Shown here: positions 1 through 64,000 of the stretch, in pieces
Layout of the letters: each line of letters starts with the position of its first letter
How positions within the stretch are numbered: the first letter of the stretch is position 1
NCBI GenBank assembly: GCA_045863855.1
Contig: BTVV01000014.1
Coordinates: 1 to 64,000 of the forward strand
Direction of reading: 5' to 3'
From: Planctomycetota bacterium
Lineage (GTDB): Bacteria > Planctomycetota > SZUA-567 > H5-PLA8
DNA: 64,000 nucleotides
Made by a program: the position numbers and the translations under genes
The notes under the pieces: model-generated
What the model was told of the DNA's origin: nothing
Seen by the model: the letters and a program-made list of their open reading frames with translations, nothing else
Databases searched by the model: none

Positions 1-416
1 GCTCCGGGCTCCGCCACTTCGAAGACCAGATGCGCCGACTCGGGGATCTTTTCGATGTTCCGTTCGAATATCTCGCGGGGATCCTTGAGGTTTAGAATCG
101 ATTCGGCTCGGCGCACCACGATGACTTTGGGCTCTCCTGAGCCGAACATGGAGAGGGTGCAGGCTTCGTCCAGCACGCGCGCCGGATCGAGCGGCTCGGA
201 GCCCGCCTCGCCGGCGTGAAAAACGATCCAGTTCATTCCACCGTCGCCGTCCCCGAATGCCGCTTGGCGAATCCCGTCGAGCGCCTGGTGGCGCAGCGCC
301 GTTTCGGCGCCCAACACCAGCACCGCGGGCGGCAGTTTCCCGCCGCTCCAGGCTTGCGATACCTGAGCGGGCAGCAAAACGGTGGCATTTGCGGCATTTC
401 CGCGCCGAACGGCCAT
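1..416 (-). CDS. holA: DNA polymerase III delta subunit (5' part; runs off window)
   Basis: Manual translation from ATG at 416: MAVRRG...LPPAVLVLGAETALRHQALDGIRQAAF...VLDEACTLSMFGSGEPKVIVVRRAE; matches the HolA N-terminal pattern. Confidence 0.8.
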   Translation of the reverse strand, partial: MAVRRGNAANATVLLPAQVSQAWSGGKLPPAVLVLGAETALRHQALDGIRQAAFGDGDGGMNWIVFHAGEAGSEPLDPARVLDEACTLSMFGSGEPKVIVVRRAESILNLKDPREIFERNIEKIPESAHLVFEVAEPG

Positions 417-526
417 GAAATCTGTTCCCGAATCCCGAGATACCGGCGAATCTAAACCCACCGTGGGCGATTGCAAAGTGGCGTACGGCACTTGACCGTT
501 CGCCCCTATCGGATTCTGCTGTTCGC

Positions 527-775
527 ATGATTGTGTTCGTTCACTATCACGCGCTGCTGCGGGATAAGACCGGCCGGACGAACGAATCGTTCGACTTGCC
601 GGGGACGCAGCCGACTTTGGGCGATTTGCTCAACGCTTTTTTTACGCGTTATCCGGGACTCAAGAAGCTGGAGACCAGTCTTCGAGCTGCGGTGCACGAC
701 GAATTCATCGAACCCGGCGATGCGTTGAACGAAGGCGACCGCGTCGATCTGCTCCCGCCCTTTGGAGGAGGCTGA
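527..775 (+). CDS. moaD: Molybdopterin synthase sulfur carrier (MoaD/ThiS)
   Basis: 82 aa ubiquitin-like protein ending LLPPFGGG; adjacent to moaE. Confidence 0.9.
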   Translation: MIVFVHYHALLRDKTGRTNESFDLPGTQPTLGDLLNAFFTRYPGLKKLETSLRAAVHDEFIEPGDALNEGDRVDLLPPFGGG

Positions 776-777
776 GC

Positions 778-1224
778 GTGCAGGCGACACCCTTGGTGGC
801 GCTCCTGCGCGAACCGTTGGACGTTTCGCGTCTGGCGGCGTTGGTGGAACGCCCTTCCGCGGGTGCGGTGGTGACATTTGTGGGCACTACGCGGAATCGC
901 CACGAAGGCCGGCCGGTACGGTGTTTGGAATACGAAGCTCAAGAAGCCTTGGCGCGGAAAGAGCTGGAGCGGCTTTGCGCGGAAGCGCGTGGGAAGTGGG
1001 AGATTGCCGAGGCCGGCGTATGGCACCGGCTGGGCAAAGTGGAAATCGGCGAGGCCAGTGTGGCGATCGCGGTCAGTGCTGCGCATCGTTCACCGGCGTT
1101 CGATGCCTGCCGCTTCTTGATCGACACCTTGAAGCGCACCATTCCGGTCTTTAAGAAAGAATACTTTGCCGATGGAGGCGATGCGGTCTGGGTCGGCCCC
1201 GACGGCAAGCCCGTGGCGCTTTGA
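778..1224 (+). CDS. moaE: Molybdopterin synthase catalytic subunit
   Basis: GAVVTFVGTTR, LEYEA, HRLG, AAHR, LKRTIPVFKKE motifs. Confidence 0.93.
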   Translation: MQATPLVALLREPLDVSRLAALVERPSAGAVVTFVGTTRNRHEGRPVRCLEYEAQEALARKELERLCAEARGKWEIAEAGVWHRLGKVEIGEASVAIAVSAAHRSPAFDACRFLIDTLKRTIPVFKKEYFADGGDAVWVGPDGKPVAL

Positions 1225-1351
1225 GCGCCGCGCCTTTCTCGCACGCTTCGGGAAATCGAGTATGCTTCCCGGCCAATGCGGGTGCGCCGCGCAGCCTGGG
1301 TGAGGCGCGCGGTCCCGCCGCCCGCTCGGTTCATTCATGAAGGTATTCCGC

Positions 1352-2635
1352 ATGCCGAAGTCCCGAGCCGGATCGTCCAAATCGTCCGCGTCGTCGAAGC
1401 GCAAGTCCGCGGGTGGGCACGGCGCGGTGCGCACTCGCGATCCTTTGGCCAGCCTGACCAAGGCGGAGCGCGAACTGGAAGCCGAACTGATCCCCGCGCC
1501 GCTCTTGCACGAAAAGGGCGGGCCGTTGCCGTTGCAACCTGAGATGGTCGAGCCCACGGCGCCCGCTCCGGGAGCCGAGGCCTATCATCCGGTCGCACCA
1601 GCCTGCGCCGTACCCAAGCTCACGCGCAAGCAGCTTGAAGCCAAAGTAAGGGAATTGATTGGCCTTCAGGGTACCAATCCCGACGCCGATCTAATCGAAG
1701 ATCTCATCGTCACGGCGTTGCGTACCGTGCGCGACGGCACCGATCGAGGCGAACTGAAGATCATGGCTGCGGCGCTGCGTGAATTGCGATATGCGTTCGG
1801 CGTCTTTCGCGAGTTTCGAGGCCATCGCAAAATTTCGGTCTTCGGTTCCGCGCGCACCAAGCCCGGCGCACCCGAATACGAGCAAGCCAGCCGCTTCAGC
1901 GCCGAGATGGTGCGCCGCGGTTTTATGGTCATTACCGGTGCCGGGCCGGGCATTATGGAAGCTGCTCAGGGCGGAGCGGGGCGAGACAAGAGCTTTGGCG
2001 TGAACATCCGCCTGCCGTTCGAGCAAAGCGCCAATCCCGTCATCGAAGGCGACCGCAAGCTAATTCATTTTCGCTATTTCTTCACGCGTAAGCTCTGTTT
2101 CGTGAAAGAGGCCAGCGCCATAGCGCTTTTTCCCGGCGGCTTCGGCACTCACGACGAAGGTTTCGAGGCGCTCACCTTGGTCCAGACGGGCAAGGCATCG
2201 ACGGTCCCGATCGTGTTTATCGACCGGCCAGGGGGAGTGTACTGGCGCGAGTGGGCCGACTACGTCGCCGACCACTTGCTCGGTAAAGGTTTAATCAGCG
2301 AAGAAGATATGGCGCTCTTTAAGGTTACCGACGATCCGCTTTGGGCTGCCGAGGAGATTACGCACTTCTACAAGCGATACCATTCCAGCCGTTTCGTGAA
2401 GGACAGGCTGGTGATTCGCATGGCTTCGCCCTTGCCCGAGGGCGTGATCGAGCAGTTGAACAAGGATCACCATTCGTTGATGGCGCATTCAAAGGAGCGC
2501 ATGCGTGTTACGAGTGCGCTGCCCGAAGAGCGCGATCAGCCCGAGTTGCTCGGTTTGCCGCGCATCGTATTCCCATTCAATCGGCGCAACTTCGGGCGCT
2601 TGCGTATGCTGATCGATTCCATCAACCGCGCGTAG
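1352..2635 (+). CDS. LOG family nucleotide-binding protein (long form)
   Basis: SVFGSAR, ITGAGPGIMEAA, YFFTRK, PGGFGTHDE motifs; start uncertain (1337/1352). Confidence 0.88.
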   Translation: MPKSRAGSSKSSASSKRKSAGGHGAVRTRDPLASLTKAERELEAELIPAPLLHEKGGPLPLQPEMVEPTAPAPGAEAYHPVAPACAVPKLTRKQLEAKVRELIGLQGTNPDADLIEDLIVTALRTVRDGTDRGELKIMAAALRELRYAFGVFREFRGHRKISVFGSARTKPGAPEYEQASRFSAEMVRRGFMVITGAGPGIMEAAQGGAGRDKSFGVNIRLPFEQSANPVIEGDRKLIHFRYFFTRKLCFVKEASAIALFPGGFGTHDEGFEALTLVQTGKASTVPIVFIDRPGGVYWREWADYVADHLLGKGLISEEDMALFKVTDDPLWAAEEITHFYKRYHSSRFVKDRLVIRMASPLPEGVIEQLNKDHHSLMAHSKERMRVTSALPEERDQPELLGLPRIVFPFNRRNFGRLRMLIDSINRA

Positions 2636-3383
2636 CGCATGCCGATTCGAACGCCAGGCATTCCAGCGGCTCCATGCGCGAGCGCGCACTTTTGGCTTCG
2701 CCAGAACGCACGTAGGCGAAGATGAGATTCCGCCGCGAACGCTCGGATCCGTTAGCCGCCGAATGATGCGGCGTGCAGGCGTGAAAGAGCAGCGCATCTC
2801 CGGGGCGAGCGGGCACGGGAACGGCTTGCCGCAGCCATGAAGCCTGCATGGGATCAGCCGTGTTCATGTTGCCACTGTCAGGCGCGGGATCGAAAAGCCC
2901 TTCTCGGTGCGCCCCGGGTACGATCTGAAGGCAGCCGTTGTCGGGTGTCGCTTCTTCAAGGAAAACCATAAGTGAAACCATCCCGGTGTGGCCCCAGTTC
3001 ACGCCGTCCTGGTGCCATGGCACTTCACGGCCCACGCGCGGTGCTTTAATCAGCATCATGTTGTGGCGGTTGACGCACCACGCCGCATCCGCCCCCAGCA
3101 CTTCCTGCATCAGTTCAGCCACTCGTGGTTCGCGGGCGACCTCCTCGAACGCCGCGTGCCGGGCGGCGATGCGCGAGAGGCGGTAGACCGCCGGTTCGTT
3201 GCCGGGCTCGCTGGGTGCGTTTTCAAGCAGATTCCACGCTGACGAGCCGGAGGAGGTGCGCACGCGTGCCAATTCGGCATCGGCAAGCGCGTTTAGTTCG
3301 GCGACGCGCGGTTCCTCAAGCCACTTGGGTAAGCGAAGGTAGCCCTGGTCTTGCAAGAACCTGCGTTCATTGATCGTCAGCAT
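2622..3383 (-). CDS. Phytanoyl-CoA dioxygenase family Fe(II)/2OG oxygenase
   Basis: WHQD, NGCLQIVPGAH, FHACTPHHSAAN..RR; canonical HxD...H triad. Confidence 0.9.
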   Translation of the reverse strand: MLTINERRFLQDQGYLRLPKWLEEPRVAELNALADAELARVRTSSGSSAWNLLENAPSEPGNEPAVYRLSRIAARHAAFEEVAREPRVAELMQEVLGADAAWCVNRHNMMLIKAPRVGREVPWHQDGVNWGHTGMVSLMVFLEEATPDNGCLQIVPGAHREGLFDPAPDSGNMNTADPMQASWLRQAVPVPARPGDALLFHACTPHHSAANGSERSRRNLIFAYVRSGEAKSARSRMEPLECLAFESACATRG

Positions 3384-3522
3384 CGGTGATCCTTTCCGGA
3401 CTTGAGGAGCATAGCAGCGTAGGTCGCTCGAAGCTTCTGAAGTACATTATGCATCGATAAGTGCGATATGTATTGATCGAGGCCGGACGGGAAGTTTAAC
3501 CGATCAGGACTTTCTGTTCCGT

Positions 3523-4371
3523 TTACAGCCAGGAGCGTGGCGCACGCCAGCGCCTGGGCGATTGCCCTGTGCGCTTTCGAAACCAACGCGAGAAGGCGTG
3601 GATCGAGGAGAATCCCAGCGCTTCGGCGATCTGCGACACGTTGAGGTGTCCCTGCGCGAGCAGTTCTTCGGCTCGCTGTTTTCTTCGCGCATCGAGAAAC
3701 GCGTGCGGCGTGCAGCCCGCTTGCGCGCGAAAGAGCCGTGCGAAATGCCTTGGCGACAGGTGAGCGGCGCTTGCCAAGCGACTCAAGTCGTGGCCTTGGG
3801 CAAGCTGCGAGTCGATCGTTTGCATTGCGCGTACAATTCGCTCATCCGAAGCGAGCGAGGGATCCGGCGGAGGTTGGGTTCCGGCGCCCCGGCTTCTGGG
3901 CCACATGCAGAGTACTTCCGCCAGCGCCGAGATCCGGGCGGCCGACGGCAAGTCGGGGAGCGCCATCGACCGGCTTAATCGTCCCAGTGCGCGCACCAGC
4001 GGCTCCGTACCCGCGAGTCCCTGAGCTAAGGGCGCGAGGGTCCGGTTGCGCAGCAACGGCCAGTTTGCCTCGACGCGTAACTTGAGACTGAACAGTTCCC
4101 CGGGTTCGCGGCAGGATTGCAGCGCGTAAGCGTGGGCTTCGCCGGGATAAAAGACGGCAGCCGTGGTGCCCACTGCGGTATAAGGCCGGCCTTCCACCAC
4201 CCACGAGCCGTTCGCCTTTCGCAACAGATCCAGTTGCAACAAGTCATGGTGGACGTGCGCTGGTCGGTGCAGGGGGCCGTCGAAGGCGATGCGCGCCGAT
4301 TGGACGAGGCGTGAGGGATCGTCAAAGAGCCGCGCACAACATTGGAGCAATGCCAGTTCGGCGTTCGGCAT
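3523..4371 (-). CDS. AraC family transcriptional regulator
   Basis: N-terminal cupin (HVHHDLLQ), C-terminal HLSPRHFARLF...IAEALGFSSIHAFSRWFRK; start taken at MPNAEL. Confidence 0.9.
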   Translation of the reverse strand: MPNAELALLQCCARLFDDPSRLVQSARIAFDGPLHRPAHVHHDLLQLDLLRKANGSWVVEGRPYTAVGTTAAVFYPGEAHAYALQSCREPGELFSLKLRVEANWPLLRNRTLAPLAQGLAGTEPLVRALGRLSRSMALPDLPSAARISALAEVLCMWPRSRGAGTQPPPDPSLASDERIVRAMQTIDSQLAQGHDLSRLASAAHLSPRHFARLFRAQAGCTPHAFLDARRKQRAEELLAQGHLNVSQIAEALGFSSIHAFSRWFRKRTGQSPRRWRAPRSWL

Positions 4372-4375
4372 AGGA

Positions 4376-4795
4376 TCACTCGAAAGGGAGGGTGGGCAAG
4401 GTCTGTTCCGGCGGCAGCCGCTTCGCGCCGGGCTCCGAAGACTCGGGCGGATGCGCGTGCTCGGCGATGCCCAGATGCGAAGCACTGAGTTCGAACGGAT
4501 CTTCGGTTCCGCCGCGCGCCACACAGACGACAGCGGAATAACAGTCCAGATGTCGGTAGGCGTTCACCCAATCGTCGGGCGTCAAGCGATCCCTAAAGGT
4601 TCCACCCGAGGTCCGGTCGCGTACATCCACGAAGGAATAGTCATAGAGATCCTGCAAGGCTTTCAGTAGATCTGCGGGTTCTGCTTTCCAGCGCGCTTCC
4701 GCGACTACATACAAGGCGGCCACGCTTTGCGCGCCGTCGCGAACGAGCGCGTCGAGTACCCCGAAAGCCAGCGGCGAAAGCAGGTTGCGCGGCAT
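4376..4795 (-). CDS. Hypothetical protein (139 aa)
   Basis: Ordinary protein composition; stops 4 nt before the AraC start; TAGGAT 6 nt upstream of ATG. Confidence 0.6.
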   Translation of the reverse strand: MPRNLLSPLAFGVLDALVRDGAQSVAALYVVAEARWKAEPADLLKALQDLYDYSFVDVRDRTSGGTFRDRLTPDDWVNAYRHLDCYSAVVCVARGGTEDPFELSASHLGIAEHAHPPESSEPGAKRLPPEQTLPTLPFE

Positions 4796-4894
4796 TTCGG
4801 CATCCTAGCGTGTTTCTCGCCGGTATCGAACGGGCTTTGCCTCGCCGATAGCGCGGGATAGAACGCAATCGTCCTCTGCTTGGAGAGTAAAAGC

Positions 4895-7012
4895 ATGAAC
4901 GCTGCTATCGAATGGTTTCGGCATCGCCTTGAATCCGATCGAACTCGAGCCGTCGTGCGCATCGACCGCATGGCGCGGGGCTCAGTTCCCTTCAGCCCGC
5001 TCCTGCTAGGGAAATTCTGCGAGCATTTAGGCAGCAACATTCAGCAAGGTATGGATGCCCAATTGCTACGCAATCCGACCTTCGCCGCCTGGCGCTTCAG
5101 TGCGGGAGAGAAGAATCCCGACGGGGGCGTCAGCGCCGAACACGACCATGAGGCCATTGCCGCTCACATGAAAAGCCGCGCTGAACAAGGCGGCTGGCCC
5201 GACGGCGCGCGCCTTTTCGACGCTTGGCGTAGCGGTGGCGCCTATCCGTGGTTTTCCTGCGGCGCGGTGTCGTCCGTGCGCTTTAGCCCCGATGTCGGTC
5301 CGTTCGGCCATCGCGCGCAACGCGTTGAGATCGCGGATACCGGCAAACCCGCTGGCTTGGCTCAATGGACCTATCTCCCACTGCACCGAACCCGACGCTA
5401 TGCGTATCGCGCGGTCGCACGTGCGATGAAGCCGGTCGAATTGACCCTGACTCTGGCAGGGGGCAACGGAGGTGCGGAGACCTCAGCACGCCTAAGCGTG
5501 GGAACCGAATGGACCACACTTATGGGCCAATTGGAGCTTCCGGAGTCCGCGCCTGCCGGCGCGTTGTATACGCTTTCGCTTACGGTTCCGGTTTCCGCGC
5601 ACTTCGTACTCGACCGAATGCTTCTTTACCCGTCCGATCACTTGAACGGCGCGGACCCTGAGGTGATTCGATACCTGAAGGATTCGCGACTCCCGCTGCT
5701 GCGTTGGCCAGGCGGCAATTTCGTCAGCGGCTACCGCTGGCGCGACGGCGTCGGACCGATGGACGCGCGCCCGACGCGTCCCAATCCCGCGTGGGACGGC
5801 CTGGAACCGAATCTATTTGGCACCGCCGAGTTTATCGCGTTCTGCCGCGCGGTGGGATGCGCGCCGCTGATCTGCGTGAATGCCGGAGACGGCACGCCGG
5901 AAGAGGCCGCGGAGTGGATCGAGTATTGCAACGGCTCAGCGGATACGCCCATGGGCGGGCTGCGAAGCCAGCACGGCTATCCCGAACCCTTCGGCGTCCA
6001 TTACTGGGAGATCGGGAACGAGTTGTACGGATCATGGCAAGTACACTGGACCACCGGCGACGGTTACTTCGACCGGCACCGGCGGTTTGCCGCGGCTATG
6101 CGCAAGGCCGATCCGTCGATTCGCCTGCTCGCGACCGGAAACGCGATGGCGCTGGATGATCGCTGGAACGTGCGGTTGATCGAAGAAGATGCGGAGCCGG
6201 ACCTGTGCCTGACCGACCATTTGCTCACCGGCGGGCCGGTCGATGCGCGGACCGACCCTGAAGAGTTGCTCGGCGCATTCCTGGGACTTGCAGGCAAGTT
6301 GGGCGCCGATTATCGAGCGTTGCAAGAACGCATGCGGTCCGCAGGTGTGACACGCGGTCGACTGGCCGTCACCGAGCTTCAGTTGTTCGCGCGGTTTCGC
6401 GGCGAAGAGATTCCCGGCGCGAAACTCAGCCGGGCGACGATGCCAAGCCCCGATACCGTCAGCGAGGCGCTCTACTTCGCCACGATCCTCTTCGAACTGG
6501 CGCGGCTGGACGGCTTTTGCGAAATGCTCACGCATTCGGCGACGGTTAATCACGGCGGCGGTTTGCGCAAGCAGCGCGAGCGCGTTTGGGCCAATCCCGT
6601 CCACTACGTTCACGCACTATGCGCCGAACTGAACGGCGGCACGCCTGTGGCGTTGGAAGTCAGCTGCGATGCCTACTCGACCACGCACACTTTCGGGCAT
6701 ATCCCGCCGTTGGCTCAGGTCCCGGTGCTGGATGGGTTCGCGGTTGAGCAGGCAGGAGGAACGCTTGTTGCTTGCTTGGTTCACCGCGGAGTGGGTCACG
6801 GGCCGCTGGAGGTGGCCCTTCATGTATCCGGTTTCGGCGCTGGCCGAGTGGAAGGCCTCGAATTGCACGGCGCGGCCATGCACGATCGCAATACTCGTGA
6901 GGTCCCGGATCGAATCGTTCCACGTGAACTGGCCGTGAGGCGCGACGGCGAAGCGCTTCGTGTCACCCTTCCGCCCTTCGGATTCGCTCGATTGATCCTG
7001 CGGCCGCGCTGA
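4895..7012 (+). CDS. GH51 alpha-L-arabinofuranosidase-like glycoside hydrolase
   Basis: LRWPGGNFVSGYRWRDGVGP..RP, FGTAEF, YWEIGNELYG, LAVTE. Confidence 0.9.
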   Translation: MNAAIEWFRHRLESDRTRAVVRIDRMARGSVPFSPLLLGKFCEHLGSNIQQGMDAQLLRNPTFAAWRFSAGEKNPDGGVSAEHDHEAIAAHMKSRAEQGGWPDGARLFDAWRSGGAYPWFSCGAVSSVRFSPDVGPFGHRAQRVEIADTGKPAGLAQWTYLPLHRTRRYAYRAVARAMKPVELTLTLAGGNGGAETSARLSVGTEWTTLMGQLELPESAPAGALYTLSLTVPVSAHFVLDRMLLYPSDHLNGADPEVIRYLKDSRLPLLRWPGGNFVSGYRWRDGVGPMDARPTRPNPAWDGLEPNLFGTAEFIAFCRAVGCAPLICVNAGDGTPEEAAEWIEYCNGSADTPMGGLRSQHGYPEPFGVHYWEIGNELYGSWQVHWTTGDGYFDRHRRFAAAMRKADPSIRLLATGNAMALDDRWNVRLIEEDAEPDLCLTDHLLTGGPVDARTDPEELLGAFLGLAGKLGADYRALQERMRSAGVTRGRLAVTELQLFARFRGEEIPGAKLSRATMPSPDTVSEALYFATILFELARLDGFCEMLTHSATVNHGGGLRKQRERVWANPVHYVHALCAELNGGTPVALEVSCDAYSTTHTFGHIPPLAQVPVLDGFAVEQAGGTLVACLVHRGVGHGPLEVALHVSGFGAGRVEGLELHGAAMHDRNTREVPDRIVPRELAVRRDGEALRVTLPPFGFARLILRPR

Positions 7013-7013
7013 A

Positions 7014-8731
7014 TCAGGCGCCCGCGAAGCTAGGGACGCGCTCGCGTGCGATCGGGGCGGGCTTCGGAGGCCAAGTTGCTTCGGGGCGCGGCGCTCCCTT
7101 CACGATTCGCGGCAGCTTTACCTTAAAGTGCGGCTGGCTGCTCTTGAAGTTCGTCCCGCCAGGCGCCGAGGGCAGGTACGCTTGGAAGTGCCAGTTCGGA
7201 CCGCCGCTGTGGCTGGGACGAACCATCAACGGTTCGTGCCGTCCGTCCCCACCGACCAGCCACGCCACATTTCCGCTTCCACCGGGCGAACTGAGCGCGC
7301 CGCTGGCGCCTTGAAAGCTCCACGCCCACGAACCCGCCACGGGCTGTCCGCTCCAGCTTGCGCCCAGGAAGCTCGAAACCAACCGCCAACTCGCCGGAAT
7401 GCGGCTCGAGCCCAGGAACTGCGACGTCGGCTTGCCGGCGGCATCGAATCCGAGGTCCTTGAGCAGGCGGTTATGCAGCCGCGCTTCTTCTTCCGGCCGC
7501 AAGCGCCACTGCTCGTCGTAAATTTCCGACGGGGCTTCGCCCGGCGTGCGCACGAGCTGAGAGGCGACCAGCGAGATCCATTCGCCATCGGGCGAGAGAA
7601 GCCCCAGTTCGACCTGATAGGTCCCCGTCTTGCCGACATGGAGATACCAGTTTCCGATCGACGGATCGATCTCCAGATCGACGGCCAGATCTTCGTCGAT
7701 GCGATGCAGGCGCAGCACCCACGCGCATGCGTCGATGAATCCTTGCCCGCGGTCGTGCCGAATGTCGTCGATCCGGCCTCCGGTCAACTCCCAATACGTG
7801 AAAATCCACTGCGGATCCTTAGGCAGCGCGACCATGCGGTCCCAGCCGTAGCTGTCGGGGATCGGTAATCCGCGGTCGATGAAGGTCGCGGGCAGCGGTT
7901 CGGCGACCGGCGCAGCGGGAGGTGGGGGCGGAGGCGGCGCAAGCGGAACCTTCACGGTCGCGAGCTTGACCTCCACCTTCTTAACAACTTTGGCTACCTT
8001 CGCTTTCTTTGCCAGTTTGGTGTTCGTGCGGCGCGCGGGATCTTCTTCAGTGCCGCAATCTCCGATGCAGAGACCGGAACCTTCAGGGTCTGGACCGCCG
8101 TCGCCGCTTTGACAGCCACGGCGACCGGTTTGACCGGAACAGCAGCCTTCGGTGCGGCAGGCACAAGCTTGGCGACGGGAGGTGACGGAGGCGGCACAGC
8201 GGGCGAAGGCTTCGGCGCAGGTTTCACCGCCGCCACCACGGGCTTGGGCGCGGGCGGGACCGGCTTCGCCTCGACTACCGCCTTCTTGGCGGGGGCTGGC
8301 GCTTTGATTGCAGCAGCCGCAGGCGCAGATGTTACGGAAGCCGGTTTCGAAGCAATTGGAGCGGGTTTCATCGGAGCTACGGGCTTTGCGGGGGCCTTGG
8401 CCGCAGCCGCAAGCGGCTTGAGCTTCGCGGGCGTAGGGGTCTTCGACGCGGGAGCGATGCGCTTCGAACTGGGCTTGGCAGACGTTGCCGCCGCTTTTTT
8501 CGCTGGCACGGTCTTCTTCGCGGCCGGCGATTTTGCCTTCTTAGAACTCTTCTTTTTGTCGCTCAAGGCCGGAAAAGACTTAAGGGCGCGCGGAGTCGCG
8601 GTGGCCTTTTTCGAATCGGACTTGCCGGGTGTGCCGGAGTGTTTGGCGTTGCTGCTGGAGCTTCCGCGTGTAGCGGACCCAGCCGTACCGGAGCCTGCCG
8701 ATTTGCGCGCCACCTGCTTCTTCTTGGCCAT
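7014..8731 (-). CDS. Lys/Ala/Pro-rich (histone H1-like) N-terminus fused to DUF4912 domain; 1-nt frameshift near 8038
   Basis: ORF 7994..8731 is K/A/P-rich; ORF 7014..7976 has IPDSYG...LPKDPQWIFTYWEL...WYLHV...YQVELG (DUF4912); the second frame is open upstream as ARRTNTKLAKKAKVAKVVKK. Confidence 0.75.
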
Positions 8732-8842
8732 CCTGCACCCCTTTCAGCACTACCTTTTGTCACCCGCGCGTGGATAGAACTCCAACACGCCCGAGAATGC
8801 ACACTTCATAGCGTGATGCCGACCCTATGAAAGCAATTGGAC

Positions 8843-8858
8843 TGCAACTGCCGGACCA
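8843..8858 (-). promoter_or_regulatory. Candidate sigma-54 (-24/-12) promoter
   Basis: Minus strand TGGTCCG-GCAG-TTGCA; GG-N10-GC spacing, ~110 nt upstream of ATG 8731. Confidence 0.5.
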
Positions 8859-9022
8859 GCACCGGTGCGACATCCTACCTCAAACCAGTCGGGTGAACAG
8901 GATACCTGCCGCCGTGAAGTATAGATAAATCGTTAACCAATCCCGTCTATCGTACGCACCTCGAGGTGCGCGTAGTGCTTTATCAACTCAAATACGGATG
9001 CACCAAGCAAGCTTTGCACACT

Positions 9023-9031
9023 TGCTATAAT
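9023..9031 (+). promoter_or_regulatory. Extended -10 promoter
   Basis: TG-C-TATAAT, 9 nt before ATG 9041. Confidence 0.6.
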
Positions 9032-9040
9032 TCAGGGCCG

Positions 9041-9463
9041 ATGAAAAAGGCGCTGATAGTTCTGGCGGTACTCCTGCTCCTCGCAGCCGGTGGCGCGGGC
9101 TTTTGGATATGGCCGCACTTGCAGACCTCCGCCAGCGGCCCGGAAGCAGAGGTCAGTTGGACCTACGGCGGCACGCCGCGGATCGCGGAGGTCTTCGTGT
9201 TCGACGAGCACGACCATCCACTGCAAGGGGTCTTCATCGAGTTCGAGTACGGCGACAGCGGATCGGGAACGAACAGCGACTACGAAGGCCGCGCCGAGAT
9301 TAAGCTGGAAGAGTCGGTATTCCATACGGTGCGCGTGAACGGTGCGATCGTCGTGCATCGACCGCGAGCTGCTACGATCGGCGTGCCCAGCGCGGCGGAT
9401 GGCCTGCGCATGAAGATCCGGATTAAGAAGCCCGAAGCGTTCTCGATCTACATCGATCGCTGA
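9041..9463 (+). CDS. Membrane-anchored hypothetical protein, beta-rich (carboxypeptidase-regulatory-like)
   Basis: MKKALIVLAVLLLLAAGGAGFWIW anchor; VFDEHDHPLQGVFI...SDYEGRA pattern. Confidence 0.65.
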   Translation: MKKALIVLAVLLLLAAGGAGFWIWPHLQTSASGPEAEVSWTYGGTPRIAEVFVFDEHDHPLQGVFIEFEYGDSGSGTNSDYEGRAEIKLEESVFHTVRVNGAIVVHRPRAATIGVPSAADGLRMKIRIKKPEAFSIYIDR

Positions 9464-10572
9464 GCCGCAAGCTTGGCGAACAAGTCTTCGGCCACATCGG
9501 CGAGCTTCGCCGGTGTGAAGCGCTCCAGCACGCGGGCTTTGCCGGCTTGGGCGAGCTTGTCGCGCAACCCCGAGTCGGCCAGGCATTCGAGGATCGCCTG
9601 CGCCACGGCTTTCGCGTCACGCGGTGCGACCAGAAACCCAGTCTCGCCGTGAAGCACCAAGTCCTTCACGCCACCGACATCGGTGGCGACACACGCTTTG
9701 CCGGCTGCATACGCTTCCAAGAGCGCGATCCCGAAGCTCTCGCCCGCGATCGGCGTAAGCGCCGCGAGATCCGCCTCCGCGTACAATGCCGGCACGTCGT
9801 TGCGGAAACCGATCAAGTGCACGCTTCGTTCGAGCTGAAGATCCTTGATCAGCGCCTCAAGCGATTCCTGCTGGCTGCCGTGCCCCGCAATGGCCAGCTT
9901 GGCGTCGGGGCGTTGGGCCGCCACGATTCGCCACGCGCGCACCAGCGTCTCGTGCCCCTTTTCGGGCGCCAGCCTGCCCACGCTCAGAACCACCGGCGCG
10001 GCGGCATCGACGCCCAGCGCTTTTCGCAAAGCCCCGGTCGGCTGGGCGTTAAGGTAGGCTTCCAGCGGCGTCGAAGGCGGAAACGTGGTGATCTTCCGGG
10101 CATCCACCAGTCTCGGCCCGGTGAGGTACGGCGCGATCTCCGAACTGCTCACCGCGACGTGATCGATCAGTCGGCTGTAGAGCCAGCGGTTGAAGACATG
10201 CGCGCCAATGGCGAACGAGTTGTGCCGCCAGCGGACCACGAAAGCCGGAACGCGAAAGCGCCAGCGCGCGAGCGCGCACGCCCAAGTGTCCTGGCTGCCG
10301 TTGGTGAGGATTCCGTCGGGTTTGAACTCGGACCATAGCCTCCGGAGCCTCGATTGATCCCGGAAAAAGGAGATCGGGCGGAAGCCGCGGCGCAGTTCCA
10401 GTTGGTCGTAAGTCCGCAATCCCGCCGCCGCCGCGCGCTTGATCAGTTCCGAGTCTTTCAAGCCTGCGATCAGCACCTCGTGCCCGCGCTTTTTCAGCTC
10501 GCCGGCCAGCAGCACCACGACGGCCGACTGGCCGCCCCAGAGCTTGTGCATGTTTACGAAGAAGAGGCGCAT
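9448..10572 (-). CDS. GT4 glycosyltransferase
   Basis: VGRLAPEKGH, GFRNDV, ESFGIALLEAYAAGKACVATDVGG. Confidence 0.92.
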   Translation of the reverse strand: MRLFFVNMHKLWGGQSAVVVLLAGELKKRGHEVLIAGLKDSELIKRAAAAGLRTYDQLELRRGFRPISFFRDQSRLRRLWSEFKPDGILTNGSQDTWACALARWRFRVPAFVVRWRHNSFAIGAHVFNRWLYSRLIDHVAVSSSEIAPYLTGPRLVDARKITTFPPSTPLEAYLNAQPTGALRKALGVDAAAPVVLSVGRLAPEKGHETLVRAWRIVAAQRPDAKLAIAGHGSQQESLEALIKDLQLERSVHLIGFRNDVPALYAEADLAALTPIAGESFGIALLEAYAAGKACVATDVGGVKDLVLHGETGFLVAPRDAKAVAQAILECLADSGLRDKLAQAGKARVLERFTPAKLADVAEDLFAKLAAQRSM

Positions 10573-10628
10573 GAGATTGGGGATCTTAGAATCGCGCCTA
10601 GGGATTGAAAGCGCGAGAAACGCTCCGT

Positions 10629-11792
10629 TCAGGCCATTGGTTTGGACGCGCAGGCCGCCGTTAGCAATTCAGCCAGCCGCGCGACATACAAGTCTTCACG
10701 CAACTCGCTTTCCATGCGCCTGCGCGCATTCGAACCTAGGCGCTGGGCGAAGGATTCGTCGTCGAGGATGCGCTTCAGCGCATGAGCCAATGCCGCCTCG
10801 TCGTTGGGCGGTACGAGCAACCCCGTCTCGCCATCGCGCACCAAATCCGGCAAGACGCCCACGCTCGATGCGATCAGCGGAAGGCCCGAGGCGCTGGCTT
10901 CGAGCCCCGCCCGGCTGCTGCCTTCCGATCCGCGCGAAGGGAGCACGTAGCTGTCCAGTGCGCGGTACACGTCGCGCATGTCCTCCACGAATCCAGGGCA
11001 AAGATCTACTCGGTCCGGCGCGCCGCAGGCCAGCGATAAGTCCCGTAGGTCGGCGTAGCTGCCCGGACCGCGCCGCGATTCGTCGCTGAATATCGCCAAC
11101 CGCACGTCGAAGCGTTCGACCATTTTGGGATGTTCGGTGCATAAGCGCCCGAACGCACGCACGAGCAAGTCATGGCCCTTCACCGGGCTGGGCCGGCCCG
11201 CCGTGCCGAAGTAGAGCGCCGCGGGCTGTAATCCGAAGTGCTGCCGAGCCGCGCGCTTCTCTTCCGTGCTGGCCGGCTTGAAGCGCTGCGTGTCGATCCC
11301 TTCCAGCAGGACTTTGACGGTGTCGGTTCGAAATTCAGGCAATACCTGGAATTGCCGTGCGATCACGCTCGCCGAACAAACCACCAGGGGCATGGAATTA
11401 TGCAGCCAGCGATTCGTGGCCGTGGGCTTGATTTCGAAGACCACGCCGCGCAATCGGATCAACGCGGGCCGCTTTTGCGCACGCGCGCGAACGGCCGCTG
11501 CCAGCCATTGTTCGGGGCTTTTTTGCACCAAGATCGCGTCGACCGCGTGTTCGTTCACGTATTGCTTCAAGATTCGGTAATCGCGGAAGAAGCTCGCGGC
11601 ATGAAACCCGCGCCGCAGTTCCAGACCCGGCTGAACGGGCACGCCTTCGGCGCGGCCGCGTTCTGGCCAATATTCGCCGGGGGCAAAAAGAACCGCGCGA
11701 TGCCCTGCTCGGCACAGCAACCGGGTCAGGTGAAAGGCGGTGGACGCCGAGCCGCCATTGCCGGCCACACTGGTCAAAAGGGCCAAGTTCAC
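10629..11792 (-). CDS. GT4 glycosyltransferase
   Basis: GRPSPVKGH, EGSSRAGLEASASGLPLIASSVG, GETGLLVPP; start uncertain. Confidence 0.9.
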   Translation of the reverse strand: MNLALLTSVAGNGGSASTAFHLTRLLCRAGHRAVLFAPGEYWPERGRAEGVPVQPGLELRRGFHAASFFRDYRILKQYVNEHAVDAILVQKSPEQWLAAAVRARAQKRPALIRLRGVVFEIKPTATNRWLHNSMPLVVCSASVIARQFQVLPEFRTDTVKVLLEGIDTQRFKPASTEEKRAARQHFGLQPAALYFGTAGRPSPVKGHDLLVRAFGRLCTEHPKMVERFDVRLAIFSDESRRGPGSYADLRDLSLACGAPDRVDLCPGFVEDMRDVYRALDSYVLPSRGSEGSSRAGLEASASGLPLIASSVGVLPDLVRDGETGLLVPPNDEAALAHALKRILDDESFAQRLGSNARRRMESELREDLYVARLAELLTAACASKPMA

Positions 11793-11913
11793 GGTCTGTA
11801 AAGCCTCGTTCCTGCACCTGCGCAATCGGGTCTGGATTGGCCTCGCTAATCCATCGTAAGCCGCTATACTCTAATACCTTGTGAAGCGCCAGTAGTTACG
11901 GGGAAGCACGTGC

Positions 11914-12585
11914 GTGGCGGCTCGATCGGGCTCAACCTACCCCGTCTTTCTCAAGTTGGCGGGCGTCCCGGTGCTTGTGGTCGGTGGTGGCGTGGTTGCG
12001 GCCAGAAAGGTGCGCGGACTGGCCAGTGCCGGCGCTAGAATCACGATCGTGGCCCCGCAAGGCGCGTTGGTGCTGGCGAAGCGTAAAAGCGTGATCTTGA
12101 AGCGCCGCCGCTATCGCTCGTCGGACCTGCGCGGCATGCGGTTGGTTGTTGCGGCCACCGACGATCGGGCGCTAAACACGCGGATCGCCACGGAATGCCG
12201 GGCCCGGTCGATTTGGTGTAATGTGGCCGCGCCGCCGGAAGCGGGCGACGTGATCCTGCCGGCCGTGGTTCGCCGAGGACGATTGCAGATCGCCATGAGT
12301 ACGGGTGGCGCTTCGGCCGCGGCTTCCAAGGCTTTGCGCGAGGAACTGGAACGCCATCTCGACCCGGCGTGGGGTGTTTTTCTGGCCCTGTTGGAAGCTC
12401 GGCGTGAGCGTATCAAGCGCCGGGTGACCGATCCGGCGCGCCGTCGAAGGTTGTTGCAGGATCTGGGCGCCGCGCGCTGGGTGCGCCGCATCCGCGAACG
12501 CGGCCGCGAAGCTGTGGCGGCCGAGTTGGACGCGCAAATTGACCGGGTGGCGCGGGCCGATCGACTCTCGATGGAGAAGGCATAG
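11914..12585 (+). CDS. Precorrin-2 dehydrogenase/sirohydrochlorin ferrochelatase (CysG N-terminal / SirC type)
   Basis: YPVFL, LVVGGGVVAARK, AATDD, IAMSTGGAS. Confidence 0.9.
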   Translation: MAARSGSTYPVFLKLAGVPVLVVGGGVVAARKVRGLASAGARITIVAPQGALVLAKRKSVILKRRRYRSSDLRGMRLVVAATDDRALNTRIATECRARSIWCNVAAPPEAGDVILPAVVRRGRLQIAMSTGGASAAASKALREELERHLDPAWGVFLALLEARRERIKRRVTDPARRRRLLQDLGAARWVRRIRERGREAVAAELDAQIDRVARADRLSMEKA

Positions 12586-12590
12586 CTCCG

Positions 12591-13460
12591 ATGGGCCCCG
12601 AAGCCTTCAAACTGCTGGCCGCGGGCTGCTACTTATCCGGGGCCGTCGCGGCCTTGGTGGGCCTCAAGCGCACCGAGGTGCGCGAGGGATCTTGGCAGCA
12701 TGTGCTCCTGGGAATGGGCCTCACGGTTCATTCGGTCGGAATCGGCGTGCACTGCGCTCAAAGCCAAACCCACTTCTTTACGAGCATCGAAGAGAGTCTC
12801 TGGCTGGCATCCTGGGCTCTGGCGATCGGCTACCTTGTTGCGCTGGTGGGCTGGTCCTTGCGCAGTTTGGGCGCGCTGATGCTGCCCTTGAGCGCCGCGC
12901 TGCTCCTCATCTCCTTCGCCTTCCGCGAACCCGGCCCGCCGCCCACCGCGGGCTTGGCGGCCCATCCGCTCTTTACCGTACACGTACTCAGCGCGTACCT
13001 GGGCTACGGGCTCTTCATGACCGCCACCGCGGTAAGCTTGCTGTACTTATTCGAGCAGGCCCTGTTGAAGCGGAAGATCTTCAATTACTTATTCCGCGCG
13101 CTGCCCAGCCTCGAAAAAATGGAGCGCGCCGAGACGCTCATCGCCTGGATCGGGTTCGTGCTGTTCACGGTCGCTGTCGGGACCGGCGCGACGATGGCCA
13201 AACGATCGGGTCAGGCGGCGTGGTATCTGGAACCCAAGATCATTTCAACGTGGCTGACCTGGATCGTTTTCCTGGTGCTTGTGGTCGGCCGCGCCAGCGG
13301 TCGACTGGCGGGGCGCGCGACGGCGCGCACCATCTTGCTCGGTGCGGTGCTGGTGGTCTGTACGTTCTTCCTTGCCCATCCATTCCGTGAAACGGCGGAC
13401 GGACAAAGCGCCATGGCGCCCGCGCGAACGGCGCTGGGGCGGGGGGAGGGCGAGCGATGA
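12591..13460 (+). CDS. Cytochrome c assembly family membrane protein (CcsA/HemX-like)
   Basis: Multiple TM helices, HVLSAYLGY, LPSLEKME, WYLEPK; between cysG-N and hemA. Confidence 0.85.
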   Translation: MGPEAFKLLAAGCYLSGAVAALVGLKRTEVREGSWQHVLLGMGLTVHSVGIGVHCAQSQTHFFTSIEESLWLASWALAIGYLVALVGWSLRSLGALMLPLSAALLLISFAFREPGPPPTAGLAAHPLFTVHVLSAYLGYGLFMTATAVSLLYLFEQALLKRKIFNYLFRALPSLEKMERAETLIAWIGFVLFTVAVGTGATMAKRSGQAAWYLEPKIISTWLTWIVFLVLVVGRASGRLAGRATARTILLGAVLVVCTFFLAHPFRETADGQSAMAPARTALGRGEGER

Positions 13461-14824
13461 GCGCCACACCCGCGCTGGTGGTTGTGGGACTCTCGCATCG
13501 CACTGCGCCGGTGGCGCTGCGCGAACGGCTGGCCTTTCGGGAAGAAGACCTCGTGGAGGCGCTGGCTGCGTTGCGGCAGTCCGCCGGAGCCGCTGAAGCG
13601 ACCATTCTTTCCACGTGCAACCGTGTGGAGCTTTACGTCGCCGCGCCCGGTTCGCCCGCCGAAGTGAGTTTGCGCGTGCGCGCCTTCCTGAGCGAATACC
13701 ACGGAGTCGCCGCAGCCGAATTGGCCCAAGTTCTTTACGAGCGTCATGCCGCCGAAGCCGTGCGACACTTGTTCGAAGTGGCCGCATCGATCGATTCCCA
13801 AATCTTGGGCGAAACCGAGATTCAGGCTCAGACCAAGGAAGCGTACCGCGCCGCCGCCGCTGCCGGAGCGGCCGGTCCGTTGTTGAGACGCCTATTCGAA
13901 CGCGCCCTCTTTCTGGCGAAGGAGGTCCGGGCTTCCGGCGGCATCGGCGCCGTGCAGGCTTCGATAAGTTCCGCCGCCGTCCAACTGGCCCGTAAAATTT
14001 TCGATGATCTTAAAGGCCACCGCGTGCTGGTGGCCGGTACGGGTGAAATGGCGCGCGGCATCCTGCGCGCGTTGCGCTCCGCAGGCGTCGCAGATGTGGT
14101 GGTACTCAGCCGGACGCTGGAGCGCGCCGAAGCCTTCGCGCAGGCCGAAGGCGGGCGCTGCGGCAAGTTAGAAGACTTGGATGCACACTTGGCTGCCAGC
14201 GATATTGTGCTGGTCAGCACCGCCGCGCCGCACTACATCTTGCGCACCGAACATATGGAACGCGCGCACGCCGCGCGCCACGGCCGCCCGCTCTTCGTGA
14301 TCGACATCTCCGTGCCGCGCAACGTCGATCCGGCGATTCATAAGATCGCCGACACGTTCCTGTACGACATCGACGACCTGGAAGAAGTAGCCGACGAGGG
14401 TCGTCGCCAGCGTGAGGAAGTCGCGCGGCACTGGACTCCTCGCCTCAGCCAGGAAGCGCAAGCGCTGCTGAACGAGATGCGCGACCCTGGCCCCGGCGAG
14501 ACGGCGCGGGACTTGGTTCGCATGGGCGACGGGCTGCGCGAGGCCGAAATTGAACGCCTCCGTTCGGCCGGGCAACTCGACGAGGCCGCGTTGCGGCAGG
14601 TCGAACAGGCGTTGCAGCGCATGCAGGGGAAGCTACTGCACGGCGCACTGGCGGCGCTTCGGGAAGCCGCACGCGCCGGCGATGGCGCGGCCGCCGTGCA
14701 GTGGGCGAACCGATTTTTCCGGCTCAGCTGCGAAGATTCGACATCCGCCACGGCCGGCGGCGAGAAGACTGCCTCCGCCCCCGAACAGGCCCCTCAGCCG
14801 GCCGCTGAACGCGCACCCAGGTGA
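13457..14824 (+). CDS. hemA: Glutamyl-tRNA reductase
   Basis: GLSHRTAPVALRE, LSTCNRVE, DSQILGE, DISVPRNVD. Confidence 0.95.
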   Translation: MSATPALVVVGLSHRTAPVALRERLAFREEDLVEALAALRQSAGAAEATILSTCNRVELYVAAPGSPAEVSLRVRAFLSEYHGVAAAELAQVLYERHAAEAVRHLFEVAASIDSQILGETEIQAQTKEAYRAAAAAGAAGPLLRRLFERALFLAKEVRASGGIGAVQASISSAAVQLARKIFDDLKGHRVLVAGTGEMARGILRALRSAGVADVVVLSRTLERAEAFAQAEGGRCGKLEDLDAHLAASDIVLVSTAAPHYILRTEHMERAHAARHGRPLFVIDISVPRNVDPAIHKIADTFLYDIDDLEEVADEGRRQREEVARHWTPRLSQEAQALLNEMRDPGPGETARDLVRMGDGLREAEIERLRSAGQLDEAALRQVEQALQRMQGKLLHGALAALREAARAGDGAAAVQWANRFFRLSCEDSTSATAGGEKTASAPEQAPQPAAERAPR

Positions 14825-14951
14825 GCTTCCGGCGGACTCGGGCAAAAGAGGCTTGCATCGGCGTAAAACGAGGTTTATCTAGGGATTCGAACGATCCGAG
14901 CCTTGTTCGACAAGGCCGGTTCCGTGCTGTCATGTCCACGGATTGCCGCGT

Positions 14952-15671
14952 ATGCCCCGTCGCCTCCTTCTTATTACCAAGGATCCGGAATTCGACGAAC
15001 GCGGCGAAGTCGTCCTGGGCCAGTGCGAACCGTTTACCTCCGGCTGGAAGCTGATTCTTGTCTTCGAAGACCGCCGTCGTGAGACTCTGATTTCAGGCAC
15101 TTACTCCGATTTACGCCGCATTCAGGAAAGCTGTTCCCCGATCGAAGAGCCATTGCTGATCAAGAAGCGCGTCGAAGAGATGCGCGCGTTGTTGAATTCG
15201 TCCGTTACCGAAACGGTGGCCGTGGATTTCCGTTCCGATCCGGGCGGCTCTACTAAGATCATGGAGCCCACTCAAACGGGGATGATGGCCGCGGTTTCGG
15301 AGGAACTTACCGCTGCCGTAGGTGAAGGGTTCTTCGAGCTCGAACAGCGCGATGGAATGATCGTGGCGCTCCTGGCCGATCCCGACCGCGTCAGCGACCT
15401 GCCGACGCTAAACCGCAACCTCAAGCACCTCCTCGAAGCCCAGCCCCGCGCCATCGTACTCGACCTCTCCCGCATCCAGAACTTGGCCTCCCGCGTCGTT
15501 CACGAACTGGTCCATTTCCGCGACGAATGCAAGGATCAGGAGATTTCGTTCGGCCTGTGCAGTTTGCGCAAGAGCGTGCACCGGTTGTTCGAAAACTTGG
15601 GTACGGAGAATCCCCCGCAGGTCTTCGAGGATCCGGAGGCCGCGCTAAGTGCTTTGGCTGCGGCTAAGTAG
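14952..15671 (+). CDS. STAS-domain protein with N-terminal extension
   Basis: C-terminal IVLDLSRIQNLAS...VHRLFENLG...VFEDPEAAL anti-anti-sigma-like fold. Confidence 0.7.
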   Translation: MPRRLLLITKDPEFDERGEVVLGQCEPFTSGWKLILVFEDRRRETLISGTYSDLRRIQESCSPIEEPLLIKKRVEEMRALLNSSVTETVAVDFRSDPGGSTKIMEPTQTGMMAAVSEELTAAVGEGFFELEQRDGMIVALLADPDRVSDLPTLNRNLKHLLEAQPRAIVLDLSRIQNLASRVVHELVHFRDECKDQEISFGLCSLRKSVHRLFENLGTENPPQVFEDPEAALSALAAAK

Positions 15672-15792
15672 GTTTCCATTCGGAAGTTGACCGGGACCGC
15701 CGTACACGGTACATGTTTCCCTTCCCCAGCGCGCGTACGGGCCGTGACCGGACCGAGCCGGGAGCCAAACGATTTACGGAGAAGGACGCACG

Positions 15793-16080
15793 ATGGGCCA
15801 CTCAGTCAGCGCCACCAAGCGCGAGCGCCAGAATGAAAAGCGCCAGGAACGCAACATTGCGAATAAGCGCAACCTCAAGAAGGACATGAAGAAGTTCCTT
15901 GCCGAGGTGCAGGCGAAGCCCGAGGAAGCCGAAAAGCTGCTCGCCGCGGCTCATCGCTCGCTCGATATCGCCGCCCGGAAGAATGCAATTCCGAAGCAGC
16001 GCGCGCACCGCAAGAAGGCCCGTTTGGCGCTGTTGGTTAACCGCCTTAAGGCCCAAAAGGCTGGCGCCAAGACCAGCTAG
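15793..16080 (+). CDS. rpsT: 30S ribosomal protein S20
   Basis: SATKRERQNEKR..RN...LDIAARKNAIPKQRAHRKKARL; SD GGAG upstream. Confidence 0.93.
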   Translation: MGHSVSATKRERQNEKRQERNIANKRNLKKDMKKFLAEVQAKPEEAEKLLAAAHRSLDIAARKNAIPKQRAHRKKARLALLVNRLKAQKAGAKTS

Positions 16081-16110
16081 TCCGCCGCGCGACCTTTCGA
16101 TGCCATTCCC

Positions 16111-16139
16111 GCCCAAGCCTTGCGCTTGGGCTTTTTTTT
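16111..16139 (+). terminator. Rho-independent terminator after rpsT
   Basis: GCCCAAGC-cttgc-GCTTGGGC followed by T8. Confidence 0.85.
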
Positions 16140-16204
16140 AGCCGGTCTTGGGCTCCCGGCGGCCGATGGGGTATCCTCGCTTCCTGCAGGAAGGGGGATT
16201 CGGC

Positions 16205-16639
16205 GTGAAAGGCTGCCTCGGCGGCATCATCTTTTTCATCCTGGGCGGCGCGATGATCTTTCTCGCGTTCGCCTTGGGGCGCGCTTGGGAAGCCAAACCC
16301 GCGGATCAGCCGCGCCTCACCGTCGACGATTTGAAGCAGCAGCTTCGCGCCACCGAAGCGGACGCGCGCCGTATGGCCGCGGAGGCGCTGGGCCTCAAAG
16401 GGGAAGCCGCCGCCGATGCCGTCGAAGATCTGGTCGGCGGCTTGAAAGACGACAGCGCCGACGTTCGCAAAGCTGCCGCAGAGGCGCTGGGTCGGATTGG
16501 CCCTCGCGCGAAAGCCGCGATCCCTCAGCTGAAAACCATGCTGCGCGAAGGATCGGCCGAACTACGCGCCGCCGCAGAAGAAGCGTTGCAGCGGATCGAA
16601 GGCTCGCCCGAGCAGGACACGAAGTCCGCTGGTCCGTGA
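16205..16639 (+). CDS. Membrane-anchored HEAT-repeat protein
   Basis: TM segment then ARRMAAEALG, VRKAAAEALGRIGP, LRAAAEEALQRI; start uncertain (16166/16205). Confidence 0.8.
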   Translation: MKGCLGGIIFFILGGAMIFLAFALGRAWEAKPADQPRLTVDDLKQQLRATEADARRMAAEALGLKGEAAADAVEDLVGGLKDDSADVRKAAAEALGRIGPRAKAAIPQLKTMLREGSAELRAAAEEALQRIEGSPEQDTKSAGP

Positions 16640-16753
16640 AAGCTGTCGTTCGGACCGCACTAGCTTACGCCGCTTTTCGTTCTCGCGGAGCCCGCCTTGC
16701 ACACCCACTCTGCGTGGTAGGATAGAGGCTGCGCCGGAGGCTACCCGCCGATC

Positions 16754-17116
16754 ATGAACGTCGAACGCCTGGATCACGTCACCGTCAACGTCACGGACCT
16801 CGATCGCGCGATGCGCTTTTACGGGGGCCTCTTCAAGATGCGGGAGGTGCCGCGCCCCGAAAGCTTCACCTTTCCCGGCGCGTGGTACGACCTGAACGGG
16901 ACGTTTCTGCATCTGGTGGTCGTCAAGCAACCGGATGCGTTGACGAGCCGGCACATGGCGCTTTGGACGAGCGACGTACGAGCCGCGGCGCAAGCCGTCG
17001 AAGCCGCCGGATTTCCCGTGCGCTGGGATCGCACCAAAATACCGGGCGTGGACCGCTTCTTTACCGACGATCCGGACGGCAATCGGGTTGAGGTGCAGGG
17101 ATCGGACGCGATTTAG
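16754..17116 (+). CDS. VOC/glyoxalase family protein
   Basis: LDHVTVNVTDLDRAMRFY...DPDGNRVE. Confidence 0.92.
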   Translation: MNVERLDHVTVNVTDLDRAMRFYGGLFKMREVPRPESFTFPGAWYDLNGTFLHLVVVKQPDALTSRHMALWTSDVRAAAQAVEAAGFPVRWDRTKIPGVDRFFTDDPDGNRVEVQGSDAI

Positions 17117-17130
17117 GAATTGAGCGGAAA

Positions 17131-17499
17131 CAAAAACGGCGTGTGATCGGACCTGCCCGCGCTGGGGCCAGCCCACTCACACGCCGCCTTCAGCAGCCAC
17201 ACACCGCGTGCCCTGGCCCTCAACGCGCTCAGGTTTCGTGCACGCGGCGCAAACCTCTCCGCGCTCCCGGCACACTCCACGCGCCCTGCGACTGCTTGCT
17301 CCTAGTGGCCGCTCGGACAGGAAGGAGGGGGTGTCCTGTCCGCGCGGCCGGGGGCGCCACGCGCCCCAAAAACCTCTGCGTCTGAGACGGGCTCGACCGG
17401 ACTGGGGGGCTACGGGTGCAACCTGGCGGCCGCCCACTCCGGCGAGCCCGAATGCTTTAAATCTGGCTTGCTCGATCTCAATCGCGTACGACTTCCATC
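17131..17499 (-). ncRNA. Candidate structured non-coding RNA, family unassigned
   Basis: Five adjacent helical domains with G-U pairs on the minus strand; upstream TTGACA/TATAGT; terminal hairpin plus U-tract; no credible CDS. Confidence 0.55.
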
Positions 17500-17505
17500 G
17501 CTCAC

Positions 17506-17536
17506 ACTATACCCCACAAAGTACGTGTACTGTCAA
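17506..17536 (-). promoter_or_regulatory. Sigma-70-like promoter with 19-nt spacer
   Basis: Minus strand TTGACA (17536-17531), N19, TATAGT (17511-17506). Confidence 0.55.
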
Positions 17537-17627
17537 ATTCGAGCCGAAAAAACTTAGGTAAATACGGTGTCAAGCAATCGGTTCGCTTGTCCGGAGGCGT
17601 ATGCACAGGTTGAACGCAGGGGATCGG

Positions 17628-18020
17628 TCAGGCCGGCTTCGGTTGCGGCTCGGGAGACAGGCTTAATCCGGCGCGTTCTAGAATCACCTCGCCCAGCTTA
17701 TCGTGCAACCCCAGAGGCTTGGTGCAGCGCCATTTAACCCCTGGATGGGTCTTAGCCGCTTCGCTGGCCATGACGGGGATATCCTGAGCCGCATGCCGGC
17801 CGGGTGAGAGCATGTACGGATGCACGATCACTTCCGTCGCGCCTTCGCGTACGCAGGCTTCAAAGCCTTGGGCGATGGTCGGTTCCGCCAATTCCATATG
17901 CGCGATCTGGACAATCAGGTCCGGGCGTTGCCGGCGCAGGATCGCGGCCACTTCTTCGAGCATCTTGTTCGCGGCTTCGCGCTTGGAGCCGTGGTCGACG
18001 ATCAGTAACGCGGTGGGCAT
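17628..18020 (-). CDS. CbiX/SirB small chelatase domain protein
   Basis: IVDHGS, AHMELAEPTI, PYMLSPGRHAAQDIP, PLG. Confidence 0.9.
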   Translation of the reverse strand: MPTALLIVDHGSKREAANKMLEEVAAILRRQRPDLIVQIAHMELAEPTIAQGFEACVREGATEVIVHPYMLSPGRHAAQDIPVMASEAAKTHPGVKWRCTKPLGLHDKLGEVILERAGLSLSPEPQPKPA

Positions 18021-18067
18021 GACTCGTGCTCCCTCCTCTTGCGCGTCGGCACCAGACTTCGGGCGCG

Positions 18068-19063
18068 CTATTTTTCGATCGTCACGTCGTCACGATTGCC
18101 GTACTCGCGCCAGCCGCCGTAGTAATTGGAAACTTCGTAGCCCATCAACTGCAAGCTGAAAACCAGATGCGCGCTGCGCACACCCGACTGGCAGTAGGCC
18201 CCGAGCGGTTCGGATTTTTGGATGCACGCCGCCCGCAAGAGCGCATGGATTTCCTGCGGCGTCTTCCAGACCCAGTAGCCTTGGTCTTTGCTGTTGGGGT
18301 CCTTTTGGCGCGGGCTGACGGCATTGAGCAGCACATCGTAGGGCAAGTTCACCGCGCCGGGCACGTGCCCGCCCAGCTTGGCGCGCGTGTCCTGGCCCAT
18401 GTATTCGGCGTAACTTCGGGCGTCGAGCAGGGTTGTGATGGTCGGTTGGCCGGGGGCCGTCGGGCGCGGCCGGTAGCGCGCCAAGTCCTCACGCGACAGC
18501 AGGCCCCTTGGACGATCCAGGGGTTTCCACGTTCCCGCCGCGGGCTTGTGCAGAGTGCGCGTCACGCGCCCTTCTTCGTCTCGCCACTTAGGATAGCCGC
18601 CGTTCAGGATGGAGACCTGGTCATGCCCATAGGCCCAGAAGGTAAACCAGACGCGGGCCGCCTGCCGGCCGCCTTCGGCGTCGTAGACTACGATCCGGCT
18701 GTTGGCCTGAATGCCGCAGGCTTCCGCCAGCTTGGCGATCGCATCGGGACCGGGCATGAAGTATGGAGGCGAGTCCGGCGCCTGGAGCGGGTCGGACTCG
18801 ACGTTCTGAGCGAAGGGCAGATGCGTGAGTTCGAAGGCTTCGGCGGTGCGCGCGTCGATGAGCACTAAATTGGGATGGATCGGGGCCTTTTCGTCTTTGC
18901 CTAGCCAGAGCGCGAGCTGTTCGGTCTCGACCAATAGCTCCGCACGCGGGTATTCTGTGGGAGCGGCCGGTTCGCCGTGCGCCGGACGCGGGGAATCCTG
19001 AGCGCAGAGCCGTCCGGCCAGCAACAGGGCGCACACCCAAAGGCCGATCGTTCGTACCGTCAT
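18068..19063 (-). CDS. Two-domain rhodanese/sulfurtransferase with signal peptide
   Basis: LIDAR, IVVYD, LNGG, GHVPGA, active loop YCQSGVRS, YYGGWREY. Confidence 0.9.
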   Translation of the reverse strand: MTVRTIGLWVCALLLAGRLCAQDSPRPAHGEPAAPTEYPRAELLVETEQLALWLGKDEKAPIHPNLVLIDARTAEAFELTHLPFAQNVESDPLQAPDSPPYFMPGPDAIAKLAEACGIQANSRIVVYDAEGGRQAARVWFTFWAYGHDQVSILNGGYPKWRDEEGRVTRTLHKPAAGTWKPLDRPRGLLSREDLARYRPRPTAPGQPTITTLLDARSYAEYMGQDTRAKLGGHVPGAVNLPYDVLLNAVSPRQKDPNSKDQGYWVWKTPQEIHALLRAACIQKSEPLGAYCQSGVRSAHLVFSLQLMGYEVSNYYGGWREYGNRDDVTIEK

Positions 19064-19107
19064 CCGCGGGCCCCGGCGATTCGCGCTTAGGTTCATAATG
19101 GGTGGAC

Positions 19108-19660
19108 TTAAAACGTCATCACTTCCTTCGATTTCTTCTCGTACGATTTGTCGAGCTGCGCTTCGTAGGTCTTAATGAGTTCCTGGAGGTCGTCCTTGGC
19201 CTTCTGGATTGCGTCTTCGCTCACGCCTGCCTCGCCCTTGTTGCCTTCGATATGCTTCTGCGAATCCTTGCGGACGTTACGCAGCGCGATCTTGTGCTGT
19301 TCGAGCCTCTCTTTAATCATCTTCACCGTCTGCTCGCGCCGTTCCTGGCTCATCGAAGGAAACGCGAGGCGGATCACTTTGCCGTCGTTCGAAGGGGTGA
19401 TGCATGATCGCGCGCTCGATCTCTTTGATGGTCTTGGGATCGAAGGGCTTGATCGCCAGCATTGTCGCTCCTTGCTTGGAGACGACAGCGACCGACTTGA
19501 GCGGCACCAGTCCGCCAAAAGACGGAATATCGGCTTGCACGCCATCCAGGATCTCGACGGAGGCCTCGCCGGTACGCACACCCTTCAGGAAGTGCTCGTA
19601 ATCGGCGTTCGTCTTGATCATGCGGTCTTCGGCGTCCAGCAGCACATCATCCAGCGTCAT
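19108..19660 (-). pseudogene. frr: Ribosome recycling factor, frame broken near 19402 (real lesion or assembly error)
   Basis: Frame 1 VRTGEAS...KPFDPKTIKEIERAIM; frame 2 ITPSNDGKVIRLAFPSMSQERR...KKSKEVMTF. Confidence 0.88.
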
Positions 19661-19774
19661 GGGTCTATCCTCGGGACAGGTTCATCAAGCTGGTTTCATC
19701 TTATCCTTAGGGGAAGGCGCCCGCAACCGTAGCCGCTCTATGCGCCGAAGGGGCGCGCGCGTAGACTTTCCTCC

Positions 19775-22054
19775 ATGTCCGAACCCCGCACGCTCTCCGA
19801 TCCCGCGCGCGGCCGCGCCGGCCCGCGCGACGAGCGGCTCGCGCGTACCCTCCAGTTTTTCAAAGGCGTCGGGCCGAAGAAGTTCGAATTGCTCCAACGG
19901 CTTTTGCTCGAGACCGTCGAAGACCTGCTCTTTTTTTTTCCGATTGACCACAAGGACCGCGCCAGCTTGACCCCTATCGACCGGCTTACGCCCGGCATGG
20001 AGGCCAACGTACGCGCCCAGATTCTCGATCTGCAGGCCAAGACGATCTATCACAAGGGCAAGCATCGCGTCGAAGCCCTGCTGCGCGATCCCAGCGGCGA
20101 AATTCGAGCCGTCTGGTGGAACCCGTATGTGGCCGACAAACTCAGTCAGAGCGCTTGGGCGTTCTTCACCGGCAAGGTGGTAACGAACAAGAAAGGCTTC
20201 CTGGAACTGGCCGGACCGGATTTCGAGATTCTGTCACGCGAAGAGGAAGACGACGATGCGCCGGCTCCGGTGCTGCCCCTTGCCGCCCACGCGCTCACGC
20301 CCACCGCGCCGCCGCCGGTGGTGCAAGGACCGGATTTCGGGCGCATCGTGCCGATTTACAATCTGCGCCCCAAGCAGCGCCGCGCAGACGGGACCGAAGC
20401 GCCCGAAGTGAAGCTCTCGCAGCCGGTGCTGCGCAAGCTCGTCTGGCAGGCGCTCGAGAGCGGCGCGCCGGATGCGCTGAGCGATGTCTTACCCGAGGCG
20501 CTCCAGAAGCGCCGTGGCTTGCCCGCGCTGCCCGAAGCGGTCCGGCAATTTCACTTTCCGCCCAGCTTCGAGCGCCGTGATGCCGCTCGCAAGCGCGTGG
20601 CCTATGATGAGTTGTTCCTTCTCTCGCTGGGCGTCGGCTTGCGCCGCGCGCAGGTCGCCTCGCGCACCGCGTCCAGGAAGCTGCCGGTCACCGAGACGAT
20701 TCGCAAGCGCATCAAGGCGCGGTTGCCGTTTCCGTTTACCGGCGCGCAGGCGCGCGCGTTCGGAGAGATCGCCGCCGACTTGGCTCGAACGCAGCCGATG
20801 AACCGATTGCTCCAGGGCGATGTGGGTTCGGGCAAGACGGCCGTGGCCGTCGCCGGCATGCTCACCGCGGTTGCGCATGGCGCGCAGGCCGCGCTCCTGG
20901 CCCCGACCGAGATTCTTGCCGAGCAGCACGCGCGGACGCTTCATGCCCTGCTGGAAGGTTCGCGCGTCAACGTTGGCCTTCTGCGCGGCGGGCGGGCCAA
21001 GAAGCAGCGCGAGGTATTTCTCGAACGCCTGAGCACGGGGGACGTCCACATCGCCGTCGGCACCCATGCGCTCCTAAGCGACGAAGTGCGCTTCAAGGAC
21101 TTGGCGCTGGTGGTCGTCGACGAACAGCACAAATTTGGCGTCGAACAGCGCATGGCGCTGCGCGCGAAAGGCTCCGCGCCTCACGTGCTGGTCATGACCG
21201 CTACCCCGATTCCGCGTACGTTGAGCCTGACGCTGTACGGCGACCTGGATGTTTCGATAATCGACGAGTTCCCCCCCGGCCGCGGCGAAGTGCTCACACG
21301 CTGGGTGAAAGAGGAAGACCGGCCCAAGGTTTACAAACTCATCATCGACGAATCGCGCAAGGGTCACGCTACCTACGTTGTGCTTCCGCGCATCGACGGC
21401 GACGCCGCGGAAAGCGTAGCGCCCGCGAAAAGCGGAAAGCTTTGGAACGAGATCAAAGGCGTCGAGGACGAAGTGAAGCGCCTGCGCGCGCATCTGCCCA
21501 CTCTGCGTTTCGGAATGCTTCACGGGCGGTTGAGCGGAGATGAAAAGGATGCGGTGCTCAAGCAACTTCGCGGCGGCCAGATCGATGTGCTCGTCAGCAC
21601 GCTCGTGGTCGAAGTCGGCATCGATTTACCCACCGCTACGGTGATGCTGATCGAAAGCGCGGAACGCTTCGGTTTGGCCAGCTTGCACCAGCTTCGCGGG
21701 CGCATCGGGCGCAGCGAACGCAAGAGCTACTGCATCTTCTTCGCCGAAACCGCGACCGACGACGCGGAGGAACGCCTGAAAGCGTTCGCGCGCACGCGCG
21801 ACGGGTTCGAACTCGCCGAAGAGGATTTCAGGTTGCGTGGCCCTGGGCAGTTCTTCGGCACCGCGCAATCCGGTCTGCCCGAATTGAAGGTGGCCGATCT
21901 TTTTCGCGACCGCGAGCTGCTCATGCAGGCGCGCGAAGATGCTTTCGCGCTCCTCGCCCGCGACACGAAGCTCGCGCTGCCCGAACATGCCGGATTGAAG
22001 CAACGCGTGCGAGAACTGTTTGCGCAGCGCCTTGGGTTGGTGGATATGGGGTAG
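19775..22054 (+). CDS. recG: ATP-dependent DNA helicase RecG
   Basis: KGVGPK, RLLQGDVGSGKT, DEQHKFGV, MTATPIPRTL, QLRGRIGR, DFRLRGPG. Confidence 0.96.
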   Translation: MSEPRTLSDPARGRAGPRDERLARTLQFFKGVGPKKFELLQRLLLETVEDLLFFFPIDHKDRASLTPIDRLTPGMEANVRAQILDLQAKTIYHKGKHRVEALLRDPSGEIRAVWWNPYVADKLSQSAWAFFTGKVVTNKKGFLELAGPDFEILSREEEDDDAPAPVLPLAAHALTPTAPPPVVQGPDFGRIVPIYNLRPKQRRADGTEAPEVKLSQPVLRKLVWQALESGAPDALSDVLPEALQKRRGLPALPEAVRQFHFPPSFERRDAARKRVAYDELFLLSLGVGLRRAQVASRTASRKLPVTETIRKRIKARLPFPFTGAQARAFGEIAADLARTQPMNRLLQGDVGSGKTAVAVAGMLTAVAHGAQAALLAPTEILAEQHARTLHALLEGSRVNVGLLRGGRAKKQREVFLERLSTGDVHIAVGTHALLSDEVRFKDLALVVVDEQHKFGVEQRMALRAKGSAPHVLVMTATPIPRTLSLTLYGDLDVSIIDEFPPGRGEVLTRWVKEEDRPKVYKLIIDESRKGHATYVVLPRIDGDAAESVAPAKSGKLWNEIKGVEDEVKRLRAHLPTLRFGMLHGRLSGDEKDAVLKQLRGGQIDVLVSTLVVEVGIDLPTATVMLIESAERFGLASLHQLRGRIGRSERKSYCIFFAETATDDAEERLKAFARTRDGFELAEEDFRLRGPGQFFGTAQSGLPELKVADLFRDRELLMQAREDAFALLARDTKLALPEHAGLKQRVRELFAQRLGLVDMG

Positions 22055-22077
22055 GCCGACGGTAAGGGGAACTCGCC

Positions 22078-23805
22078 ATGTCTGATTCGCGCATCGAACT
22101 TCCGATCGATTTCGGCCGCGCCGTCGTCGCCGGCATTCCGGGCATTCTCGAACATCAGCAGCCCGACGGAAGCATCGTTTACGATCCGGCCGCGCCGGTG
22201 GTGTATCCGCAGCAGGCCATTTTCCCGTTAGCGTATTGCTGGGCGGGACTGGCCCCGGATCGTGCGCACGAGAAGGACGAGAAGATTCGCGCGTGCATCG
22301 GCAGGCTGGGTGAGTACCTCGTCCAGCGCTTCAGCGACAAAGGCGAGTTTACGTGGGGCTCTTACGGCAACGTGGTCTGTGGCGTCGACCAGCGTCTCAC
22401 GTATGCGTGGACGGAGGGCCTGCGCCTGCTGCGCGAGGGTGGGGCCGATTTTCCGTACGACGCTTGGGGCAAGAAAATCGCGGCGGCGTGTGAAACGTTG
22501 ATCGAGCACCGCCTGCGTAAGCTGGAGGGTGTGCGCCGCTTTGTCGGACGCGTAATGGGCACCAGCGCCAATCACGTCTCGCTGTACCTGACGACCCTCT
22601 ACCGCGCCGGACAGGTGCTCGGCCGGCCCGATCTTTCCGAATACGCGCTGGCCATCGCGCGGAACTTCGCCGCAGACGTCCATCCCGACGGCTACTGGGA
22701 AGAGCATGGCGATCTGCTTCGATCCGGCGGTCCGACGCCGAGCTATAACTATCTGACGCATTGCGCGATGAGCCTGATGTACGAATGGACCGGCGAGTCT
22801 GTCTTTCGAGCTGCGATGGAACGTTCTTCCGCTTTCCACGGAAACTTCTGTTACCCCGATGCGCAGTTCCTCGAACTGATCGACGAGCGCGTGCGCCACG
22901 GCCATGGCGGGCGCATCTGGGGGCTCTTTGGGTTTTCTCACACGCCGTCCGGCCGAGGAGTCGCGCGGGCGCATTTCGCCAGTTGGCGCGCCCACTTGGC
23001 CGATTCGCGCAACGCCGCGCCCGAAGCGCTCGCACGCCACTGCGAAAACGCGCTTTACTGGCACAACGGCGATTACGCGCCGGCGCCTTTCGAGCGCACG
23101 GATCATCGCGCCACGCTTACCTTGCCCGCGGGCATCTTTCGCCGCGGAGACTGGTGCGTGGGGCTCAACGCCATGTGCGCGACTAACGCCGAAGATCCGG
23201 CTTATCGGGACAATCCGTTCGCGCTCGAAAAGCAGAAGCTCTTTTCCGTATGGCACGCTCGCGCAGGTTTGATCCTCGACGGGTCCCACGCCAAAGGCCA
23301 GCCCGAAAATTCCACGTTCGCCACGGCGGCCGCTTACGCGCCGGACTACTGGCCATGCGGCGGCAGCGTTGGCGAAGAAGACGGGGCTTGGGTCGTGTAC
23401 GCGGCGTACAAAACGTTCTTTGGCACGGCGGTTTTGCGTCCGATGAACGATCAGGCATTGCAAGTCCAGTTGAGCGTCGATCCGGCTGCCTCGCGCGGGC
23501 CTTTTGCCGCGGGCTTTACGTTCATTCCGGCGGAATGGCGCATTACTTCGGCCGCGGGCAAACAAGTCGATTGGGATCTGAACGAACCATTCGAAGGCTC
23601 CGGCGCCGACTTAGGCGGCCGATTCCGCTGCGGCGCGTTCGAGATCGAGCTTCCGCCCGAGGCTAAGCTGATCTGGCCGTACCGCCCTTTTAATTCGTAC
23701 GCCGCCGACCGTGCTTCCGGACCCAAGGCGGCGCTTGCGCGCGTCACGGTGGCTTTAAGTCCCGAGCGCCCTCGTGCAAACTTCGTTATTCGCGTCCCGA
23801 ATTGA
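22078..23805 (+). CDS. Hypothetical protein, probably helical-toroid plus beta-sandwich (lyase/hydrolase-like)
   Basis: 575 aa ORF; DGYWEE...GGPTPSYNYLT helical region, then beta-rich C-terminus; fold is inference. Confidence 0.6.
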   Translation: MSDSRIELPIDFGRAVVAGIPGILEHQQPDGSIVYDPAAPVVYPQQAIFPLAYCWAGLAPDRAHEKDEKIRACIGRLGEYLVQRFSDKGEFTWGSYGNVVCGVDQRLTYAWTEGLRLLREGGADFPYDAWGKKIAAACETLIEHRLRKLEGVRRFVGRVMGTSANHVSLYLTTLYRAGQVLGRPDLSEYALAIARNFAADVHPDGYWEEHGDLLRSGGPTPSYNYLTHCAMSLMYEWTGESVFRAAMERSSAFHGNFCYPDAQFLELIDERVRHGHGGRIWGLFGFSHTPSGRGVARAHFASWRAHLADSRNAAPEALARHCENALYWHNGDYAPAPFERTDHRATLTLPAGIFRRGDWCVGLNAMCATNAEDPAYRDNPFALEKQKLFSVWHARAGLILDGSHAKGQPENSTFATAAAYAPDYWPCGGSVGEEDGAWVVYAAYKTFFGTAVLRPMNDQALQVQLSVDPAASRGPFAAGFTFIPAEWRITSAAGKQVDWDLNEPFEGSGADLGGRFRCGAFEIELPPEAKLIWPYRPFNSYAADRASGPKAALARVTVALSPERPRANFVIRVPN

Positions 23806-23947
23806 GCGTATATTCCATCTATCGCGCAGGCTGTTCAAGGCCGAACAGCGTACGGAAAACCGCTACAGTTGGAAATTCGTTCCTGATTGCTTCCACAGGC
23901 CGCTTGGCTACTATGGATTCCGATTCGGACTTTGGGGCCGGCACCGA

Positions 23948-26092
23948 ATGAAATTCTACTTCTGCGAGAAGTGCGGTCAGCGCCTGACCGAGAACGATAT
24001 AAAGCGCGGAGAAGCTCGCGATAAAAAGCTGCGTGGCGTGATGTGTTCGGGCTGCGCGGAAGGCGTCATGACGCTCGAAACGATGCCGATGGATGAGGAG
24101 AATGCGCGGAAGATCCTTCAGCACGATTCTACAAGTGGCGCGGCCGCCGCAACTCCCGCATCACCTACCGCTCCGGTGGTGCGCAGCGTGCGCCGGACCA
24201 CCGGTGCACAGCGCGTAATCCCGCCTACCGATCAACCGCGCCCAAGCGACAGCGGTCTGCGAGCAGGTCGCTTCAAGAGTCCCGCCACGCCCGCTGTCCC
24301 TGCTACTAGTTCCAAAGTACCGCTGGCGATCGCCGGGTTGGTCGTCCTGGCCGTGACTGTGTTGGCGGCCGTGCTCTTATCGGGTGGTGCGCCGCGGGAA
24401 TCCGCACGCCCGCGCGAAACCTTGGTTGTCGAGACGTTCTCCCCGCTCCCAGCTCCGCATGCCACGATCCCGGCTCCGATCCGAACGCTTCCCGCGCCTG
24501 AAATCCCTGAGCCGGAAGTGGTGCCCGCGCCGGCGCCCGAAGCTCCCGCGCCAGAGCAGCCTGCGGAGGTAAACGAAGCACCGCCAACTCCGGTCGAATC
24601 TTCACCTCCGTCTGGAAATCCGCCCGCGGCAGCGCCGGAAGTTCCCAAGCCCGAAACGCCTGTCGCCGTGCCTGCAGATCCCGCACCTCTCGCGCCGGAC
24701 TTGCGCGCCGAGACTTGGCCTTGGCATGAATTGCTGACGGCCTTGCAGGCCGAAAACCACGGTCGCGCACAAGCTTGGCTCGACGCACGCCCGGCCGCCG
24801 CGCCTGGATTGGACGACCTGCGCCTGTATTTCGAAGCTCGTGAAGCACGCCAGGTGGCCATTGTCGCGGCGCTGCAAGGGCGCGTGGGCCAGCCGATCGA
24901 TCTGCCAACCGCGACCGGCCGCGTGAAGGGGACGCTCGTCGAGTTCAAAGAAAATACGCTGACCGTGGAACGTCCCATGATCGTGAACGGCGAGACGCGC
25001 GGTCAGTTTCGCACCGCGGTGGCGCTGAATCAGGTATCGTCGGAAGCGCGCGAGGGCTTCGCGGCGCCGACCGCGCTACCTGGCGATGCCGGTCGTATCT
25101 CACGCGTACTGGAGGCCTTCGCCGACAAGGATTTGGATGCGGCCGGCAAGGCCCTGGATGATTTTCCCGCTCATCCGTTGCACGCGGCGCTGGCCGACCT
25201 ATTGAAGAAAGCACGAGCCGAGCGGCTGGAAGAAGAAGCGCGGACCGAGTGGGAGCGCTTGCGCGCCGAAGCCGAAAAAGCGCAGACCATCGCGGTAGCC
25301 GACAAGTTGAGCGCCGAACTCAAGGCTTGGGACGCGCGCTTCGGGTCAACCGTATTCGCCAAGGACTATATGCGCCCCGAGGAGCGCGCGGCACTGAATG
25401 AACGTCTCGCGGGGGCCGGGATCGCCAACGATCCCCGGTTGCTTCAATTGTTCCGGGGGCGAGTGGTGAAGTTCGACCGCCAGACACTCGAGATCACGCT
25501 TCTGTACGACTTTCAGGAGCAGCGACAATGCGAAGACTTTTTGGGCACCTGGCATGACGGAGGCGATCAGACGGGCGCCCACTGGCGTAGAGGCTCAATC
25601 AAGCTGCTGGGCAAGGCCGTTTTCAGCCGCGTGCTGTGCCTGCCCTTCTTGCGCTCCCAAACCTTTTCGCTGGCCATGGACTTTAAGGAATTGAAGGCGA
25701 GTTGGGGAAATAAGTTCATAGGGATCGGGTGCTTCGGACAAGAGACCGTTGGCAATGGGCCGTTCCACGTATTGGCTTTCGGCAAGGAAGGCTGGGCCTT
25801 GCAGGACTTGAACAACCGGCCTCTACACAAGGGGAGTTCAACACCGCCGCCTGAGAGTGGCCGGTTGGAGGTGGATTGCCGGGGAGGCCAGTATCGCCTC
25901 AAGTGCAACGGGCAGACCATGCTCGACAAAGCCGTTCAACCCAATGACCAAGTGGGCATCACCCTCGTCAGCGGCTGGGACACCTACATTACGATTACGG
26001 CCCTGCAGGTTTCCGGCCGGCTCGATCCGGCTTGGGTGAAGCAGGCGCTCAACCCGCCAAAGCCAGCCGTACCATCGCCCACATCGAAATAG
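23948..26092 (+). CDS. Zn-finger / TM / Pro-rich linker / beta-sandwich membrane protein
   Basis: MKFYFCEKC...CSGC; TM LAIAGLVVLAVTVLAAVLL; long P/A/E linker. Confidence 0.75.
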   Translation: MKFYFCEKCGQRLTENDIKRGEARDKKLRGVMCSGCAEGVMTLETMPMDEENARKILQHDSTSGAAAATPASPTAPVVRSVRRTTGAQRVIPPTDQPRPSDSGLRAGRFKSPATPAVPATSSKVPLAIAGLVVLAVTVLAAVLLSGGAPRESARPRETLVVETFSPLPAPHATIPAPIRTLPAPEIPEPEVVPAPAPEAPAPEQPAEVNEAPPTPVESSPPSGNPPAAAPEVPKPETPVAVPADPAPLAPDLRAETWPWHELLTALQAENHGRAQAWLDARPAAAPGLDDLRLYFEAREARQVAIVAALQGRVGQPIDLPTATGRVKGTLVEFKENTLTVERPMIVNGETRGQFRTAVALNQVSSEAREGFAAPTALPGDAGRISRVLEAFADKDLDAAGKALDDFPAHPLHAALADLLKKARAERLEEEARTEWERLRAEAEKAQTIAVADKLSAELKAWDARFGSTVFAKDYMRPEERAALNERLAGAGIANDPRLLQLFRGRVVKFDRQTLEITLLYDFQEQRQCEDFLGTWHDGGDQTGAHWRRGSIKLLGKAVFSRVLCLPFLRSQTFSLAMDFKELKASWGNKFIGIGCFGQETVGNGPFHVLAFGKEGWALQDLNNRPLHKGSSTPPPESGRLEVDCRGGQYRLKCNGQTMLDKAVQPNDQVGITLVSGWDTYITITALQVSGRLDPAWVKQALNPPKPAVPSPTSK

Positions 26093-26131
26093 CTCCACAG
26101 ACTTCCGTTCCATTAGCATTCACGGAGCCGC

Positions 26132-26911
26132 TTAGGTTTCGATTTCCGCCGGCGGAATAATGCCACGATACCCCAGCGCGCGGCTCATCGTGAGTGCGTG
26201 CGTAAGGAGCAGCGGCAGGATACGCGCGCGGCGCTGTGCATCGAAGCGTACGATCGGGCCGCTCAGGCCCAGTGACAGCTCGATCGAACCGCCGGGCCCG
26301 AAGACCGGCACGCCCAGCGCGCCCATATGCTCGGCCGTCACTTGAACATTCTCGCCGAATCCGCGCGCGCGGACTTCGGCGAAGTGCGCGAGCAAAGCCG
26401 CTGCGCTTTGCGGGCTCTTCGGCGGCATCTGCGCGTAATCGATACTCTCGGCGTATGCTCGCTGAAAGGTTTCGGTCGCATACGCGTACAGCAGTACGCC
26501 CGATGCCGAACAGTGCGGATAGGGCGAGGTTCGCGAGTGCTCGCGCACCGCCAGCACTTGGGGCGAATCCACCACCGCGAAGCGCACAAACCGCCCGTTC
26601 ACCAGCGCGCACGCGTCTAGCGTTTCGTGAAACTCCCGCACGATCCGCAGCATGTAGGGCCGAGCGAAGCGCTCCAACCGCGGCTGCGAGTCTGCATGAT
26701 CGGCCAGCACGATCGCAAAGTGGCCGACACGGTAAGTGCGGGTCTGGTCGTTGAATTCCAGCATGCCGCGCTTGGCGAGGGTCTTGAGCAAGTTTTGAGC
26801 GGTCGGCGCTTTGAGGCCCGTCATGCGGGCCAGTTCGCGCACGCCCAGGCCTTCTTCGTTGCCGGCAACTGCGGTGAGCAGGTCGAGCGCTCGTTCGACG
26901 GATTGAATCAT
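26132..26911 (-). CDS. IclR family transcriptional regulator
   Basis: MIQSVERALDLL..HTH, HCSASG, ALGVPVF, LSGPIVRF. Confidence 0.92.
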   Translation of the reverse strand: MIQSVERALDLLTAVAGNEEGLGVRELARMTGLKAPTAQNLLKTLAKRGMLEFNDQTRTYRVGHFAIVLADHADSQPRLERFARPYMLRIVREFHETLDACALVNGRFVRFAVVDSPQVLAVREHSRTSPYPHCSASGVLLYAYATETFQRAYAESIDYAQMPPKSPQSAAALLAHFAEVRARGFGENVQVTAEHMGALGVPVFGPGGSIELSLGLSGPIVRFDAQRRARILPLLLTHALTMSRALGYRGIIPPAEIET

Positions 26912-26997
26912 GTGTTCAACATTATTTATTAATAACAATATTGCAATACGATTCTTGCGAATCGAGCCTCCAATCGTTCAAAATAGAGATCATAAGA

Positions 26998-27011
26998 ATT
27001 CAATAATGAAC
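26998..27011. promoter_or_regulatory. Candidate IclR operator in divergent AT-rich region
   Basis: TTCA-ATAA-TGAA inverted repeat just upstream of SD AAGGAG (27012-27017). Confidence 0.4.
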
Positions 27012-27023
27012 AAGGAGAAGCTC

Positions 27024-27791
27024 ATGACCGACTTCCGAGTGTCGCCCGAGCAGGTGGCTTTTTTCCGCGAGAACGGATTCGTAAGAATCCCGCAAATCAT
27101 TTCAGGACAAGAAGTTGAGTATTTCCGAGGCCTGTTAGAGCGATACTTGGCCGAGCAGGCGCACACGGGTTTGGGTCAGGAAGCCGTCTTGACCCAGATC
27201 GTCAACCACTGGCGCTTGCAGCCGGCGATGCGGGACTTGACCTTCCACCCGAATGTGATTGCAGCCGCCCAGCAACTCGCCGGTGTGAAGCTCCGGCTCT
27301 GGCACGACCAAAGTCTGATCAAGAAGCCGGGCGGGCAGCCCACCGAGTTCCACCAAGGCCTCCCGCATTGGGCGATCGCCAAGACCGAGCACCCCACGTC
27401 CTGCTGGATCGCGCTCTGCGACGTGCCCGCGCGCAAAGGGTGCATGAGTTTTATTCCCGGCTCGCATCGCCGGAGGAACCTCGCTTCGAAGATCGACGTG
27501 AGCGATCCGGGCTGTCTCTTTCGGCAGTGCCCCGAACTGGAATACGAGAGCTTTGTGAGCGTTCCGCTTCGGGCGGGGGATTGTACGTTCCATCATGCGG
27601 TCACCGCACATGCCGCGCACCCGAACCGCACGAGCGAGCCGCGCTATGCGCACGTCGTCAACAGCGTGGATCTGACCACGGTCTATCGGGCCATACCGCA
27701 TAAAGTCACCGATGGACTGAATCTAAGCGAAGGCCAACTTCTCGAAGGCGAGCTGTTTCCGGTGCTCGACGAGGTCCTGGCCGCGCGGTAG
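27024..27791 (+). CDS. PhyH-family Fe(II)/2OG enzyme with HxG motif (possible halogenase)
   Basis: FFRENGF, LWHDQ, FHQG, WIALCDV..KGCMSFIPGSH, FHHAVTAHAAHPN..R. Confidence 0.85.
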   Translation: MTDFRVSPEQVAFFRENGFVRIPQIISGQEVEYFRGLLERYLAEQAHTGLGQEAVLTQIVNHWRLQPAMRDLTFHPNVIAAAQQLAGVKLRLWHDQSLIKKPGGQPTEFHQGLPHWAIAKTEHPTSCWIALCDVPARKGCMSFIPGSHRRRNLASKIDVSDPGCLFRQCPELEYESFVSVPLRAGDCTFHHAVTAHAAHPNRTSEPRYAHVVNSVDLTTVYRAIPHKVTDGLNLSEGQLLEGELFPVLDEVLAAR

Positions 27792-27869
27792 CGATCCGTC
27801 CCTCGCACCGGTTCGCTCGATTCGGTAGAGTTTTCGAACTTCGCTTCGTGGATTCTTGCCGAGGATGAG

Positions 27870-28910
27870 ATGCGCACCGTAGAACGATGCCCTGACTTGC
27901 CCGACCGCCTGCGCGTGTGCCACTCGTTGCCCTTTGACCCGCGCTTCGGGTACAGCTTATCGGAATTGCTCGCTATCGAGCCGCCTTCGGAGGAGCCGCA
28001 CGATTACGCGCGGTTTTGGCGGCAGAGTTACGAAACGGCTCGCGCGGCGGAGGGCAGTCTGCGCATCGAGCGGCGGGAGATCCAGACAGCGCTTGATGAC
28101 GTGACCGTGTTCGAACTCGATTACCTCGGGCACGATGGGTTCAAAGTGGGCGGTTGGCTTTGCGCACCCAAAGGATGCGAGCCGCGCGCGCTGATGGTTA
28201 CGAGTCACGGGTACGGCGGCCGGGAAACCTACGATGCCGCTTGGGCGCGCCGAGGCTGTGCGGTTCTGCTGCCGTGCGCTCGCGGCTTTCATCGTTCCGC
28301 GCACGACGGCGTGCCGCACGTGGCGGCTTTCCATGTCGTGCATGGCATCGAATCGAAGGAAAGCTACCTGCTTCGCGCCTGCGTGATGGATTTATGGCTA
28401 GCGGGGAGTGTTCTGCGGCAGCTCTTTCCGAATCGGGCCGATCGTTTGATCTTCACCGGCGGCAGTTTTGGCGGCGGGCTGGGCGCGCTGATGTTGCCTT
28501 GGGATACGCGCTATCGAGCGGCGTATCTCAGCGTGCCGACCTTTGGGAATCATCCCATTCGGCTGCGGCATCCGTGCACCGGTTCGGGCGAATCCGTGCG
28601 CAGGCTTTGGCTGCGTGAACCGGGCATCGAGCGAACACTGCGATATTACGATGCCGCCTTGGCCGCGCGGCGCATCGCGATTCCGGTTGCAACTGAGGCC
28701 GCTATGTTCGATCCGGCGGTGATCCCGCCGGGACAGTTCTCGGTGGCTAACGCGATCCAATGCCCGGGCTCGGTCACCCTTCCAACCACGCACGGGCATT
28801 TCGATCTGACCGCGGGTGCGCCCGAAGCCGTGGTACCACCTTGGGTGGGCAGGCGCGTGATGGCATTCCTTACGCGCCAAATCGACCGCCTGAATCCTGT
28901 TAATGCTTAA
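27870..28910 (+). CDS. Acetyl xylan esterase / cephalosporin-C deacetylase (CE7-like)
   Basis: DYARFW, HGYGG, GGSFGG nucleophile elbow, DPAVIPPGQF, GHF. Confidence 0.88.
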   Translation: MRTVERCPDLPDRLRVCHSLPFDPRFGYSLSELLAIEPPSEEPHDYARFWRQSYETARAAEGSLRIERREIQTALDDVTVFELDYLGHDGFKVGGWLCAPKGCEPRALMVTSHGYGGRETYDAAWARRGCAVLLPCARGFHRSAHDGVPHVAAFHVVHGIESKESYLLRACVMDLWLAGSVLRQLFPNRADRLIFTGGSFGGGLGALMLPWDTRYRAAYLSVPTFGNHPIRLRHPCTGSGESVRRLWLREPGIERTLRYYDAALAARRIAIPVATEAAMFDPAVIPPGQFSVANAIQCPGSVTLPTTHGHFDLTAGAPEAVVPPWVGRRVMAFLTRQIDRLNPVNA

Positions 28911-29111
28911 TGGGTATGGGGTTGTGAATATACGCCCCAGCCCTCTAAGCGTATTCCGGATACTCGAACAGCATGGCTGGGAAATCCCTCTCCAACCACC
29001 TGAAATTCGGTATTGACAAGGTGTTAGAAAAAAGAGATTCTAATGGCTGCTCCAAAAGGTAAGTCGATTTAGACGAGCCCAACCGAACTTCGGTATGAGG
29101 GGAGTCGCTCC

Positions 29112-29768
29112 ATGCGTAAGTTGGCTCTGTGTCTGGCGCTGACCGTTGCGATGTTTTCCGCATCGGTGTTCGCCGAAAGTTCCAGTTCCAGTTCGAGCAT
29201 GCCCGGTGTGGGCGGTACGTCGGCGGGCGGCTTGGCCAAGGATGCAGGCGTGCGGGGTTCTTCCTTTAAGGAAGAAGGCACCAACCCCGGCGCGATGGTC
29301 GGCGATTACTTCATCAATCGCTGGTGGGACTTGATGGACATTGTCGATTTCTCGCTCGGCGCCGGTCCGGGCTTCCTGATTCACGTCCGCGCGACCAAGC
29401 TCGCGCAGGCGATCGGCGGCTGGTCGGATTCGTGGCGCGTGGGGTTCCGCGGCCGCAGCGCGGGTATCTGGCGCGAAAAGCGCACGGAGATCGGCTTCAG
29501 CTTGCTGTACTACCAGAAGGTCGAGCGCGAGCGGATCAGCGGTTGGGTGGAATCCATTCGTTCCGATGACATGGACCTCGATACCGCCGAAGTGTATGGC
29601 GGCGATAAGGACCGCAGCTTTACCGGCATCGGCTTTACGGTTCACGCGGGTATTCTGGTCGACGTGAACATCCGGCCCATGCAGGCGGCGGATTTTGTAA
29701 TGGGGCTCTTTACCATCGACGTCCTGGACGACGACACCGGGAAGCTGGTCCGCAATAAAGACCTCTGA
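29112..29768 (+). CDS. Secreted hypothetical protein
   Basis: Signal peptide (..SVFA|E); SD GGGGAG; Gly/aromatic beta-rich body; followed by a terminator. Confidence 0.8.
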   Translation: MRKLALCLALTVAMFSASVFAESSSSSSSMPGVGGTSAGGLAKDAGVRGSSFKEEGTNPGAMVGDYFINRWWDLMDIVDFSLGAGPGFLIHVRATKLAQAIGGWSDSWRVGFRGRSAGIWREKRTEIGFSLLYYQKVERERISGWVESIRSDDMDLDTAEVYGGDKDRSFTGIGFTVHAGILVDVNIRPMQAADFVMGLFTIDVLDDDTGKLVRNKDL

Positions 29769-29795
29769 TCCAAATTCAACCATGCACGCAATTCG

Positions 29796-29827
29796 AGACG
29801 GACGGCTTCGGCCGTCCGTTTTCTTTT
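29796..29827 (+). terminator. Rho-independent terminator
   Basis: GACGGACGGC-TTCG-GCCGTCCGTT then T-rich tail. Confidence 0.85.
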
Positions 29828-29887
29828 ACGCCAGTCTTACACGTCGGCTTGCCGACGTTTCAAAAAGCAGGATAGAATAGGCCCCGA

Positions 29888-30940
29888 GTGAGCCGAGGGT
29901 GCGTCGTGGCCATATCAACGGGGACGGCGGTCATTAACGAGCCGGCTTTGCGCATCGAAGGCTTGAGGATGGTTTACAATCCCGGGCTCTTCCAGCGCAG
30001 CAAGCTGGCGGTGGATGGGTTGGATCTGGAAGTGCCGAAAGGCAGCATCTACGGATTCCTGGGCCAGAACGGCGCGGGCAAGACCACCAGCATCAAAATT
30101 CTCGTCGGTCTCCAGTCGCCCACCGCGGGCCGCGCGTGGATCTTCGGTTCCGATATCCGCGACAGCGCCTGCCGCACACGCGTGGGGTTCATGCCCGAGA
30201 ATCCTTACTTTTACGAATACCTGACGGCTTGGGAGACGCTGGAATTTTACGGGCGGCTTTCGGGGATGAGCGGTCCGCAGCGCCGGCGGCGCGGCGAGTA
30301 CCTCCTCGAACGCTTCGGGCTGGGCGAGACGCGCAACGTTCCGATGCGCGACTTCAGCAAGGGTATGCGGCAGCGCCTGGGGCTGGCTCAGGCGATCATG
30401 CACGAACCGCCGCTGGTGATCCTCGACGAGCCCATGTCCGGTCTCGATCCGTTGGGTCGCCGCGATATCCGCAACGAGATCCTGGCGCTGCGCGACGCGG
30501 GCTGCACGGTCTTCTTCAGTTCGCACGTCCTGCCGGACGTGGCCGATATATGCGACCGGGTCTGCATCATTCATCAGGGACGCAAGGTGGCCGAGGGGCG
30601 GCTGAACAAGCTCCTGGGGCAGCGCGTGTTGGAGGTGGAACTTTCGGCGTCGGGCGTGCCGCCCGAAGGCCTGCCCGAGGCCGCGAAACTGGCCCGCCGC
30701 GCTTGGCACGACGGCGAACTGTACCGCATGCTCTTGGATGACGACGAGAAGGCGAGCAAGGCCAAACGACTCATTGAAGCATCCGGCGGCGAACTGCGCA
30801 GCTTGGTGCCGCATTACGAATCGCTGGAGGAGTACTTCGTCCGCGTGACGCGCGACGGCGAGATCGCCAACTTGGGCGGCCGCGCGGTGCCCATCGGCGA
30901 ATCCACGCCGCAGCCGGGCGGGAAGGAGGCCAAGGCGTGA
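29888..30940 (+). CDS. ABC transporter ATPase (PilH-like)
   Basis: [25 protein letters not shown]. Confidence 0.93.
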
Positions 30941-31722
30941 AGGTCTGGGCCATTGCCGTCAACACGTTCCGGGAAGCGGTGCGGGACAAGATCCTGTACC
31001 TGCTGGTGGTCTTCGGGATTCTCCTGATCGTCGTCTCGCGCGCCATCGGCTGGATCAGCTACGGCGGCGAGCACAAGATCATGACCGACTTGGGACTCTT
31101 CGCGATCTGGCTCTTCGTGGCCCTGATCTCGATTTTCATCGGCACGCAGATGATCTACAAAGAGATCGATAAGCGTACGCTGTATACGATTCTCTCCAAA
31201 CCCATCGACCGATGGGAATTCGTGCTCGGAAAGTACCTGGGCCTGCTGCTGACGACGGCGATGATCCTGGCGCTGCTGTCTTCGGTTTTCCTGCCCTACC
31301 TATACCTGATGGGCGCGCCGCTCACCGGCGCGATCTTTCAAGCGCTTTTGCTGACGCTGCTGGAAATGGTGGTCGTCACCGCGCTGGCGATTTTTTTCAG
31401 TTCGGCCAGCACGCCGGTGCTTTCGGCGGTCTTCACGTTCATGCTTTTCGGGATGGGCCAGTTGACCAAGTGGATCGTGGACTTGGGGACGCAAGTGCAG
31501 GGGCAGGCGCCTTGGGCCAAGCTGTTCCTGAAGCTCTTCTATTACCTGATGCCGAACTTGCATAATTTTAACGTGCGGCAGGAGGCGGTGCAGGCCGCAG
31601 GCCGCGGTGAAGGCTGGGCCGTGGGTGCGGACCAGACCTTCAGCATCGCGGTGTACTCGTTCTCCTACGCGGCCGCGGTATTACTGGCGGCGGTGCTGGT
31701 CTTCCGGCGCCGCAATTTCTGA
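30937..31722 (+). CDS. ABC-2 type permease (PilI-like)
   Basis: IAVNTFREAVRDK, EIDKRTLYTILSKPI.R..FVLGKYLG; six TM segments. Confidence 0.9.
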   Translation: MKVWAIAVNTFREAVRDKILYLLVVFGILLIVVSRAIGWISYGGEHKIMTDLGLFAIWLFVALISIFIGTQMIYKEIDKRTLYTILSKPIDRWEFVLGKYLGLLLTTAMILALLSSVFLPYLYLMGAPLTGAIFQALLLTLLEMVVVTALAIFFSSASTPVLSAVFTFMLFGMGQLTKWIVDLGTQVQGQAPWAKLFLKLFYYLMPNLHNFNVRQEAVQAAGRGEGWAVGADQTFSIAVYSFSYAAAVLLAAVLVFRRRNF

Positions 31723-31744
31723 TCGGCGGGACCGAGGTTTTTGC

Positions 31745-33262
31745 ATGGAAGCTCCGGCCGAACAGGCGGCGGATCTGAAGCAGGTCTACGACGCCTATCA
31801 GATGCAGGAGATCCGTGAGCGCGCGGCGCAGGTCGAGCGCATGGCCTTCGCCCAGGAACTGGGCGATTGGGGCTACGTGCTCTACTTCGCGCTCTTTGCC
31901 TTGGGCTCGGCGCTGCTGGTGGGCTGGGCCTTCTGGCCCAGGCACCGCAACCTGACGCTGCGGGGCTGGGCCGAATCCAGCGCCCTTCCCGCCGGCATGC
32001 CGGCACTCGAACGTGCTCACGCCGGGTGCGCCGCCGCCATGCTGCTGCTGGTGCTCTGTGCGATAAGCCATCAGCGCGGCATCGACTCCGAGCGCGGATT
32101 TATCGAAGACCGCTGGGTACGCATGGATCGCGATCTACGCGAAGCCGAGCGCCGCGGCCCGCAAGCGGTGGAAGAAGTGGTTAAGTCGCACTACCTGTAT
32201 TTGCCCGAAGGGGACGCGCTGCATTACCTGTTTTTGGGCAACGACAGCCTCGCCGCCGATGCGGTTTGGCTCACCAGCTTGCAGTACGTATCCAGCCCGT
32301 TCCGCCGCGGGCAGAAATTCGAGATGATGTACCGCTTCTACGAGACGGTGCTGGAACTCGATCCGCGCTGGGTGACGATTCACGCGCGCGCGGGTAAGTT
32401 GCTCAGCGCGATCGATCCCGACCGCTACCGCGCCGAACGCTTCTTCATGCGCTCGATCGCCGCCAATCCCGAAGACTGGGTGCTGCCCATGGAAGCCGGC
32501 CGTCTTTTCGTGGTTCCACCCGAACGGCCCAGCCTTCTGCGAGATTATTCGACGCGCAGCGCCAACTATTTCGAGACGGCTTTGCGGCGCGTGTCCCTTC
32601 CGGCGGAGATGCGCGTATCGCTCAAGGACATGGTCGCTCGCTTGCGTTCGGAAGGCGAGGACTACGACATCGCCGCGCAGTACCTTTGGGAGGTCGCGAC
32701 CAACCGCGAAAATCCCAAGCCTTTGCGCGACAGCGCTTCGCGGGCCTGGCTGCAGGCCGAATCGTTGTTGCGCGTGCAGCGCGTGCGCGAGCGCCTGGAG
32801 GCCTTTCGCAAGTCGGTGGGGCAGTCGCCTCCCAAACTGGGCGCTCTCTTCGACCGCCCGGAGTACGACTTGGCCGACGCGTACGGCTATCCCATCGCGC
32901 TCGATCCGAAATCCGGCGAGCCGTATTCCGACGGATACCGCTGCCAGCGCGCGTTGCAGGCGAGCACCGTGATTCAGACGTTGATCGCGATTTACCGGCG
33001 CGAGCGGGGACAAGTGCCTCCGGACTTAAACGAGCTGACCCTGTGGGTGCGCGCATACTTCAAGCCGCCCAATCACGCAACGTTTCCCATGCTGGAAGCG
33101 CTGGGCGAAGAGTTGGACTGCGCGACCAACCCGATGGGCGGGAACTGGGATTACATACCGGACACGGGGGCGATCGAGCTTCCGCCGCGCGCGAGCGCCA
33201 ACCGGCTCTTCGTCAACGTGGATATGGCCCTCGACGGACAACCGCCGCCGTTCTTCAGGTAG
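31745..33262 (+). CDS. Membrane-anchored TPR-like protein (PilG-like)
   Basis: Two TM segments; LAADAVWLTSLQY, LELDP; two pseudopilin-like C-terminal segments. Confidence 0.65.
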   Translation: MEAPAEQAADLKQVYDAYQMQEIRERAAQVERMAFAQELGDWGYVLYFALFALGSALLVGWAFWPRHRNLTLRGWAESSALPAGMPALERAHAGCAAAMLLLVLCAISHQRGIDSERGFIEDRWVRMDRDLREAERRGPQAVEEVVKSHYLYLPEGDALHYLFLGNDSLAADAVWLTSLQYVSSPFRRGQKFEMMYRFYETVLELDPRWVTIHARAGKLLSAIDPDRYRAERFFMRSIAANPEDWVLPMEAGRLFVVPPERPSLLRDYSTRSANYFETALRRVSLPAEMRVSLKDMVARLRSEGEDYDIAAQYLWEVATNRENPKPLRDSASRAWLQAESLLRVQRVRERLEAFRKSVGQSPPKLGALFDRPEYDLADAYGYPIALDPKSGEPYSDGYRCQRALQASTVIQTLIAIYRRERGQVPPDLNELTLWVRAYFKPPNHATFPMLEALGEELDCATNPMGGNWDYIPDTGAIELPPRASANRLFVNVDMALDGQPPPFFR

Positions 33263-34052
33263 GCGAACCGTAGCCGTGCGCGTGCAGGACGCGGATCGCA
33301 TCTTCCAGGTGAGCGTTGGTGCGCGGCTCGGCCGCTTCGCGCGGACCCATTTCGACGGCCACGCGCCCCTTGAATCCCGCCGCGGCCATGACTTCGCGCA
33401 CTTCGACGAGCGGCTGGGCTTCGAGCGGTCGCTTGGCTTTTTTGTGGTCCTTCACGTGGTATTGCTTCGTGCGTGGCGCGACCATGCGTGCGGCGGCCAC
33501 CGGCTCCTCGCCGCTGTGCAGGACGTTGACGATGTCGAAGTAGACGCCTACGCGCGGATGGTCGGTGCGCTCGATCAAGCGAAACGTTTGAGCGGCGGTG
33601 TTGCGGTACTTGCTCCCCGGAATGTGCTCCACCGCGAGCTGGGTGCCGGTCTTCTGTGCGCGTTCGCCTCCGGCGCGCAAAAATTCGATGTAGCGATCGT
33701 CGTAGCCGCGTTCGTTCGCTCCTGCCCACATCGGCAGCAGGAGGACGTCGCCGCCGGCGGCCGCGAGCGTTTCCAGGGCGCGGCTCAGGATGTCCAGTTC
33801 GCGCGGGAACGCGTCGGGTTCGGCCAGGCGCAGCCCCAAGTCGGGGAACCCTCCGTAAATCGCGGAACGGACCGGGCATCCGGTCTTCTCGCCCAGCGCG
33901 CGCAGTTCCGCGCCGAACCCCGCGCCAAGTTTTGGCCACTCTTCTTTATTCCAGGCCGGCTCAATGAAGTCGTAGCCCAGCGCTCGAAGCGCCTCCATCT
34001 TCGCTTCGAGCGATTCGCCCACCACGCCGCCGGCGCAGGCGCCGAGTTCCAT
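33255..34052 (-). CDS. Sugar phosphate isomerase/epimerase (xylose isomerase-like TIM barrel)
   Basis: LGYDFIE, LAVEH, YFDIVN, YHVKD, GFKGRVAVE; start MELGAC with SD AGGAG. Confidence 0.88.
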   Translation of the reverse strand: MELGACAGGVVGESLEAKMEALRALGYDFIEPAWNKEEWPKLGAGFGAELRALGEKTGCPVRSAIYGGFPDLGLRLAEPDAFPRELDILSRALETLAAAGGDVLLLPMWAGANERGYDDRYIEFLRAGGERAQKTGTQLAVEHIPGSKYRNTAAQTFRLIERTDHPRVGVYFDIVNVLHSGEEPVAAARMVAPRTKQYHVKDHKKAKRPLEAQPLVEVREVMAAAGFKGRVAVEMGPREAAEPRTNAHLEDAIRVLHAHGYGSPT

Positions 34053-34096
34053 GATCCGTCTCCTTTGGCGCCGATCCGCCGTTGTGTCCGGTCCGT

Positions 34097-35107
34097 TTAC
34101 TGTCCTTCGCGGTAAATCTCTTCGCCCACCAGTTCGGCGACGTGAATCACGCGCCCTTCTTCGGCGGCGCGATTGGCGGCCAGCGTGACGGCGGCCGTAA
34201 TCAGCGCATCGCGGAAATCGCTGCGCAACAGTTTCGGCTGGTTGCTCGCCACGGCGCGCACGAACGCCGCGTCGATGCTGGGCTGTTCGGCCGGCGTCGG
34301 CGGCACTTCGTAGACGCCCTCGGGGCTCACCGTCAGCGTATCGCCGTCCAGAACAGCCTTCGCGTCCTTGAGCATGAAGTACATGCCGCCTTGACCGGCT
34401 TTGCCGGCCGCGCATCCCGTATTGACCGTCGCCGCCGCACCGCTCTTGAAGCGCAGCAGCACCGCCTGGCTGTCGGGGACGGTGGTGCTGTCGTCGTCGC
34501 GATGAAGCCGCTTGAAGCTGTAGCTGGCCGCGACGGCCTCGACCTCGCCCATCGCCCAGCGCAGCAGATCGACCTGATGCGTGGTCATCTCGACGAGCTG
34601 GCCGCCGGACTTGTCGTAAACGCGCCACCACGGTGTACCGGGCAGGCCGCCCCAGCGGAAAATATGCGCGGCGCCCACTTCCTTTCCGGTGAGGAAAGCT
34701 TTCAGGCGCATCGGTCCCGGCAGGTAGCGCAGCGTGTAACCCACTTGGGTCAGGATGCCCGCCTTCTTGATGTGCTGCCACGCTTTCTTGGCCTGATCGA
34801 GGTACAGATTGACCGGCTTTTCGACGAAGAGGTGGATGCCCTTGTCGGCGGCCAGGATCTCCACGTCGCCGTGCGCGAAGGGCGGAACGCAGACGTAGAG
34901 GGCGTCGAGTTTCGCTTCGCCGATCATTTTCTTCGCGTCGGTGTAGACGGCCGCGCCGAAGGGAGCGGCGGCCTGTTTCACGCGCGCTTCGTCGATGTCG
35001 CAGAGCGCCGCGATCTCGGCTTCGGGAATTTCCGCCAGGCGCCGCAGGTGCGCTCCGGCGATCCCGCCCGTGCCTACGAATCCGATCCGAACCGTTTTTC
35101 CGGCCAT
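34097..35107 (-). CDS. Gfo/Idh/MocA oxidoreductase
   Basis: IGFVGTGGIA, FVEKPV, GGQLVEMTTHQVD. Confidence 0.93.
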   Translation of the reverse strand: MAGKTVRIGFVGTGGIAGAHLRRLAEIPEAEIAALCDIDEARVKQAAAPFGAAVYTDAKKMIGEAKLDALYVCVPPFAHGDVEILAADKGIHLFVEKPVNLYLDQAKKAWQHIKKAGILTQVGYTLRYLPGPMRLKAFLTGKEVGAAHIFRWGGLPGTPWWRVYDKSGGQLVEMTTHQVDLLRWAMGEVEAVAASYSFKRLHRDDDSTTVPDSQAVLLRFKSGAAATVNTGCAAGKAGQGGMYFMLKDAKAVLDGDTLTVSPEGVYEVPPTPAEQPSIDAAFVRAVASNQPKLLRSDFRDALITAAVTLAANRAAEEGRVIHVAELVGEEIYREGQ

Positions 35108-35131
35108 GTGCGTCCCCTTTTTTCGAAAGCG

Positions 35132-36220
35132 TTACGCTTTCAGTTTTGCCACCGACTGCCGCGCGACCAGGGTGGGTTGCAACACCGTTTCCATGCGCAT
35201 CGGCGCGGCGATGCGGCTGCGATTCACCAATGCTTCCACCGCAAGGTAGCCCAGCTCGAACGCGGGGATGCTCACCGCCGTCACTGCCGAGCCTCTGCGC
35301 GTGCCGAGGACGAAGTCGCTGAAGGCCAGGAGCGAGAAATCCTGCGGGATTTGCAGTCCCATTTCGGCGGCCACGTCCAGCGCCGCCGCCGCGAACTCCT
35401 CTTCGGTCGCGTACAGCACGGTGGGGCGCGGATTCAGCGTGAGCAGTTTGCGCGCCATCTCGAGCCCTCCGGCGCGGGAAAGCTCCGCGTGCGCGATGCA
35501 CTCCGGTGCGAGCTTGACGCCCGCGGCTTTGAGGGTTTCGCGCAGGCCCGTCACGCGTTCTTCGAAGAACTGGTAGCGCTCGGGGCCGGCCATCACGCCG
35601 ATGCGCGTATGGCCCTGGTCGATCAGATACTTCGCGGCCAAGTGCGCGCCGCCCCGCTCGTCGGTGCGCACGATCAATTCCGCGCCGTCGAGCTTGCGAT
35701 TGAGCGCGATCCACGGCAGCGGAAGCTTAGCGCGCACGAGCATGGCGTCTTCTTCGTGGTTCGAGAAGAGGAAGAGCAGGCCTTTGGCGCCGCCGCGTTT
35801 GAGACGGCCGAGGTGTTCGGCTTCGAGGGAATCGGCGAGCCGTCCGTTGGGGTAGGGGGTGAGCTGAAGCGAGAGCCCGTATTCCTGAACCTTGCTCATC
35901 ACGCCGCTGAAGACGTACGCGAAATAGCCGATGGACCGGTCGTGCAGCGCAGCGGCGTGGGTGTCGGGAACGAAAAGGAGCATCGATCCGGCGCCGCCGG
36001 CGGGCAGCGCGGCCGCGGACGCGCCGGTCCAGGCGGTCGCTTTGGCGCTTTTGGAGCGCTTTCCGCGGCGGGCCTTTTCGGGGCGGTAATTCAGCGAAGC
36101 CGCGGCCATGCGGACTTTGCGACGCAGGTCGTCGGAAACATCCGCCGAGCCCGAGAGGACCCGCGAGACGGTGGCGGTCGAAACGCCCGCCGCGCGTGCG
36201 ACGTCGCGCACCCCTGCCAT
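35132..36220 (-). CDS. LacI family transcriptional regulator
   Basis: VRDVARAAGVSTATVSRVL...LNYRP; GHTRIG, IPQDFSL. Confidence 0.93.
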   Translation of the reverse strand: MAGVRDVARAAGVSTATVSRVLSGSADVSDDLRRKVRMAAASLNYRPEKARRGKRSKSAKATAWTGASAAALPAGGAGSMLLFVPDTHAAALHDRSIGYFAYVFSGVMSKVQEYGLSLQLTPYPNGRLADSLEAEHLGRLKRGGAKGLLFLFSNHEEDAMLVRAKLPLPWIALNRKLDGAELIVRTDERGGAHLAAKYLIDQGHTRIGVMAGPERYQFFEERVTGLRETLKAAGVKLAPECIAHAELSRAGGLEMARKLLTLNPRPTVLYATEEEFAAAALDVAAEMGLQIPQDFSLLAFSDFVLGTRRGSAVTAVSIPAFELGYLAVEALVNRSRIAAPMRMETVLQPTLVARQSVAKLKA

Positions 36221-36297
36221 TCCGCATCTCCGTAGCTGAAACTCTAAGTGCGCTAATTGTTACGGCCCGCGCGGGTTTGGCAAGTGAGGGCGGGCGT

Positions 36298-38286
36298 TTA
36301 ACCCACCAACCAATCCGCCACCGACGCATCGGAAGCGAGTTTGCGCTCGAGCTTAAGCTTAGACTGCGCACCGGCCGCTCGGTACGCCGCCCGCGCCGGT
36401 GCCAGATCGAACTTCGCGCCGGCATGATGAAGGAAAAGCGGGGAGGGGGCGCAGAGCGCCGCGGCGGCGGGTAGGCCGCCGACGCGCATCAGGTGCGGGA
36501 TCGAGACGCGCCAGAGGTATTCCTGCGGCGCGGAGGTGTCGAGCGTATCGAGATCGGCCGCGACGCGGGCAAGGCCGTGCGCTTGCGTGCGCGCCAGAAC
36601 GCACCACAGCCCGCCCCAGCGCTGACCGGCCAAATGAACGGCGCTCTTGTGTCTTCGCACCCAAGCGGTTGCCGTCAACAGGTCCTGCACGCGGTGGCAG
36701 ACCGAAGCTAGGTTGTAGGTCAGTCCGTGCGAAATCCCCGCGGGGCGCTTGGGCATCCCGCGCGCCGCTTCGAAGGTATCGATGGCCAGGACATGCGCTC
36801 CGCGTTGAAGCAAGGCTGCGGCGAGCGCGCCGGGGGTGCCTGCCACCGGATCGACGCACGCCGAATGTCCGTACGGATGCACCAGCACCACCCAAGGGGC
36901 TCGAGCTTTGGCCTCGGGCGGCTGTAGCCAAAGCGCTTGCACGAGGTCGCCTGCGCCGCGCCGCGTGAGCGAAACGCGCGTCCATCCGCTTACGCGCTTA
37001 CCCTGGAATGAAGCGAAGGGCTCCAGTCGTGCCTGCACGGCTTCGGGTTGTGGCGTAGACGCTTTCAGTAGCAAGTCGAACAGAGGCTGATGTTTGTCTT
37101 TGAATTTCTGGAGTGCGGCGGGCGATTGGGGCAAGGGACCGCGGCGGATGGCGGATCGTGTCCAGGACTCGGCCAGCGCGGTTTCTTTCAGTGCGCACGC
37201 GGGCAGCTTGTCGTTGGGAAAGACGCGCAGCCGTTTGAGAGGCTCGGCCTGGAAGGGCCGCTCACGGGCATAGGCCGGATCGTCGATGCCGAACCAGAGC
37301 CGCCCCAGCCATCCGTACAGCGCCTCGCGGCTGGCGCGATTATAATTGTGCCCGGCGTGCTGGTGATAGCCTTCGGCCCGCCGCCCCGCGTCCTTCCCGT
37401 ATAACTGGTAAACCTTACGGATGGCCGGTAACTCGTAGTTGGGTACGTCGGCAGTCCAGTCTCCGGTACAGCTTACGACCAGCAGGGGGCGCGGTGCGAT
37501 CAGGGCAGTGATCTCGATGTTGTTCGTGCCGATACGCAGCAAAGGAGCGTTCTCGCAGAGGCAACCGCCTTGCATGGTTCCGCTGACCATCACCACCGGC
37601 GCGGCGGCGCGGATGCGTTCGTCGATGGCGGCCAGCAGAAAGGTCTGCGATCCGCCGCCGCTGGCGCCCGTGCAGGTCAAGCGTTTGGGATCGACTTCGG
37701 GCCGCGCGAGCAGGAAATCTGCCGCGGCGAGGCTGTTGAGCGTTTGCAGGCCTAGGATCGAAAACCCGCTCAAGGCCAGTTCTTCGACTCGATCGGCTCC
37801 GAAGCGGTGCTGGATCTGCAGCGCGTCGTTGTAGCCGAGCATATCGTAGCCGAAGGCAACGCCGCCGCGTAGTGCGACGTTGATGCACAACCCCGGCATG
37901 GAATCGTCTTCCGGGCCGCGGTTCACCAGCCGGCCTTCCTTCCAATGGCCGTGCGGCACCAGAAGAGCAGGACAGGCGTGACGCTGCGTAGGCAGCGGGT
38001 GCGGGCGGTATACGTTTCCGGTCACCAGCAAGCCGGGGAAACTCTCGAAGTATACGTTCTCAATGGCGTACCCGTCGCACACTGTGGTTCGGGTTACATG
38101 CGAATTCAAGGGTGCTTGGGGCGGTGCGGGCCAAACGCCCAACGCCAATCGAAGCTGCGCGACCAGTTCCGAGCGGCGCCGCTTCCATTCGGCAAGCGAA
38201 CGGGGCGGCTCGAAGCGAAACGGGTAATCGAGATGCCGGATTTCCAGCAGGCGGCGGTCGGCAGCAAGTACGGATAGAGCAGCCAT
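36298..38286 (-). CDS. Two-domain alpha/beta hydrolase (acetylxylan esterase-like)
   Basis: VTGNVYRP, PHGHW, TGASGGGSQT, GGCLCEN, HNYN; start MAALS with SD AAGGAG. Confidence 0.85.
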   Translation of the reverse strand: MAALSVLAADRRLLEIRHLDYPFRFEPPRSLAEWKRRRSELVAQLRLALGVWPAPPQAPLNSHVTRTTVCDGYAIENVYFESFPGLLVTGNVYRPHPLPTQRHACPALLVPHGHWKEGRLVNRGPEDDSMPGLCINVALRGGVAFGYDMLGYNDALQIQHRFGADRVEELALSGFSILGLQTLNSLAAADFLLARPEVDPKRLTCTGASGGGSQTFLLAAIDERIRAAAPVVMVSGTMQGGCLCENAPLLRIGTNNIEITALIAPRPLLVVSCTGDWTADVPNYELPAIRKVYQLYGKDAGRRAEGYHQHAGHNYNRASREALYGWLGRLWFGIDDPAYARERPFQAEPLKRLRVFPNDKLPACALKETALAESWTRSAIRRGPLPQSPAALQKFKDKHQPLFDLLLKASTPQPEAVQARLEPFASFQGKRVSGWTRVSLTRRGAGDLVQALWLQPPEAKARAPWVVLVHPYGHSACVDPVAGTPGALAAALLQRGAHVLAIDTFEAARGMPKRPAGISHGLTYNLASVCHRVQDLLTATAWVRRHKSAVHLAGQRWGGLWCVLARTQAHGLARVAADLDTLDTSAPQEYLWRVSIPHLMRVGGLPAAAALCAPSPLFLHHAGAKFDLAPARAAYRAAGAQSKLKLERKLASDASVADWLVG

Positions 38287-38400
38287 ACGTGGACTCCTTG
38301 AGGCGTGCTTGAACGGAGCGTGATGCGTTTCGTTTCTACCCGTGCGCGCTTTCGTGGCAAGGTGCTCGCCGGAAAGCGTCGGCGCCGCTATAAAGCGGCC

Positions 38401-39570
38401 ATGTCCAATGCATCGGTGAATTACTTCGTAACGTGCGCCAAGGGTCTCGAAGAGGTCGTGGCGGACGAACTGCGCGCGCCGGCGATCGGCGCGGAGTCGA
38501 TCGAGCCCGGCAGTTCGGGCGTCTATTTTTCGGGAGACCGCGCGACGGGCTACCGCGCGAACCTCTGGTTGCGCTGCGGCGTGCGCGTGCTCCAGGAACA
38601 TGCGCGCGCGACGGTGATCGGATCGGAAGAACTGTACGAATGGGCGCGCGGCATCGACTGGCCGGCGTTGATGAAAGTCGAGCAGACCTTCAGCGTCGAT
38701 GCACGGGTTTGGGACAGCGCGATCACGCACAGCAAGTACGCGGCCCTGACTATCAAGGATGCGCTTTGCGATACCTTTCGCGACAAAAAGGGGTCGCGCC
38801 CGGATGTGAATGTGCATCACGCGGATCTGCCGCTTTTCTTGTACCTGCACCGCGACGTGGCGGTGCTGTATCGAGACATGAGCGGCACGACGCTGCATAA
38901 GCGCGGGTACCGCGACGCGTTGCATAAGTCTTCGCTAAACGAGTGTGTGGCCGCTGGGATGCTCTTGATGAGCGGCTGGGACGGATCGGCGCCGCTTCTG
39001 GATCCGATGTGCGGCAGCGGGACGCTGGTGATCGAGGCCGCTTGGCTGGCGATGCGCCGCGCGCCTGGGCTGTTGCGGGATGTCTTCCCGCTGATGCGCT
39101 GGCCGGATTTCGACAAGAAGGCTTGGAAGGAAGTACGCGCGGCAGCGGAAGCGGTTGCCTTGCAGCAGCCGCCCGCGCTGCTGATGGCCAACGATATACA
39201 CGGAGGCGCACTATCGCTGGCTAAGAAGGACGCGCGTTCGGCAGGTGTGGAGCGCTTCATCCGCTTCAGCAATAAGGACGTGGCGCACTACACGCCGCCG
39301 GAGAAGCCGAAGCTGGTGGTGAGCAACCCGCCTTGGGGCGAACGTTTGCAGCCGGCGGATCTGGAAGCGGATTGGAAAGCGCTCGGCCGGTTCCTTAAGG
39401 GGCATTGCGGCGACGCGGACGCGTGGATTCTCTCGGGTAATGCCGAGATCACGCGGCATCTGGGGCTCAAGTCAGAGCGCAAATACCCCATACGAATCGG
39501 GCCGGTGGATGCGCGCATAATCCACTACCGCATCCTGCCGCCTCGCAAGGCCGCCGAAGTCAGCTCTTGA
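38401..39570 (+). CDS. THUMP-domain rRNA m2G methyltransferase (RlmL-like)
   Basis: CAKGLE, LHKRGYR, LLDPMCGSGT, SNPPWGER. Confidence 0.9.
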   Translation: MSNASVNYFVTCAKGLEEVVADELRAPAIGAESIEPGSSGVYFSGDRATGYRANLWLRCGVRVLQEHARATVIGSEELYEWARGIDWPALMKVEQTFSVDARVWDSAITHSKYAALTIKDALCDTFRDKKGSRPDVNVHHADLPLFLYLHRDVAVLYRDMSGTTLHKRGYRDALHKSSLNECVAAGMLLMSGWDGSAPLLDPMCGSGTLVIEAAWLAMRRAPGLLRDVFPLMRWPDFDKKAWKEVRAAAEAVALQQPPALLMANDIHGGALSLAKKDARSAGVERFIRFSNKDVAHYTPPEKPKLVVSNPPWGERLQPADLEADWKALGRFLKGHCGDADAWILSGNAEITRHLGLKSERKYPIRIGPVDARIIHYRILPPRKAAEVSS

Positions 39571-41020
39571 GCAGGCGTTTGGCTTCTTCGGCGGCTTCGG
39601 TTCCGGCGTGGTTCTGAATCAGGTCTTCCAAAACCGGGCGCGCTTGGTCTTTCAATCCATTGGCCAGGTAATTCTTCGCAGTCTTCAGCTTCCGTATGGC
39701 ATCGCGTTCGCTCGCTTTGGTTTCCAGCGAGGCCATGAGTGTCTTGTCGGCGCGAATCTTGGCGGCGGCTTCGGCGGCGCTCTTCGCATGCGCCGTATCC
39801 GGATACGCCTGAACCACTTTGTCGTAGACCTCCAGGGCGCGAAGGTAAGCTTTGTCCGCTTCGAACTTGCGGGCCTGGGTTAACGCCGCTTCGGCCGAGG
39901 CTTCGGCTTCCTGCTTCGCAACGCCGGCCTTGATCGCCGGGTCGTTGACGAGGGCGTTCATGCGATCCTGGGCCTGCTGTCCGGTTGGAAGCCCCTGGAA
40001 ACGCTTTGAGGCCTCACGGAAAGCCGCGATCGCCGTGGCGTGCTGGCCTTGCTTGGCTTGCGCTTCGGCGCTTTCGAGGGCCGTGCGAGCTTCGGCCTCG
40101 ATCTTGGCGCGCAGTTCCAGCGCCTGCTTCACTTCGGGCGCATCGGCAGGGAGGTTCAGCGCGTCTTCCGTCAGCTTGAAGACTTCGGCGAAGCGTTGCG
40201 CATCGGCGGCTTTGGCCGCCGCATCGAGCTTGGGCTTGAATTCCGCCAACCGCGCGCGTTCCACGCGGTGGAGTTGGTCGTACAGCCATTCGAAGATGAG
40301 CTTCTTGGCTTTCGGGCCGATGCTGTGACCTTGCCCTTCGATTTTATGAAAGACCACGCTGCGGTAGCCCGCCTTCTTGAGATTGGCTTCGGCTGCGACG
40401 CCGTCGGGCCCTAAGTTGGCGAGGTTCCACTCGCCGTCGCCGACTTCGATGAACCAGGGCAGGTCGAGCGGGTAACGCTTGTCGGGAACGATCATGCTCC
40501 AGCAGTTCGCGCCGGTCAGAAATACGCCGCCGGTAAACGGGCTCTTCGGCGCCTTGCGATCTTGATACAGCCAGAGGTACGTCCATGCGCACGCGCCACC
40601 GGCCGAGAAGCCATTCAGGTACACGTTGGACGTATCGATGCTGTAGGCGGCGAATACCTCGTCCAGAATCGCGTCGATTTTTTTGCCGGTAGCCTGCTCA
40701 CTGCGCGTCCAGTTGCCGTGGTTGAAGGTAGGCGCAACGACGATGTACTCGCTGCCGCTTAACTTACGTCCTCCGTCCAGCGCCGTACCGTCGGGATTCC
40801 ACATCGTCGCAAAGTGCTGCCCGTTGCCTCCCGAGCCGTGAATCGAGAAGAGCAGCGGGTACTTGCGTTCGGGTTTGTAATCGCCCGGGACCTTCATCCA
40901 GTACTCTTGCCCTGGATCGTCCTTAAGCGTGAGTTTGAAATGCCCCGTCTGTGCGGCCCATGTGGACGGGATCGCACTCAGGCACAGCAAGCTCCAAAGC
41001 ACCAGACGAGTATGCAACAT
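39560..41020 (-). CDS. Secreted esterase (alpha/beta hydrolase) with C-terminal helical repeats
   Basis: Signal peptide; YPLLFSIHGSGG, GFSAGG, GQGH; Ala/Glu/Lys helical tail. Confidence 0.85.
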   Translation of the reverse strand: MLHTRLVLWSLLCLSAIPSTWAAQTGHFKLTLKDDPGQEYWMKVPGDYKPERKYPLLFSIHGSGGNGQHFATMWNPDGTALDGGRKLSGSEYIVVAPTFNHGNWTRSEQATGKKIDAILDEVFAAYSIDTSNVYLNGFSAGGACAWTYLWLYQDRKAPKSPFTGGVFLTGANCWSMIVPDKRYPLDLPWFIEVGDGEWNLANLGPDGVAAEANLKKAGYRSVVFHKIEGQGHSIGPKAKKLIFEWLYDQLHRVERARLAEFKPKLDAAAKAADAQRFAEVFKLTEDALNLPADAPEVKQALELRAKIEAEARTALESAEAQAKQGQHATAIAAFREASKRFQGLPTGQQAQDRMNALVNDPAIKAGVAKQEAEASAEAALTQARKFEADKAYLRALEVYDKVVQAYPDTAHAKSAAEAAAKIRADKTLMASLETKASERDAIRKLKTAKNYLANGLKDQARPVLEDLIQNHAGTEAAEEAKRLLKS

Positions 41021-41336
41021 CGATTAGTCCTCGTGTACTTGATCCGTTCTGGATGGCGCAGCCGAACTTGGACTCAAACATTCAGCTTGCTTGGATGACG
41101 TATTCACCAGGAAGTTTGCCGCACTTAAATGAGTTAACCTTTTTGGGATGATCCTTTTGTATAGGGTTCTAAAGGCGTGTCATTTTGACTTGATAGGGAT
41201 GGGGCGGGTTGAATGAAGGGATGTTGGGCTAACAATTAAAGCCATTTTATATAAGGAGTTACATATTAGTACCGCGCTTGGTGCGCTGGTACGAAGGTTG
41301 TTAGGTATTCCGTTGCAAGATTAAGGAGGAAATGAG

Positions 41337-43910
<2,574 letters not shown>

Positions 43911-43915
43911 GTAAA

Positions 43916-43943
43916 GGCGATTGCGGAATGCGGATTTCGGATT
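43916..43943 (+). repeat. Degenerate heptamer tandem repeat
   Basis: GGCGATT GCGGAAT GCGGATT TCGGATT. Confidence 0.55.
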
Positions 43944-44379
43944 GAAAGGCAAGCACAGGGCGATTGGCATCCATGCAGGCGGCGAGAAGCGCCGTGCCTT
44001 GCGGACGCTTATCTTACGCCACCCGCACTAAGCGTAATTATTCGTTAGCTACTCGTGCTTGGTATACCAATCGCTCAACGCATGTTAAATCGGGCCTGCC
44101 GAACGTTCTTCGATAATCCCAACAGTCTCCAAGAGCTTATAGACGCCTTCGGAGTCTGATGCTCCATCTTGCCGAACATAGATAGGCTCCGACCTGCGAA
44201 GCGCCGCTGAGCGCATCACGACGTCTGACCGACAGAAATGACGCTTCATGGTCCAGTCTGTATACCTGCGTGCCTTCCTCGATTGGCGCTCAACTTCTCG
44301 CGCGGTGTGGTGTATCTCAAGAGCCGTGAATCGTGACTGGGTGCCGTTCGTCCCGCTTTCGGACAGGGAGCTTTCGATC

Positions 44380-47004
44380 ATGCTGCGTGGAGTCATGCTG
44401 GTTCTCGGGCTGTACCTGGCGGTGGCCATGGTAGCCGCGGAGGAGGATCCCTCTGCCGTGGTCCAGGATTTCGAGCAGGCGTTCGAAATCAGCAAATGGC
44501 CGCCGGAGAAACCGGGCGAGATCGCGTTCTCGAAGGATTGGAAGGCCGACGGTGCACATTCACTGCGCATCGACGCGGGACTGATGGCGGCGTTGAGCAC
44601 GCTGAAGCTGAAAGACTGGAACGGGTATTCGGTGCTGCGCATACGCGTCAATAACCCTACCGACAAGACCGTGAGCATCGGCTTCGAACTGCAGGACCAG
44701 CATGGACACTTTCACGAACGGCACCAGAACGGCTTCGGCGTTCAACCGGGCGAGCATACGATCGAACTGGATTTCAGCGGCGGGCTGTGGCGCGGCGAAG
44801 AGAACAAGCCGTACCGGGGCAAGATCAAGACGCCGATCGACGTGGGCCGCATCACGCGGGTGAGCTTCACCAACGGCGGCGAGGGCGCCATTTTCCTCGA
44901 CCGGATGGAAGTGGTGAAGGTGAAGAAACTCGAGACGCCCGGCGGCTTCGCGTTCGATTTCGGCAAAACGGGCCACCAGGTGATGGGCCAGTATCTCGGC
45001 GTGCACGAGAATACGATGTACGAAGATCAGCGCGGCTACGGGATGCTGGGCGGGCGGCCATCGGTCCTGAACAAAGCCACGTCGTACCCCACGCCGCTGT
45101 TGGGGGACGGGTTGGGCTTCAATGCGGGGGGCTTTCGCGTCAAGCTGACCGGCGGCGATTACCTGGGCTGGGTGGCCTACGAACGCAGCGGGTTCTGGGA
45201 GGAAGAGCATTGCGCGTATACGCGCGCGGCGTTGCAGGTGAACGGCGCGGCGGTGCACGAACACGACTTCGCGCTCAGTGCAGCTCATTTCCTCCTTCAA
45301 GACACGGAGATTACGGACCTCGCGCAGTTATCCGAAAAGCTGATCTGGCCGGCGTCGGGCGTTGCCACCTTTAAGTTCAAAGCCGCGGCGGGCGAGAATA
45401 CCTTCACGCTCGATGTGAAAGACTCCCGGCACCTGCCGCTGCGCGTGGCGGGGCTGATCCTCGCACCGGATACGGCGGAAGGCCGCGCGTTCCTCGATGC
45501 GCACGTGGCGCTGCAGAAGAAGACGATCGCAACGATCTACGCTCCGCAAGACCGCGGCCGGCGCAAAGATCGTTCGGCGCCCGCCAAGCCTCTGGTTGCC
45601 GAACCGCTCGAACCCGGAGCGCAGATGTATCCGCGCGACTGGCCGTCGAAGCCCGAAGGCGCGCCGATTCCCGAGTTGACGGCCGTGACCGGGCAGAAGG
45701 TGACGGTGCAGTTAGGGGTTTACGCCACCCAGGAGTTGGCTCTGACGGCGAGCGGTTCTGCGCTTAAGGGCCCCGGCGAACTTCCCGTACCGCAGGTCGC
45801 GCACGGGCGCTACATGCCGCAGCGAACGTACGGCGTAGGCGCGGTCTGGCTGGATGTGAATCACTTCCGGCCCGAACCGAGTTTCACGTGCGGTCCCGAG
45901 GTAAGCCGACCCGTGTTGTTCGAGTACGACGTGCCGGCCGATGCGAAGGCCGGCGTTTACACGGGTACGGTGACGTTGGCGGGGGGCGGCGAGAAGCTGG
46001 ACCTGCCGGTCAAGTTGAACGTCGTGGCCATGAAGCTCGCCGGGATTCCGCGACCGGTGGGTCTGTTCAAAAACGCGTTGCCTTTCGGTCCGGAGACGGT
46101 GGGCGAAGACACGTGGTGGAGTTTGCAGGAGAGCCTGCTGCAAGAACAAGGCCGCGCAGGTCTGACCTGCACTTCCGGAGGGCCCGGACTCGATATTCGC
46201 TTGTCGAACGGAAAGATGGAAGGAGCCGCGGCCGTGAAGTATCTCAAGCTGGCGGCGCAATACGGAATGGATAAAGGCTTTACGAATTACGGCGGATATA
46301 CGAACCGATTGCATCAAGGCGCGGGCGACCCGCAGGCACTGGCGGCTGGGATGAAGGCCTTCGAGCAGGAGCACGGCCTGCCCCCGTTTTTCTGGTACAG
46401 CTACGACGAACCCGGAACCGACGCGGAAAAGCAACGCGTGCTGGCCTACCTGGCCCCGTACACGAAGGCCGGGCTGCGCACCATCGGCTACACGAGCGTC
46501 CATCGCGGCGACAAACTGTGGGAAGAATTGGTTGCGAGCAGCTACGCACCGGCGGTGAATATTCATGACGCGAAGTGGCTGCAGGAGATGAGCGCGGCGG
46601 GCAAGCATCCGTGGGTCTACAACAACGGGCTGGTCCGGTACGGACAGGGGATTCACCTCTGGCGTAATTTCAAGCTGGGAGCCGAAGGGCGGATGGACTG
46701 GATCGGGATCTTCACGCAGGGTTTCGCATTCCACAACCTGGATAGCCGCGAGCCGTCGTTTCCGTGCTTTCTGGTGCACGAGAAGCTGGGCGCATTGAAG
46801 ACGCCGGCTTGGCTGAGCGTGCGCGAGGGCCTGCTGGACGCGCGCATCCGATACACGCTGGAGCAGGCGGCGAAGCCGGACGATCCGGCGCTGCAGGTGT
46901 GGAGCGTAGAGGGCTACCGTGCCGACGAGGCGAAATGGACGAACGAGGCGCTGACGCAGGCTCGCATGGCGATGCTGAAGCGGTTGCAGGAATTGGCGAA
47001 GTAG
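44380..47004 (+). CDS. Secreted putative glycoside hydrolase (CBM-like N-terminus, GH123/DUF4091-like C-terminus)
   Basis: Signal peptide; beta-sandwich N-terminus; AGVYTGTVTL Ig-like linker; YSYDEPG; W..VREGLLD. Confidence 0.7.
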   Translation: MLRGVMLVLGLYLAVAMVAAEEDPSAVVQDFEQAFEISKWPPEKPGEIAFSKDWKADGAHSLRIDAGLMAALSTLKLKDWNGYSVLRIRVNNPTDKTVSIGFELQDQHGHFHERHQNGFGVQPGEHTIELDFSGGLWRGEENKPYRGKIKTPIDVGRITRVSFTNGGEGAIFLDRMEVVKVKKLETPGGFAFDFGKTGHQVMGQYLGVHENTMYEDQRGYGMLGGRPSVLNKATSYPTPLLGDGLGFNAGGFRVKLTGGDYLGWVAYERSGFWEEEHCAYTRAALQVNGAAVHEHDFALSAAHFLLQDTEITDLAQLSEKLIWPASGVATFKFKAAAGENTFTLDVKDSRHLPLRVAGLILAPDTAEGRAFLDAHVALQKKTIATIYAPQDRGRRKDRSAPAKPLVAEPLEPGAQMYPRDWPSKPEGAPIPELTAVTGQKVTVQLGVYATQELALTASGSALKGPGELPVPQVAHGRYMPQRTYGVGAVWLDVNHFRPEPSFTCGPEVSRPVLFEYDVPADAKAGVYTGTVTLAGGGEKLDLPVKLNVVAMKLAGIPRPVGLFKNALPFGPETVGEDTWWSLQESLLQEQGRAGLTCTSGGPGLDIRLSNGKMEGAAAVKYLKLAAQYGMDKGFTNYGGYTNRLHQGAGDPQALAAGMKAFEQEHGLPPFFWYSYDEPGTDAEKQRVLAYLAPYTKAGLRTIGYTSVHRGDKLWEELVASSYAPAVNIHDAKWLQEMSAAGKHPWVYNNGLVRYGQGIHLWRNFKLGAEGRMDWIGIFTQGFAFHNLDSREPSFPCFLVHEKLGALKTPAWLSVREGLLDARIRYTLEQAAKPDDPALQVWSVEGYRADEAKWTNEALTQARMAMLKRLQELAK

Positions 47005-47051
47005 GGCGGCGGCGGCCGCCGATTTTCAAGTCTTCGGGGGAGGGAGGGCAT

Positions 47052-47549
47052 TTAGGAGAATTCCCAGTGAAGTTCTTTACTTTGAAGCCATGGCCGCGTT
47101 CCAAAGGACCACCTGGTTTCGTTAATCCATTTGACGATCATTTCGCGAGCTTCACCGGATGAAGTTCGATCCCAGTGCGGGTAATCCGGTTCACGCAGGA
47201 GCCAATGGTAGAGCTTTTCCCATGCGGTCTCGAGGGCGTTGTGCTTTGCGATTTGCCAATTATTCTCGTGATAAAGCTTATGAATCTGGAGGCGTAGAAG
47301 CGCCATTTCGAATTCTTCCGATTCTACATTCGGACCCATGGGTTCTTGCCTCATGGCATACAAGACAGCTCTTAAATAATAGGAGTTGAGATCGGCAAGA
47401 AGAAATCGATCGGCTCGATGGGCGTCAATCCAGGCATACAATCGGTCCCACCGCACTTGGAAGTAATCGGCTTTTACGCGTGAAGTGCGCGCCTCGCGCT
47501 GGGCGGCTTCAAAGCGCTTTCGAAGTTCGACAAGCCCTGGATTGAGCAT
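47052..47549 (-). CDS. Trp-rich helical hypothetical protein (paralog 2)
   Basis: SD GGAGG; similar to the upstream ORF. Confidence 0.7.
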   Translation of the reverse strand: MLNPGLVELRKRFEAAQREARTSRVKADYFQVRWDRLYAWIDAHRADRFLLADLNSYYLRAVLYAMRQEPMGPNVESEEFEMALLRLQIHKLYHENNWQIAKHNALETAWEKLYHWLLREPDYPHWDRTSSGEAREMIVKWINETRWSFGTRPWLQSKELHWEFS

Positions 47550-47585
47550 GTGCAGTGTCCTCCGCACGGTTCGCACGATTGGGGA

Positions 47586-48068
47586 CTAAAATGCAAACTG
47601 CGGAAAATCGTCCATATGTCCGAACTTGGCATACCAATCCCAAATCCATCCGCGAACGACGTACAACGCCTCGGTCCCGTTCTTGCGATTCCAATGTTCT
47701 AGTTGGGCTTCGGTTTGCGCCCAAGCCTGCAGGGTCATCCAGGACGTTTCGTAGCGATCTTGCTGTTCACGCAGGCGCTCGAGCGTCCGCGACTGGTAGG
47801 CAATTCGGCGCAAAGCTAAGTGCTCTTGAAATCGGCCGTGGATAAGATCCGGACCGCTGTCGTCGTAGGTGAGCGCTGCGGCAAAATGGCGGAGTACCAT
47901 AGGTCCCGGTATGCCTGCAAACGCATCGGTCGGTTCTTGCGCTAACCACCAGGCCTCCAACCGCAACCAGCGCTGAATCAGTCGATCGGTCTCACGCCTG
48001 AGTCGTTCGCATTCGCTCTCTAACTTTCGAACTTCGGAGTGCCATTGGGGCCGGGCGGATGCGGACAT
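47586..48068 (-). CDS. Trp-rich helical hypothetical protein (paralog 1)
   Basis: SD GGAGG before MSASAR; similar to the downstream ORF. Confidence 0.7.
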   Translation of the reverse strand: MSASARPQWHSEVRKLESECERLRRETDRLIQRWLRLEAWWLAQEPTDAFAGIPGPMVLRHFAAALTYDDSGPDLIHGRFQEHLALRRIAYQSRTLERLREQQDRYETSWMTLQAWAQTEAQLEHWNRKNGTEALYVVRGWIWDWYAKFGHMDDFPQFAF

Positions 48069-48137
48069 GTCGCGCCTCCAGGATGAGTGAAAGAGTTTCC
48101 GTTTCGTGTCTTGCACTCGTGCATAGGTAATCCCATA

Positions 48138-48154
48138 GACAGGGTGCCTGTCAA
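48138..48154 (-). promoter_or_regulatory. Palindrome overlapping a TTGACA hexamer
   Basis: GACAGG-GTG-CCTGTC (48138-48152); minus-strand TTGACA at 48154-48149. Confidence 0.45.
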
Positions 48155-48220
48155 CGCTTCGCCCGAATTATCGGACGTTTTTTGCAATTAATTCCAACTC
48201 TAGCAGCGAACGCTGAAAGA

Positions 48221-49291
48221 CTACGAATCTTCCAGGCTGCGGCGCTGCCTTTGAGCTTTGTGAATTTGCTTCCAGCGCCGCTTCACGTTCAAGGCCAGTT
48301 GGGGATCGGCTTGGCGCGTCTGGAACGCGGCTTCTCGCCGCAGCTTTTCGAAGTTGGACCAGCGTCCGGGCTCAAGCTGGCCGCTTTCCAAGGCGGCTCG
48401 GACCGCGCAGCCAGGCTCGGCCTGGTGGCGGCAGTCGCGAAAGCGGCAATGCAGAGCAAGGGCTTCCACGTCCTGGAAGGCCTCGCCGATACCGCCGCCC
48501 TCCGCGAGTCCCAGTTCGCGCATGCCGGGCGTGTCGATCAGCAGCGCGCCGCCGGGCAGGCGGTGCATCTGGCGGGCGGTGGTGGTGTGGCGGCCCTTGT
48601 CGTCGTTACCGATGGAGCGGACTTCGGCCGCGGCGATGCCGAGCAGGCGGTTGACGAGGGTGCTCTTGCCCACGCCGGACGAGCCCAGCAGCACCGCGGT
48701 GGCGCCCGGGGCGAGCCACGCGGCAAGGGCGCTCATCCCTGAACCGCTTATCGCGCTGAGCGCCACGGCGCAGACGCCGCAGGCGCGTTCGACTTCCGCC
48801 GCCGCGTGGGCAGGATCGGGATGCAGATCGGCCTTGGTCAGGACCACGACCGGATCAGCGCCGCTTTCGGCGGCCAGCGCCAGGTAGCGTTCGAGCCGGC
48901 GCGGGTTGAATTCCTGATTCAGCGAAGTGGCCAGAATCGCCACGTCCACGTTGGCCACGATGGGCTGCACGCCACCCCGTGCGGCGGGAGCGCGCCGAAC
49001 GAAAACGCCGCGGCGTTCGAATACGCGCTCGATGCGCGCGTGCCCTCCGCCGGGCACGAGGCTCAATTCCACCCAGTCGCCCACGACCGGACGCGCGTTT
49101 ACGTCGTGTTCGGCCGCGGCCTTCAGCCGGCCGGACAGTTCGGCCTTTGCCGCGCTTTCCGCGCCCGCGATTTCGTACAACGTCCGGTGCTCGGCGACGA
49201 TCCGGGCCAAGCGGCCCGGCAACGTTCGTTCCCCGGTCGTCTGTGCTTCGAAGAACGGATTCCAGCCCCACGCTTCCATGCTTTCGTTCAC
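48221..49291 (-). CDS. rsgA: Ribosome small subunit-dependent GTPase A
   Basis: PVVGDWV, ANVD, TKAD, GSSGVGKST, GRHTTT, DTPG, CRFRDCRH..EPGC. Confidence 0.95.
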   Translation of the reverse strand: MNESMEAWGWNPFFEAQTTGERTLPGRLARIVAEHRTLYEIAGAESAAKAELSGRLKAAAEHDVNARPVVGDWVELSLVPGGGHARIERVFERRGVFVRRAPAARGGVQPIVANVDVAILATSLNQEFNPRRLERYLALAAESGADPVVVLTKADLHPDPAHAAAEVERACGVCAVALSAISGSGMSALAAWLAPGATAVLLGSSGVGKSTLVNRLLGIAAAEVRSIGNDDKGRHTTTARQMHRLPGGALLIDTPGMRELGLAEGGGIGEAFQDVEALALHCRFRDCRHQAEPGCAVRAALESGQLEPGRWSNFEKLRREAAFQTRQADPQLALNVKRRWKQIHKAQRQRRSLEDS

Positions 49292-49470
49292 GCTCGGCGC
49301 TCCGCTTAGCGATTGATGAATCGCACGCAAGCATGCCCGCGCCGCAAGCCGACGCTCACGACGGACGTGAGGGCTCGGCGCGGACGCGTGCAAGCGTGCG
49401 TGCAGTCAGATCGGAGAGAAGCGGAACCGCCGGGCGAGCGCGCCCGGCATGCGAAAGCGTAAGCTTGCGC

Positions 49471-49527
49471 TTACGAAGCGTGCCCTGCGCCGGCGGGTCC
49501 GCGTACGGCAGTCGCGTTTTTGTTCAT
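49471..49527 (-). CDS. Candidate leader peptide MNKNATAVRGPAGAGHAS
   Basis: GGAGG at 49541-49537, ATG 49527; TAA lies inside a GCAA-capped hairpin. Confidence 0.45.
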   Translation of the reverse strand: MNKNATAVRGPAGAGHAS

Positions 49528-49578
49528 AATTTGGACCCTCCGGAGTTGGCCTTCGCTCATGCGAAGGAAGTGCGGGAA

Positions 49579-50544
49579 CTAAACCACATGTTCGTGCGTT
49601 GTCAACTCGGCAGGCTCGTGCGCGTACAAGTGTTTTGCGAGTTCCACGAGTTTGGCGTCCCGCCAGCGCTCGAGTTCCTCTACACCGCGGCCGGCAAGGT
49701 GCGCGTCCATCTGTTTGAGCACTTCGTGTTTCGCGGCTTCGGGCACGCGGTCCCAGCGCGCCAGATCGGCCATGTAAACTTCCAGGGCGGGGCCAAGGTG
49801 CTCGAAGAAGTTTCGATATCCGCCGGGGCCGCCGGCGAGATGGTAGGTGAGGTGCTGGCCCATGAACGCCCAGCGCAGGCCCGGACCGGCGTAGAGGGCT
49901 TTGTCGACGTCTTCCAGACTCGCGACGCCGCGCGCGACAAGGTCGATGGCTTCGCGCCAGACGGCCGTCGCCAAGCGATTGGCGAGATGGCCGGGAACCT
50001 CCTGGTTGAGCGTGACGGGGATTTTGCCGAGCGCGGCATAGAATTCGTGCGCTTTGCGCAAGCATTCGGGAGCGGTGCGCGGCCCGCCGACCAGTTCGAC
50101 GAGCGGAATCAGGTGCACGGGATTGAACGGATGCGCAATCAAGAAGCGTTCGGGATGCGTCCAGCTTTCCTGCATGCGGCTGGCGAGCAAGCCCGAAGTA
50201 CTGCTGGCGACGAGGGCATCCGCGGGTGCGAAACGTTCGATCGTTTCGTGCGCCTCGCGCTTGACCGCGTAATCCTCGAGCACCGACTCATGCACGAAAG
50301 CCGCGTTTGCCAAGGCGGTATCCGGATTCGGACAGAGGTGGATGCGTTCGATGGCGGCAGGCGCGTAAACGTCTTCCCAAGAGGTGAGGATGCGAATGGC
50401 CTTCTTGCAGCCGGAGGCCAGCGCTTCGGCGCTGCGGTCGTAAAGGCGTACGTCCAGGCCTCGGGCGGCGAAGAGCGCGGCCCAACTGGCGCCGATGGTG
50501 CCGGCTCCAAAGACGGTGACCGATCGGATCGGGGCGGAAGACAT
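49579..50544 (-). CDS. 3-hydroxyacyl-CoA dehydrogenase family (L-carnitine/L-gulonate dehydrogenase-like)
   Basis: GAGTIGASWA, SSTSG, AHPFNPVHLIPLVE, GHLANRL, GPGLRWA. Confidence 0.9.
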   Translation of the reverse strand: MSSAPIRSVTVFGAGTIGASWAALFAARGLDVRLYDRSAEALASGCKKAIRILTSWEDVYAPAAIERIHLCPNPDTALANAAFVHESVLEDYAVKREAHETIERFAPADALVASSTSGLLASRMQESWTHPERFLIAHPFNPVHLIPLVELVGGPRTAPECLRKAHEFYAALGKIPVTLNQEVPGHLANRLATAVWREAIDLVARGVASLEDVDKALYAGPGLRWAFMGQHLTYHLAGGPGGYRNFFEHLGPALEVYMADLARWDRVPEAAKHEVLKQMDAHLAGRGVEELERWRDAKLVELAKHLYAHEPAELTTHEHVV

Positions 50545-50555
50545 GGGGCGGCTCC

Positions 50556-51488
50556 TTAGAATGCGACTTGGTTTTTGCCCTTTAACTCGAGCATGCGGCG
50601 CGCGTCATCTGGGCGCGCAATTTCGAGCGAAAGCGAGTTCAGAATGCCGCGTATCTTGCGCACCTGGTCGGCGTTGGAGCGCGCCAGTTCGCCAGGACCG
50701 AGGTAGAGGCTGTCTTCGAGGCCCACGCGCACGTGGCTGCCGCGCAGCGCTCCGGCGGTGGCGAGAGGCATCTGATGCCGCCCCGCGCCAAGGACCGACC
50801 AGTGTAAGGCGTTACCGAACAGGCGCGTGGCGGTCTGCGCCATGAAGTTCAGGCATTCCATTTCAGGCCCGATGCCGCCCAAAATTCCAAAAATGGTTTG
50901 GATGAACAGAGGCGGACGGACGAGTTTTCGATCCAGAAAATGAGCTAAATTATAGAGGTGTCCCGCATCGTAACATTCGAACTCGAATTTCGTACCGCAG
51001 CCTTCACCGAGGTCTTTCAGGATCCGTTCGATGTCGGCAAAGGTGTTCTTGAAGATGAAGTCCTTGCTGCCGGAGAGGTACCCTTGCTCCCAATCGTGCT
51101 TCCACTCCCGAGGCTTTTCGAGCATCGGGTAGAGCCCGAAGTTCATCGAGCCCATATTCAGCGAACACATTTCGGGCTTCGCGCGCAACGCCGCTTGCAA
51201 GCGGTCGGTGACGGTCATGTTCTGCCCGCCGCCGGTGGTGATGTTGATGACGGCGTCGGTGGCGCGCTTGATCTCGGGAAGGAAGGCCAAGAAGGCGTCC
51301 GGATCGGGGGAGGGGCGGCCATCGAGCGGGTCGCGCGCGTGGAGGTGGAGAATGGAGGCTCCGGCCTCGGCGGCGGCGATGGCTTCGGACGCGATCCGCT
51401 CGGCGGTGACCGGCAGGTGCGGGGACATGCTGGGTGTATGGACGCTGCCGGTGATGGCGCAGGTGACGATGACGGGGCGGGGGGGCAT
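50556..51488 (-). CDS. Beta-keto acid cleavage enzyme (BKACE/Kce family)
   Basis: IVTCAITG, ILHLHARD, SLNMGSMNF, EFECYD, HVRVGLED; SD AGGAGG. Confidence 0.93.
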   Translation of the reverse strand: MPPRPVIVTCAITGSVHTPSMSPHLPVTAERIASEAIAAAEAGASILHLHARDPLDGRPSPDPDAFLAFLPEIKRATDAVINITTGGGQNMTVTDRLQAALRAKPEMCSLNMGSMNFGLYPMLEKPREWKHDWEQGYLSGSKDFIFKNTFADIERILKDLGEGCGTKFEFECYDAGHLYNLAHFLDRKLVRPPLFIQTIFGILGGIGPEMECLNFMAQTATRLFGNALHWSVLGAGRHQMPLATAGALRGSHVRVGLEDSLYLGPGELARSNADQVRKIRGILNSLSLEIARPDDARRMLELKGKNQVAF

Positions 51489-51502
51489 GGCCGGCCTCCT
51501 GG

Positions 51503-51547
51503 GTTTCCCTACAAGAAACACTGTATCTTGAAAAGAAACGATGTCAA
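51503..51547 (-). promoter_or_regulatory. Promoter of the BKACE operon with tandem operators
   Basis: TTGACA-N16-TACAGT on minus strand; GTTTC-N7-GAAAC (51503-51519) and GTATC-N7-GAAAC (51523-51539). Confidence 0.7.
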
Positions 51548-51587
51548 GGGACCGGCTGCTCGAATCTTTACGCTTCGCCTGCAAGCA

Positions 51588-52178
51588 TCAGCGTTTTTTG
51601 GAACGTTTGGGCTTGGCGCCGGCCGGTTCGTCCTGCACGAAAAAGTCGAGGTAGCGGACGGTCTTCGAACCTAGGGCGCGGGCGGTATGCGGGAGGCGCG
51701 GGTTGAAGTAGAGCGAATCGCCGGGCTCGAGCACCATCGTGTCGGCCTCGATGGTGAATTCCATGCGCCCTTCGAGCATGTAGACGAATTCCTCGCCGCC
51801 GTGCTGGAAGGTGCCGGGCGGGTCGGTGGGCTTCATGGTGAGCAGAAAGGGTTCCATGGTTTTACCGGGCATGGCGAGGGCCAGCGCTTCGTAGGCGTAT
51901 CCGAACTGCGACCCGTCGCGGGTGATCCGTTCACCCTGGCCTTTACGGGTGAGGACGTAGTTCGGCCGGTCGTTCGATTCGCTGAAGAATTCGGCCAGCG
52001 GCACCTGCAGCGCGTCGCCGATGCGCAGCACCGTGGAAATGGGCGGCGAGATCAGCCCGTTTTCGATCTTCGAAAGCGTACTCTTGGTGAGGCCCGCGCG
52101 TTCGGCGGCCTCGGCGAGGCTGGAGCCTTTTTTCTGGCGCCATTTGCGGATGTTCGCGCCGACGGTTTTCTCGTCCAT
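51588..52178 (-). CDS. XRE family HTH plus cupin regulator
   Basis: AERAGLTKSTLSKIENG..SP; HGGEEFVYMLEG..GDSLYFN..PH. Confidence 0.93.
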   Translation of the reverse strand: MDEKTVGANIRKWRQKKGSSLAEAAERAGLTKSTLSKIENGLISPPISTVLRIGDALQVPLAEFFSESNDRPNYVLTRKGQGERITRDGSQFGYAYEALALAMPGKTMEPFLLTMKPTDPPGTFQHGGEEFVYMLEGRMEFTIEADTMVLEPGDSLYFNPRLPHTARALGSKTVRYLDFFVQDEPAGAKPKRSKKR

Positions 52179-52229
52179 GCGCCCCAGTATACGTCGGACC
52201 GCGGCGCTTGCCCGCGCCGGAAACGAAAG

Positions 52230-52886
52230 CTACCGCGCGGCCAGAATTTCCCGCGCCGCGCGTACGACGCGCCGGCGCAGTGCGTAGCCGCCGATCATCC
52301 CCAGCGCGCCGAAAAGCCCGAGCGGCACGCTCCAGTCCAGGAGGCGTCCGCCCACAAATCCGGGCCAGTTACTGCCGAGATGGATGGCCAAGGCTAAGGC
52401 CATGCAGGCCGGCGAGACGGTGGTGATCCAGCCTGCCGCGATCAGCGTGCTGCGGGCGAGCATGCTCGTGCGCCCCAGCAATTCGGCATGCACCAATCCG
52501 AGTACGGCTCCGTAGAAGATCCAGGCGACGATCAATGGAGCGAGCCAGATCGATACTTCCCAAACGATGCCCACGCCGGGCGTGGCGACCATGATCCCAA
52601 ACGCCGAGCCCAAGGCGATGACGATGACAAGCCACTCGGCGAGCGAACATTGAAGCCGCCGAAACAATAGGTGCCCGAAGTACATGCCCAAACCGGCGGC
52701 GACGGCCACGTTGGCGGCGCTGCCGACGATTTGCAGCCAAGGGGTGAGGATAAACAGGTTGGCGGCGGTGAAGACAAGGGCCAGCGAAACGGCCCAGCGG
52801 AGCATGCCTATATCGAAGCCCGCGCGTTTTGCGCGGAGCGAGCGGTTCGTGAGCGGGACGGTCAAGGCCGCGGCTTGCTCGCTCAT
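52230..52886 (-). CDS. Integral membrane hypothetical protein
   Basis: About six hydrophobic segments; overlaps the upstream stop (ATGA). Confidence 0.75.
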   Translation of the reverse strand: MSEQAAALTVPLTNRSLRAKRAGFDIGMLRWAVSLALVFTAANLFILTPWLQIVGSAANVAVAAGLGMYFGHLLFRRLQCSLAEWLVIVIALGSAFGIMVATPGVGIVWEVSIWLAPLIVAWIFYGAVLGLVHAELLGRTSMLARSTLIAAGWITTVSPACMALALAIHLGSNWPGFVGGRLLDWSVPLGLFGALGMIGGYALRRRVVRAAREILAAR

Positions 52887-54391
52887 TCGCGCAGTTCCTG
52901 GGCGGGCGGCTGTTCGGGTTGGGCGGGCGGCAGGCGGAAAACGGGGTCGTCGGCCGGGGCAATAGAGCTGTTGAGCGTGGGCTTGCCCGACATCTTCAGC
53001 TTTTGAATCGCAGCCTCGGGAATGTGCTCGTTGCTCCAGTGGTTGTAGCCGCCGTCGTCGTGTCCGTCGGCTCCCACGCCGTAGATGCGCAACAAGCCCG
53101 GATGGAGCGGGGGCTCTTCTGGCGCATTGGGAAATTGCCGCACGAAGCCCAGCGGGTCGGAACGACAGCGCAGCGGCATTCCGTTGATCGTATCCGTGGG
53201 TACACGCTCGAGATACTGGGGCGCCAGGTCCTCGATCCGTTCGGGATCGCGCCCGTGCTCTATGCGGTATTCGAGCAGCGCCAGCGCCGTGTCGGCGGCA
53301 AGGGCCTGATCGGCGGAACGAATGTAATTGTCGGCAAAGCGTTCGATGACCGGAATCAGCAACCGAGTGAGCGCGGTGGGGCCGTTCGATTGTTCGTTAA
53401 GGAGTCGGTCCACGGTTCCGGGCTCGATACGCTTGCCGGCTTGGAGCTTCGCAAGCATGAAGCTGTAGATATTCTCCATCGCTTGGCGTTCGGATCCATA
53501 CCAGACGGACCAAACCCCTCCGGCGCGGGGTACGGGAATACCCAGGCCCGCGGCCGCAGGACTTATATTCATTGAAAACATGCCGTCGAATGTATACATG
53601 CCGAACCGGGATTCGCCGTCCAGCAAACGCGCCGCGCGTTCCAGGGGCTGGCGCTTTAAAAAGTTGGCCGCACGGTAGGCGCGCACGTCTTCGAGTTGAC
53701 CGGGCGTATGACGATCCACGATCTGCTGCAAGGTTTGGTCGGCGATGCCGTCCATGGCCACGGCCACCAAGCCGTTGATCAGGATCGGATCGGTTTCGGC
53801 GAAGCGCGCGAGCCGGTAAATGGCTTTCAGCCGTTTCGCCGCGGCTTTGTGGTCACCGGCTCTGGCATGCCAAAGGGCGTCGAGGGCGAGAATCCGCGCC
53901 GCGCGCCGAAGTTGCGCGAGATGCGGAAGCAGGATCCCGAAACCCTTTGAGTAGTCCAAATTCCAGTGGCTGCGTTCCAGCTCGGCCGCGCTCAGGAGGT
54001 CCAGGAGAGACGTTTGAAGAGCCGCGAACTCCGAGGCCACGTTGGGATCGTCCCACATCTCGGGGAGGTAATGTCCGAGTCTGCTTTCGATGTTTTCGGT
54101 GGCGCCGGCCGCATAAACAGGAAAAGCCGCAAAGGCCTTATTCAAAGTGAGCGCGGCATTGTGTTCATCAGCCAACGGCGGCGGCGCTAATTCGTGTAGA
54201 CGTTTTTTGCTTTCCGCGTAATTCGCCTGCGGATCGCCGGCGTCTACGCGCATGATGACCAGAGCCAGCCCGACCGCCAGGCCCAGCGCCAGCGGAAGTT
54301 GCCACAGTACGCGGTGACCGGGGCAGAGGTACCAGGCCGCCAAGGCCGCGCGGTCGAGTCTGCCGGATGAAGCAGGCGATTCGGTCTGCAT
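52883..54391 (-). CDS. Membrane-anchored helical protein with GspG-like C-terminus
   Basis: TM; LALLEYRIEHGRDPERIEDLAPQYL..PTD...IYGVGADGHDDGG. Confidence 0.7.
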   Translation of the reverse strand: MQTESPASSGRLDRAALAAWYLCPGHRVLWQLPLALGLAVGLALVIMRVDAGDPQANYAESKKRLHELAPPPLADEHNAALTLNKAFAAFPVYAAGATENIESRLGHYLPEMWDDPNVASEFAALQTSLLDLLSAAELERSHWNLDYSKGFGILLPHLAQLRRAARILALDALWHARAGDHKAAAKRLKAIYRLARFAETDPILINGLVAVAMDGIADQTLQQIVDRHTPGQLEDVRAYRAANFLKRQPLERAARLLDGESRFGMYTFDGMFSMNISPAAAGLGIPVPRAGGVWSVWYGSERQAMENIYSFMLAKLQAGKRIEPGTVDRLLNEQSNGPTALTRLLIPVIERFADNYIRSADQALAADTALALLEYRIEHGRDPERIEDLAPQYLERVPTDTINGMPLRCRSDPLGFVRQFPNAPEEPPLHPGLLRIYGVGADGHDDGGYNHWSNEHIPEAAIQKLKMSGKPTLNSSIAPADDPVFRLPPAQPEQPPAQELRE

Positions 54392-54530
54392 CTTCCTATC
54401 TTACTTCATCGGTGCTTATCCTTACAGGCGCACTCGTGCGCGTTGACGATGGCCGGTCGTTGGCCTAATCTGCTCCCTCTTTATTGGGGAGGCGGTGCGG
54501 ATCCCCGCGAATCGGAAGGGAGCGGTTTCG

Positions 54531-56504
54531 ATGGCGTCGGTGCTTGAAGCCCTGGAAGCTCTGGAGGCGGAGGCGCGCAGCGCATTCGCCGCGGTGAAGT
54601 CGGCCGAGGACCTGGAGAAGGTCCGCATCGAGTACTTGGGCAAGAAAGGCAAGTTGAAGGACGCCAAAGCGCAGGTGGGCCAGGCCGCGGCCGAAGACCG
54701 GCCCAAAGTCGGCGCGCGCGCGAAGGAACTCGAGGCCGCCGTGCAAGTCTGCTTCGAAGAGGCGCAAGCGCGGCTGGTTTCCGGCGGCCCGGCGCTGAGC
54801 GGCGTCGAAGCGCTGCGCGACGAGCGGATCCAGAAGCTGAAGAAGTACGAAGCCGTACACGGCGCAGGCAGCGCGTGGGGCGCGCGCTTCGCCAACGTCT
54901 CGGCCATCGAGGATCTGCGCAAGAAGTTTCCAGCGCTGGCCGAGGGCCAGCCACCGGACAGTAACCAGACCCTGGGCACAGGCCGGATCGCCGCACGCGT
55001 GATGCTGCGCCGCGACCAGTCCAAGAAGCTGATCTTCCTGACGGTGGCCGACCAGTCGGGCGAGTTGCAGGTGGCGCTCTGGAACAAGAAGCTGCCCGAG
55101 GCGGCGCTGGACCTCCTGCGCGAATCGCTCGACCTGTGGGACCTCGTCGGTGTGGAAGGCGAGTTGGCTTACACGCAGCGCGGCGAACCCACGCTGTGGG
55201 CGACGGAGATCAAGCTGCTGACGAAGTGCCTCGCGCCGCCGCCCGAGAAGCACCACGGTCTGACGGACAAAGAGACGCGCTACCGGCATCGGCATCTGGA
55301 TCTGATCAGCAATCCGGATTCGCGCAAAGCGTTCATCACGCGCGCGAAGCTTGTCAGCGGCGTACGGCGCTTCCTCGACGATCAGGGCTTCCTGGAGATG
55401 GAGACGCCGGTCTTGCAAACGATCCCCGGCGGCGCGGCGGCGCGCCCGTTCAAGACGCACCTGAACGCGCTGGGCATCGACATGTTCATGCGCATCGCGA
55501 CCGAGATCCCGCTCAAGAAGCTGCTCGTCGGCGGGCTCGATAAGGTCTACGAACTGGGGCGGATTTTCCGCAACGAGGGTGTGGACTACAGCCACAATCC
55601 CGAATTCACGACAGTCGAATTGTATCAAGCCTACGCCGATCTGCGGGACATGATGGCGCTCGTCGAGAACCTCGCCAGCCACCTCGCGCGGGAACTGACC
55701 GGCGGCACGACGGTCACGTTCCGCGGCAAGCCGGTGAAGCTCGGCGCGCCCTGGCCGCGGCTGGACTATTGCGAACTGCTTGAAAAGCACGCGGGCGTGA
55801 AGGCGACCGACGAAGCGGGCCTGGACCGCAAGATTCGCGAGGCCGGCGAGAACCCGGAAGGGCTCTCGATGGTGGACAAGATCGATGCGGTCTTCGGCAC
55901 GTACGCCGAACCGCACCTGACCGACGCGTGCTTCGTGATCAACCAGCCCGTCGAGATGAGCCCGCTGTGCAAGGCGCATCCGGAGGATGCGGCGAAGGCG
56001 CACCGTTTCGAGGCGTTTGCGGCGAGCATGGAGATCGCGAACGCGTACAGCGAGCTGAACGATCCGTTGGAGCAGCGCAAGCGGCTGGCGGCGCAGATGC
56101 GCGAGACTTGGGCGAAGTTTATGCGCGAAGTGCTGGATGAGCCGGGCGCTTCTATCGGAGCCGATTTGAAGATCGGGATCGAAGGCCTCGTGCAGCGGGT
56201 CGAGCATTCGGCCGACTGGCAACCCACCGGCGACTCCGATGCGAACCGCCTGCTGCGGTCGATCGAGGCTCAGGTCAAGACCTGGAAACGGAAGGACTAT
56301 TTTTTCGAACGCATGCAGCGCCTGGAAGATCCGTCGCTGTTGATCGACGAAGACTTCCTCCACGCGCTCGAGCACGGCATGCCGCCCGCCGGCGGGATGG
56401 GCATCGGGATCGACCGCGTCTGCATGCTCATCACGGGCTGCGATTCGATCCGCGACGTGATTCTGTTCCCGCTGATGCGGCCGGAGAAGGGGAGTGGGCA
56501 GTAA
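54531..56504 (+). CDS. lysS: Lysine--tRNA ligase (class II) with PheRS-alpha-like N-terminal arm and catalytic-domain insert
   Basis: OB fold, RYRHRHLDL, GGAAARPF, motif 2 FRNEG..HNPEFT, EIANAYSELNDP, motif 3 GMPPAGGMGIGIDR. Confidence 0.95.
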   Translation: MASVLEALEALEAEARSAFAAVKSAEDLEKVRIEYLGKKGKLKDAKAQVGQAAAEDRPKVGARAKELEAAVQVCFEEAQARLVSGGPALSGVEALRDERIQKLKKYEAVHGAGSAWGARFANVSAIEDLRKKFPALAEGQPPDSNQTLGTGRIAARVMLRRDQSKKLIFLTVADQSGELQVALWNKKLPEAALDLLRESLDLWDLVGVEGELAYTQRGEPTLWATEIKLLTKCLAPPPEKHHGLTDKETRYRHRHLDLISNPDSRKAFITRAKLVSGVRRFLDDQGFLEMETPVLQTIPGGAAARPFKTHLNALGIDMFMRIATEIPLKKLLVGGLDKVYELGRIFRNEGVDYSHNPEFTTVELYQAYADLRDMMALVENLASHLARELTGGTTVTFRGKPVKLGAPWPRLDYCELLEKHAGVKATDEAGLDRKIREAGENPEGLSMVDKIDAVFGTYAEPHLTDACFVINQPVEMSPLCKAHPEDAAKAHRFEAFAASMEIANAYSELNDPLEQRKRLAAQMRETWAKFMREVLDEPGASIGADLKIGIEGLVQRVEHSADWQPTGDSDANRLLRSIEAQVKTWKRKDYFFERMQRLEDPSLLIDEDFLHALEHGMPPAGGMGIGIDRVCMLITGCDSIRDVILFPLMRPEKGSGQ

Positions 56505-56508
56505 GGCG

Positions 56509-57297
56509 CTACAGCGTCCTTATATGAAACCCGCCGTCCACGTCGAAGACGGCGCCGGTGCTGAAGGGGAAGCTGCCGCGCAGGATGGCGCCGACGGCCA
56601 GCCCGATATCTTCCGGCGTGCCCCAGCGTTTGATCGGGGTCAGGCCGCCTTCGATAAGCTTGTCGTACTTCTCTTTGACGCCGCTGGTCATGTCGGTCGC
56701 GATCACGCCGGGGCGGATTTCGTAAGCCAGGATGTTCTCTTCGGCCAGGCGCGCGGCGAAGAGCGCCGTGACCATACCGAGGCCCGCCTTGGCAATGCAG
56801 TATTCGCCGCGGTTGACCGAGGCCGTATACACGCTGATCGAAGTGATGTTGACGATGTAGCCGCGGTCGAGCTTGCCTTCCTTGCGGAGTTGGATCATGC
56901 GCCGCGCGGCTTGCTGAGTCAGGAAAAACGGGCCTTTCAGGTTCACGTCGAGGACGCGGTCGAAGCTCTCTTCGCCCATTTCGAGCAAGTCCGCGCGCTT
57001 CTGCGGCGCGACGCCCGCATTGTTGACCAACGCGGTGAGTGTCCCAAAACGTTCGACGGCGAAGTCGAGCATGTATTTGCGCTGCGCGGTCTGGCTCAGG
57101 TCGGCCTGCACGGCGGCGGCTTGCCCGCCGGCCTGTTCGATCAGGCCCACGGCTTCCTTGGCCGCGTCGGCGTTGGAGGCGTAGTTGATCACCACTTTCC
57201 AGCCTTGGCGGCCGAGTTCCACCGCGATCCCGCGCCCGATGCCGCGGCTGCCGCCTGTCACCAGCGCCACGCCCGTCTGTTTCGCCGTCTCGTTCAT
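56509..57297 (-). CDS. SDR oxidoreductase (3-ketoacyl-ACP reductase-like)
   Basis: [21 protein letters not shown]. Confidence 0.93.
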
Positions 57298-57380
57298 CTC
57301 GCAGGTGTCCTCCGGCTGAAAGAGTGATAAGGTAACGCTACCGGACGCCATTCGCGCGCGCCAGCGCGGGCATCCGGCCG

Positions 57381-58925
57381 ATGGCCCGCGAGTCCCGCAT
57401 GCGCATCCCGTTCGATCTCCTGATCGCGCTGATCGGCCTGGAAGCGCTCAAGTCCGAATTATACGTCCTCTTCGGACACCTGCCTTCGCGCGGGGCTTCG
57501 ATCGCGGTAGGTGCGGAGCACGGCGGGCCGTTGGACGCGCTGGTGGCGCTGCTGGCGCTGTGGCTGATCGCGTGGCTGGTGCATGAAGGCCTGGCGCGCG
57601 GGGCCGAGTGGCGCACACGCTGGGGCTACTTGCCCGCGGGGCTCGATCCGTACGGCGTGCGTCCGCTGAGCCGGCACGCATCCGAAGCGCATGCGCGCGG
57701 CGTCTGGATCGCGCAGGCCTTCTGCATCGCGCTGTATTTCGCCTTCACTTGGTACTACCGCTGGCCCATGCAGGCGATGGGCTGGCCCGAATGGCTGGGC
57801 CTGGATCGGGTCCTGAGCCGCGAAACGTGCGACGGGTTGGGGGAGAGCGCAGTCATCGGTTGCCTCACCGATCTGGGTCCGTTTCTGGTCATGCTGCTGT
57901 TGAGCTGGGTTCCGAAACGGCGCTTGGCCGAACACGTATCGCGGCGGCCGGTGAGCTTGCGCCGGTTCATCTCTTTCGAGGCGCGTCTGACGCTGCTGCC
58001 GTGCGTGCTGTGGCTGGCGATGTATCTGCTGACCGATCTGCTGCGGCTGTTTAACGCGGCGGAGGCCTTCGACGGCGCGGGACCGGCGCCGTGGCTGGCG
58101 GTGCTGCTGCCGCTGGTGATTCTGGGCGGCTTTGCGGTGCTGATTCTGCCCTGGCTGGTGGTCTGGGTTTGGCAGTGCAAGCCGCTGCCGGACGGCCCCT
58201 TGAAGGAGCGCCTGGAAGCCCTGATGCAAAAGAGCGGTGTCAAAGCGCGGGCGATCTTGTCGTGGGGGCCCAAAGGTACGGGGCTGGCCAACGCGGCGGT
58301 GCTGGGGCCGTGGGCGCCGATGCGCTACATCCTGATCAGTCCGGGACTGGCCGAGACCCTGGATCTGGACGAATGCGAAGCGGTGCTGGCGCACGAACTG
58401 GGTCACGCGAAGCACGGCCACCTGGGCCTCTTGCTGCTGTTCGTGGTCGTCCTGTCGGCGGTCAGCAACTTCGTGCTGCGGCTGGCGGACGATTGGCCGG
58501 CCTGGGAACAGGCGGCGTTATTCGTAGCGCTCCTGGGGGTCTGGTTGCGCGTATTCTTCGGCGCGATCTCGCGTTCGTGCGAGCGTGAAGCGGATCTGGC
58601 TTCGGCGGAACTGGTGGGCTCGCCGCGCCCGCTGATCTCGGCCTTGGAAAAGATCGGGACGATGGCCGGCGGCATCCGCGACCTGTACAGTTGGCATCAC
58701 GGGTCGATTGCGCAGCGCGTGGCGTATCTGGAGCGGGATGCGCATGATCCGGAAGCGAGCGCGCGGTACCATGCCCGTATGCGGCGGCTGCGTCTGGGCT
58801 TTGCCGCGGTCGCGCTGCTCGCTTTGGGGATCGAGATGGCGTTAGCTTGGCGCGAAGCCGAAGCAGCGCCGGCGAAGGCCGAGGGAGCAACCTTTCGGAC
58901 GAACGCGGATCCTCCGGTACGCTGA
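57381..58925 (+). CDS. M48 family membrane zinc metalloprotease
   Basis: Multiple TM segments, [26 protein letters not shown]. Confidence 0.9.
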
Positions 58926-58944
58926 TCAAGGGAGGTGGGCAAGC

Positions 58945-59289
58945 ATGTCCAAGAGAATCGGGAAACCTCCGGCGCGGTACCTGGAAGTGCGCAAGCGGCA
59001 TCCCAAGCTGCTGGCGGCGTACGAGGAATTCGCGCGCGCGTGCGAGCAGGCCGGGCCGCTGAACAAAAGAGAGCAGCGCTTGGTCAAGCTGGGGCTGTCC
59101 TTTGGCGCGCAGATGGAAGGCGCGGCGCATGCGGCGGTGCGCAAAGGATTGGAAGCGGGCTTACAGGAAGCGGATTTGCGCCACGCGGCGTTTTTGGCCA
59201 TGAGCACCGTGGGCTTCCCGAACGGCATGAAGTTCATGGCCTGGATCGAGGATGTGCTCGAACCCCGGAAGTCCGCGAAAAAGCGCTGA
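58945..59289 (+). CDS. Carboxymuconolactone decarboxylase (AhpD-like) family protein
   Basis: AGPLNKREQRLVKLG..EGAAHAAVRKGLEAG..TVGFP; SD GGAGG. Confidence 0.85.
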   Translation: MSKRIGKPPARYLEVRKRHPKLLAAYEEFARACEQAGPLNKREQRLVKLGLSFGAQMEGAAHAAVRKGLEAGLQEADLRHAAFLAMSTVGFPNGMKFMAWIEDVLEPRKSAKKR

Positions 59290-59357
59290 AATCGGTAGGC
59301 AGAGGCGCGTCCGTAAGGAAGAATAGCAGTGCTTAAACGGCCTACCGAGGGCGAACG

Positions 59358-59768
59358 GTGAGCGACAGGGTGCAACGGTGGTGGCTGGCAAGCTTGGCGT
59401 TGGCCTGCTGGGGCGTCGGAGCCGTGGAAGAGCGGATGCTTGGAACGCTGGAGAAGACCGCCAAGCCCGGTGCGTGCGCGCAGATAACCGACGCGCTGAG
59501 CGAGATTTACTACATCCTCAAGACCCCCGAATCCGAAAAGGCTTGCCGTGAGCTGATGGGCCATAAGGTGGTCTTGGTGGGCGTGGTCGAAAAGCGCGCC
59601 GGCGACGACGATTACTATTTCAGCCTGAAATCGGTGGAGGCCTATCGGCGCGAAAACGAGCGCGAGCCGCCGCCTACGGCGCGGCCGGGTCAAGGCACCT
59701 TGCCGTTGCCTCCCCCGTCCCCAGACCCGGCTCCACCGCCAGTGGAAGCGAAGACCGCGAATCCCTAG
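59358..59768 (+). CDS. Secreted hypothetical protein (OB-like beta core, Pro-rich tail)
   Basis: Signal-like N-terminus; GHKVVLVGVV; PPP tail. Confidence 0.65.
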   Translation: MSDRVQRWWLASLALACWGVGAVEERMLGTLEKTAKPGACAQITDALSEIYYILKTPESEKACRELMGHKVVLVGVVEKRAGDDDYYFSLKSVEAYRRENEREPPPTARPGQGTLPLPPPSPDPAPPPVEAKTANP

Positions 59769-59777
59769 GCGCCGCCC

Positions 59778-59876
59778 ATGGACCGATTCTGGCTTGGGGC
59801 TATGGTGGGGGTGGGGCTGGCGTTTTTCGTCCTGCTTTTTCGCCAGTGGCGGCGCATCTGGCGCTCGCGAAAGTAA
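59778..59876 (+). CDS. Small single-TM protein (32 aa)
   Basis: MDRFWLGAMVGVGLAFFVLLFRQWRRIWRSRK; starts 9 nt after the previous stop. Confidence 0.55.
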   Translation: MDRFWLGAMVGVGLAFFVLLFRQWRRIWRSRK

Positions 59877-59892
59877 TTCGAGCGATTACGGA

Positions 59893-60177
59893 CTACGAGT
59901 GCCCATTAACCTTTTTGCTTCGGGGCTTCGTGATGCACTGGCGCAGCAGGAAGTCGATCTGTTCGGTGGATAGGCCTAACCCGTCCTGTAGCTTAACCTT
60001 GGAGCGAGGCGTAGCCTTCACCTTGCCGTGCTCAAGGCGAAAGAGCGTGGCCGGGCTGAGGCCCGTCTTCTTGGACATATCCCGTAAGGTCATGCCCAAG
60101 CGGATGCGGTAGGTAATGAGATCGGTCCGCGGATCGGGTTTGGGACGCGATTCGGATGTCTTGTCTCTGTCCGACAC
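59893..60177 (-). CDS. XRE-family HTH protein
   Basis: YRIRLGMTLRDMSKKTGLSPATLFRLEHG. Confidence 0.8.
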   Translation of the reverse strand: MSDRDKTSESRPKPDPRTDLITYRIRLGMTLRDMSKKTGLSPATLFRLEHGKVKATPRSKVKLQDGLGLSTEQIDFLLRQCITKPRSKKVNGHS

Positions 60178-60858
60178 GGAGAATCCTCATGAAGCCCGAG
60201 CAAGAACAAGAAGGTAGGTACAAGAACCCCTAATTACGACTTCTCCGCGCAAGGTCAATCGCCAAGCCGAGATTGCGTTTCACTTGTTTCACTTTTGAGC
60301 TGGTGATGAACGAACTGAAATGGACCGGATACGGAAGCGAATCGCGGAAGATTCGCTGTGGCACTCAAATGGGACGACATGTAAGCGGGAAGCTCCCCCT
60401 ACTACTGGTTGAATCGTCCCAACGGATCATGGAGCGAGCCCCTATTTCAGGGCTCGTTTCATCCGAAGACGCTCCGCTTGGCTTACGGACCGCCACGTGG
60501 TGAAGCGCCTCGAATTCCATAGGGTGCATAGCGTATCCAATTTCAAGCCCAGATGCAGCTACAAAGCGTAACGATGTTTCATCCTTAGTCATTTACGCCT
60601 ATTTATGCCACCAATGCCAGACATCGGCTCAAGCGTGATGGGCGCCATTAGGAAGTGTAAAGTGTTATTGTGGAAAAGTTTAAATTGAAGTAGGGGCTTA
60701 ACCGGGGGTGTGTTGCACGCGTGCGTACGAAGTTGCATTTTATTGGGCTACCGAGGTTCGGATGAAGCAACTTAGTGAGTCCGGGGGCTAGCGGTATGAT
60801 GGAGGCAGGGAGTTGAAATGAAAAGAGTTAAGCCCTTGCGCCTGTGAGTTTTTCAGCC

Positions 60859-60887
60859 TTGACATGGTTTCCGCACGGAACTACGAT
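60859..60887 (+). promoter_or_regulatory. Sigma-70-type promoter
   Basis: TTGACA-N17-TACGAT, ~190 nt upstream of ATG 61078. Confidence 0.7.
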
Positions 60888-61077
60888 TCGCGCGTCATTC
60901 AATGTTTGTAAAGGCTAGCTGCGACCGCTCCTTAGAAGTAACTGGAGCGAGTTGCGGACCTCGCATCGGCTTGGCCGAGCGCGAGCCGCGTTTCCCGTTC
61001 GGGGGGCGCGGGCGCATAGTTTGGGCTATCGCGGGGCGCATGGTGGGCGCGTACCCGGGCGTTCGGAGGAAGCCGTA

Positions 61078-63765
61078 ATGACGGAGCGAATGCCGCGGTC
61101 TTTCAGGGCCGGTTGGGGCACGCTGGTGCTGGCGGGCGTACTCGCGGCGGTGGTAGCGCCGCAGGTGGCGCACGCGCAGGCCGACCCCGCGCAGATGGAG
61201 GCGCTGTGGCGCGAGGGCGTAGACCTCTACCTGCAAGGGCGCTTCACCGAAGCTCAGCGTAAGCTGCATCAGTTGCTGAGCATGGAGCCGCGCAAGGAGA
61301 TGGCCGCTCGGCTGGTAGATGAGGCCGGTCCGCGCATCGTGGCGCAGATGATGGCCAATCCGCGGATGGGCAACGAACCCACCTACGTTTGGCAGCTTTA
61401 CCGCAAGTACTACGTCAGCAAGCTGGCCGACCAGGAACGCATGGCCAAGATGGCCGCGCGCGTGGTCGATCCTGCGACGAGTGAAGACGAGCGCGTGCAG
61501 CTTTACCGCGAGTTCGGCGAACTGGGCCACTACGCAATTCCGACGCTCTCCAAGTACCTGAACGATCAGCAGCACGAAGATTTCCGGACGCAGGCCCGCA
61601 TCGTGCTGGCGCGGATGGGTTCGCGCGCGGTGCTGCCGCTGATCGAACTGACTCGCCATCCGGACGTGCTGATGCGCGAAAACGCGGTCCTGACGCTGAC
61701 GGATATCCAGCCGCTGGACGAGCGTGCGATTCCGGCCCTGAAGGAACGCCTGGAAGACGCGAAGGAGTCCGAGACCTGCAAGCGCCTCGCGACGCGCGCG
61801 ATCGAACAGGTCACTGGCCTGCCGACGGCGCAGCTCAAGAAGGCGAGCACCTACTACTACGAAGCCGCGAATAAGTACTACCTCGAACGCGCGGGTGCGG
61901 CCGACGAAGCCGAGGAAGTTGACGGCTTCATCTGGCATCTGAACGAAGGCGGCGAGTTGATTCCGGTCCTGTATCCGCTGTGGGCCTGGAACGAACAGAT
62001 GGCTGAAGATCTTGCGCTGCGCGGGATGAGCCTGGAAGTCGACCAGACGGACTTCTACCCGCTGGCCGCGTGCATCTGGGCGGCGCAGTACATGGAAGTC
62101 AAGGATCTGGTGGACGTGATCAACGAAGCGCCGCTGCAGCACTACTACAGCGAGGAAGAGAAGCAGCAGGTGTTGGAGTGGAATCAGAAGCTGATCGACT
62201 GCCGCAATCTGGTTTCGGCATGCGGCAAGTACTACGTCAACGCGGGCTTGAACAAGGTTTACCGCGACCTGAAGCGCTACCCTGGGCACGGCAAGCTGCC
62301 GGGCGTAGGCGTCTTCCTGGCCGAACGGCTGGCGGATCTGGATCCGACGGGCGAATTGCTGCCCCCGCCGCCTCCGCCTCCGGTTGTGGCGCCGGCGGCT
62401 CCGGTGGCCGAGTCGCCGGTCCTGACCAGCATCGCGATTTCGCCGGCTAATGCCCACGTTTCGCCGGGGCAGACGCGCCGGTTCAAGGCCACGGCGCTGG
62501 ACCAGTTCGGCAAGAAGATCGACGGCGTGGCGTTCCGCTGGACGTGCGAAGGCGGCACGATCGACGAGTCGGGAGTGTACACCGGCCGCGATCCGGGCGG
62601 TCCGTATCCGGTTTGGGCCGAAGCGTTGAATCCGGACGGCACGATCATGGGCGCGCAAAAGGCCGAAGCGACGGCCTCGGTGGCGCCGCCGCCGGCGCCG
62701 GGCGAAGGTCCGACGCGCCCGGCCGGTTCGGGTTCGGGCCTGCCGGAGCCGATCGAACTGGATGCCGATCCGACTCCGACGAGCGCGGCCCTGATTAACG
62801 GGCTGACCTGCAACGACCAGAACATCGAGTACGCCTGCGCTCTGGCGCTGGCCCGCATCAACCGCTTCCCCGATGCGTGGCAGGGCAGCGAGCGCGTGGG
62901 CAGCCTGCTGGCGCGGGGGGTGAGCGAGAACCAGCCCATCCAGATCCTTGTGGTGGACGAAGACCACAACAGCCGCAACCACATGCGCACGGTGCTGGAA
63001 GCCGAAGGCTATCTGGTCACCGACGCGGTGGACGGGCGCGACGGGTTGATCAAAGCCCGCAGCTTCCCGCCGAAGGATACGATCCTGATCGCGACCGAAC
63101 TGCGCCGCGACCTGACTCCGGAACAGTTGATGGAAGAACTGCGCGCGGACGTGCGTACGCGCTACACGCCGGTGGGCATCCTGCACCTGACGGCCGACCG
63201 CGATCCGGTGCGCGCGCGCTACGGCACGGAGATCCCGACGGTCGAGCGCGAAATGAAGGGCCATGACTTGAAGGGTGCGATCGAGAAAATCGAGCAGCGC
63301 CGCGCGGCGGAATCGATTCCGAAGCGCAAGGCGCACGAGATCTCGGTGGCCTGCGCGCAGGCGCTGAGCAAGCTGGACATCCGGGCAACGAATATCGTCC
63401 TGGCCGACGGCGTGAAGGCGTGCGCCGAGGCGCTGAAGAACCGCAAGGACGACGTGCGCATTCCGGCGGCCACGGCCATCGGGCAGGCGCGCGGCGGCGA
63501 CATGAAGGATGCGGCGGCCGAAGCGCTGCTGGGAGTCTTCCAAGATGGCCAGAACGCGACGGAATTGCGCCTCGCGGCCTTGAAGAGCCTGGCCGATGTG
63601 AAGCCCGAGGCTTACGCCGACGTTTACTTGAAGGCCCAGACCGAACAGGAGCATGTCCTGCAAGAATGGGCGGCGGTCAATTTCGGCAAGCACGAACGGA
63701 CCAACAAGTCCCTGTACGAGTTCCTCCGCTCGAAGCGCATCGATAAGGACAAAAAGGAGAAGTAA
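61078..63765 (+). CDS. Secreted HEAT-repeat protein with Ig-like insert and pseudo-receiver domain
   Basis: Signal peptide AHA|Q; HEAT repeats; SIAISP..FKATALDQFG..FRW Ig-like; ILVVDED..receiver fold; SD GGAGG. Confidence 0.8.
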   Translation: MTERMPRSFRAGWGTLVLAGVLAAVVAPQVAHAQADPAQMEALWREGVDLYLQGRFTEAQRKLHQLLSMEPRKEMAARLVDEAGPRIVAQMMANPRMGNEPTYVWQLYRKYYVSKLADQERMAKMAARVVDPATSEDERVQLYREFGELGHYAIPTLSKYLNDQQHEDFRTQARIVLARMGSRAVLPLIELTRHPDVLMRENAVLTLTDIQPLDERAIPALKERLEDAKESETCKRLATRAIEQVTGLPTAQLKKASTYYYEAANKYYLERAGAADEAEEVDGFIWHLNEGGELIPVLYPLWAWNEQMAEDLALRGMSLEVDQTDFYPLAACIWAAQYMEVKDLVDVINEAPLQHYYSEEEKQQVLEWNQKLIDCRNLVSACGKYYVNAGLNKVYRDLKRYPGHGKLPGVGVFLAERLADLDPTGELLPPPPPPPVVAPAAPVAESPVLTSIAISPANAHVSPGQTRRFKATALDQFGKKIDGVAFRWTCEGGTIDESGVYTGRDPGGPYPVWAEALNPDGTIMGAQKAEATASVAPPPAPGEGPTRPAGSGSGLPEPIELDADPTPTSAALINGLTCNDQNIEYACALALARINRFPDAWQGSERVGSLLARGVSENQPIQILVVDEDHNSRNHMRTVLEAEGYLVTDAVDGRDGLIKARSFPPKDTILIATELRRDLTPEQLMEELRADVRTRYTPVGILHLTADRDPVRARYGTEIPTVEREMKGHDLKGAIEKIEQRRAAESIPKRKAHEISVACAQALSKLDIRATNIVLADGVKACAEALKNRKDDVRIPAATAIGQARGGDMKDAAAEALLGVFQDGQNATELRLAALKSLADVKPEAYADVYLKAQTEQEHVLQEWAAVNFGKHERTNKSLYEFLRSKRIDKDKKEK

Positions 63766-63798
63766 GCGGAGCGCGCCGGACGGGAGTTAGCTACAATC

Positions 63799-63833
63799 AA
63801 GGGGCCTCGGAACGAACCGAGGCCCCTTTTTTT
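63799..63833 (+). terminator. Rho-independent terminator
   Basis: GGGGCCTCGG-aacgaa-CCGAGGCCCC then T7. Confidence 0.9.
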
Positions 63834-63856
63834 ATCGGCGGTGCAGGGGGTTGTAG

Positions 63857-64000
63857 GTGGAGCAGCGCAAGGGCCTCGTTCGGGTAGTGGCCGTGGCGGT
63901 ACTCATCGGCGTACTTGCGCCGTCGCTGGTCGCGCGCTGCTTTACGGCGGGGTATTTGCGCCACTGGGACGACGGCCTGCTGGTGCTGGGCAATCCGATT
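63857..64000 (+). CDS. Membrane protein N-terminus, possibly GT-C/TMTC-like (partial)
   Basis: MEQRKGLVRVVAVAVLIGVL...HWDDGLLVLGNPI; TM followed by WDD...NP. Confidence 0.55.
   Translation, partial: MEQRKGLVRVVAVAVLIGVLAPSLVARCFTAGYLRHWDDGLLVLGNPI

What the first reader, a model, noticed from the sequence alone, without database searches (positions are those of the whole stretch)
17131..17499. Stand-alone ~370-nt multi-helix RNA candidate with an exposed anti-Shine-Dalgarno loop
Seen: back-to-back helices at 17388-17450 (CGGGCTCG/CGAGCCCG closing a larger domain), 17351-17367, 17307-17349 (GGCCGC.CGGACAGGA/TCCTGTCCG.GCGGCC), 17192-17296 (AGCAGUCGCA/UGUGGCUGCU enclosing GUGUGCC/GGCACGC and AGGUUU/AAACCU) and 17132-17190 (GGCGUGUGA/UCACACGCC plus U-tract). 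Mismatches resolve as G-U on the minus strand, which also carries the promoter. The 17307-17349 loop reads CACCCCCUCCU (anti-SD-like). No gene follows on that strand, so it is not a riboswitch leader. Inference: an undescribed trans-acting ncRNA, possibly pairing with RBSs as C-rich-loop sRNAs do.
Basis: partly seen in the sequence, partly recalled or inferred. Interest (0 to 1): 0.75.

Follow-up and report, generated by a model that had tools for sequence, protein, structure and literature searches.

The report
Noncoding RNA with periodic GAG ladder
An uncultured Planctomycetota lineage carries an undescribed ~370-base folded RNA whose conserved part is a rod of short helices broken every nine bases by the same three-base mismatch, which looks like a row of protein docking sites and not like the ribosome-site-pairing loop first proposed.

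Summary
The feature is real: a single-copy, minus-strand structured RNA (about 17499 to 17128) between convergent cbiX and glyoxalase genes, with no Rfam match. Homologs occur in 6 of 17 genomes of the family (3 genera) and one metagenome contig. None was found elsewhere in the class or in the phylum samples searched. Two parts are conserved: a 5' stem (17388-17450) and a rod (17192-17296) of 5-6 bp helices separated by 2-4 symmetric G-N-G/G-N-G loops at a 9-nt period, with 19 of 29 pairs showing double changes. One soil RNA library has contigs matching the predicted ends; two others run through the locus. The loop words (YGCR-GAG) resemble the arm word of dispersed repeats that bracket GxxExxY nuclease genes in relatives. 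Best reading: a multivalent protein-binding RNA whose partner is unknown, with the ladder possibly recruited from that repeat. Canonical 6S RNA is undetected in the whole family, so an RNA-polymerase-binding role stays open. Function is untested.

The parts
17531..17536 (-). -35 hexamer TTGACA of the predicted promoter (19-nt spacer)
   Evidence: Sequence. The best -35-like hexamer also sits at 19 nt in G002, G012, G007 and G001, but not G004. Promoter activity not shown.
17506..17511 (-). -10 hexamer TATAGT; start site inferred near 17499
   Evidence: Sequence. TAnnnT hexamer at a like place in all 6 genomes. X7 contig aligns from 17497, with 7 unaligned letters before it.
17451..17499 (-). 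variable 5' leader; longer in G001, a different hairpin in G004 and G012
17388..17450 (-). Domain I: conserved stem with core GGC/GCC, a C-A or A-A mismatch, a 2-bp helix and a variable apical loop
   Evidence: In 7 of 7 homologs. 90.7% of 118 cells paired, but only 2 of 21 pairs with double changes.
17351..17367 (-). small GC hairpin, seen in this genus only
17307..17349 (-). hairpin with C-rich anti-SD-like loop (17323-17333); exposed only in this genus
   Evidence: absent in L097
17192..17296 (-). GNG/GNG ladder: four symmetric 3x3 loops (17286-84/17204-02, 17277-75/17213-11, 17268-66/17221-19, 17259-57/17230-28) between 5-6 bp helices
17137..17186 (-). long 3' hairpin, likely intrinsic terminator
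   Evidence: U tract follows clearly in 5 of 7 homologs, weakly in L097, not in G007.
17128..17136 (-). U tract, predicted 3' end
   Evidence: Sequence. X7 contig ends at 17131.
17628..18020 (-). upstream neighbour, CbiX-family gene (context)
   Evidence: PF01903. Directly upstream of the RNA in all 6 genomes.
16754..17116 (+). convergent downstream neighbour, glyoxalase-family gene (context)
   Evidence: PF00903. Convergent in G000, G002, G001, G012 and L097.

Best explanation
A stand-alone noncoding RNA that works through its shape, as a multivalent protein-binding RNA (sponge or scaffold). It is transcribed from its own promoter behind cbiX and ends at the 3' hairpin. The ladder presents 2-4 near-identical GNG/GNG internal loops at a fixed 9-nt spacing, each a likely site for one copy of a protein, and domain I is a second, single site. 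The partner is not identified. The ladder was possibly recruited from the 9-nt-period repeat word (CRCRGAG) that is dispersed in these genomes. Shown: conserved fold, synteny, single copy, non-coding. Weakly shown: a discrete transcript. Inferred: promoter use, protein binding, origin from the repeat.
For: Ladder base on a plain MAFFT alignment: 77 of 77 cells paired, 6 of 11 pairs with double changes, 0 of 500 shuffles reach the covariation score. Whole ladder on a model-fitted alignment: 97.2% of 181 cells, 19 of 29 pairs. A model built from this genus alone found the ladder in the four other homologs at E 1.6e-9 to 4e-4 in their loci. 47 of the 49 triplets read at loop positions are G-N-G, 34 of them GAG, while helix letters change. 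Loop number is 4 in five homologs and 2 in two, a modular pattern. No unpaired stretch outside these loops is conserved. G000 versus G002: 356 of 370 identical in the RNA against 100 of 121 at glyoxalase third positions; by my reading of the listed differences, those inside the conserved stems keep or restore pairs and three fall in loops. Only 1 of 6 two-loop ladders in the genome has 3 or more GAG strands, and it is this one. X7 contigs cover 17131-17288 and 17268-17497, with no depth in the bin 17515-17695.
Against: No binding partner or binding assay. Only 7 related sequences, so covariation counts are not independent. In G000 itself the ladder fold lies 1.4 kcal/mol above a branched minimum-energy fold. 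Domain I covariation is weak (216 of 500 shuffles reach 2 double-change pairs). Two of the four RNA runs have contigs that run through the locus into both neighbours, and one has none on the RNA; all are contigs without strand, and no DNA control was laid. Range is narrow (6 of 62 class genomes). The repeat likeness may come from alternating C-G helices in a 64% GC genome.
Confidence: 0.45

Rival explanations
1. Decoy for the repeat-reading protein. The ladder displays the arm word of the GxxExxY nuclease cassettes on both strands and binds the nuclease, or a host factor that reads those arms, restraining the element.
For: Ladder words YGCR-GAG score above random genomic GAG contexts under a matrix from 108 repeat words, p at most 0.003 in 7 of 7 sequences. 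The ladder model scores a pure 9-mer tandem array from another phylum at 82 bits, against 84-92 for five of the six member genomes. These arms bracket GxxExxY genes in 4 of 6 loci viewed. All 5 RNA-bearing relatives have such genes.
Against: No GxxExxY gene found in G000 (94% complete). Repeats (14 of 17) and nuclease genes (14 of 17) also occur in family genomes without the RNA. The arms are DNA palindromes with GAG facing CTC, and none of 16 single arms folded into a GAG/GAG ladder. The matrix was anchored on the word itself, so the test is partly circular.
Confidence: 0.13
2. A 6S- or Ms1-like RNA that binds RNA polymerase and stands in for the 6S RNA this lineage lacks, the regularly interrupted rod acting as a DNA mimic.
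For: Rfam 6S matches 33 of 62 class genomes but 0 of 17 in this family. In G000 the gene that lies beside 6S in one relative follows the upstream gene after about 22 nt, leaving no room. Length is near Ms1 (about 300 nt; PMC9130861, passages). That spaced internal loops let 6S mimic B-DNA is recalled, not checked.
Against: No closing 5'-3' stem or central bubble: 1.2 of 128 expected pairs span more than 150 nt. Found in only 6 of the 17 family genomes lacking 6S. Other Planctomycetes lack 6S too (PMC5673643, passages).
Confidence: 0.12
3. Not an independent RNA but the structured 3' end of the cbiX operon transcript, a stabiliser or terminator region between convergent genes.
For: Always directly downstream of cbiX on the same strand (6 of 6 genomes). 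X1 and X2 contigs join it to neighbours.
Against: A -10-like hexamer is kept ahead of it in 6 of 6 genomes. X7 contigs stop at the predicted start. About 300 nt of conserved loops exceed what termination needs.
Confidence: 0.12
4. One reading: a trans-acting small RNA that pairs with ribosome-binding sites through the C-rich loop.
For: The loop is predicted unpaired (0.8-1.0) in G000, G002 and G001, and CUCCUU is kept while the stem changes. It could be a genus-specific addition.
Against: Paired in G004, G012 and G007, absent in L097. One loop only, not the repeated CCUCCUCCC of cuckoo RNAs. In G000 and G001 the loop also has a partner in the next linker (-6.2 and -9.9 kcal/mol).
Confidence: 0.1
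5. A functionless relic of repeats or of a mobile element.
For: The ladder resembles a tandem array of a dispersed repeat word, and such arrays fold the same way.
Against: Single copy, same locus across 3 genera, non-palindromic compensatory helices, conserved domain I, higher identity than third codon positions.
Confidence: 0.05
6. A CsrB-like sponge for CsrA.
For: G000 encodes CsrA. Several loop words read GGAG.
Against: GGA is 8 against 7.2 expected in G000 and at most about twofold above expectation elsewhere. Many loops read AGAG or UGAG, and they are internal, not hairpin, loops. The csrA gene follows what I read as flagellar flgL and fliW genes (names from my reading of the translations), a setting recalled as protein-controlled.
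Confidence: 0.03

Closest known systems
CsrB/RsmZ-type protein-titrating RNAs (recalled, not read here)
   Same: Stand-alone RNA with a variable number of repeated short purine-rich motifs in a conserved structural setting.
   Different: Motif is a symmetric 3x3 internal loop in one continuous rod, not GGA in separate hairpin loops; no Rfam match; GGA not enriched in G000.
Cuckoo RNAs (CcsR/RSs0680, SmelA075; PMC4615179, abstract and section 6 read)
   Same: One hairpin with a C-rich anti-SD-like loop, in this genus.
   Different: Cuckoo RNAs have 2-4 adjacent hairpins each with CCUCCUCCC, in Alphaproteobacteria. Here one loop, another sequence, not conserved; CcsR1 scored 14.7 bits against a cut-off of 65.3 on the G001 homolog.
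6S RNA (RF00013) and Ms1 RNA (PMC9130861, passages read)
   Same: Long stand-alone structured RNA in a lineage with no detectable 6S; length near Ms1.
   Different: No central bubble and no closing stem; a row of independent hairpins.
GxxExxY (PF13366) cassettes and their gene-less palindromic repeats
   Same: Seven-base word ending in GAG at a 9-nt period.
   Different: The repeats are multi-copy inverted arms (GAG facing CTC). The ladder is single-copy, has GAG on both strands and sits inside a larger conserved RNA.

Membership tests
Any Rfam 15 family | score at or above the gathering cut-off | tested here: not met
   0 matches in the window; only sub-threshold matches here and in the five other homolog loci scanned
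Cuckoo RNAs | 2-4 adjacent hairpins, each with a CCUCCUCCC loop | tested here: not met
   one loop CACCCCCUCCU, exposed in 3 of 7 homologs
Base-pairing sRNA with anti-SD seed | conserved unpaired seed | tested here: not met
Base-pairing sRNA with anti-SD seed | pairing with mRNA in vivo | not testable with these tools
   needs experiment
6S RNA | single rod with closing stem and central bubble; RF00013 match | tested here: not met
Ms1 RNA | central bubble plus terminal hairpins | tested here: not met
   no long-range closing stem; suboptimal folds not compared with Ms1
6S / Ms1 | binds RNA polymerase; abundant in stationary phase | not testable with these tools
   contig depth cannot rank expression
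CsrB/RsmZ sponges | many GGA motifs in hairpin loops | tested here: not met
SRP, RNase P, tmRNA, tRNA | family model match | tested here: not met
   each is found elsewhere in the genome, none here
Riboswitch / cis leader | consistent gene downstream on the same strand | tested here: not met
   convergent gene in 5 of 7; same-strand frames that do not resemble each other in G004 and G007
REP / MITE | many dispersed copies | tested here: not met
   one copy by BLAST and by both models
Small-protein gene or type I toxin mRNA | conserved reading frame with a start | tested here: not met
   a frame is open in G000, G002 and G001 without a shared start, and is broken in G004 and G012

The most novel reading that the evidence does not exclude
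A host noncoding RNA built from the arm word of a selfish nuclease-plus-repeat element: the 9-nt repeat was turned into a self-folding GAG/GAG ladder that binds and restrains the protein reading those repeats, or mimics DNA for RNA polymerase in a lineage that lost 6S. It would be a new RNA recognition module and a first RNA handle on the GxxExxY family.
Probability: 0.2. Interest if true: 0.82.

Novelty: new variant of a known kind. Interest (0 to 1): 0.56.

Why it matters
The searches run here found no description of this RNA or of a ladder of identical GNG/GNG loops. Such a ladder is a simple, testable RNA module. If it binds a protein, it adds a multivalent RNA regulator in a phylum with few known ones. 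It also bears on two open points: what replaces 6S RNA in Planctomycetota lineages that lack it, and what reads the 9-nt repeats around GxxExxY nuclease genes. The narrow range and lack of cultured hosts limit its reach.

Tried and rejected
Viral contigs: 0 matches with two patterns. All-species genome scan with the ladder pattern: 14 stretches, 3 carry domain I and are this RNA, 11 do not. Phylum samples: pattern 6 of 401 genomes (5 members, 1 chance); ladder model 4 of 150, the one outside hit being a 9-mer tandem repeat; domain I model 3 of 150. Five sister-genus genomes with laxer filters: one hit at E 0.48 not followed, otherwise none; none near cbiX or glyoxalase in 24 further loci. These searches score only a subset of candidates, so divergent forms may be missed. 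One search used a misregistered structure string and is discarded; one search is the corrected count. The first ladder scan lacked a working positive control and was redone. An H-type pseudoknot between the C-rich loop and the next linker was rejected because about 3 nt cannot span a 15-bp stem (inference). A shared operator in the 19-nt spacer was looked for by eye: dyads exist but differ in sequence and place. A Y-RNA reading was dropped: only a 49-position TROVE match, not followed. No four-helix-bundle gene found in G000. Literature: 9 searches gave no listing that describes this RNA, the ladder or the repeat; subscription papers and supplements of large RNA-motif screens were not seen and could list it.

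Full report
Verdict. The region is a real, conserved structured RNA with no known family. The conserved part is a ladder of identical internal loops, which points to protein binding. Function is untested.

Setting. The region lies between a glyoxalase-family gene (16754-17116, +) and a CbiX-family gene (17628-18020, -), which converge on it. The window is contig C14 of G000, 93.9% complete. Titled records that carry the same RNA are Planctomycetota.

The observation. The listed outer stems are in the sequence. The minus strand folds at -221.7 kcal/mol (z -5.7, 0 of 100 shuffles as good) and the plus strand at -199.5 (z -5.4). Rfam gives no match at gathering score in the window and only chance-level matches by E-value. 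BLAST and two covariance models find one copy in the genome. tmRNA, SRP and RNase P RNA lie elsewhere.

Homologs. BLAST over 61 genomes gave 10 with a match, of which 3 were long: G000, G002 (97%) and G001 (69%), both in the same gene order. Looking behind cbiX in family genomes added G004, G012 and G007 from two other genera. A metagenome scan added L097, 1 of 80 loci screened out of 118 found. Models trained on these sequences found strong matches in the same 6 of 62 class genomes and none convincing outside, nor in 150 phylum genomes. Those matches are by construction. The independent test is, where a ladder model from one genus found the other four homologs in their loci.

Anatomy. All seven homologs share, 5' to 3', domain I, a variable middle, the ladder and a long 3' hairpin. 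The ladder is a rod of 5-6 bp helices separated by symmetric three-by-three loops. It has four loops in five homologs and two in G007 and L097. Of 49 triplets read at loop positions, 47 are G-N-G and 34 are GAG; one of the two exceptions is a hairpin loop, not an internal loop. On a plain alignment of the ladder base, 77 of 77 cells pair and 6 of 11 pairs change on both sides. On a model-fitted alignment, which leans toward the structure, 97.2% of 181 cells pair and 19 of 29 pairs change on both sides. Seven related sequences are not independent, so these are not probabilities. In G000 the ladder is 1.4 kcal/mol above a branched alternative. Domain I is 90.7% paired but has only 2 of 21 double-change pairs. 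The RNA is 356 of 370 identical between G000 and G002, against 100 of 121 at glyoxalase third positions. No reading frame is conserved across genera.

The anti-SD loop. It is predicted unpaired in G000, G002 and G001. The matching tract is mostly paired in G004, G012 and G007, and the hairpin is missing in L097. Cuckoo RNAs are defined by 2-4 hairpins each with CCUCCUCCC (PMC4615179, abstract and section 6); that test fails. A genus-specific pairing role is not excluded.

Expression. Fourteen runs were listed and four laid. In soil run X7, two contigs cover 17131-17288 and 17268-17497, and the next bin upstream has no depth. This fits the predicted ends. In X1 and X2 contigs run into both neighbours, and X6 has none on the RNA. 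All are unstranded contigs from related strains, with no DNA control, so this is a hint only. A -10 hexamer is present in all 6 genomes. The best -35 lies 19 nt upstream in five of them, whereas the genome-wide peak is 16-17. Such spacing is recalled as typical of MerR-activated promoters, but no shared operator was seen, and it stays unexplained. A same-strand frame follows in G004 and G007 and a convergent gene in the other five, so a riboswitch leader is unlikely.

Link to a repeat family. G000 holds dozens of dispersed repeats with the word CRCRGAG every 9 nt, often as inverted pairs. In relatives these arms bracket GxxExxY nuclease genes, in 4 of 6 loci viewed, as earlier unchecked notes of this scan reported. 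The ladder's words are YGCR-GAG at the same period. They score above random GAG contexts in 7 of 7 sequences (p at most 0.003), and the ladder model scores a pure tandem array of the word at 82 bits. Against a functional link: the test is partly circular, alternating C-G helices are common at 64% GC, single arms do not form ladders, G000 has no detected GxxExxY gene, and repeats occur without the RNA.

Missing 6S. Rfam 6S matches 33 of 62 class genomes and 0 of 17 in this family. The site where one relative has it leaves no room in G000 (gene names there are my reading). The RNA lacks the closing stem and central bubble of 6S and Ms1 (PMC9130861, passages), and 6S is reported missing in other Planctomycetes too (PMC5673643, passages). 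It is not a member of either family, but a polymerase-binding role is open.

Mechanism. Conserved internal loops, freely changing helices, a variable number of units and no conserved seed are what one expects of an RNA that binds several copies of a protein (inference, by analogy with CsrB-type RNAs, recalled). I put this at 0.45 with an unknown partner. The named-partner versions are separate: repeat-reading protein 0.13, RNA polymerase 0.12, CsrA 0.03. The other readings are an operon 3' end 0.12, anti-SD pairing 0.10 and a relic 0.05. That it is a functional structured RNA element is about 0.9.

Novelty. Nine paper searches gave no listing that describes the RNA or the ladder; most results were seen as listings only, and supplements of large motif screens were not seen. 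No earlier finding of this scan matches the sequence. Orphan structured RNAs are a known kind, so I file it as a new variant with an unusual module. Interest 0.56.

Noticed in passing
G000 genome, e.g. C31:24534/24690, C32:52730/52825, C32:56425/56550, C39:21532/21605, C24:59287/59356: Dispersed repeat family with a 7-base word every 9 nt, often as inverted pairs about 70-160 bp apart; in relatives the arms bracket GxxExxY genes, but none was found in G000.
   Followed up: partly
window 19108-19660 (-): What I read as the ribosome recycling factor gene is split over two frames, and contigs of three RNA runs carry 14 extra bases at 19401. The window's copy may hold a deletion or an assembly error.
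   Followed up: no
G000:C1:23667-28178 (-): Array of 26 tRNA genes, with one arm of the dispersed repeat inside it at 24624.
   Followed up: no
window 17506-17536 and homologs: Promoter-like hexamers are 19 nt apart in 5 of 6 genomes, with different dyads in or over the spacer.
   Followed up: partly
L047 about 1712-1790 (G007): The 3' hairpin is replaced by a near-perfect inverted repeat without a U tract, and a frame with a signal-peptide-like stretch but no clear start runs through it.
   Followed up: no
G000:C5 about 31000 (-): The gene that neighbours 6S RNA in relative G046 follows the upstream gene after about 22 nt; no Rfam 6S in any of 17 family genomes.
   Followed up: partly
L182 about 1490-1580: A pure tandem array of about nine copies of one 9-mer in a Thermodesulfobacteriota record folds into the same GAG/GAG ladder.
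   Followed up: no
G000:C34:6672-6818: Short TROVE-family match (49 of 442 positions) in a 582-residue frame.
   Followed up: no
G000:C125:17730-17828 and C231:1173-1268: ARAGORN calls two selenocysteine tRNA genes.
   Followed up: no

Follow-up and report, generated by a model that had tools for sequence, protein, structure and literature searches.

A PheS-type helical arm at the N-terminus of a bacterial class II LysRS

What is the N-terminal arm of one tRNA synthetase doing at the front of another, and is a gene that joins the two real? The question is raised by lysS at 54531..56504 (+ strand, stop codon included), which, on the combined evidence of its ORF, its match to TIGR00499 and its predicted fold, encodes a 657-aa class II LysRS with a PheS-type N-terminal arm. 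The gene lies in a window of 64,000 nucleotides (the whole stretch of DNA analysed: positions 1 to 64,000 of contig BTVV01000014.1 from an uncultured Planctomycetota bacterium). The longest ORF starts at GTG 54495; relatives begin at the position of ATG 54531, and a Shine-Dalgarno-like stretch of putative function, GGAAGGGAG (54514..54522, +), is found upstream, 8 nt 5' of the ATG.

The enzyme and its parts

Arm and LysRS core share one frame, with no stop between them. Reading from the N-terminus (all features on the + strand), one meets a PheRS-alpha-type helical arm (residues 1-85, 54531..54785); a low-complexity Gly/Pro/Ser/Ala linker (residues 86-90, 54786..54800; pLDDT <50 at 86-89); the N-terminal helix and connector of an ordinary LysRS (residues 91-151, 54801..54983; the helix occupies 91-110, and the match to TIGR00499 begins at residue 97); the OB-fold anticodon-binding domain (residues 152-230, 54984..55220; PF01336, 48.5 bits); the class II catalytic core, which contains motifs 1 and 2 (residues 246-525, 55266..56105; PF00152); a clade-specific helical insert (approximately residues 526-596, 56106..56318; the match to the LysRS model stops at 56105 and is taken up again at 56319); and motif 3 with the C-terminal end of the catalytic domain (residues 597-657, 56319..56501; TIGR00499 positions 440-496). 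The linker varies widely in length among relatives, so the geometry of the arm is not fixed; the stretch preceding the OB anchor runs to 160-215 aa in arm-bearing LysRS versus 67-98 aa in arm-less LysRS.

A Pfam scan of the 657-aa protein places PF00152 on residues 246-525 and on a second stretch. TIGR00499 (lysS_bact) reaches 505.8 bits, over its cut-off of 427.6, with the insert dividing the match into two stretches (506.5 bits at lysS in a genome-wide search). RNEG (R347, N348, E349, G350) and G622, G624, G626 and R629 are invariant, arm-less LysRS included. The top fold matches of the AF2 model of the enzyme are all LysRS (best 9slz_A, E 9.6e-40, TMt 0.85, 37% identity). TIGR00499, the OB domain, motifs 2 and 3, and the fold together point to a bacterial class II LysRS. 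OB domain, core and motifs are common to it and canonical LysS/LysU, and its fold matches the LysRS of T. thermophilus, E. coli and Geobacillus; what sets it apart is approximately 95 extra N-terminal residues, made up of arm and linker, and the insert of approximately 71, both absent from the other LysRS examined.

A converse assignment, to PheS itself, is ruled out: TIGR00468 (PheS) gives 28.3 bits, far short of the 237.45 set as its cut-off, and the score comes solely from the common class II motif region; the genuine pheS is found elsewhere, at G000:C5. No second LysRS comes to light in this genome, which is 93.9% complete: TIGR00499 exceeds its cut-off solely at lysS, and no class I LysRS scores over cut-off. 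Lysylation would follow from this sole-LysRS status, and the enzyme is presumably the housekeeping LysRS that charges tRNALys.

Kinship of the arm with the N-terminal domain of PheRS alpha

A sequence-only reading of this DNA had claimed a PheS-type arm in frame ahead of a LysRS core, and its peptide does correspond to residues 8-77 of the ORF from ATG 54531. It had also named Phe_tRNA-synt_N among the profiles by which the claim could be checked. That profile (Pfam PF02912) matches residues 24-82 (54600-54776; E 2.5e-13, 50.2 bits where 22.3 is the cut-off) over positions 2-60 of its 69, and a search of the whole genome finds it in two places only, pheS and lysS (the latter at 54597-54776, 55.2 bits). 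Judged by profile score, the match in LysRS is far beyond chance.

Searches of the PDB lead to the same family of proteins: PheRS alpha chains only by sequence (6/6), PheRS alpha again by profile (10/10), and no LysRS chain among the matches of either kind. The AF2 model of the arm (pLDDT 90.1) has helices at 4-21, 25-36, 41-51 and 57-84 (pLDDT 81-97). In its fold search, ranks 1-19 as listed are all PheRS alpha chains (TMq 0.66-0.79); these superpose, all but one, with an rmsd of 1.7-2.6 A, M. tuberculosis PheRS-tRNA complexes included. The E-values of the fold matches are weak, 1.2e-3 at best, as is expected because the query is an 80-residue helical chain. Nine columns are invariant across LysRS and PheS arms; L28, E29, R32, G40, K43, P58 and G61 are invariant in both. 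The "chimeric" reading, a PheS-type arm on a LysRS core, is thus borne out by the profile match, the PDB matches, fold TM values of 0.66-0.79 and recurrence in independent assemblies (see below).

The arm is homologous to the bacterial PheRS alpha N-terminal domain (PF02912) and has the same predicted fold, with an rmsd of approximately 2 A over 80 residues. The two differ in their surroundings: in LysRS the arm precedes the OB domain of a class IIb enzyme, while in PheS it precedes the PheS catalytic core; and in LysRS it operates without the PheRS beta subunit, with which the arm cooperates in PheRS, as parts of PMC8136816 describe.

A fusion inherited across one bacterial family

Could the junction be an artefact of assembly or binning that joins the 5' end of pheS to lysS? 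The genome is a MAG of 287 contigs, which lends the suspicion some color, but the same join occurs full-length in 13 genes and truncated in 2, all in assemblies of one GTDB-level family (here f1), some of them of 6-8 contigs, as well as at 13 named, separately deposited MAG loci, and the LysRS arms differ from their genome's pheS arm (33-48% identity). An artefact is scarcely credible, and misassembly of the junction is ruled out because the fusion recurs in independent assemblies. The fusion is real and is inherited across one bacterial family.

Its boundaries are sharp. A second PF02912 match is found in 15 of the 17 genomes of f1 (in frames of 671-779 aa in 13 of them, in contig-end fragments in 2); the two f1 assemblies without one are also without lysS, and the fusion is present in 15/15 f1 genomes that have lysS, across 10 genera. 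The count for the other genomes of the same class is 0/45. A search of 401 genomes from the phylum gives matches that reach into the query's first 8 residues solely in 7 f1 genomes (among the best 150 of 525 matches); among those same best 150 of 525, the best E-value is 1.8e-75 or stronger in f1, and 1.8e-30 or weaker in every non-f1 genome. That ordinary bacterial LysRS is without the arm, as had been asserted at the outset, holds to this extent.

Metagenomic proteins extend the picture: 36 of them have the arm-LysRS join, down to 46% identity. Of the best 150 representatives in an exhaustive profile search, 13 involve the arm: in 5 it is joined to LysRS, 1 is a fragment that covers the arm and the linker, and the remaining 7 consist of a short piece of arm alone. 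In all 137 others the match begins at a profile position of at least 81. A scan for diverged arms detected PF02912 in none of the 8 representatives whose match lies deep inside the protein or starts at the linker of the profile. A word-indexed search with the arm through proteins of 361-1150 aa, too shallow to serve as a census, yielded 3 fused LysRS and 4 long PheS (7 in all). As to whether the architecture is already documented, a point that had been singled out as decisive against the claim, a literature search with most subscription journals outside its coverage found no paper describing a fusion of the PheS arm to LysRS.

Where did the arm come from? The genome's true pheS retains its own arm (it has a PF02912 match of its own), a point that the sequence-only reading had proposed to check, and its description of the arm as "borrowed" fits what is found, in that LysRS arms are nearest to the PheS arms of the same family: their mean identity is 42.9% to f1 PheS arms versus 33.8% to those of other families. 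In a tree of arms, a branch with weak support (74/86) has both the f1 LysRS and the f1 PheS arms on the same side; the tree does not resolve the LysRS arms as a single clade. At the level of sequence, these comparisons establish that the pheS arm was copied onto lysS in f1 while pheS retained its own, with weak support for the donor branch. The copying dates to the origin of f1 or close to it: the 5' end of pheS, which encodes the helical alpha1 arm of approximately 85 residues, was duplicated and placed in frame ahead of lysS, with a flexible linker between the two.

Selection has since kept the arm, to judge by substitution rates. Its dN/dS is 0.11 between genomes G000 and G066 (3 nonsynonymous and 8 synonymous changes) and 0.29 between G000 and G313, values by which the arm is under purifying selection; the catalytic core gives 0.01 and 0.11 for the same pairs, so the arm evolves faster. 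That difference, and the fact that LysRS without an arm works in nearly all bacteria, might suggest that duplication left behind a neutral or vestigial arm from which the enzyme gains nothing. We consider this very improbable: the arm has been kept in frame in every f1 genome with lysS, across all 10 genera, and in the 36 metagenomic proteins, its dN/dS is well under 1, its nine columns remain invariant between LysRS and PheS, and its fold is predicted confidently.

What the arm may do

In PheRS the alpha1 domain binds G19/U20 of the D-loop and C56/G57 of the T-loop, according to those parts of PMC8136816 that deal with tRNA contacts. By analogy, an extra hold on the tRNA elbow is probably what the arm provides in LysRS, and we infer this to be its most likely function. 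Tethered just upstream of the anticodon-binding OB domain, the arm would reach the elbow of the bound tRNALys (the G19:C56 region); the contact would be a second, largely sequence-independent grip on tRNALys, and the grip would either raise tRNA affinity or hold the tRNA through the catalytic cycle. Taken as a whole (the pheS arm copied to lysS and then gripping the tRNALys elbow), this is the explanation to which we lean, with moderate confidence.

The residues that would make the contact are retained in part. The arm profile, 6-86, aligns with chain 7daw_A, 5-85, at equal lengths; on these table coordinates the M. tuberculosis contacts Arg56 and Asn64 should correspond to arm positions 57 and 65. 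Position 57 is K/R in 21/21 arms, and position 65 is N in 18/21 and K in genus g1, while the contacts Arg45 and Asp37 map (by the same table coordinates) to positions 46 and 38, which are not conserved in the arms. A complex prediction of residues 1-90 against residues 96-657 returned "no answer" (score 0.00) and counts neither for nor against contact. The sequence-only reading had suggested that the arm could alter tRNA affinity, specificity or partners. Nothing points to altered specificity, given that the genome has this one LysRS and canonical tRNALys genes of ordinary appearance: those genes, at G000:C2:126845-126920 and C207:1381-1456, specify 76-nt tRNAs, and no special tRNALys (with a long variable arm or an odd length) was found among the tRNALys genes.

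Two further observations run against a grip. The arm is near-neutral (14 K/R versus 15 D/E in residues 1-85) and not markedly basic, while the eukaryotic LysRS helix is strongly basic; and the canonical tRNALys is so ordinary a substrate that nothing in it demands an extra hold.

The N-terminal domain of human LysRS (residues 1-70) touches the tRNA elbow as well as the D- and variable loops, as parts of PMC11643047 report; passages of PMC6213541 describe this domain as one strongly basic helix, disordered unless tRNA is present, and the appended domain of eukaryotic LysRS as absent from prokaryotic LysRS. Helical nature, position and proposed role are alike. The two are nonetheless not homologous, since sequence searches of the PDB with the arm gave no LysRS chain, and the arm is instead a folded four-helix hairpin of near-neutral charge. 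An elbow grip by the arm would be convergent with the eukaryotic domain. Appended tRNA-binding domains are usually viewed as eukaryotic, in line with those same passages of PMC6213541; here a bacterial lineage appears to have made a counterpart for itself by duplicating a tRNA-elbow binder that one of its other synthetases already had. The fusion can be seen as a clean natural instance of modules being shuffled among class II synthetases: donor and recipient both persist in these genomes. It leaves the general principles of aminoacylation unchanged; the full-length and arm-deleted enzymes would make a simple system for gauging elbow contact in a class IIb synthetase, and the arm a portable module for engineering tRNA affinity. 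The N-terminal coiled coil of SerRS touches the body of the tRNA. It is likewise helical and protrudes from a class II synthetase, and has no detectable kinship with the arm (1sry_A stands at fold rank 31, E 3.5, TMq 0.33).

Might the arm instead make contact with protein? Coiled-coil-like helical arms often do, and appended domains of eukaryotic synthetases frequently drive complex assembly, as portions of the literature relate; the arm could then link LysRS with PheRS or some other protein within a small multi-synthetase complex, or pack against the insert of the enzyme itself, which accompanies it in 33 of 34 arm-bearing proteins of the same lineage. We regard this as unlikely. The native PheRS domain is described, in parts of PMC8136816, as a binder of the tRNA D-loop and T-loop; arm and insert are separable, since one protein, P0033, has the arm without the insert; no conserved operon partner was found at 13 related loci, the upstream gene being conserved within the genus only and the downstream genes not being found at those loci; and the linker, predicted with low confidence and variable in length, speaks for an arm that is mobile and not fixed. 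Another thought is prompted by an array of 26 predicted tRNA genes at G000:C1:23667-28178, of which 21 pass the Rfam tRNA threshold, both of its tRNALys copies, at C1:27218-27293 and 27328-27403, among them. These copies differ from canonical tRNALys, and the array, like the arm, is found across f1: clustered multi-segment matches occur in at least 10 f1 genomes, and only single tRNA-sized matches in other families of the class. The arm might accordingly fit the one LysRS to a further, divergent tRNALys set. This is somewhat less probable still: shared distribution amounts to one event of common ancestry and is without statistical weight, and the array tRNALys copies retain G18-G19, C56 and normal length. 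Equally doubtful is a version in which arm and array are linked innovations, one LysRS gripping the elbow of canonical and array tRNALys alike; if true, it would make the fusion a case of a synthetase adapting to an expanded tRNA repertoire and not a generic boost to affinity.

The helical insert ahead of motif 3 is the other peculiarity of this enzyme. Pfam has no match in its approximately 71 residues, its helices are predicted at pLDDT 83-92, and an ESM Atlas search with it returns scores <0.9 only, to small tRNA-synt_2 fragments. It is present in 33/34 arm-bearing proteins (P0025 has it; P0033 is the exception) and in 0/9 measurable arm-less proteins. The insert arose in the same lineage as the arm, and may work with it or independently.

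A lysS gene with two additions

The longest open reading frame over the join between the PheRS-alpha-type N-terminal domain (the arm) and LysRS spans 54495..56504 on the forward strand. Its start is placed at the ATG at 54531 (forward strand) because the equivalent methionine is the first residue in relatives, a GGAAGGGAG stretch precedes the ATG by 8 nt, and the resulting product (P0001) is 657 aa long; residues 8-77 of that product are the peptide cited in the sequence-only reading, which had proposed a chimera with a PheS-type arm in frame with a LysRS core. Such a chimera is what Pfam finds, with the four expected pieces in a single polypeptide: Phe_tRNA-synt_N (PF02912) at residues 24-82 (E 2.5e-13; 50.2 bits vs a cut-off of 22.3), the OB anticodon-binding domain (PF01336) at residues 152-230, and the class II D/K/N core (PF00152) at residues 246-525 together with a second stretch. 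The NCBIfam model for bacterial LysRS, TIGR00499, gives 505.8 bits (cut-off 427.6) in two parts: model positions 7-437 are covered by residues 97-525, and positions 440-496 by a C-terminal stretch that begins at nt 56319 (residue 597). The split match therefore describes an otherwise standard LysRS carrying two additions, about 95 residues at the N-terminus and about 71 residues directly ahead of motif 3.

The second addition (the insert; residues 526-596, window positions 56106-56318, forward strand) is predicted to be helical (pLDDT 83-92) and has no Pfam match and no useful Atlas neighbour. Nine measurable arm-less LysRS have 27-29 residues between the ELND and DxDF motifs. Of 34 arm-bearing proteins, 33 have 67-156; the database protein P0033 has the arm and lacks the insert. 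Arm and insert are thus lineage-mates, yet separable.

The source genome (6.93 Mb in 287 contigs, 93.9% complete) exceeds the TIGR00499 cut-off at lysS alone, all other matches being at 100 bits or less, and has nothing above cut-off for class I LysRS (PF01921). PF02912 occurs in exactly two places, lysS and a 349-aa pheS on contig C5, which keeps an arm of its own. The arm-bearing protein is this genome's housekeeping LysRS, alongside an intact pheS. ORF and Pfam searches place a divergent 502-aa frame without Pfam match upstream of lysS (52883-54391, reverse strand) and a convergent short-chain dehydrogenase downstream (56509-57351, reverse strand), with an M48 peptidase gene beyond the latter. 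Only the upstream gene recurs beside lysS, within the genus alone (two loci, at 93% and 37% identity), and neighbourhood comparison suggests no conserved operon partner.

Identity and distribution of the arm

That the N-terminal domain bears the hallmark of the PheS arm, as the sequence-only reading held, is borne out by more than the Pfam match over cut-off. When residues 1-95 are compared with all PDB chain sequences, the six distinct matches are all PheRS alpha subunits (best, 4p71_C, E 3.1e-8), as are all ten matches of a profile built from 21 arms, Thermus thermophilus 1b70_A and 7daw_A (a 341-residue chain) among them. An AlphaFold2 model made from the arm alignment is confident (mean pLDDT 90.1), with helices at 4-21, 25-36, 41-49 and 57-84, and its listed Foldseek ranks 1-19 against the PDB are all PheRS alpha chains (TMq 0.66-0.79; about 80 columns aligned at rmsd 1.7-2.6 Å, except for a single row at 5.6 Å), several of them from Mycobacterium tuberculosis PheRS in complex with tRNA. 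None of these matches is better than E 1.2e-3, a weakness to be expected when the query is small and helical; the next matches beyond PheRS alpha are unrelated helical proteins with E above 1. A full-length model (pLDDT 85.6, pTM 0.72) shows the same arm, followed by a low-confidence linker (residues 86-89) and then an ordinary LysRS body, similar in fold to solved LysRS structures (9slz_A, TMt 0.85). Sequence and predicted structure agree that this really is a PheRS alpha arm.

Its distribution is narrow. A word-indexed search of ~5.8 billion proteins with residues 1-260 lists 36 proteins at 46-97% identity, every one with PF02912, PF01336 and PF00152 and, where an organism is stated, from "Planctomycetota bacterium". 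Ordinary bacterial LysRS had been said to lack the arm, and the next 84 proteins listed (P0038 onward; 371-539 aa, aligned over 35-68% of the query at 35-53% identity) are indeed without PF02912; among 401 genomes of the phylum, matches that start at query residue 1-4 are confined to seven genomes of the source organism's GTDB-level family, f1 (best 150 of 525 match rows). Of the 17 f1 genomes, from 10 genera, 15 have a second PF02912 match besides pheS, 13 of these matches in open frames of 671-779 aa and two on fragments cut by contig ends, whose arms group with LysRS arms in the tree. The remaining two assemblies (G268 and G408) contain no lysS anywhere, so every f1 genome in which lysS is detectable (15 of 15) has the arm. 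No second match occurs in any of the class's 45 other genomes (40 with one match, 5 with none), a tally that takes in three genomes of the same order, one of them the unpublished G412. Arm and insert are both absent from LysRS of the same order (G410 and G411; 36-37% identity) and of the same class (G394; 47%).

Among the best 150 matches of an exhaustive HMMER profile search over 1.84 billion representatives, only five have the arm joined to LysRS, one is a fragment covering arm and linker and seven are short arm-only pieces; in the other 137 the match begins no earlier than profile position 81. Eight representatives matching deep in the protein, or from the profile's linker onward, all lack PF02912. 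The same N-terminal part is encoded at 13 loci in named records, all uncultured Planctomycetota MAGs from differently named deposits. A misassembled junction is excluded by this recurrence in 15 f1 genomes and at 13 MAG loci.

A full-text literature search returned no publication on the PheS-arm-LysRS architecture; public records call the protein simply lysine--tRNA ligase (among the 36, lysine--tRNA ligase or lysyl-tRNA synthetase, with one "hypothetical protein"). What appears new is the combination of a well-known enzyme with a well-known domain, confined to one uncultured family; the mechanism considered below is a proposal.

Three side observations belong here. The same-order LysRS of G410 and G411 are less similar to the window's (36-37%) than is that of the more distant G394 (47%; loci L068-L070), which hints that lysS was replaced or evolved fast in one of these lineages. 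P0254, a 662-aa LysRS in the representative library, is another unusual fusion, with an N-terminal response-regulator receiver (PF00072, 76.6 bits) and no arm. P0139, with two PF02912 stretches in 163 aa (112 bits in total), may be a fragment or carry the arm in tandem.

Origin of the arm

Within f1, arms from LysRS and from PheS can be aligned along ~85 residues with nine invariant columns, the sole indel being a three-residue insertion in one PheS. Mean identity is 42.9% between LysRS arms and f1 PheS arms, 33.8% between LysRS arms and PheS arms from the class's other families, and 36.0% between f1 PheS arms and those of other families. In a maximum-likelihood tree of 48 arms and 89 columns (leaving aside PheS of other phyla and the PheS arms of G313, G404 and G405), one weakly supported branch (74/86) separates all f1 arms, LysRS and PheS alike, from 18 PheS arms from outside the family; the LysRS arms fall into two groups, each well supported, without resolving into a single clade. 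The simplest reading is that the lineage duplicated a 5' portion of its own pheS and fused it to lysS, at or close to the family's base; f1 pheS is suggested, not proven, as the donor.

A proposed grip on the tRNA elbow, and selection

In M. tuberculosis PheRS, as described in PMC8136816, the alpha1 domain bonds G19/U20 through Arg45, Arg56 and Asp37, and uses Asn64, Ala57 and Arg45 to bond C56/G57 in the T-loop; a 2010 review (PMC3275996) likewise assigns tRNAPhe binding to the coiled-coil fragment. The N-terminal helix of human LysRS is described in PMC11643047 as running along the anticodon arm and touching D20 and D47, so an element just upstream of the LysRS anticodon-binding domain is positioned to reach the elbow. 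The PheS arm, an elbow binder by origin, sits at just that place, and we propose that it provides this LysRS with a further hold on tRNALys, a second contact that depends little on sequence. Equal-length coordinates in a match table, rather than a printed alignment, suggest that the arms match 7daw_A without gaps. Arg56 would then correspond to position 57 (K or R in all 21 arms) and Asn64 to position 65 (N in 18 of 21, K in the source organism's genus), and the positions for Arg45 and Asp37 show no conservation among the arms. Against such a grip stand the near-neutral charge of the arm, the variable length of the linker (160-215 aa precede the OB anchor when the arm is present vs 67-98 aa when it is absent), and the absence of anything unusual in the genome's canonical tRNALys genes. 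In all, the genome has four tRNALys genes, two CUU and two UUU, each 76 nt with ordinary D- and T-loops.

Outside the window, the genome also has 26 predicted tRNA genes arrayed along one strand in the space of 4.5 kb (locus L089; contig C1, 23667-28178). Twenty-one exceed the Rfam tRNA threshold, among them a second copy each of tRNALys(CUU) and tRNALys(UUU), both different from the canonical tRNALys; a second, divergent tRNAPhe copy is also present. Clustered matches to the array occur in at least 10 f1 genomes, other families of the class giving single tRNA-sized matches only. The distribution shared by array and arm amounts to one shared ancestry, and a functional link between them is improbable.

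Selection was gauged by Nei-Gojobori dN/dS between the source genome and two others, G066 and G313. The respective ratios are 0.01 and 0.11 for the catalytic core, 0.03 and 0.20 for the insert, and 0.11 (3 nonsynonymous and 8 synonymous changes) and 0.29 for the arm: the arm is clearly under purifying selection, with weaker constraint than the core.
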